From: a virus
Lineage: Duplodnaviria; Caudoviricetes
Strand: one strand, 5' to 3'
Length of the DNA: 27,692 bases
Virus record (IMG/VR): IMGVR_UViG_3300033475_000127
Span: 1 to 27,692 of that record
In this document: piece by piece, positions 1 to 27,692 of the stretch
Layout: every line of letters begins with the position of its first letter
Position numbering within the stretch: the stretch's first letter is position 1
Made by a program: the position numbers and the translations under genes
Notes under the pieces: generated by a model
Told to the model about the DNA's origin: nothing
Database searches by the model: none
The model's input: only the letters and a program-made list of their open reading frames with translations

Positions 1-311
1 CCGTCGCCGCCAGTCGCCATGTCGAGTTCTTGGATGGCCTCGGAATAGCCGTCCCGTTTGCCGATCTCGTAAGCTTCGTCCGCTTCGTCTTCCCCCTCCC
101 GCTTGCTCGTATCGTCTTGCGGGCGATAGCGGGCCATGGAGAGGAGGGAAAGGACTGCGGCCGGGCTGATCGCGCGGATAAAATCAGCATGGCGCGGAAC
201 GCTGGCATTCCCTAGCGTCCATGCATGGATGTCGTTCGCCGCGAACGCCAGCGCTTCTATTTCATCCAGCTTTGCCTCGCTCAGCGAGGCGGTGTTCGGA
301 TTAACGGTCAT
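1..311 (-). CDS. ead/Ea22-like phage protein (runs off the left edge)
   Basis: Not in the ORF track. Read manually from ATG at 311: MTVNPNTASLSEAKLDEIEALAFAANDIHAWTLGNASVPRHADFIRAISPAAVLSLLSMARY...; ADFIRAISPAAVLSLL resembles the Ea22/ead A.FIAAA.P..VL.LL motif; overlaps the end of the upstream gene. Confidence 0.6.
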   Translation of the reverse strand, partial: MTVNPNTASLSEAKLDEIEALAFAANDIHAWTLGNASVPRHADFIRAISPAAVLSLLSMARYRPQDDTSKREGEDEADEAYEIGKRDGYSEAIQELDMATGGD

Positions 312-750
312 GGGAGGGCTCCAGCGATTTGATGCGAGCGTCGTTCATCATCGGGTTCGCGACGATCGAGATTTCCCAGAGATCGACCTGCAACAGGCGC
401 CGATATCCCGTGCCGGGATCGCGCGTCGCCTTCTCGGTCCGGAAGCCGATCGAGAGACCGTCGATGGCGCGGGCCCCGATCAGCCGCCGGAGCGCATCGG
501 CGCGCGGCACGCCGGCGGTCAGCCGGCCTTCGACCCACAAACCGAAGCCGTCCTCGGCGATGCGCTCCCAGGCGCCAACCGGCTCCTTCGAGTTGTGGTG
601 AAACAGCATCCGGATGCGTCCGCGCTGATCACCCTGAAGGCTCCGTGCAAATGCTCCTGGCATCACGATGTCGCCGCCATTGTCGACCGAACCAAAAACG
701 CTCGCGTATCCGGCAAAGCGGCCTTCGGCGTCAATTGGGAGTTCGCCCAT
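301..750 (-). CDS. HK97-family prohead protease, GTA-type (149 aa)
   Basis: MGELPIDAEGRFAGYASVFG...GDIVMPGAF...MLFHH...VG.W...ED.FGLWVEG...DGLSIGF...LWEISIV..PM...ARI; the putative catalytic His and Ser motifs are present; ATG at 750 overlaps the TGA of the upstream gene. Confidence 0.9.
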   Translation of the reverse strand: MGELPIDAEGRFAGYASVFGSVDNGGDIVMPGAFARSLQGDQRGRIRMLFHHNSKEPVGAWERIAEDGFGLWVEGRLTAGVPRADALRRLIGARAIDGLSIGFRTEKATRDPGTGYRRLLQVDLWEISIVANPMMNDARIKSLEPSHDR

Positions 751-1631
751 CAGCCTTCTCCTTCCTGCTCGGGGACCGGTCCGGCTGGGAGGGAGAGGGC
801 GGCAACGGCTTTGCGCAGCATCTCGCGAGCCGGGCCGTTTAAATAGGTGAAGTCGTCTGGCGACGAGCGCGCGATCTCGGCGCATACTCGCATTTGGCCG
901 ATCAATCCCTCCCGCTGGCTCGTGTCGTCCTTGGCTGCTGCCGGAGGGGTAGTGGTAAACAAGCCTTCAATCATGTGACGCACCATCGCCTTGGCCTGCG
1001 TTGCATCGAACAGGTTGGTGCCGGTTGGCCTGCGAGTGTACTCGTATGTCGAGTTACCAGCGTTACCTCGGGGATCGAAGGTGATCCCGTTATCCGGGTT
1101 GAAGCTCTCGGGCAGCCTCCAGCCGAGGAAGCGGTTCACCATGTGTTCAATCTGCGCCTCGGTCAGCCCTGCCAGTTCCGCCCGTGCGGGCTCGGCAGGA
1201 GGGGTTACGAGGGCGGAGAGGATGCGAGCCTCGTAATCTGCTTGGGCGGAGGCTTTGGCGTCTTCGATCGTGAGGTGATAATCACCCATGCACCAACGGG
1301 AGCCGTTTCGCTGCTTAGGACCGATAACGAACTGGCCCAGCATTGAGCGAGCTGTAAACTCGTCCCTGATGTCGGGGCCATGCCACTCCAGCCCCTTCAC
1401 CGCTACCGGCTTCTGTCCCTCGGATAGGGAGCGGCGGTTCCAGTATGTCACCGCGTCGTCGGCGTTGACGCCGGTCTCGGACGGGGCTTCTAGGCCGCAG
1501 TTTGGGCATGCAACCCACGACATTGCGGCTTGGTTGTTGGTCGTAAGGCGCACCTGCTCATTGCCGCAAAACGGACAGGGCAAAAGCGTCATCTTCTCTG
1601 TTGAGGTCATGGCTGCATTCGATGTGGTCAT
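750..1631 (-). CDS. Lar-family restriction alleviation domain fused to additional phage modules (293 aa)
   Basis: LLPCPFCG...VACPNCG...AVTYWNRR is the Lar signature; start chosen at the ATGA overlap (1631) rather than the long ORF-track start. Confidence 0.75.
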   Translation of the reverse strand: MTTSNAAMTSTEKMTLLPCPFCGNEQVRLTTNNQAAMSWVACPNCGLEAPSETGVNADDAVTYWNRRSLSEGQKPVAVKGLEWHGPDIRDEFTARSMLGQFVIGPKQRNGSRWCMGDYHLTIEDAKASAQADYEARILSALVTPPAEPARAELAGLTEAQIEHMVNRFLGWRLPESFNPDNGITFDPRGNAGNSTYEYTRRPTGTNLFDATQAKAMVRHMIEGLFTTTPPAAAKDDTSQREGLIGQMRVCAEIARSSPDDFTYLNGPAREMLRKAVAALSLPAGPVPEQEGEG

Positions 1632-2044
1632 TCTGCGGCCTTTGTGTTGGCGTCGGGGAAATAGCCGACCCGCTTGGTTGGGGGAGTGGTGGCGGTCTTC
1701 TGGGGAGCGGCCTTGGCAAAACCGGCGCTTTGGAATCGAGAGCGCGGTCGGATGCCGAGGTGAAAGTCGGAGACGCGCTTGCCCTTCGCGAGAACCGGAA
1801 TATCGTAGTTGGCGGTTTTCCAGGCGTGGCACTTCGGGCAGCAGGCAACGCAATTGGCGAGCGTATCGCTGTCCTCGTCGCCGGCCGGCAGCGGATAGTG
1901 GTCGAACTCCACGCCCTTGGTATCGAGCGGGGCGCAGCAGCGATGGCCAGCCGGGAGCCCATAGACCGCACCAATAGCCTCGCAGAACCCGCCTGAACGT
2001 GTCCGGGCCTCGCGCTTTACCTTCGTTGGGAACTCGTGCCTCAT
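1628..2044 (-). CDS. HNH endonuclease-like protein
   Basis: CEAIG...C...VEFDH...NCVACCPKCHAWKT HNH/Zn pattern; ATGA overlaps on both sides. Confidence 0.75.
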   Translation of the reverse strand: MRHEFPTKVKREARTRSGGFCEAIGAVYGLPAGHRCCAPLDTKGVEFDHYPLPAGDEDSDTLANCVACCPKCHAWKTANYDIPVLAKGKRVSDFHLGIRPRSRFQSAGFAKAAPQKTATTPPTKRVGYFPDANTKAAE

Positions 2045-2397
2045 GATGCCAGCCAGTCCTCAAGATCAACCTGAGGGCTTTTCCGGCGGCGCGTGCGGGC
2101 GGCGTTCTTCTGATGGTGAGCGGCATCCCATTGCAGATGGCAGCGTTGGCAAAGCGCGCGGCACCGGATCGGGTCGGCGTGGCTTTCGTCCCAATCCATG
2201 TGGGCGATGGTGAGCACTACCTTGCTGCCCGTTTCCGGGTGCGGCTGGCCATTATCGGCGCGGCACTCCGGATGCTGGGGCGTTCCCTCGCAGCGGTTAC
2301 CGGCGCGTTCGATGATGCTGGCACGAAACGCCTTCCACTCTTTCGAGTGAGTTCCGCCGCCCGGATAGAGTTTCATGCGCTCAGGACGGATTGGCAT
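2041..2397 (-). CDS. HNH-like Zn-binding phage protein
   Basis: RAGNRCEG...VVLTIAHMD...RALCQRCHLQWD. Confidence 0.7.
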   Translation of the reverse strand: MPIRPERMKLYPGGGTHSKEWKAFRASIIERAGNRCEGTPQHPECRADNGQPHPETGSKVVLTIAHMDWDESHADPIRCRALCQRCHLQWDAAHHQKNAARTRRRKSPQVDLEDWLAS

Positions 2398-2628
2398 CTA
2401 CGCCCCCCGCTCAATAGCTTCAGCCTCTTGGCGGCCGGCAGCGGTGACAGTCCATCGTGGCCCGTCGTCAGTCATTTCATCCGTCGCGCGGCCCTTCTTG
2501 ACGAGCGAGCGCAACAGCCCGACCAGCATGCCGCCGAACTCGCTCGCTGCGGCATCGCCGGGGACGATTGAGCCTTCACGAGCCAGGGCGATGAGAGCGC
2601 GTTCTTCGGGAGAGAGCTTGCGGGTCAT
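2398..2628 (-). CDS. hypothetical protein (possible winged helix)
   Basis: Abuts both neighbours; LRSLVKKG...WTVTAAGR resembles a wHTH wing. Confidence 0.55.
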   Translation of the reverse strand: MTRKLSPEERALIALAREGSIVPGDAAASEFGGMLVGLLRSLVKKGRATDEMTDDGPRWTVTAAGRQEAEAIERGA

Positions 2629-3092
2629 GCTGCCCTCCGCTGATCGGCGTCAGCCAACGCGTCACCCGGATCGGTCAGGATGATGCCCATCGCCGAATAG
2701 TGCCGATGGATCGCATCGAGATAGGCGCTCTTCTGCTTGCTCGTCATGATGCGGGTGACCGGCATATCCAGCGGCTCCATCATGAAGGCGAGCTTCTGCT
2801 CATAGGGCAGCGGCTTGACGAACCGGTCGTACTTCTGGGCGAACGCCTCGTTCTCGTGTCGCAGGATGGGGACACCGAATTGCAGTTTGCAGAGCCCGCG
2901 GATTTCCTCCGCCATCTGGTCCTCAATCTGGTCGGCGATTTCCTTGACCCATAGCCTCTGGAGCCGGTTCTGGTCGGCCGAGCGCTTCCGCCCGCGCTCG
3001 ATAGTGATGCCGAACGGGAGCTTCTGTTGAGCCACATAGGCCATCAGCAGCTTGCGGTCGTCCTCGGTTTCTATAAAGCGCGTGGCCATCAT
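2625..3092 (-). CDS. ninB: NinB/YbcN-like recombination protein
   Basis: KRSADQNRL..LW..EIA and T..MT..Q.S.YLD.I motifs; recombination-module context. Confidence 0.65.
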   Translation of the reverse strand: MMATRFIETEDDRKLLMAYVAQQKLPFGITIERGRKRSADQNRLQRLWVKEIADQIEDQMAEEIRGLCKLQFGVPILRHENEAFAQKYDRFVKPLPYEQKLAFMMEPLDMPVTRIMTSKQKSAYLDAIHRHYSAMGIILTDPGDALADADQRRAA

Positions 3093-3277
3093 CCAGCTCC
3101 CAGCAGGGCGGCCAGATCCATGGTCCGCTTGCGAAGCGCTTCCTTCAGCGCGTCACGATCGGCTTGTGGCCGGTGCTCAACGTCCATGACCGCTTCAGCA
3201 TCGCGAGCGATATCCGACAGCGCCTCAAGGTTCTTGGCATGGTCGATGCGGGTCTGGATGATGGCGATATCCTTCAT
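3089..3277 (-). CDS. hypothetical protein
   Basis: GAGGAGG RBS, ATGA overlap with the next gene. Confidence 0.6.
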   Translation of the reverse strand: MKDIAIIQTRIDHAKNLEALSDIARDAEAVMDVEHRPQADRDALKEALRKRTMDLAALLGAG

Positions 3278-3288
3278 CGTGCGCCTCC

Positions 3289-3519
3289 TCAGTACGGAAT
3301 ATCGTCCATCGGCCCGCGCGCGCCCTTGGGGGCGTTCTGGCGGTCATCCTGAGGCAGTCGCAGCAGGATTTTGAACTGGCCTTCCACGGGCGCCGGCATG
3401 GCGTCGAGCAAGAGGTTCCAGCCGGTGCCATCCTTGGATTCGAATGCGACGCCGAGGCGCGTGAAGTAGCTTTTGCCGTTGCTTTCGCGCACCGATAGCG
3501 CGTCGAGACGATTGGCCAT
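3289..3519 (-). CDS. small putative ssDNA-binding protein (DUF736/PC4-like) with acidic DDIPY tail
   Basis: GKSYFTRLGVAF...GWNLLLDAMP; SSB-like C-terminal DDIPY; immediately follows the annealase. Confidence 0.55.
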   Translation of the reverse strand: MANRLDALSVRESNGKSYFTRLGVAFESKDGTGWNLLLDAMPAPVEGQFKILLRLPQDDRQNAPKGARGPMDDIPY

Positions 3520-4235
3520 TATGCATTCTCCGTTTGCAGGTGATCGAAGTTCGGCTTCACGGGAGCCGCTGCCTTGCCGAGCTCGAGGATTTTGGCGTCG
3601 CGCTCGGCAACAAGTTTGGGTTGCCAGTCAAGAGGGATGCTTTCCTTGTCGGCCATGGCAGCGCTCCAGGCGGCGCGCAGATCATCCTTGGTTGTCGCAG
3701 CGCGGATGGCTGCTTCGTGCTTGGCGTAGATCGTGCGGCCATCCGACTTGCTGGGCGTCGGCGTGTCGGGCGTGTGGGCAGGTGCCGACGGGGCAGAGCG
3801 CACACACGACCATGGATCGGCCGTCCAGCGTTTCCAGTGCTTCTTGCCGTTCGACTCGTAGCTCTCGCAGGGCACCCATGGGGTTTCGATGGCGTACAGG
3901 TAACGGCCAACACCCCATTTGACGGCGGCGCGCTTGAGGGCATCGCTGATCGCGCCCTTCTCGGCTTCAACATCGCTGTCGCCGGCGCCGTCCGCCTTCG
4001 TCACCCACTCGTTGCCGATGCGGAGCGAGAGGTAGCAAACCGTGCGCGGGCCGTGGAACTCGTAGCGATCCTGCCAGTTCTCGGGGCCGCACACCTTATC
4101 GAGCCGGTCCATCACGTCTCTCGCGTCGATGTAGGCCAGCGCCAGAGCTTTATCGCCGGATTTGGTCATGCTCTGAGCGCGCCATGAAACGGCATTGCGC
4201 GGAAACTCTGCCGACAGGGCAGCGGGATCGAACAT
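3519..4235 (-). CDS. Rad52/Rad22-family (Sak-like) single-strand annealing protein (238 aa)
   Basis: LAYIDARDVMDRLD.VCGPENWQD.Y...KADG...EAEKGAISDALKRAAVKWGVGRYLY; start at ATG 4235 (MFDPAAL). Confidence 0.85.
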   Translation of the reverse strand: MFDPAALSAEFPRNAVSWRAQSMTKSGDKALALAYIDARDVMDRLDKVCGPENWQDRYEFHGPRTVCYLSLRIGNEWVTKADGAGDSDVEAEKGAISDALKRAAVKWGVGRYLYAIETPWVPCESYESNGKKHWKRWTADPWSCVRSAPSAPAHTPDTPTPSKSDGRTIYAKHEAAIRAATTKDDLRAAWSAAMADKESIPLDWQPKLVAERDAKILELGKAAAPVKPNFDHLQTENA

Positions 4236-4236
4236 G

Positions 4237-4749
4237 TCACTTCGTCCTGATGGAAAGGTGCGGCTCTCCGGCCTCGAGGCGAGCGCCGGGAATGGCCTGG
4301 TTATCGTTGAGCGCGTCCGCAAGTTCGGTCTTGAGCGGCACGCGCTCCAGCCGGAAGAAGCCCTGCGGCAGCGCCTCGGCGTCATCGACCACAACCCGCG
4401 TCCGCCCCTTGGCGATACTGATGGTCGCCTCGGGCAGCGTGACCTTCTTCTGTTCAGCGGCGCGCATCATGCCGAAGGCCAAGGTCTTCATGGCATCCGC
4501 CTTACGCTTGAATCGGTCGCCGCGCTCCTTGGCACTATCGGCGCGGCCATATGCTGCTTCGGCCATTCCTGAGGCGTCGAGGAAGGCGTCCGTCACAGCC
4601 GCCAAGACGTGCTCAAAATCCGTCTCGCCCTCGATCGTGCTGGCGAGCAGATCGGCGTCTTCCACCAACTCGGGATAGGCTTCCTTGAGCCGCTGAATGT
4701 GCACCGTGGTGAAGGCGGCATCGACGGCGATACGATCACGAACGGGCAT
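4237..4749 (-). CDS. Siphovirus Gp157-family protein (170 aa)
   Basis: TIEGETD...KKVTLPEATISI...IPGARL...LSIRTK; adjacent to the annealase; start at ATG 4749. Confidence 0.8.
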   Translation of the reverse strand: MPVRDRIAVDAAFTTVHIQRLKEAYPELVEDADLLASTIEGETDFEHVLAAVTDAFLDASGMAEAAYGRADSAKERGDRFKRKADAMKTLAFGMMRAAEQKKVTLPEATISIAKGRTRVVVDDAEALPQGFFRLERVPLKTELADALNDNQAIPGARLEAGEPHLSIRTK

Positions 4750-4981
4750 AGCTACGGTCCTTCCGGTCCATGGCCTTTTGGAGATACCAGTTGGCCTGAA
4801 AGCGCTTTTCTGCTGCCTCCTTGGCGAACCGGTTGGCGGCATTGATGTTGCCCTGAGCCTCGGCTTCTTCGGCCCATTGCGCCCGCTGGACGCTGATGCG
4901 GCTGAGCGTGTGCGCCAGCGAGGCGAAGCTGCGGATTTCGGCCTTGATGCGGGCCGGATGCTCAATGACTATCGCGTTCAA
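4736..4981 (-). CDS. hypothetical protein
   Basis: GGAGG followed by a TTG start at 4981; helical protein packed between neighbours. Confidence 0.5.
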   Translation of the reverse strand: MNAIVIEHPARIKAEIRSFASLAHTLSRISVQRAQWAEEAEAQGNINAANRFAKEAAEKRFQANWYLQKAMDRKDRSYARS

Positions 4982-5171
4982 GATCAGCCTCCATGTCAGC
5001 TTTGAAGCGTTCCAAGTCGGTGCAGCGGCGGTCAGAGATAAGACCGGCGGCGCGCGTGATTTCGTGCTCAACCGGCACCCAAATGCCGTCCGCGGGCATG
5101 ATCCACTTGGGTTCGATTGAGGTGGCCCCCTCGGGCTCGGTTTGCTCTGGGAGGGGTAAGGGACGGCTCAT
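4962..5171 (-). CDS. hypothetical protein
   Basis: ATGA overlap at 5171 (MSRPLPLPEQ...). Confidence 0.5.
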   Translation of the reverse strand: MSRPLPLPEQTEPEGATSIEPKWIMPADGIWVPVEHEITRAAGLISDRRCTDLERFKADMEADLERDSH

Positions 5172-5329
5172 TTCCGCCCGCCATGTTTGGCAGCGACGTG
5201 CATTCCCCACGCTTCCCGCGAGCTGAATTTCTTCCCGCAGGCGGCACACGGGAAATGCTGCGCTGCTCCGCTCGGCTTCCCTTCGGTTGCGTCGTATCCA
5301 CGATAGTTTTCGTGACTAATGTCAGCCAT
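5168..5329 (-). CDS. C2H2 zinc-finger peptide (53 aa)
   Basis: FPCAACGKKFSSREAWGMHVAAKH fits F-x-C-x2-C-x3-F-x8-H-x4-H; GGAGG RBS; start and stop both overlap neighbours. Confidence 0.7.
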   Translation of the reverse strand: MADISHENYRGYDATEGKPSGAAQHFPCAACGKKFSSREAWGMHVAAKHGGRK

Positions 5330-5484
5330 TACGCGAACCCTCCCGTCGCCAAGGCCAGTTCGGCCCAACCGCCGATCACGCCGACAACCACGATTGCCGC
5401 GATCCAGCCGATTTCCGTCCAGGTCGCATTCCCCGGCAGCCTATCCAGCCATGAGAGGGAGGGTTGGGAGATGGAGGGGATCAT
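5329..5484 (-). CDS. small membrane protein (51 aa)
   Basis: Below the track cutoff. MIPSISQPSLSWLDRLPGNATWTEIGWIAAIVVVGVIGGWAELALATGGFA; one hydrophobic helix; overlaps both neighbours. Confidence 0.55.
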   Translation of the reverse strand: MIPSISQPSLSWLDRLPGNATWTEIGWIAAIVVVGVIGGWAELALATGGFA

Positions 5485-5714
5485 GCCGGGACCCCGCCGT
5501 TGGCGCGAAGCTGGCGATTGCCGGCCTTGATGCGCTCCGCTAACTGTGCGTCCGCGATCAGGTCGGAAAGCAGCTCGTCAACGGCGTCATCGGTCAGAAT
5601 GCCGAGGCGACGCCCGCGCTTGAGGAAAAGGCGCAAAACCCCTTCCTGCACGCGATTACGGCCGAAGTCTTCAATCGCTAACTCCCGGTCGGCGCGAGTG
5701 AACAGCGCGTCCAT
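5481..5714 (-). CDS. hypothetical protein
   Basis: Tightly packed in the operon. Confidence 0.55.
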   Translation of the reverse strand: MDALFTRADRELAIEDFGRNRVQEGVLRLFLKRGRRLGILTDDAVDELLSDLIADAQLAERIKAGNRQLRANGGVPA

Positions 5715-5716
5715 GG

Positions 5717-5971
5717 CTATGCTGCCTTTGCGTGTTTGATGTCTTCGGAGAGGCGGAGGGAGAGGTTTTCTCGGACCCAGCCGTCATAGAATTCCTGCGC
5801 GGGCCGGCTCTGGTCGTGGTATTGCAGGGTCACGTCCCAAGACTTGCTGGTCAGGAACAGGTCCTTGCCTTCGAGGCGGGCCAAGCGGCCATCCAGGTCG
5901 TAGTGGTCGATGCCATCGGCCTCGAGCGCGGCGATTTCAGCCTTTACGGATGCGATGCGAGCGGCGGTCAT
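5717..5971 (-). CDS. hypothetical protein
   Basis: GAGAGG RBS, ATGA overlap. Confidence 0.55.
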   Translation of the reverse strand: MTAARIASVKAEIAALEADGIDHYDLDGRLARLEGKDLFLTSKSWDVTLQYHDQSRPAQEFYDGWVRENLSLRLSEDIKHAKAA

Positions 5972-6189
5972 TTGGACCTCTCGGCAAGCATGGCGTCGGC
6001 GAACCGATAGGCACGTTCCGCTGCCACGTTAGTGGCATAAGCAACGTCCTCGGGCTCGGAGGCCAAGATCCCCGCCAGCGCCTGACCGGCGAACCAGTCG
6101 CGCAGCCACATGCCGGAATGCTCAAACTGCCACTCACGCGACCCGTTGCCGGGGAACGCAGGGTCTCCGTAGTCCTTGCGCTCGCTCAT
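5968..6189 (-). CDS. conserved phage hypothetical protein
   Basis: PAFP...GM.LRDWFAGQALAG...AY..ADAML motif, common in lambdoid early regions. Confidence 0.7.
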   Translation of the reverse strand: MSERKDYGDPAFPGNGSREWQFEHSGMWLRDWFAGQALAGILASEPEDVAYATNVAAERAYRFADAMLAERSK

Positions 6190-6551
6190 CAGGCGTCTCC
6201 CGCAGCGGCAATGGCGGCTACAAGGGCCTGCTCCACCCGATCCCAGCCAACGCCGTAGAGGTCGCCATGCTGCTCCCGGATGTACCGCCAGCCGGAGAGC
6301 GCATCATTGGCAGCGGCCAGCATCTGCTCATGGCTGTTCACGGCGCGGACGATGAAGGCGGCGTTGGCTTCCGCCTCTTCCTCTTTGAACGAGCGAGCGA
6401 GGGGGGAGCCGTGGCCAAGCTGAGTGCGGCATTCCGTGACCGGGTATCCCATGCCGAACGTCGAACTGTCGTTGGGATCATAGGCGCCCCAGATCAGGAC
6501 CGTCCCTTCCTCAACCCGCCAAGGCGTTTGCGTATGCTTCACTTCTGACAT
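6189..6551 (-). CDS. conserved phage hypothetical protein
   Basis: KHT.TPW...ANAAFIVRAVNSH motif; start at ATG 6551. Confidence 0.65.
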   Translation of the reverse strand: MSEVKHTQTPWRVEEGTVLIWGAYDPNDSSTFGMGYPVTECRTQLGHGSPLARSFKEEEAEANAAFIVRAVNSHEQMLAAANDALSGWRYIREQHGDLYGVGWDRVEQALVAAIAAAGDA

Positions 6552-6589
6552 TCCCCACCCCATCCTCTCGGCCTCGTTGGCCCTTGATC

Positions 6590-6642
6590 TGATCCACCTA
6601 GTGGAGCGTCGGAGAGTGTTCCGGCGCTCGGCTAGAGGATCA
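6590..6642. other. long imperfect intergenic hairpin (possible RNase III site or attenuator of the PL transcript)
   Basis: TGATCC..CTAG..GAGCG.CGGA-loop-TCCG.CGCTC..CTAG.GGATCA nested inverted repeat. Confidence 0.55.
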
Positions 6643-6858
6643 GGCGGCGGCCAAATAACGGGGGTCGGATGCGCGAGGGCGCCGAAACTTGGCGCTGCCA
6701 GAAAGTTCGTGGTCATAGCCAATTAGCCACTCGCGCTTGGCGTCCTTGCTCATGGTGACCCGGCCATAAGCAGTGGTATCGAGCGCGTCTGGCGCGACGC
6801 GGAGAGCGCCGGCCTTGGCGGCGTCGCGGCCATGGTTGAAGCAGACGATCAGTTCCAT
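6640..6858 (-). CDS. first PL gene; small protein with Rmf/CrpP-like pattern
   Basis: FNHGRDAAKAG...REWLIGYD; purine-rich RBS; just downstream of PL. Confidence 0.5.
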   Translation of the reverse strand: MELIVCFNHGRDAAKAGALRVAPDALDTTAYGRVTMSKDAKREWLIGYDHELSGSAKFRRPRASDPRYLAAA

Positions 6859-6929
6859 TCCCCATTCTCCCCATGTGCCAGGCTATTGCCGGGCGTTTCG
6901 GCCGGCGTTGGCCGGTATCGATGGGGAGA

Positions 6930-6958
6930 GTTGTAGCGGTAAAATTACCGGTCGTCAA
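6930..6958 (-). promoter_or_regulatory. leftward early promoter PL
   Basis: Minus strand TTGACG-17 bp-TACAAC; the spacer contains operator 6937-6950. Confidence 0.7.
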
Positions 6959-6981
6959 GCGTTGCGGCGGTAAAAAAACCG
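6937..6981. promoter_or_regulatory. OL operators: CGGTAAAATTACCG (6937-6950) and CGGTAAAAAAACCG (6968-6981)
   Basis: 14-bp palindromes CGGT-N6-ACCG, also found three times between cI and cro; a half-site ATTTTACCG ends at 7044. Confidence 0.85.
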
Positions 6982-7079
6982 ACGCAATGGCAGGCAGAAT
7001 CGCTACATGGAGAGACGGGAGCGCGCGTGACCTCGATTTTACCGCTGAGTGATTGCCGGGCCCGGTTAGCTCTCGTGGG

Positions 7080-7450
7080 CTCGGACGCGGAGAACCAAAC
7101 TTCCCTGTTCACTGAAATCGGTTGCTCGAAACTTTAGCGGGATGGGCGCTTGAACGGCGCTCATAAATCGGGGCAATGTACCTCTGGGTGTAGAAACCCT
7201 GACCGACACTATAGCCGTGCCCCGTAAAGGACACGGAGCAGCACATGCGCCTAGGGGGCGGCGCATGTGACGGCTGAAATCGTCCTCGAAAGGGGGCGAT
7301 GGGGCGGCGCTTGGCGGCGCGCTCCGACCTCGGCTCATCCGGCCGGAGGCGGGCGTTCTGTCCAGGGGGAAACCCTAAAAGCGCTCGACTTGTCGTGTCG
7401 GCAAGTTTCTACCCTCCGGCTCGCGGGCGCCCGTCTGCGCTCCGGACTAG
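7080..7450 (+). ncRNA. candidate structured non-coding RNA between OL and cI
   Basis: No convincing ORF; nested helices 7137-7149/7427-7438, 7186-7209/7395-7414, 7213-7218/7270-7275, 7242-7251/7260-7269 and a GAAA-tetraloop hairpin at 7279-7300; G-U pairs mostly favour the + strand. Confidence 0.4.
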
Positions 7451-7508
7451 ATACGGTTTATTCATATCGTCGTTCTCGTTCTCGACGGATTTAGCGCCTA
7501 GTGGTAGA

Positions 7509-7523
7509 GAACGGAACATGAAC
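7509..7523. promoter_or_regulatory. alphaproteobacterial LexA (SOS) box
   Basis: GAAC-GGAACAT-GAAC matches GAAC-N7-GAAC (GTTC-N7-GTTC on the other strand); intergenic, just past the cI stop. Confidence 0.7.
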
Positions 7524-7579
7524 ATACTCGGGGGCGGCGTTGACTGGTAGCGAAGGGGAGGACCTGGATTTCAGGGTCT

Positions 7580-7981
7580 TCAGGGAGTTGGTTCGTCGTC
7601 TTTCTTCTGACGATCGAAAGCGGGCGATTGAGATTCTGGAGGAACTAGGGCGGACACCCGGTTTATCGCAACCGGGCGCAGATCGGGTTCCAGGGATCGG
7701 TAAAGATCGATGAGGCGTCGGATCTCAGCTTCTTCTTTGCGAGCTGCGTCTAGGTCCTCGGGGCCTTGCCCTTGAAGCCATTCGGGTGTCACGCCAAGCA
7801 CCTCTGATATTGCTTCGATCTTGCTCACTGAGGCGCTCGGCGACTCGCCCTTGGCAACTCGCCGACGCCAGTTCCGGACTGTGTCCTGAGAGCCGGTAGC
7901 CTTCTTGGAAACCGCTGCGTCGGTAGTGCCCAACGCGGCGAGCCTGAGGTCTATTCGGGCAAGGACAGTCTTCATTTCCAT
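7580..7981 (-). CDS. cI: phage repressor, XRE-type HTH, no S24 peptidase domain
   Basis: Divergent from cro with operators between; IEAISEVLGVTPEWL.G HTH tail; 133 aa; ATG next to an operator and no RBS, so possibly leaderless. Confidence 0.8.
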   Translation of the reverse strand: MEMKTVLARIDLRLAALGTTDAAVSKKATGSQDTVRNWRRRVAKGESPSASVSKIEAISEVLGVTPEWLQGQGPEDLDAARKEEAEIRRLIDLYRSLEPDLRPVAINRVSALVPPESQSPAFDRQKKDDEPTP

Positions 7982-7982
7982 G

Positions 7983-8060
7983 CGGTTTTCTTACCGCCCA
8001 AGGCCGAGCAATCACAGCGGTAAGAAAACCGTTGACGCCACCGGTAAAATAACCGATGTT
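7983..8060. promoter_or_regulatory. OR operators (7983-7996, 8018-8031, 8042-8055) and PR (-35 TTGACG at 8032-8037)
   Basis: CGGTTTTCTTACCG, CGGTAAGAAAACCG, CGGTAAAATAACCG; same -35 and operator-in-spacer layout as PL. Confidence 0.85.
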
Positions 8061-8067
8061 GGCGACC

Positions 8068-8301
8068 ATGCTTCAGATCGCACATCTTCTCGCCCTCGCC
8101 GATGAGTTCCAGCGGGTCACGTCCTTAGGGGACACGACGCTGAGCTTCCGCGTCTTCAAAGACAGCAAGAAGCTCGCTGCGCTCCGTGCCGAAAAGGACA
8201 TCACGACCGCAAGGTTCAATGCCGCAATCATCTGGTTCGCGGAGAATTGGCCGGATGGAGCCGTGTGGCCCAAGGCGATCAAGCGCCCGGTTGCAGCATG
8301 A
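8068..8301 (+). CDS. cro: Cro-like protein
   Basis: First rightward gene; TLSFRVF.D.K...DIT...WF..NWP....WP..I.RP pattern typical of alphaproteobacterial phage Cro; probably leaderless. Confidence 0.75.
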   Translation: MLQIAHLLALADEFQRVTSLGDTTLSFRVFKDSKKLAALRAEKDITTARFNAAIIWFAENWPDGAVWPKAIKRPVAA

Positions 8302-8612
8302 GCGGCGTACCCCACGACAACTCCGCTGGCATACCGGACATTTCGCCGGTCGAAGGGCTCCAGCCGAAGAAGATGTTCATCCCGGAGGTCGGCGAGGACT
8401 GCGTCAACATGGATGGCGTCATTGCCATCATGAAGCAGATCGACACGCCAGAGGCCAAGGCGATGTACCGGGCCTTTCGACGCCACTACGCCGAAATGCG
8501 CCTCTCCAGGCCGGGCGAGACTGCCCAGAAGGTTCGGCAGGCGGCCGTTCTCGCAGCCATCAAGGACTGCGGTCACCGCATCAATTTCACACCCATTTCT
8601 GGAGAGGTCTAG
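8298..8612 (+). CDS. hypothetical protein
   Basis: ATGA overlap with cro. Confidence 0.6.
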   Translation: MSGVPHDNSAGIPDISPVEGLQPKKMFIPEVGEDCVNMDGVIAIMKQIDTPEAKAMYRAFRRHYAEMRLSRPGETAQKVRQAAVLAAIKDCGHRINFTPISGEV

Positions 8613-9344
8613 ATGTCCAGCACGGTCAGCAGTGATTCCGTAGCCCAAGACCAACTCCGCGCCTTCATCGACCGCATTGAGCGGATGGAGGAGGAGAAGA
8701 AGGCAATCGCCGACGACATCAAGGAGATTTACGGCGAGGCCAAAGGCAATGGCTTTGACGTGAAGGTGCTCCGCCAGCTCGTCCGCATTCGCAAGCAGGA
8801 CCGCGACGAACGGATGGAACAAGAGGCCATTCTCAGCCTCTACATGGATGCTCTCGGCATGACCTTTGCGCCCCCGGACGATGACGACGACGAGCCGCCG
8901 CGCGGCCGCGCTCCCGTCACCAAGCCGCGCGCTCCGGAGCCCAAACCCAAACCAAATTCCCCCATCCAGCAGTCCCCCACTGCTGAAGCGACCGAGTCCA
9001 ATGTACCGCGTAACTCGGTCGTGGAAATTCAGCCGGGAACGGCGAACGAAACCCCGGAGCGGCTGGCGCTTGCACCTGCCGATCCGCTGAGGTCGGAGGC
9101 TGCTTCCCATGAGGATGCAGGGACGACCGCTTCGGGACCCCAGTCCCCCGCACCAGAGCAGCCGCAACAGCAGCGCCAGGTGCCGGCCCCGACCGCTCCT
9201 TTCGAACCCAAGGTCAACCCAATCTGCCTGAAGCATCAGCGCGGCCAAAAATGCTGGATGTCGCATAAGGCGTACTCCTGCAGCGAGTGCAATGCGGTTT
9301 CGGCAAAGGCAAAAGCCGCCGCGAAGGCGGGAAAGGTCGCCTGA
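8613..9344 (+). CDS. gapR: GapR/DUF2312 nucleoid-associated protein with Pro-rich linker and C-terminal Cys/His cluster
   Basis: [64 protein letters not shown] is the GapR signature; GGAGAGG RBS. Confidence 0.9.
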
Positions 9345-9487
9345 TGGACTGGTCGTCATTCGTTTGCGGGAGCGGCTTCGGCGCGGTCGCAATCATCGTG
9401 CTTGGCGCGCTGATCCATGCCGCGTTCACGCGCGGCACGCCGCCAACTGCCAACGGCCCCGACTACCTGACGGGAGAGCCGGAATGA
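9344..9487 (+). CDS. small membrane protein (47 aa)
   Basis: TGATG overlap; hydrophobic FGAVAIIVLGALIHAAF. Confidence 0.55.
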   Translation: MDWSSFVCGSGFGAVAIIVLGALIHAAFTRGTPPTANGPDYLTGEPE

Positions 9488-9822
9488 GCGCGTGGGCCAG
9501 GGTCGGCGCCAAATGCGTCCATGCGATCTACCAGCCACTTGTGACTGGCCAGAGGGTGGCCGGGGCCGTCTACCCCGAAGAGGGCGGCGTCTACACTATC
9601 CGCAAGATCGTCTTCTGTAGCCGGACCGGGAATAAGCTTCTCCTGCTGCGCGAGATCGACAACAGGCATATCTGCGCGAAACTGGGCCTCGTTCTTGAGC
9701 CGGCCTTTAATGCTCTGCATTTCAAGCCGCTTGCCTACAAGCCCCAATCCCCTGAGCACGACGTGGAGCAATTCAACCGAATAGCTCGTCATGTCAGCAC
9801 TCCTGAGAAGGAGCGCGCATGA
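9484..9822 (+). CDS. conserved phage hypothetical protein
   Basis: ATGA overlap; VGAKCV...P..GGVYTIR.I...L.EI...F.A.HFKPL. Confidence 0.65.
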   Translation: MSAWARVGAKCVHAIYQPLVTGQRVAGAVYPEEGGVYTIRKIVFCSRTGNKLLLLREIDNRHICAKLGLVLEPAFNALHFKPLAYKPQSPEHDVEQFNRIARHVSTPEKERA

Positions 9823-9956
9823 TCCGCGCTCCACACCAACCGCAAATGTCTGCTGACGCCGGGCGTGGGGCGCGCCCGCTTTGGACGCGTCAGCAGGCAC
9901 TTGCCGTTGATAACGCGCAAGACAGGTCGGCCGCGCGCCGGGCTGGGTTCTTTCGT

Positions 9957-10167
9957 AACAGAGCGGTTTCCTCCCTCTGTTTGACCTACGCCAATGTCAC
10001 TGGCCGGGGCGTTCGTCGCTCCGGTCCTTTTGGGCGGCTTGCGGACGGTCCAGCCATCTCGGCTGCGGCTCGGCGCTTTCACCACATTCCTTTCAATTCG
10101 CGGCGTTCCTCCTCCCCGCTGCGGATGCACCCGGTCGGTCGAGTTTCCCTCCCCGTCCGGCCGGGTG
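9957..10167 (+). ncRNA. cuckoo/alpha-r14-like hairpin array with anti-SD loops
   Basis: Hairpins 9957-9981 (loop with TTCCTCC), 10096-10126 (loop TTCCTCCTCCC) and 10128-10167 (loop with TTCCCTCCC); CCUCCUCCC is the defining cuckoo motif. Confidence 0.55.
10002..10031 (+). terminator. putative intrinsic terminator
   Basis: GGCCGGGGCG-TTCGT-CGCTCCGGTC followed by CTTTT. Confidence 0.45.
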
Positions 10168-10372
10168 TCCCCTTCATTGCTGGCGCGCATGGGTTCGCTG
10201 CCGGCAAGTTCATCAACGTTCACACGGCTCAGGATCTGCCTGCAAAGCTCATCGAGCCGATGTGTCGTCATAGTCGTCGTTCCTTCCAAGTCGTCTTCAC
10301 CCGATGGTTCAAGAACTATCGGCAAGGGAGCCCAAAAACTTGGAAAAGTTCACCAGCCATCAAGAGCGGAAA

Positions 10373-10762
10373 ATGAGTGCGGCTGTTCACACGATGCTTC
10401 GCGATTACGCGGGGTCGTCTTGGCCTTCGTTGAACCACAAGGGCCGCATGGCCCAACTCGCGCGCAAGCTCGGCTTCGGCCAGCGGCGTGTTCGATCCCT
10501 TTATCAAAACGAGCCTGGCGTAAGTGTCCGGGCAGAAGAGGCGGCGAGAATTGCGGAACTCGTTGCGTCCAGAGAGGACGCCATCCGAGCACAGGACAGG
10601 GCTTTGGCGGAGCGTCTTGCTTCGCTTGAGGCCGAGGTTGCCTTCCTCCGTGCGGCGGTCGCTGGCGACCGCGTGGAGGCAGCGCGCGGACAAGCACACC
10701 GACTTGGCGGAGGCGCACTTGCAGATGGGCAACGTTCTCCGCGCCGACGCTCGACAGATTGA
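10373..10762 (+). CDS. CII-position HTH/coiled-coil regulator
   Basis: LARKLGFGQRRVRSLY..E HTH followed by a coiled coil; start uncertain (10304-10373). Confidence 0.6.
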   Translation: MSAAVHTMLRDYAGSSWPSLNHKGRMAQLARKLGFGQRRVRSLYQNEPGVSVRAEEAARIAELVASREDAIRAQDRALAERLASLEAEVAFLRAAVAGDRVEAARGQAHRLGGGALADGQRSPRRRSTD

Positions 10763-10824
10763 TCCAGACATCGAGTGGGGACAGCGCACCCCTATCCACG
10801 ACGACAACGAGGACAACTGACGAA

Positions 10825-11427
10825 ATGAAGATCACGTGTGCCCATTGCGGGAAGGAGTCAGACAAGCCGACCGGCGCGGTCAATCGCGCTCGGAAAGCCG
10901 GGATGCCTCTGTACTGCGACCGGGCATGCGCCGGTCTTGCGCGACGCGCTGCGCCGAAATCCGCCGCACAGAAGAAGGCGGAGAAGCGGGCATATGACGC
11001 CGCTCGCCGCATAGAGCTGGCGCAGGAACTCAAGGCGAAGAAGGCCGAATACCACAAGCGCACCTATGACCCGGCGAAGGCCGCGGAGGAGCGTAAGCGG
11101 CGCATGCCCTCTCATGTCGAATATTGCCGCCGCCCTGAGTACCGCGCGTGGAAGCGGGAATACGACCGTCAGTATCTGGCGAAGAAAGACTACGGCGAAT
11201 TCTGGGAGTGTCACCTGCTGGCGCTCGATATCCGCGAGGAAGCCCTTCGGCAGTCCTCCGACTACGACATCCGCCTCTCCAAGGGCGGAATTGCAAAAAC
11301 CCAACAACGGAGACGTGACTATGAGCGATTCAGACGCGCTGACGCTGACGGCGAAGAACTTGAAGTCGGCCCTTTGGGAGACCTTGCAGGCGGTGAAGAC
11401 CGGCGACATGCAGCCCGGTCAAGCTGA
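10825..11427 (+). CDS. Zn-binding, basic helical hypothetical protein
   Basis: ITCAHCGK...YCDRAC; GAGGA RBS; Arg/Lys-rich. Confidence 0.65.
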   Translation: MKITCAHCGKESDKPTGAVNRARKAGMPLYCDRACAGLARRAAPKSAAQKKAEKRAYDAARRIELAQELKAKKAEYHKRTYDPAKAAEERKRRMPSHVEYCRRPEYRAWKREYDRQYLAKKDYGEFWECHLLALDIREEALRQSSDYDIRLSKGGIAKTQQRRRDYERFRRADADGEELEVGPLGDLAGGEDRRHAARSS

Positions 11428-11542
11428 TGCCGTGGCGTCTCAGGCCCGTGAAATCCTCCGCACCACCAACACCCAGCTTCGCGTCGTTCAGCAGGCCAAG
11501 CGCACCGTTCCTGTCGACGTTCTGACCTTCGCTGAGAGCTGA
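11321..11542 (+). CDS. small helical hypothetical protein
   Basis: GGAG RBS; L..ALWETL..VK.G......A.AVA..A..IL pattern; overlaps the upstream gene by 107 bp. Confidence 0.6.
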   Translation: MSDSDALTLTAKNLKSALWETLQAVKTGDMQPGQADAVASQAREILRTTNTQLRVVQQAKRTVPVDVLTFAES

Positions 11543-11612
11543 GTTCCGACCCCTATCCACGACGACGAAACAGACGATCAACGCGGCTGAGCCGCAGAAC
11601 CTGGAGAAGTGA

Positions 11613-11900
11613 ATGGATACCTTCAGCACGCCGAAGAACGTGGTTGCGAACGGCAAGCCAAATTTCGTCTCGGCAGTTACCTACGTCCGCCGGGACGCAA
11701 ACGAGATCGCCGATTTGGTCTACCGCCTAGCCGACCGTCTCGTTGGTTCTGTGCCTACAGGCGAGACCAACAACGCAGACCCCGTTGCCGCCGGCCTCTT
11801 CGGCGATGTTGAGGACGATGCGCGCTCCATCTCCAATTCGCTCCGCTCCATCGAGAGCAGCATCCGTCGCATCGAAAATTCGCTGCCGAGTTCCAACTGA
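11613..11900 (+). CDS. hypothetical coiled-coil protein
   Basis: GGAG RBS. Confidence 0.6.
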   Translation: MDTFSTPKNVVANGKPNFVSAVTYVRRDANEIADLVYRLADRLVGSVPTGETNNADPVAAGLFGDVEDDARSISNSLRSIESSIRRIENSLPSSN

Positions 11901-11932
11901 TCCTGCCGATGACGGCAACAACTGAGGGCGAG

Positions 11933-12603
11933 ATGATGAGCGAATGCAAGTTCTGCGGCGAAATGCGAGACAATCCGTGCACGCGCTCGGGCTCGCCCGC
12001 CGAATGTCGCTATACGCACTCGCTCATCAAGGGCGATGCGCTCGACTTGATACTCGAGTTGCAGGAGCGGCCGACTATCATTGTCACCGACCCGCCATAT
12101 GCGCTTCGTGGCGACGGAGACGAACACGCCATTTCCGCAACGGTTGCCATCGTCTTGCGCGAGGCAGCCAAGAAGCTGGCCCCTGGCGGCTGGATGCTGA
12201 TCATGTGCGCGTCGAGCTGGCGCAGCCAAGCCTACATGGTGGAGTCTGTGCGCGGCCTCGTAGAGCCGGTTCGGACACTGACGTGGTGCAAGCCGGCAGC
12301 GCGGACTAAGGCCCGCACATCCGGCCCGTCATTCGCCAGCGTTCAGGTGCTCGCCTTCAAGAAGGGCAAGAGCGCTGTCGAGCCGGCCGACCTTCTCGAT
12401 CACATCACCGCGCCGCCTTTGACAGTAGGCCGCCGGCGCAGTTGCCCCCGGAAGTGGCTGACTGGATGGTTCGCGCCTATGGCCGGCCGGGCGACCTGTT
12501 GCTGGACCCCTTTGCTGGCTCCGGAGCCATCCTCGATGCGGCGAAGCGGGCTGGCCTAGGTGCCATCGGCTTCGAGAAATCACCGATTGAACTCGCCGCC
12601 TAA
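11933..12603 (+). pseudogene. beta-class N6A/N4C DNA methyltransferase with a single-base frameshift near 12436
   Basis: First frame has GDAL...VTDPPY...TWCKP; the SAM motif LLDPFAGSG...AIGFE lies in the -1 frame from 12436 (AQLPPEVADWMVRAYGRPGDLLLDPFAGSG...ELAA, stop 12601-12603). Confidence 0.8.
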
Positions 12604-12640
12604 CCCCCTTCCACCCCCGACAGTCCAAGAGGGCAGATAG

Positions 12641-12862
12641 ATGTCAGCAATCGATGTAGACAAACTGGTCCGGGCTGTGATTGTCGGCGTGATCGCGGCA
12701 GTCGTGTCCAGCATGGCCGTGCCGCCAGCGGTCGCGTTCGCGATCTTGTGGGTCATCGGCATCCATTCCGGCTTCTATTGGGATGTGACTGGCTTTGGGT
12801 CGATGGCGTGGATCCTCGTCGTCACGATCTTCTGGATTCGTGTCCTGAGGCTGCCGCGATGA
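12641..12862 (+). CDS. small membrane protein
   Basis: Two or three hydrophobic segments; GAGGG RBS. Confidence 0.6.
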   Translation: MSAIDVDKLVRAVIVGVIAAVVSSMAVPPAVAFAILWVIGIHSGFYWDVTGFGSMAWILVVTIFWIRVLRLPR

Positions 12863-13047
12863 ACCCCGCACAGCTCATCATCAACCGCGCCAAGTCCGAG
12901 AAGCGAGCAGACAAGCGCCGCTCTCTCTTCGTCAAGGCCAAGAAGACGCAACAGCTTCAGGCGGACGTTCGGTCGCGATCTGCCACTGAAGCCGCTTTTG
13001 CCGAACGCAATGCGCAGCGCGAAGAGAGCCGGAGGGCCGATCGGTGA
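12859..13047 (+). CDS. basic hypothetical protein
   Basis: ATGA and GTGA overlaps (MNPAQLIINRAK...). Confidence 0.55.
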   Translation: MNPAQLIINRAKSEKRADKRRSLFVKAKKTQQLQADVRSRSATEAAFAERNAQREESRRADR

Positions 13048-13751
13048 GGGTTCTGATCGCCTGCGAATTCTCCGGCACGGTTCGCCGCGCCTTTGCCGCG
13101 CTCGGTCATGATGCATGGTCATGCGACCTGCTGCCCGCCGACGACCGCAGCAACAAGCATGTCGTCGGGGATGTCCGGGACATCCTGAACGACGGCTGGG
13201 ATCTGCTGGCCGTAATGCATCCGCCTTGCACTCGCCTCTGCAACAGCGGGGTACGCTGGCTCAGCGAACCTCCCGGGAAACTGAGTGCTGAGCACTACAG
13301 CGCTGCGGAGATTGCCGAATACCGCTTGATGGACCGTGACGATCGGCTGGCCTTTATGTGGCATAAACTCGATGAGGGCGCCGATCTGTTCTCGGCCTGC
13401 TGGAACGCGCCGATCGAGCGCATCGCCGTCGAAAACCCGGTGATGCACAAGCACGCCAAGGCCCGCATTCGGGGCTATCAGCCGCCCGCGCAAACCGTCC
13501 AGCCTTGGTGGTTCGGCGAACCGCAGTTCAAGGCAACGGGGCTCTATCTCAAGAACCTGGCGCCGCTGGTGCCGACAAACAAGCTGGTCCCGCCGCGTCC
13601 CGGCACGGTCGAGCATAAGGCATGGTCGAAGGTACATCGCGCCCCGCCGGGCCCGGATCGCTGGCGTGAACGGTCGCGCTTCTTCCCGGGCGTCGCCGCT
13701 GCCATGGCAGAGCAGTGGGGCGGACTTGCTGAGGAAAGGGCCGCAGCATGA
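13044..13751 (+). CDS. short phage C5-cytosine DNA methyltransferase-like protein
   Basis: RVLIACEFSG (variant motif I), HPPCT (catalytic PC), VENP (ENV-like), QPWWFG...KAT.L. Confidence 0.75.
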   Translation: MRVLIACEFSGTVRRAFAALGHDAWSCDLLPADDRSNKHVVGDVRDILNDGWDLLAVMHPPCTRLCNSGVRWLSEPPGKLSAEHYSAAEIAEYRLMDRDDRLAFMWHKLDEGADLFSACWNAPIERIAVENPVMHKHAKARIRGYQPPAQTVQPWWFGEPQFKATGLYLKNLAPLVPTNKLVPPRPGTVEHKAWSKVHRAPPGPDRWRERSRFFPGVAAAMAEQWGGLAEERAAA

Positions 13752-13792
13752 TCCCTCCCCATACCCCGCGTCAGAACGATGGAGGGGTGTAG

Positions 13793-14605
13793 ATGAGCCA
13801 TCGCGTCGAGATATTGGCGGAAGGCGTGGAGCTGCACCTGGGAGATTGCCTTGAGGTGTTGCGGACGATCGGCGCCAATGCTGTCGAAATCGCTGTCACG
13901 TCGCCGCCCTACAATCTCGGCGAGGGCATGGAAGATAAGGGCGGACTTCGGGTCGGCCACGCCGGCAGCAAATGGGGCGACGGTAAGTTGCGCGGCGGTT
14001 ATGGCGCGCATGACGATGCGATGCCGTATCCCGAATATGTCGCATGGCAGCGCCGGGTGCTGGACGAACTTTGGCGAGTCTGCTCGGGGGCGATCTACTA
14101 CAATCACAAGCCTCGGCTGGTGAAGCGCCAGCTTCGGCTCCCGACCGATATTGTCCACCTTCCGTTGCGTCAAATCATCACCTGGGACCGTGGCTCCGGG
14201 TTCAATTGCATGGCCGGTGCCTACATGCCGGTGAGCGAGTGGATCGTCCTCTGCGCTAAGCCAGAATGGCAGCTTCGGCACAAGTCCGCGAGCGCTCTTG
14301 GCGATGTGTGGCGAATCCATCCGACCGTAGATCCGGATCATCCGGCCAGCTTCCCGATTGAGATCCCAATCAACGCCATTGAGACCAGCGGAGCCGCTTC
14401 AGTCATTGACCCGTTCATGGGCGCGGGGACGAGCGGGGTTGCTGCCGTCAAGCTTGGGCGAAAGTTCATCGGCATAGAGCTCGACCCGAAGCATTTCGAC
14501 ACATCCTGCCAGCGGATTTCTGCCGCACTCAAGCAGCCCGACATGTTCGTCGCGCCGCCGGCGCCCGCCAAGCAGCTCTCCATTCTCGACGGAGACGCCG
14601 CATGA
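13793..14605 (+). CDS. beta-class DNA methyltransferase (N4C/N6A)
   Basis: GDCL...VTSPPYN...HPASFP...DPFMGAGTSG...IGIELD. Confidence 0.9.
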   Translation: MSHRVEILAEGVELHLGDCLEVLRTIGANAVEIAVTSPPYNLGEGMEDKGGLRVGHAGSKWGDGKLRGGYGAHDDAMPYPEYVAWQRRVLDELWRVCSGAIYYNHKPRLVKRQLRLPTDIVHLPLRQIITWDRGSGFNCMAGAYMPVSEWIVLCAKPEWQLRHKSASALGDVWRIHPTVDPDHPASFPIEIPINAIETSGAASVIDPFMGAGTSGVAAVKLGRKFIGIELDPKHFDTSCQRISAALKQPDMFVAPPAPAKQLSILDGDAA

Positions 14606-14955
14606 CCCATCACAATACCGGGGAGGGGAGAGCCCGCGAGTCCGATATCGCCAAGGCGGTAATGCAGCACTGGCGCGCCCTGGCGCTCCCGGGAACGCTG
14701 GTCGCGAGCATCCCGAACCAATTTGCTGCCGGCCAATACGGGCTGACGAAGGGCCTTCCTGATTTTCTCATCATGGGCCCGGATCTGCCGGTGGGCTTCA
14801 TCGAACTCAAGACGGAGCGCGGACGCATCAGCGAAGCGCAGCTCCGGTTCAAGGACATTTGCGAGCATCTATCCATTCCGCACGCGATCACCCGCGGCCG
14901 GGATGAGCCAATAGCGCTGCTCGAGCAATGGGGAATTGTGAGGGCATCGAAATGA
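14602..14955 (+). CDS. VRR-NUC (PD-(D/E)xK) nuclease
   Basis: KGLPDF...FIELKT..GR.SEAQ..F. Confidence 0.8.
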   Translation: MTHHNTGEGRARESDIAKAVMQHWRALALPGTLVASIPNQFAAGQYGLTKGLPDFLIMGPDLPVGFIELKTERGRISEAQLRFKDICEHLSIPHAITRGRDEPIALLEQWGIVRASK

Positions 14956-15251
14956 TGAATTTGTCTTCGCCGCTTTTTGACAAGGTACGCATTCCGCGAC
15001 GCGAGACCGCTGCGGGTATAGCCGAGCGTATGTGCCGAGAAGCGGGGTTTGAGCCCCAGGCTGTCCGCGTCGGTCCTTTGCCGGGCAAGGGAGCGCCAAA
15101 GGGGCTGCACGATTTGCGGTGCATGATTATCTGCGCCCTGGTGGATGCTGGGTACGTCACTGGAACATGGTTCGAGGACATCCCTCGCGGGACGCTGCTA
15201 CGCTACTGCGTTGACGGTCGGCGTATGCAGCGGGAGTCCGCCAATGCATAA
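14952..15251 (+). CDS. hypothetical protein
   Basis: ATGA overlap. Confidence 0.5.
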   Translation: MMNLSSPLFDKVRIPRRETAAGIAERMCREAGFEPQAVRVGPLPGKGAPKGLHDLRCMIICALVDAGYVTGTWFEDIPRGTLLRYCVDGRRMQRESANA

Positions 15252-15540
15252 GCGGTCATTCACCGCCGCCGTTCCGGCCAGCATCCCGCCCAAGCCGCGC
15301 GCTGTGATCGAATGGGTCTGCCGGGATCGCCGCGTCACTTTCAAGGAACTGCTCGAGCGATCCATGTGCCGCCGGCTAGTTGCTGCCCGGCGCGATGCCA
15401 TTGTCCGGTTGCGCAACGAAATCCACGTGGCGGGCGATCCGATGAGCTTTGAGCAAATCGGAAAGCTACTCCGGCTCCATCACTCGACGGTTCTCTATCA
15501 TTTCCACCTAGCCGAGGGGGCGAAGAATGGCCAGAATTAG
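15244..15540 (+). CDS. DnaA C-terminal (domain IV)-like HTH protein
   Basis: LVAARR.AI..LR...MSFEQIGKLL..HHSTVLY. Confidence 0.7.
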   Translation: MHKRSFTAAVPASIPPKPRAVIEWVCRDRRVTFKELLERSMCRRLVAARRDAIVRLRNEIHVAGDPMSFEQIGKLLRLHHSTVLYHFHLAEGAKNGQN

Positions 15541-16225
15541 GACGATCAAGCCCGAGTTCTGGACTGGCGAGCAGGTGATGGAGTGCACTCCCATCGCCCG
15601 CCTGCTCTTCATCGGCCTGTGGAACTTTTGCGACGATGCCGGCCGGCATCCCATGACGCCGCGCCAGATCAAGGCGCTCGTCTTCCCGTCTGATGACTTC
15701 ACTGTCGAGAACATTCAGGAAATGCTCGACGAGCTTTCGTCGAACGGCCTGATAAAGCCGTATGTGGTCGGAGGAAAAGACTATTTCGAAGTGACCGGCT
15801 GGCGTCACCAGAAGATCGATCGGCCTCAATCGCCGAAGTATCCCGCCCCAATCGCCGATCATTCTCCGAATCCTCGCGACGGAAAGGATGAGGGAAGGGA
15901 TGAGGTAGAGGAAGAGGATCAAACTTCCGAAACTATCGTTTCGGGCGCCGAAGCGCCGACAGTCGAAAATGTCGTTCCGATCGACGCCAAGACTGCGCTG
16001 TTCCGGGATGGGCTGCGTACCCTGTCGGCTATCAGCGGGCGGCCGGAAGGAACGCTCCGGAGCATCATTGGAAAATGGCTGAAGCTTGCTGGCGATGATT
16101 GCGCCGCGGTTCACGCTGCTATCAACCGAGCTCGCGACCAACGGGTGATCGAGCCGATTGCCTGGATCGAAAAGGCGCTCAAGCCGGCCGACCCCGACGC
16201 AGCCATTTACCGCGGGGTGTTGTGA
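15527..16225 (+). CDS. phage replication initiator (O-analogue)
   Basis: MARIRTIKPEFW...ARLLFIGLWNFCDDAGR...W..HQKIDRP; directly upstream of the primase-helicase. Confidence 0.75.
   Translation: MARIRTIKPEFWTGEQVMECTPIARLLFIGLWNFCDDAGRHPMTPRQIKALVFPSDDFTVENIQEMLDELSSNGLIKPYVVGGKDYFEVTGWRHQKIDRPQSPKYPAPIADHSPNPRDGKDEGRDEVEEEDQTSETIVSGAEAPTVENVVPIDAKTALFRDGLRTLSAISGRPEGTLRSIIGKWLKLAGDDCAAVHAAINRARDQRVIEPIAWIEKALKPADPDAAIYRGVL
15827..15919. repeat. putative iterons/replication origin inside the initiator gene
   Basis: CAATCGCCGA (15827, 15849) and CATTCTCCGA (15860) on an 11-bp phase, followed by a purine-rich tract at 15881-15919. Confidence 0.4.
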
Positions 16226-18045
16226 TGGCCGATATTATCGAGATCAAACGCTTGTTGGCGGCATCGGCCCAGGCAGTGGCGGAAATGCTGCTGCCGGGAG
16301 GCCGGCGCGAACAGCAGGAATGGCGGGCGGGCTCGACGGCGGGTGACAAAGGTCAATCCCTCGGCGTGCATCTGTCCGGCGCCAAGGCCGGTGTCTGGAC
16401 TGACTTTGCGACCGGCGAAGGCGGCGACCTGCTGGACCTCTGGTGCATAGCTCGTGGGGTGTCGCTCTCCGAGGCTTTGGAGCAGGCGCGGAAGTGGCTT
16501 GGCGTTGAGCGGCCGGTCGCCTATGGCGGCAATGATCGGGTGGAATATACCCGGCCGCCCAAGCCCACCTGCAAGGCCCCGGAAGGCCGCGTTCGCGACT
16601 ATCTGATGCAGGATCGCAATATTCCCGAATCGATCCTCACCAAGTACAAGATCGCCGCATTCGGGGACGAGATCATTTTCCCGTACCTGCTGCCTGATGG
16701 CGTGCTTGCGCTGGCCAAGGCGCGCAAGGCGGAAGCCGGCGCCTCGCCGAAGCCGACCGCGGCGAACTGCGAACCGATCCTGTTCGGCTGGCAGGCCGTC
16801 CCACCCGATGCCCGCGACCTCATCATCACCGAGGGCGAGATCGACGCGCTTTCATGGGCGGCTTACGGCTATGTCGCCATGTCGGTGCCGTTCGGCGGCG
16901 GCAAGGGCGGCAAGCAAAAGTGGATCGAAAACGAGTTCGATCGCCTCGAGCGGTTCGAGCAGATTTTCATCTCTACCGATATGGACAAGGTGGGCGAGGA
17001 GGCCGCGGAGGAAATCGCTTCGCGCCTTGGCCGGCATCGTTGCTACCGCGTGTCGCTGCCGCTGAAAGACGCAAACGAATGCTTGGTTGCGGGTCTTCCG
17101 CAAGAGGAGATGGACGCCGCGCTGCGCAACGCGGCCAATCTCGACCCGGAGGGGCTGCACAGTCCGTCCCACTACGCCGAAGCCGTTGGCGCCCTGTACT
17201 ACCCAAATCCAGAGGTACGCCAAGGCTACACCGTCCCCTATGGCAAGCTTGAGGGGAAAATCGAGTTCAAGCCCGGCGACATGACGCTTTGGACCGGCGC
17301 GACCGGCTCGGGCAAATCGCAAATCCTGTCCGACTGCTGCCCGCACTGGATTACCGAGGGCGCCCGGATCTGCATGGCGAGTTTCGAAATGACGCCGCCC
17401 CAGACCCTTCGCCGTATGGTCAAGCAGGCTGGAAACGTCGATCGCCCGACGATGGAATATCTGCGGGCTGTGCTCGAATACCTCGATAACGGCATGATGC
17501 TTTACGAAAAGGTCGGCAAGAGCGGGGTCGGGCCGCTGCTTGAAATCTTCGACTATGCCCGCGCCAAGTACGGTTGCGACATGTTCATCATCGACAGCCT
17601 AATGCGCCTTGGCATCGCCTCAGATGACTATGCCGGGCAGGAAAAGGCCGTCTTCCAGATCGTTGATTGGACCCTTCAGCACAAGGTCCACACCCATCTG
17701 GTTGCCCACGCCAGGAAGGCAGAAAAGGGCGCTGGCGTTCCCGAATCCGAGGACGTGAAGGGCGCCTCTGAAATTTCCAGCAACGCGGCGAACATCATCG
17801 CTGTTTGGCGGAATAAGCGCCTCGAGGATGAGATCCAAGTCGCCGAAAACGATGCCATCAAGCAAAGCCTCATGGATAAGCCCGGCGTCATCCTCAACGT
17901 GGCGAAGCAGCGAAACGGCGATTTCGAGGGCAAGGTCGGGCTCTGGTTCGACAAGGAAACCTACCGCTATGCGAGCTCGCATGACCGCGGCGCCCATGAC
18001 AGCCGGCGCTATCCGATCGAGTTCGACCGGAGGGACGCCGCATGA
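16225..18045 (+). CDS. primase-helicase (TOPRIM + SF4, T7 gp4/Twinkle-like; 606 aa)
   Basis: IITEGEIDALS, STDMD, KDANE; Walker A GATGSGKS, IIDSL, LVAH, KQRNG; TGATG overlap. Confidence 0.9.
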   Translation: MADIIEIKRLLAASAQAVAEMLLPGGRREQQEWRAGSTAGDKGQSLGVHLSGAKAGVWTDFATGEGGDLLDLWCIARGVSLSEALEQARKWLGVERPVAYGGNDRVEYTRPPKPTCKAPEGRVRDYLMQDRNIPESILTKYKIAAFGDEIIFPYLLPDGVLALAKARKAEAGASPKPTAANCEPILFGWQAVPPDARDLIITEGEIDALSWAAYGYVAMSVPFGGGKGGKQKWIENEFDRLERFEQIFISTDMDKVGEEAAEEIASRLGRHRCYRVSLPLKDANECLVAGLPQEEMDAALRNAANLDPEGLHSPSHYAEAVGALYYPNPEVRQGYTVPYGKLEGKIEFKPGDMTLWTGATGSGKSQILSDCCPHWITEGARICMASFEMTPPQTLRRMVKQAGNVDRPTMEYLRAVLEYLDNGMMLYEKVGKSGVGPLLEIFDYARAKYGCDMFIIDSLMRLGIASDDYAGQEKAVFQIVDWTLQHKVHTHLVAHARKAEKGAGVPESEDVKGASEISSNAANIIAVWRNKRLEDEIQVAENDAIKQSLMDKPGVILNVAKQRNGDFEGKVGLWFDKETYRYASSHDRGAHDSRRYPIEFDRRDAA

Positions 18046-18266
18046 TGCCTTACGTTCTCAGAAGGTCGGGCCCGAATTTCCTCAACAAGGCCGGCGCGAC
18101 GGTAGAGCCCCGCGCCCTTATAGGCACCTGCGAGGACTGCGGCTCTCCCGCTCCCTTTGGCCTCACCAAGAACGGCAAGACGCTGGCTTACTGCGGCTGG
18201 GCGAACAACGAACCGGTCTGCAAGCGTAGTGCCTCCCATCCATCCAAATCGGAGAAAGCAGCGTGA
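18042..18266 (+). CDS. small Cys-containing hypothetical protein
   Basis: CEDCG..APFG...YC; ATGA overlap. Confidence 0.55.
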   Translation: MMPYVLRRSGPNFLNKAGATVEPRALIGTCEDCGSPAPFGLTKNGKTLAYCGWANNEPVCKRSASHPSKSEKAA

Positions 18267-18547
18267 GCGACAGCATGGTTGAGCGTGTGGCGAAGGCGAT
18301 AGCCCACGCAGAGGGCGATGACTATTACGAAAGCTCGCGTTTCTTCGAGAAGGCGGCGCTGGCGGCGATTGCAGAGATGCGAGAGCCGACCGAGGAGATG
18401 AAGGCGCAGGCCGAGGCGACGTCGGGAAAGTTGTTTGGCGAAGAATGCATGGATCTTGGCGCGGCGCTCTGGCCAAGCGTCGACAAGGTCTACAGCGCCA
18501 TGATCGACGCCGCTCTCCATTCCACAGAACAGAAGGGGACGACATGA
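18263..18547 (+). CDS. conserved phage hypothetical protein
   Basis: MVERVAKAI...AAI..MREPT.EM...Y.AMIDAAL motif. Confidence 0.7.
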   Translation: MSDSMVERVAKAIAHAEGDDYYESSRFFEKAALAAIAEMREPTEEMKAQAEATSGKLFGEECMDLGAALWPSVDKVYSAMIDAALHSTEQKGTT

Positions 18548-18732
18548 ACACACCAGCATCCATCAAAGCCGAAGTAGCGAGGGAAAGCCTGAAGCGGAAA
18601 GCCGCAGAGGAGTTGTACGAAGCGCTCGTACAACTGATCGCCATGGCCTCGCACACTCCGGGAGACGGAATGCGCAAGGCTATCGACACGGGCAACAAAG
18701 CGCTCCGGAAGGCGAGGGGAGAGGCGGCATGA
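18544..18732 (+). CDS. hypothetical protein
   Basis: ATGA overlaps; AA.ELYEAL...AL.KARGE motif. Confidence 0.6.
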   Translation: MNTPASIKAEVARESLKRKAAEELYEALVQLIAMASHTPGDGMRKAIDTGNKALRKARGEAA

Positions 18733-19034
18733 AGATCAAGGGCGCCGAACTGCAGCAGTTCACCGAAGAGGCGTGGCCTGGGGAAGATTGGTATTGGGAT
18801 CACGGCCTGTTCGATGAGCCGGATCTGGACGAGACCTATGAGACCGACGATGTCGGGCCTATCCTGTACCAGGGGCTCGGCGACGACCCGAGCGGCGGCA
18901 AAGGCTACGACCTCGGCGCCCTCATCCGCAAATGGCGCAAGGCACGCGACTTCGATCAGTTCACCATCCAAGTGAAGAAGCCGGATGTCGAGCGCGTTCG
19001 CGCCGCTCTGCTGGGCGTCGGCATCAAGATTTAG
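18729..19034 (+). CDS. hypothetical protein
   Basis: ATGA overlap, GGAGAGG RBS. Confidence 0.6.
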   Translation: MKIKGAELQQFTEEAWPGEDWYWDHGLFDEPDLDETYETDDVGPILYQGLGDDPSGGKGYDLGALIRKWRKARDFDQFTIQVKKPDVERVRAALLGVGIKI

Positions 19035-19040
19035 CAACCC

Positions 19041-19366
19041 GCGTCGTCTGGGAGGAACGGCGCAGACACATAGGCAAAACCACAAGGGGCAAGACGAGAT
19101 GATTGGCGTGAGTTTTGGCTGGGGCGCTCCGGACTATGAACATTGGGGAGCGAGGATGCAGGTCGAGCGCGATCTTCGTCCTCGCCTGCCAAACGGCGGC
19201 CTGCAGGATCTATACCGCCTGAGGAGCTACGAGCTGGCGAAACTTGCCACCAAGCATGGCGTCGATGCTTCGGTGCTCCAGCCGTATGCCGCGGAGCAGC
19301 TTCGCAACGAACGGCGCATGACCTGACTATCGAAGACTGAATCGTGCCGGCTGGGAGGACCGGCGC
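19041..19366 (+). repeat. two copies of a 7-bp-stem hairpin with loop CTGGGAGGA (19041-19063, 19344-19366)
   Basis: GCGTCGT-CTGGGAGGA-ACGGCGC and GTGCCGG-CTGGGAGGA-CCGGCGC; stems differ but stay paired. Confidence 0.75.
19099..19326 (+). CDS. hypothetical protein
   Basis: MIGVSFGWGAPDYEHWG...; lies between the two hairpin copies. Confidence 0.55.
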   Translation: MIGVSFGWGAPDYEHWGARMQVERDLRPRLPNGGLQDLYRLRSYELAKLATKHGVDASVLQPYAAEQLRNERRMT

Positions 19367-19390
19367 ATCAACGGAGAAGGGGTATAGAGC

Positions 19391-20011
19391 ATGGGTCGTA
19401 AACGCAGCATCGGGAAACGCGAGCCGAACGGTCGCCTGTCGCGCAAGCCTGAGGACCAGGGCGCTCGGCAGGTGAAGACATTCCTCGAAAAGCAGCGCCA
19501 GCTTGAACAGGCGGAACGTGACGCGATCGAGCCGGGTCTTGCCGCACGCGTTCGGATCTGGGGCGTGAAGCCGTCCGATAGTCGGTCGCAAATGGCGGGA
19601 TCGTTCGTCGGCCGGCTATGCCTTAGCGGTGAAATCAGCCGCGCGCAGTATGACGCGCTCTTAGCGTACCAGGATGACTGCGTTGCCTACCGGCAGGCGA
19701 TTGACTCGCCGCGAGGTTCGCCTTCAGCAGTCAACCTAAACGCCACTCATGGGCGCTCGCGGTCCCCGGCGGACGATGAGCAGTTCGTGGCACGCGCTAC
19801 AGAGCGCTATATTGGATCAGACAAGAAGGGCGGCGTATGCCGTGCCATCCAAGATAAACAGTGCGAGGTCGGAATGACGGCAAACCTTTGGGCCGCTCTC
19901 AGCCTGTGTGTCATGGAGGACAAGGACTTGCCGCACATGGTGGGCGAGCTGCGTGTCGCTGCGAATGCGCTCGGGAAGCACTACAAGCTGGATAGGAGGG
20001 ATGCAGCGTGA
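19391..20011 (+). CDS. putative late-gene regulator (Q position)
   Basis: GRKR..GKREPNGRLSR...GRL.L.G.IS..QY.A...L..HY pattern seen in alphaproteobacterial phages; last large gene before the late promoter. Confidence 0.55.
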   Translation: MGRKRSIGKREPNGRLSRKPEDQGARQVKTFLEKQRQLEQAERDAIEPGLAARVRIWGVKPSDSRSQMAGSFVGRLCLSGEISRAQYDALLAYQDDCVAYRQAIDSPRGSPSAVNLNATHGRSRSPADDEQFVARATERYIGSDKKGGVCRAIQDKQCEVGMTANLWAALSLCVMEDKDLPHMVGELRVAANALGKHYKLDRRDAA

Positions 20012-20250
20012 GCAAGGTGGTTGATGATGAATTCTGCGGAGTTCCCGTTTCGCGCGGACAGTCCGCCGCACGCTCGGCGCCGAAAGGTGACGCCATGGAG
20101 ATCGCGCGCCGCTTCATGGCGATGAGCGACATCGACATGGCGAATGCCATAGCCAACGAGGTTACCGGCCGATATGCGCAAGGAAGTAAATTCTACAGTG
20201 AGATGAGGTGCTTGGCGAAGGCTGTGTTAGACGAGAGATTTAACCCGTAA
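20008..20250 (+). CDS. hypothetical protein
   Basis: GTGA overlap. Confidence 0.5.
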   Translation: MSKVVDDEFCGVPVSRGQSAARSAPKGDAMEIARRFMAMSDIDMANAIANEVTGRYAQGSKFYSEMRCLAKAVLDERFNP

Positions 20251-20265
20251 CCATTCGGCTCTCTA

Positions 20266-20294
20266 TTGACCGAGTAGGCAAATCACGGTACGTC
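20266..20294 (+). promoter_or_regulatory. putative late promoter (PR'-like)
   Basis: TTGACC-17 bp-TACGTC in an AT-richer intergenic region. Confidence 0.55.
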
Positions 20295-20324
20295 ATTAAT
20301 CACAGCATCGGACTCCCGTCCTTC

Positions 20325-20365
20325 GGGCCCCGTTGAGCAAATCGCTCCGGGGCCTTTCCATTTCC
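20325..20365 (+). terminator. terminator-like hairpin after the late promoter
   Basis: GGGCCCCG..GAGC-AAATC-GCTC-CGGGGCCT followed by TTCCATTTCC. Confidence 0.5.
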
Positions 20366-20384
20366 AGCACATCGTGAGTTCGCA

Positions 20385-20708
20385 ATGGCAACGCTCTACG
20401 TGACAGAGTTCCGTGGCATTGGCCAGGAGCCCGCGCTCCGCACGTGGGGCAATGGGCCCGCATTGATGCAGTTCGCCCAACAGCCTCCTGTTGCCGAGCA
20501 GACGGTTGCTATAGGTGCCACCTCCGCTCAGTCGAATGCCTTCAACTCGGCGACAAACATGGTTCGCATTTCGACGGATGCGATCTGCTCTGTGCTGTTC
20601 GGCAACAATCCGACCGCGACGGCTGGAAGCGCGCGCATGGCCGCCGGTCAGACGGAATACTTCGCTGTTGGTCCCGGCATGAAGGTCGCGGTTATCACCA
20701 ACACCTAG
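20385..20708 (+). CDS. putative virion accessory protein
   Basis: Ala/Thr/Gly-rich, beta-type; first late gene. Confidence 0.55.
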   Translation: MATLYVTEFRGIGQEPALRTWGNGPALMQFAQQPPVAEQTVAIGATSAQSNAFNSATNMVRISTDAICSVLFGNNPTATAGSARMAAGQTEYFAVGPGMKVAVITNT

Positions 20709-20805
20709 CCCCTCCCTCATCATCGAACCTTTGCGCCCGGCAGAGTTGGCCTCTGCTGCCGGATGAACTTGCGCGTGTGACCGGCCAGAGCAGGAGAAAG
20801 CCGCA

Positions 20806-21168
20806 ATGGCTAACATCGTTACCGAGACCTTCGCGAGCGGCTTTCGCCTATTCGGGGGCGAGAAGTTCACGAACGCATTTCAGAAGATCAACAATGCCTT
20901 CAACGGGCTCGCCGCGATCGGCGCGCTTGTATCGACCGGCGGCATCACGGCGCTGAGCGCAACTGCGACCACGTCGGGCGGCGCGACGGTCGCCGGCATC
21001 AAGTTCGGCACTGACGGCCTTGGCGTTTATTTCGGCACCGGCACCCCGACCATCTCGGCCCCGCAGGGCTCCATCTATCTCAACAAGGCCGGCAATTCCA
21101 CGTCCAGCCGGCTCTTCGTGAATTCGAACGGCACGACCGGTTGGGTCGCTGTCACGACTGCAACCTGA
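20806..21168 (+). CDS. putative head fibre/decoration protein
   Basis: G.GTP...APQGSIYL...G.....LFVN..G.TGW, a motif I associate with fibre proteins; AGGAG RBS. Confidence 0.55.
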   Translation: MANIVTETFASGFRLFGGEKFTNAFQKINNAFNGLAAIGALVSTGGITALSATATTSGGATVAGIKFGTDGLGVYFGTGTPTISAPQGSIYLNKAGNSTSSRLFVNSNGTTGWVAVTTAT

Positions 21169-21206
21169 CCATTCCGTCACCCCCGTTCCGCTGAAAGGAC
21201 ACTCAC

Positions 21207-21782
21207 ATGTCTGGTCTTTACACCGTTGGCTGGCCGCTGCTGGCCAAGTTCTCCGGCCTTGAACAGCTTGCCCTAGATACTCAGAATGCCCAGGGCATTG
21301 CCCCGGAATCCGGCGCCGTCAGCCTCCAGGCCCTCGCTGCGGCGCTGCTCTACTTCGGCAACACCTCGAGCAAGACGACCGTCGCCGGCACGCGCTATTT
21401 CGTCAACGCCTCGTGGGGCACCTCGCAGACCCTCACCGGCATTGAAGTGCTGATCGGCTCTGTCGGCGGCACGGATAACTGGATTGTCGAGCTGCACGAC
21501 GCCAACGGCAACCTGCTCGCTACCTCGGCCACGGCCGGCACTCTTGCGGGCACGGCTGGTGCTTGGCAGCAGATCCCGTTCACCGCGCCGATCACCGTTC
21601 CGGCCGGCAACTACTTCCTCGTTCTCCAGTCGAACGGCACCACGGCGCACCCGGCGGTCTATAATTCCCCCACGTCGCCGCTGCTCACCGGCTCCGCTGC
21701 GGGCACCTTCGGCACTGGCGCTGCGATCACTCCGCCGACGACCTACACGGCCGCTGCTGGCCCCGTGGCCCTCCCGTACTGA
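21207..21782 (+). CDS. putative virion protein with beta-sandwich (DUF4082-like) region
   Basis: VELHDANGNLLATS...AWQQIPFTAPITVPAGNYFLV. Confidence 0.55.
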   Translation: MSGLYTVGWPLLAKFSGLEQLALDTQNAQGIAPESGAVSLQALAAALLYFGNTSSKTTVAGTRYFVNASWGTSQTLTGIEVLIGSVGGTDNWIVELHDANGNLLATSATAGTLAGTAGAWQQIPFTAPITVPAGNYFLVLQSNGTTAHPAVYNSPTSPLLTGSAAGTFGTGAAITPPTTYTAAAGPVALPY

Positions 21783-21804
21783 TTCCAAGCTTAGGGCTGT
21801 CCTG

Positions 21805-22056
21805 ATGAGATTCTTTGAGGTCTTTCAGGACGGCCCCGATCGCTCGTTTCGGGTCTATCACCCGGCCAACCCAGTGGCTTCCAACCGCTTCCTCGTTGTT
21901 GGCTCGCCGTTCGAAGTGAACACCCCCGGCAATACGCTGCTGACCACGAGCAAGATCGTGGATGCGCGGGGCGGTAGCTTCGACAGCGGCAAAGCGCAAC
22001 GCGGGCCGAACGAGCCTGAGAAGGATAGCCGCGGCAATCGCGTCTACTCCGACTGA
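21805..22056 (+). CDS. hypothetical protein
   Basis: MRFFEVFQDG...; ATG at 21805. Confidence 0.5.
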   Translation: MRFFEVFQDGPDRSFRVYHPANPVASNRFLVVGSPFEVNTPGNTLLTTSKIVDARGGSFDSGKAQRGPNEPEKDSRGNRVYSD

Positions 22057-22119
22057 GATTAGAACAATCGTGTCGTCAAATGCGACTGGCCTACCGGCTG
22101 GAAAGAATGGTTTTGCGCG

Positions 22120-22527
22120 ATGACCGATGAAACTGCCAATCCGGTAGGGCGTCCGACGGACTTCTACCCCGAACTCGGCGAACAGATCCTTGAGCGCATG
22201 GAAGATGGCCTATCTCTCGCCGCAGCAGCTGCGGACCTCGGCGTTCATCGCCAGCGGGTCTATGAGTGGGTGGAACGTCATCCCGAATTTGCGGACACTG
22301 TAAAGCTCGCGCAGGCCAAACGGCAGCTTTTCCTTGAGCGCCGGCTCATCTCTGCCGAGGTCGGGCCTGTCGTCACCTCCACCATTTTCGCCCTCAAGAA
22401 CGCCGGGCCCGACGATTGGCGCGACAAGCAAGAGCACGAGCTAAGTGGGAAGGGCGGCGGCCCAATCCAAACGGACAACCGGTTCGAAATCGTGCTCGTG
22501 CGGCCTGACGCTAAGCCGGCCGAATAG
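22120..22527 (+). CDS. terS: terminase small subunit
   Basis: GRPTDFYPE...GLSL...VYEW...HPEF...IFALKN...W.DKQE.ELSG..GGPI; immediately upstream of terL. Confidence 0.85.
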   Translation: MTDETANPVGRPTDFYPELGEQILERMEDGLSLAAAAADLGVHRQRVYEWVERHPEFADTVKLAQAKRQLFLERRLISAEVGPVVTSTIFALKNAGPDDWRDKQEHELSGKGGGPIQTDNRFEIVLVRPDAKPAE

Positions 22528-22532
22528 CCGAG

Positions 22533-23798
22533 ATGAAGGCGGAGTTTCCTGAGCGTCTTGGGTTCCTGTTCGAGCCCAAGCGATACAAGGTCATTTATGG
22601 CGGCCGCGGCGGCGCAAAGTCATGGGGCATTGCTCGCGCCCTGCTGATCATGGGCGCCCAGCGGCCGTTGCGCATCCTCTGCGCCCGTGAGTTTCAGAAC
22701 TCGATCCAGGACAGCGTGCTCAAGCTGCTGGCGGATCAGATCGCCGACCTTGGCCTAGCCGATGTCTACGAGGTCCAAAAGACCACGATCCTCGGGGCGA
22801 ACGGAACGGAGTTCATCTTCTCCGGGCTGCGGCACAACGTCGATAGCCTGAAATCGAAAGAAGGCATCGACATCGTCTGGGTGGAAGAGGCGCAAAACGT
22901 CTCCGCCTACTCGTGGGACAAGCTGGTGCCGACGATCCGTAAGAACGGGTCGGAAATCTGGGTGAGCTTCAACCCGGAGCTTGAGAGCGACGAGACCTAT
23001 CAGCGGTTCGTCGTCAACAACCCAACTGACTCGATCGTGGTCAAGATTGGTTGGGAGCATAATCCTTGGTTCCCCGAAGTGCTCCGGCACGAAATGGAGG
23101 ACCTGAAGGCCCGCAATCCTGATGCGTGGCTGAACGTTTGGGAAGGGCATTGCCGGCAAACGCTCGACGGCGCGATCTACGCGACCGAGCTGCGAGAGGC
23201 AGAAGCGGCCAACCGTATCTGCAATGTGCCGTATGACGCCAGCAAGCCCGTCAGCGTGTTTTGTGACCTCGGATGGGCCGACCATACGTCGCTATGGTTC
23301 GTGCAGCGCATCGGCCTCGAATACCGCGTGTTGAGGGCGGTGCAGGACCGGCAAAAGCCATGGCCGCATTACCTGCAATTGATCCAGTCCTTCGGGTACG
23401 TGATCGAGGGCATTTGGCTGCCGCACGATGCTCAGGCGCATCAGCTTGGCACCGGCAAGAGCATTGAGGAAATCACCCGGGCAACAGGCTTACCGGTTCG
23501 TATCGTGCCGAACCTCTCGGTTGAGGACGGCATCAACGCGCTGCGCACCACGTTCCCGCAAGTCTGGTGGGACAAGACGAATTGCGCGGATGGGCTGAAC
23601 GCTCTGCGCCACTATCGATACGAAGTCGACCCGGTGACCGGCCAATTCAGCCGGAAGCCGCTCCATGACGATGCGTCGCACTATGCCGATGGCGCTCGGT
23701 ATTTCGCCGTTGGGATGAGGGAAGGGGCCAAGACCGTGAAGCTCAAAGCCCCGTCCCTTCGTGTTCAGTCCGGCTCCCAAGGTTGGATGGCTCTATGA
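22533..23798 (+). CDS. terL: terminase large subunit (PBSX family)
   Basis: YGGRGGAKS Walker A, CARE, WVEEA Walker B, SFNP, DLG and H.AD nuclease motifs. Confidence 0.95.
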   Translation: MKAEFPERLGFLFEPKRYKVIYGGRGGAKSWGIARALLIMGAQRPLRILCAREFQNSIQDSVLKLLADQIADLGLADVYEVQKTTILGANGTEFIFSGLRHNVDSLKSKEGIDIVWVEEAQNVSAYSWDKLVPTIRKNGSEIWVSFNPELESDETYQRFVVNNPTDSIVVKIGWEHNPWFPEVLRHEMEDLKARNPDAWLNVWEGHCRQTLDGAIYATELREAEAANRICNVPYDASKPVSVFCDLGWADHTSLWFVQRIGLEYRVLRAVQDRQKPWPHYLQLIQSFGYVIEGIWLPHDAQAHQLGTGKSIEEITRATGLPVRIVPNLSVEDGINALRTTFPQVWWDKTNCADGLNALRHYRYEVDPVTGQFSRKPLHDDASHYADGARYFAVGMREGAKTVKLKAPSLRVQSGSQGWMAL

Positions 23799-25912
23799 CC
23801 GAAGCCGATGATGACCTTGACGTTTCGGAAGACGAGGAGATCGTCACCGAAGCGAAGAAGCGCTTTGCCATGTGCGAGGATTGGGAATCCTACGCCCGTG
23901 ATATGTACGTGGAGGATCAGAAGTTCGGTCACGCCGATGCTGACAACCAGTATCAATGGCCAAACCAATTGCTCACCGAGCGCAAGCAGCGCCCGTCGCT
24001 GACCGTCAACAAGGTCCGCATTCACTGCCTGCAAATCATCAACGACGCCAAGCAGAACAAGGCCGGCATCGTCGTTCATCCCACGACCAATGAGGCGACC
24101 TACGAAGCGGCCGAGATCTACGAGGACGTGATCCGGCACATCGAATACCGCTCCCGCGCGCCAGAGGCCTACGACAAGGCCATGGATAACGCGGTGTTTG
24201 GCGGCTATGCGGCGTGCCGCGTGATCAGCGATTACGTCTCGCCTTTCGATGGCTTCGATCAGGAATTGCTCATCAAGGGCATTCCTGACCCGCTGACGGT
24301 CTATATCGACCGCGATGCGAAGGAAGCCGACAAGTCGGACATGGAATATGCCTTCGTCTTTGACGACATGGCACGCGATCGTTTCAATCAGGAATATCCC
24401 GAGTTCCGCGACGAGGTTTCAGACAACACGCTGGGCGATAGCGCGCCGTACTCGCAGAGTTGGGTATCCGAGGATAGTGTCCGTGTGGCCGAATACTGGC
24501 GCCGCAAGCATGATCGCAAGACGCTCGTTTCGGTGATCAACCCCGCGACCGGCGAGCGCATCTCGAGGATGAAGGAGGATGTTCAGCCGAGCGTGCTCAA
24601 GGCGCTCCGCAAGAACCCATCCGCCGACTACCGCGAGCGTCAGACCGATATCGTCACGGTCGAGTGCTTCAAGATCGCTGGCGGCAAGATCATCGAGCGC
24701 TATGAGTGGCCGGGCCAGTACATCCCAATCGTGCCGATGGTTGGCGAGGAAACCATCATTGACGGCCGCATGGATCGCAAAGGCCATGTTCGCTACCTGA
24801 AGGACCCGCAGCGCATCTACAACATCCAGACCTCGGCGGAAGTCGAGTTTGGGGCGCTTCAGACCAAGACGCCGTGGGTCGGCCCGGCCGAGACGTTCGA
24901 GGGCTACGAAGAGTTTTACCGGGCGGCCAACGTCCAGAACCTCGCCTTCCTGCCGTACAAGGCGTTTGACGATGAAGGTAGGCCGCTCCCGGCCCCGACC
25001 CGAACCCAGCCGCCAAGCGCCTCCGAGGCCTATGTCAAAGGTATGGAGATTGCCCAGAACGAGATGATGATGGCTTCGGGCCAGTATCAGGCTCAGATGG
25101 GCGAGAACGAGAACGCCAAGTCGGGCAAGGCGATTGCCGAGCGGCAGCGCCAGGGCGACAACGCGACTTACCATTTCATCGATAACCAGGCGATTATGAT
25201 CCGGCAGATTGGCCGCATCCTGATTGATGTCATCCCTAAGTTCTATGATACCAAGCGCATCCTCCGCATCCGCGGCGAAGACGGGACGATGAAGAACATC
25301 ATGATCGACCCGAATGCGCAGCAAGCCGTCCAGACGCAGCAGGACGCGGCCGCTCGCGAGGTCAACATCATCTTCAACCCGAACGTTGGGATGTACTCAG
25401 TCGAGGCGGACATCGGGCCGTCCTATGCAACCAAGCGCCAGGAAGCCTGGAACGCTATCGTCCAAATTCTCACGCAGTCGCCGCAACTCATCGCGATTGT
25501 GGGCGATCTGCTCTTTGCCAATGCCGACTTCCCCGGCGCGGACGAGATTGCTGTCCGGTTGCGCCGCATGGCTCCTCCGAAGGCGCTCAGCGACCAGCCG
25601 AGCCCGCAAGACGAGCAGATGCAGCAGCAGCTTCAGCAACTCATGGGCATGGTGCAGCAGCTCAACGAAAAGCTGCGTAACAAGGACGCCGAGACGAACA
25701 TCAAGGCGTTCGATGCCGAGACGAAGCGGTTGCAGGCTATTGGCAATGCCGGGCCGATCGTCACGCCGCAGCAGGCCCAGCCGCTTATTGGGGAGACCGT
25801 GGGGGAGATGGTGCAGGGCGGCGCTCCGGCAACGTTTGGGATGCCGCAGGCCCCGCAGCAACAGCCACAGTTGCCACCGCCAATGCAGCCGCAGGGAATG
25901 CCCGGTGCGTAA
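23795..25912 (+). CDS. P22-like portal protein
   Basis: About 705 aa directly after terL; QWP...RPSLTVNK, PG.YIPIVP, KDPQR.YN, SGKAI..RQ.QGD, GPSYATKRQEA; Q/P-rich tail. Confidence 0.9.
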   Translation: MTEADDDLDVSEDEEIVTEAKKRFAMCEDWESYARDMYVEDQKFGHADADNQYQWPNQLLTERKQRPSLTVNKVRIHCLQIINDAKQNKAGIVVHPTTNEATYEAAEIYEDVIRHIEYRSRAPEAYDKAMDNAVFGGYAACRVISDYVSPFDGFDQELLIKGIPDPLTVYIDRDAKEADKSDMEYAFVFDDMARDRFNQEYPEFRDEVSDNTLGDSAPYSQSWVSEDSVRVAEYWRRKHDRKTLVSVINPATGERISRMKEDVQPSVLKALRKNPSADYRERQTDIVTVECFKIAGGKIIERYEWPGQYIPIVPMVGEETIIDGRMDRKGHVRYLKDPQRIYNIQTSAEVEFGALQTKTPWVGPAETFEGYEEFYRAANVQNLAFLPYKAFDDEGRPLPAPTRTQPPSASEAYVKGMEIAQNEMMMASGQYQAQMGENENAKSGKAIAERQRQGDNATYHFIDNQAIMIRQIGRILIDVIPKFYDTKRILRIRGEDGTMKNIMIDPNAQQAVQTQQDAAAREVNIIFNPNVGMYSVEADIGPSYATKRQEAWNAIVQILTQSPQLIAIVGDLLFANADFPGADEIAVRLRRMAPPKALSDQPSPQDEQMQQQLQQLMGMVQQLNEKLRNKDAETNIKAFDAETKRLQAIGNAGPIVTPQQAQPLIGETVGEMVQGGAPATFGMPQAPQQQPQLPPPMQPQGMPGA

Positions 25913-26135
25913 TCTCCGCGCCGTCTCGCAGTCCGAGTTCTCGGCGTTCGTCACCAGCTATTCGCCCGCGCTCACGTCGCAGGCAATGCAGGATGGGCTT
26001 GTTGCCTACACCGACACGTCGAAGGGCGATGCGTGGCCCGACAGTCTTGTTGCCAGCTATCTCGCTCCGCAACCGCCGAAGCGTCCGCGCGCCACGGGCT
26101 GGCGCATTCCAGTGATTGAGGTGCCAGATGAATGA
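25905..26135 (+). CDS. hypothetical protein
   Basis: GTG start overlapping the portal end (MRNLRAVSQSEF...). Confidence 0.5.
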   Translation: MRNLRAVSQSEFSAFVTSYSPALTSQAMQDGLVAYTDTSKGDAWPDSLVASYLAPQPPKRPRATGWRIPVIEVPDE

Positions 26136-26304
26136 GGATTGGGCTCTCCGCCTTGAAGCACTCAGGGCCGCTCTAGAGGCGACCAGGGGCTATGACGAAT
26201 CGGGGCGCCCGGCGCCCGGCAAGCCCACTGATGTCGTTGCCGCGGCCGAACAGTTCCGCCGCTTTCTGGATGGCAGCGGCGATGCTCCAAAGGCGGCGAA
26301 ATGA
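26128..26304 (+). CDS. hypothetical protein
   Basis: LRLEALRAA...DVVAAAEQFRRFL.G motif. Confidence 0.55.
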   Translation: MNEDWALRLEALRAALEATRGYDESGRPAPGKPTDVVAAAEQFRRFLDGSGDAPKAAK

Positions 26305-26633
26305 GCCGTCCCGGCTATGCCAAACTGCATCCGCTGATCAAGGAAACCGCGCGGGAATGCGCTGGCGCCTTCTTCGACAACATGGACGTGTTCAATGACG
26401 CTCGCGTTGAGCGCACCGAACAGTTCCGCATCTCGGAAACGAACCAAAAGCTTTACATCAACAAGCACTGGCCGGAGTTCGTGAAGGTGGCGCGCAAGGC
26501 GCTCGCCGCTCGGCTAGGCATGCCGGGGCTCACTCCTGGCGAACAGGAGCAGATCTATGACGCTCTCGTGAGCGACCATGGGCTCCGCACCGATGAGCAG
26601 ATGGTTGCCCCATCAATCATGAGGCTGAACTGA
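26301..26633 (+). CDS. conserved phage hypothetical protein
   Basis: H..I.ETA.E.AGAFF...AR..LA..L...EQIYDAL. Confidence 0.65.
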   Translation: MSRPGYAKLHPLIKETARECAGAFFDNMDVFNDARVERTEQFRISETNQKLYINKHWPEFVKVARKALAARLGMPGLTPGEQEQIYDALVSDHGLRTDEQMVAPSIMRLN

Positions 26634-26887
26634 TGGAAGATGTCTTTCTAGAGGAATCACAGGCGCGAGCGCCGTCTGACGGCGCCCCAATGATCTATGA
26701 TGTCAGCACGGATGAGGAGCGCCCAGTCACTCAGGATGATGTAGACCGGCTTATGTTGGTCGGCAGCACTCAGGCACTCTTACGCCGCGCCATCATTCAT
26801 CTGGAGGGGATGGCTGCCGCCGTGATCAAGGGCGAGAAGCCCCGAGAGGACTTCCATTCCACCATGCGCAACCTGGGGGTGATGTGA
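26633..26887 (+). CDS. hypothetical protein
   Basis: TGATG overlaps on both sides. Confidence 0.55.
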   Translation: MEDVFLEESQARAPSDGAPMIYDVSTDEERPVTQDDVDRLMLVGSTQALLRRAIIHLEGMAAAVIKGEKPREDFHSTMRNLGVM

Positions 26888-27111
26888 TGAAAGTTGCCAA
26901 ATCCAAGGACAAGGGCCCCGTGGTCGAGAGTTCCGACAACGAGCGCAAATGGCGCGCTGAGGATGGCCTGCGCACCCTCGCCGAGGCCGAGAAGGTCAAG
27001 CGCGACCCGAAGCTGATGGCCGACATCGAAAAGGCCCGCAAGGAGAAGATAGCTGATCTCGCCAGCATCAAGTGCGAGACTGCGCCGATGACTATCAAGG
27101 GCATGAAATAG
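26887..27111 (+). CDS. hypothetical protein
   Basis: KWRAED.LRTL..AE..K.DPKLM. Confidence 0.6.
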   Translation: MKVAKSKDKGPVVESSDNERKWRAEDGLRTLAEAEKVKRDPKLMADIEKARKEKIADLASIKCETAPMTIKGMK

Positions 27112-27162
27112 CCGACCGTAACGGAGACGGCATCTCCGCTTTCCCCACCCTATGAGGGCTTT

Positions 27163-27692
27163 ATGACTGACAATGAACTGACGGGCGGTTTGCCCGATGG
27201 CGAAGCTACGCCTGAAATCAATATCCCCGTGCAAGATGCTGGCGGCGCACCGCTGGTCAGCGACAATGCGGCTCCTCCTGCTGCGGCCGAGCCGGTCCAA
27301 GATACCCCGGAAGCTGCGGCAGATGCCGACGAACCGCGCAAGCCGGTTCAGAAGTTGCCGGATTGGGCGGACAAGAAGTTGCGCGAGGCCGCATTTTCTG
27401 AGCGAGAGGCCAAGCGGAAGGCCAAGGAACTTGAAGCTGAAATCGAGCGTCTGAGGGCCGGCAGCCAGCCCGCGCCAACGGCGCCCAACGCCGCTGACAC
27501 TGCCGCCGCTAGCGCCAATGCGCCGGCCGGTGGATATGGCTCCCCGGCCGACTTCAACGCTGCCGTACAGGCGGAAGCATCGCGCCGCGCCCAGAACGAA
27601 GCAGCGCAGCGCGCCGAAGCGGACTTCAACGCTGCCTGCAACAACGTCTGGAACAAGGGCAGCGAAGCCTATAAGGGAGATTTCCAGCAGGC
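27163..27692 (+). CDS. putative scaffolding protein (runs off the right edge)
   Basis: Not in the track. MTDNELTGGLPDGEATPE... acidic/Pro-rich N-terminus then coiled coil (LPDWADKKLREAAFSEREAKRKAKELEAEIERL); GAGGG RBS; expected position after the portal. Confidence 0.65.
   Translation, partial: MTDNELTGGLPDGEATPEINIPVQDAGGAPLVSDNAAPPAAAEPVQDTPEAAADADEPRKPVQKLPDWADKKLREAAFSEREAKRKAKELEAEIERLRAGSQPAPTAPNAADTAAASANAPAGGYGSPADFNAAVQAEASRRAQNEAAQRAEADFNAACNNVWNKGSEAYKGDFQQ

Follow-up and report, generated by a model that had tools for sequence, protein, structure and literature searches.

The window analyzed here is an entire virus record of 27,692 nt. Near its left end, on the minus strand, lies a reading frame of 149 residues that is open from 750 to 301, with no stop (Table 1). 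A sequence-only reading of this DNA had described it as an intact HK97-family protease gene with the motifs MLFHH and GLSIGF; the frame is open and both motifs are present, so that this description holds. The encoded protein matches PF04586 in Pfam (E 3.5e-29; 102.5 bits against a cut-off of 21), TIGR01543 (100.7 bits against a cut-off of 59), and PHROG 80 (E 7e-44). His52, Ser100, and Glu126 are matched by every relative in four aligned sets (119/119, 150/150, 106/106, and 129/129). The best AlphaFold2 model has a pLDDT of 85.7 (33–67 for the remaining four), and Foldseek matches the predicted fold to 1o6e and, at a probability of 1.00, to 5jbl and herpes proteases (the assemblin/gp21 beta-barrel). 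In human cytomegalovirus (HCMV), the protease triad is Ser132-His63-His157, according to the available text of PMC11544290. Sequence searches of the PDB with the window protease returned no match, and in the search for longer fused forms of it the top match was 65% identical and covered about half of the query. By cut-offs, invariant residues, and modeled fold, the 149-aa protein is an S78/HK97-family prohead protease with predicted activity.

Table 1. Positions of the protease gene, its predicted active-site residues, its neighbors, and the head genes of the carrier phage in the window.
Feature	Position	Strand	Basis or remark
Downstream early gene, cut by contig end	1..311	-	Start homologous to G290 gene
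23-nt direct repeat, copy 1 (DDTSKREG, in downstream gene)	94..116	.	Repeat search
3' slot junction: last codons of protease (EPSHDR*) and start of next gene	269..322	-	91% identical in G290
S78/HK97-family protease ORF (P0001), 149 aa	301..750	-	Of the type of Devosiaceae GTA g4; has the catalytic core but not the C-terminal helix of the donors
Captured piece	331..760	-	DNA search; similarity to Devosiaceae GTA clusters, up to about 75–77%
Ala131-Asn132 replacing Thr-Phe (T131A, F132N), loop after Glu126, VANPM for VTFPM	355..360	-	Alignment
Glu126	373..375	-	Invariant; likely third triad member, inferred from fold match
Ser100	451..453	-	Predicted catalytic nucleophile; invariant in four relative sets
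HHNS replacing the donors' QHDP (Q51H, D53N, P54S beside His52)	589..600	-	Alignment
His52	595..597	-	Predicted catalytic His; the same in every relative aligned
5' slot junction: Lar fusion end, ribosome site, TGATG, and initial codons	744..779	-	35/36 nt identical in G290
Lar-domain mosaic early gene, upstream	750..1610	-	PF14354, TIGR03655
23-nt direct repeat, copy 2 (DDTSQREG, in Lar fusion)	907..929	.	21/23 nt identical to copy 1
Rest of leftward early block: two HNH, NinB-like, Erf/Rad52-like, Gam-like	1628..4965	-	Pfam, PHROG
terS (from 22120), terL, P22-like portal (from 23783)	22120..25912	+	Pfam, PHROG
Scaffold protein gene, cut by contig end	27163..27692	+	Homology to Devosiaceae prophage scaffold-like gene

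The early-gene neighborhood and the usual place of S78 genes

The protease gene stands in a leftward block of early genes. The TGATG coupling to the Lar gene proposed earlier is borne out, as the TGA of the Lar gene (1610 to 750) overlaps the ATG of the protease, and the proposed overlap with the downstream gene is found as well, this frame beginning at 311 and sharing 11 nt with the protease gene. The label given to the downstream gene, ead/Ea22-like, is on the other hand a weak lead: the gene has no Pfam match at E ≤ 10 and no PHROG match, a scan of its own yielded no viral relative, and its likeness to ead/Ea22 appears as an Atlas feature match at 0.77, rank 7. The protease gene is indeed more GC-rich than the Lar gene, as had been judged by eye (0.644, and 0.659 in its core, versus 0.613), but both values fall inside the range of the phage's own genes (0.585–0.661 for the 31 measured in the window), and GC content was rejected as a signal of foreign DNA. 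TGATG as an adaptation to the Lar gene was also rejected; of 72 distinct GTA start contexts, 42 have it, as does the gene that fills the same slot in another phage, G290. A scan for promoters and terminators gave results at chance level.

Among 240 related loci (the best 80 of 304 viral loci, of at least 132 genome loci, and of at least 148 metagenome loci), 185 have a portal gene upstream and a capsid gene downstream of the S78 gene. A further 47 have one of the two and no space for its counterpart; 5 loci are not long enough, and the remaining 3 contain a capsid-size ORF that the reference set had missed. None of the 240 has room for a portal gene and is without it. The gene in the window is not between the portal and the major capsid gene; it lies 21–23 kb away on the opposite strand, in line with the separation of about 22 kb from the head genes noted before. 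No second stand-alone copy was found in the same three sets of best 80 loci, the protease is absent from the flanks of all 83 related-phage loci, and its 90% protein cluster has one member. An S78 gene was present in 2 of 46 related phage records, both of them HNH relatives, and in both it lies, by eye, in the head module. No genome occurs twice among the 150 matches listed in 243 Devosiaceae family genomes, which score above 102 further ones, and when the DNA of 401 order-level genomes was searched, nearly all of the 150 listed matches fell on the protease core. The arrangement is real and unusual, a known enzyme in an unusual place, represented by a single example.

The head module of the carrier phage

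The portal of the window is P22-like (PF16510, E 3e-156), and no S78 gene lies between it and the scaffold gene. Over 120 aa, the window scaffold is 43% identical to a scaffold-like gene that precedes the P22-type coat gene of a Devosiaceae prophage, G134, and that has itself a weak match to PF09306, below the cut-off. G134, the closest prophage, has a portal (65% identical), two small genes in common with the window, the scaffold-like gene, and a 428-aa P22-type coat, whose N-terminal start resembles four tested P22-type coats; it contains no linked S78 gene. PF04586 was absent from all 22 portal relatives (16 of them complete), and the four coats of relatives that were tested all match the P22 coat profile PF11651 from residue 1. 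Portal, scaffold, and relatives support the earlier proposal that the carrier has a P22-like head with a separate scaffold and without need for a maturation protease. Such a head, of the Lederbergvirus type, is likely, and it is deduced from relatives because the contig ends before the coat gene of this phage. In G134 (L365:14196-15554), the portal stands beside a large terminase that does not match that of the window, which indicates a terminase swap in the group.

Origin of the gene

The 119 closest proteins are 66–77% identical to the window protease, and the organism, where the source names one, is Devosia. The window protease and the Devosiaceae GTA g4 proteins have their start position in common. 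The two donor loci examined are RcGTA-like clusters, since they carry GTA-gp10 and DUF2460 or GTA_TIM genes. The window protease nests inside the Devosiaceae GTA clade in both of two quick maximum-likelihood trees without bootstrap (SH-aLRT 99 in a 177-row tree and 97/99 in a 62-row tree), at the end of a long terminal branch (0.33–0.44 in the two trees). No phage among 604 INPHARED records is 60% or more identical to it, and plasmid matches were all below 60%. The closest GTA gene is about 75% identical in DNA; elsewhere in the window neither DNA similarity to GTA loci nor any further GTA gene was found. These comparisons support a Devosiaceae GTA cluster as the probable source of the gene and thereby narrow the origin suggested earlier, an RcGTA-like cluster of Hyphomicrobiales, to one family. 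The carrier phage likely infects Devosiaceae as well, because one of its HNH proteins clusters at 90% with a protein of Devosia marina and because prophages of this family have portals 65% identical and Erf proteins up to 71% identical to those of the window.

An accessory slot bounded by phage sequence

A repeat search led to one further phage, G290, which is complete, has no S78 gene, and shares few other genes with the window. Both junctions of the protease gene recur in G290 (Table 1), as does the segment 88–139 of the window (94% identical), and between the matching junctions lies an unrelated gene of 113 aa (L396:2508-2849) with no PHROG match below E 0.05. Because an independent phage has both junctions around a different gene, the protease occupies a swap-in accessory slot of the lambdoid kind among the early genes, as judged by comparison with this one other phage. 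The two junctions are phage gene-boundary sequences, and therefore the last codons of the protease are read from the 3' junction. Their agreement with G290 also speaks against the misassembly that had been raised as a concern. The 3' junction pattern occurs in none of the 243 family genomes. The TGATG shared by GTA start contexts may have helped the first capture.

The two copies of the 23-nt direct repeat are 813 nt apart, in frame, and bracket the protease gene. A comparable pair was found in none of 300 Markov controls and in none of 15 other tiles of the window. If the two copies recombined, the protease would be lost and its neighbors joined in frame. Elsewhere in the window, positions 10975–11543 are 83% identical in DNA to G290 over 569 nt (gene 10759–11427, 77% identical as protein), with no family match.

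Probable selection after capture

Pairwise dN/dS between the window protease and 88 of 91 GTA genes has a median of 0.21, and among GTA genes the value is 0.24. At four-fold sites, the A+T fraction of the window protease is 0.20, compared with 0.06 in its GTA sisters (0.00–0.16, n = 32) and a mean of 0.25 in the genes of the phage. The window lineage has 10.9 private four-fold changes versus 5.7 in the sisters and 14.1 private residue changes versus 9.8, exceeding each of the 32 sisters in both counts, though the window sequence enters all 32 comparisons, which are therefore not independent. At the same time, 65 of 70 conserved columns are kept. If the gene had evolved neutrally with the mean excess, 0.11 changes per site, 15.6 conserved columns would be expected to have changed, in contrast to the 5 observed (P 0.001); the estimate of this excess is wide (5–95%, -0.04 to 0.26), and at 0.05 per site the P value for neutrality is 0.24. 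Because the silent sites are phage-like while 65 of 70 conserved columns are retained, the evidence is good, though not final, that the gene drifted toward the codon composition of the phage while purifying selection kept it after capture. The signal of selection for which the earlier reading had proposed a dN/dS analysis is thus present.

Changes in the tail and in the flanks of the active site

Donor proteins have a C-terminal helix, marked by an AAIxxL motif in 108 of the 119 close proteins and modeled at residues 148–164 with low confidence (pLDDT 52–60), which is absent from the window protease. The latter ends at residue 149, whereas the proteins of all 105 GTA loci reach at least residue 157; among the 119 proteins, P0079 has 147 aa. 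Compared with columns that are 90% conserved in 207 relatives, the window protease departs at five positions, all beside His52 or after Glu126 (Table 1). That all five should flank catalytic residues has a P of about 0.001, with windows chosen after the data had been seen. Three or more changes in these flanks occur in 1 of the 207 close relatives, and the replacement of Thr-Phe by Ala-Asn takes four base changes across two codons. The protease also has residues found in none of the 207. The loop with residues 131 and 132 is, by analogy, what we take to be the oxyanion loop.

Each of the new residues is nevertheless found in canonical S78 proteases of head modules. For instance, 23 of 24 viral matches with the ANPM motif are ordinary S78 genes adjoining a portal or capsid gene, and the ANPM loop was rejected as a disabling or unique change. 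Early termination was likewise rejected as proof of lost function, since 17 of the 23 canonical ANPM proteases end as early as the window protease. Covariation of ANPM with tail loss comprises two independent pairs only. Among capsids of ANPM proteases, 12 of 19 have Lys at the position of RGEEK, and 121 of 123 Devosiaceae capsids read RGEEK-[AS]-L; we presume from HK97 that the Lys of RGEEK is the capsid cut site. Taken together, the changes are compatible with an active enzyme; they need not disable it, and they do not prove a new target.

Possible functions of the protease

The explanation that we prefer, though tentatively, is that the untethered protease cleaves precursors of HK97-fold capsids, made by the host GTA or by rival prophages, ahead of time. 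The gene would have been captured by recombination at gene-boundary linkers and would then have stayed for long in phage genomes under purifying selection. The enzyme would be made with the leftward early genes upon infection or induction. It would have His-Ser-Glu protease activity and, without its C-terminal helix, would not be parked inside proheads. Cleavage would take place between Lys and Ala/Ser at the end of the scaffold (delta) domain (RGEEK/AL in the GTA capsid); such early removal of the scaffold would waste the capsid protein of the rival, and the phage's own coat, predicted to have no delta domain, would be spared. Targets would be common in the host group, because 185 of 243 family genomes have a relative of the protease and 54 have at least two S78-type matches. 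Dominant-negative co-assembly into GTA proheads is less likely, because the C-terminal helix is lost. The full picture of a host GTA protease turned into a phage weapon, with its anchoring helix gone and its active site retuned so that it destroys GTA and rival HK97-type precursors early, is possible but open to considerable doubt. If true, the protease would be a phage-encoded anti-GTA factor and a direct sign of conflict between phages and GTAs.

Several points weigh against precursor cleavage. The changes in the flanks are not needed for the ancestral substrate and fit a new target as well. Prohead proteases are kept in check when not in a prohead, and a free one might therefore have little effect; in the accessible parts of the sources, T4 gp21 is described as terminating itself (PMC12991175) and as blocked by its own N-terminus until the prohead is complete (PMC9958956). 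An early protease could trigger protease-sensing CBASS. Under stress, only a minor share of the cells makes GTAs (excerpt of PMC10883770), which leaves the gain to the phage uncertain, and a single instance, a 90% cluster of one, is known.

A second explanation, which follows closely on the first although we regard it as doubtful, is that the enzyme has been retargeted for host takeover, its core being kept and its pocket changed to cut a host defense protein or regulator early in infection. The position of all five conserved-column changes next to catalytic residues, seen to the extent of three or more in only 1 of 207 relatives, would fit such a role, as would the four base changes behind Ala-Asn, the loss of the C-terminal helix, and the adjoining Lar gene, to which such an enzyme would be similar in purpose. 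Prohead proteases can also cut host proteins other than capsids, including a host sensor, according to the available text of PMC12991175. However, each new residue occurs in canonical head-module S78 proteases, so none proves a new specificity, and the analysis points to no particular target.

It is unlikely that the gene is a mere passenger, that is, a GTA gene drawn into a slot prone to recombination, expressed but useless and not yet lost, whose divergence arose mostly in an unsampled bacterial lineage. Its four-fold A+T exceeds that of each of the 32 GTA sisters and comes close to the mean of the phage, its lineage is faster than each of these sisters at silent sites, and it has no stop codon and an intact triad. 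A passenger would, on the other hand, account for the singleton 90% cluster and for the absence of the protease from the flanks of all 83 related-phage loci; the closest GTA gene, at about 75% DNA identity, implies an unsampled donor, neutrality is not rejected when the rate is taken at the lower end of its estimate, and the in-frame repeats offer an easy route of deletion.

Processing of one of the phage's own proteins (the scaffold, an ejected protein, or a fused early protein) is quite improbable. The contig stops short of the coat and tail genes, and head genes are scattered in phage P1 (PMC9024508, as excerpted), but none of the 22 portal relatives has an S78 gene, the closest prophage has none linked, and the gene sits in the early block on the other strand. 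Still more improbable is a decoy that attaches, without cutting, to scaffold domains of capsids, to the native protease, or to a protease sensor; changes in the likely oxyanion-pocket loop could lower activity, yet His, Ser, and Glu are all kept, canonical proteases use ANPM, and the lost helix is the part likeliest to bind a partner. An assembly chimera of a host GTA read cluster with a phage contig is scarcely credible, for although the protein is found on two contigs, possibly from one assembly, both junctions match an independent phage at the same gene boundaries, the insert amounts to precisely one gene and is in frame with the neighbor on either side, and it has residues found in none of 207 close relatives together with phage-like silent sites.

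Relation to known systems

Compared with the Devosiaceae RcGTA-like g4, the window gene is alike in sequence (66–77% identity), start, His/Ser/Glu, and clade. It differs in lying outside the portal-capsid interval, in being shorter, in its five conserved-column changes, and in its phage-like silent sites. It has the family and the fold of the HK97 gp4 group (PF04586, TIGR01543, MEROPS-type S78; T4 gp21, assemblin fold), whereas a cognate capsid gene is missing. In HK97 gp4, a signal at the C-terminus is reported to target the protein to the capsid, and the helix that would match it is absent from the window protease.

Phages with RcGTA-like genes have been described, some of which are placed within cellular homologs (available part of PMC5721377). 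RDJL-phi1, phiJL001, DSS3-phi8, and CbK-like phages, mostly siphoviruses, have homologs of g12–g15 that are not close to host copies (available part of PMC4961962), and the cases of gene flow from GTAs back to phages in these two texts concern mainly g12–g15 (PMC5721377; PMC4961962). As far as these texts go, such phages resemble the carrier in having a GTA-related gene in a phage genome. The carrier differs in that a single head enzyme, grouping with the likely host family, occupies a non-structural slot of a P22-type phage. TcaP of the satellite PLE and Rcm/Ccm of SaPI, in the portions of the sources at hand, likewise turn a capsid-assembly component against the heads of another element, as the preferred explanation would have the protease do. 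These proteins, however, redirect assembly for a satellite, whereas the carrier is an autonomous phage and its putative tool is a protease. Neither a stand-alone GTA protease in a phage early region nor a phage anti-GTA factor was met in the literature searched, which was covered short of subscription papers and supplements and in part as excerpts.

GTAs are usually viewed as tamed phages. A captured head-maturation enzyme suggests either that GTAs, or else HK97-type prophages, burden a phage enough to make an attack pay or that this type of protease fold lends itself to retuning for host targets. One gene of 149 aa makes the conflict between phages and GTAs directly testable, and it provides a natural core-only variant for studying what quiets prohead proteases outside the capsid.

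Other observations

Among the relatives, P0169, P0400, P0216, and P0193 are GTA-type S78 proteins with a second domain, namely a CdiA-type RNase (PF18431), PF18451, a phage lysozyme, and DUF305. The second domain is C-terminal in the three that were scanned and may represent GTA-head cargo or read-through into inserts. In a Devosia GTA cluster (L142:6208-9605), several small ORFs are inserted between the terminase, portal, and protease genes, and two of them have a YR-x-DQPR-type motif, which to us looks like the leader of a toxin cassette.

In the window itself, the gene at 8613–9344 joins a GapR DNA-binding domain, 74% identical in the Devosiaceae prophage L370, to a 160-aa part of unknown nature. 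Three consecutive ORFs resembling DNA methyltransferases, followed by a VRR-NUC nuclease and a gene with a DnaA C-terminal HTH, occupy 11909–14605. Ahead of terS, at 20385–21782, are three small Ala/Gly/Thr-rich ORFs, the last with a weak DUF4082 match, which possibly encode head decoration or fiber proteins.
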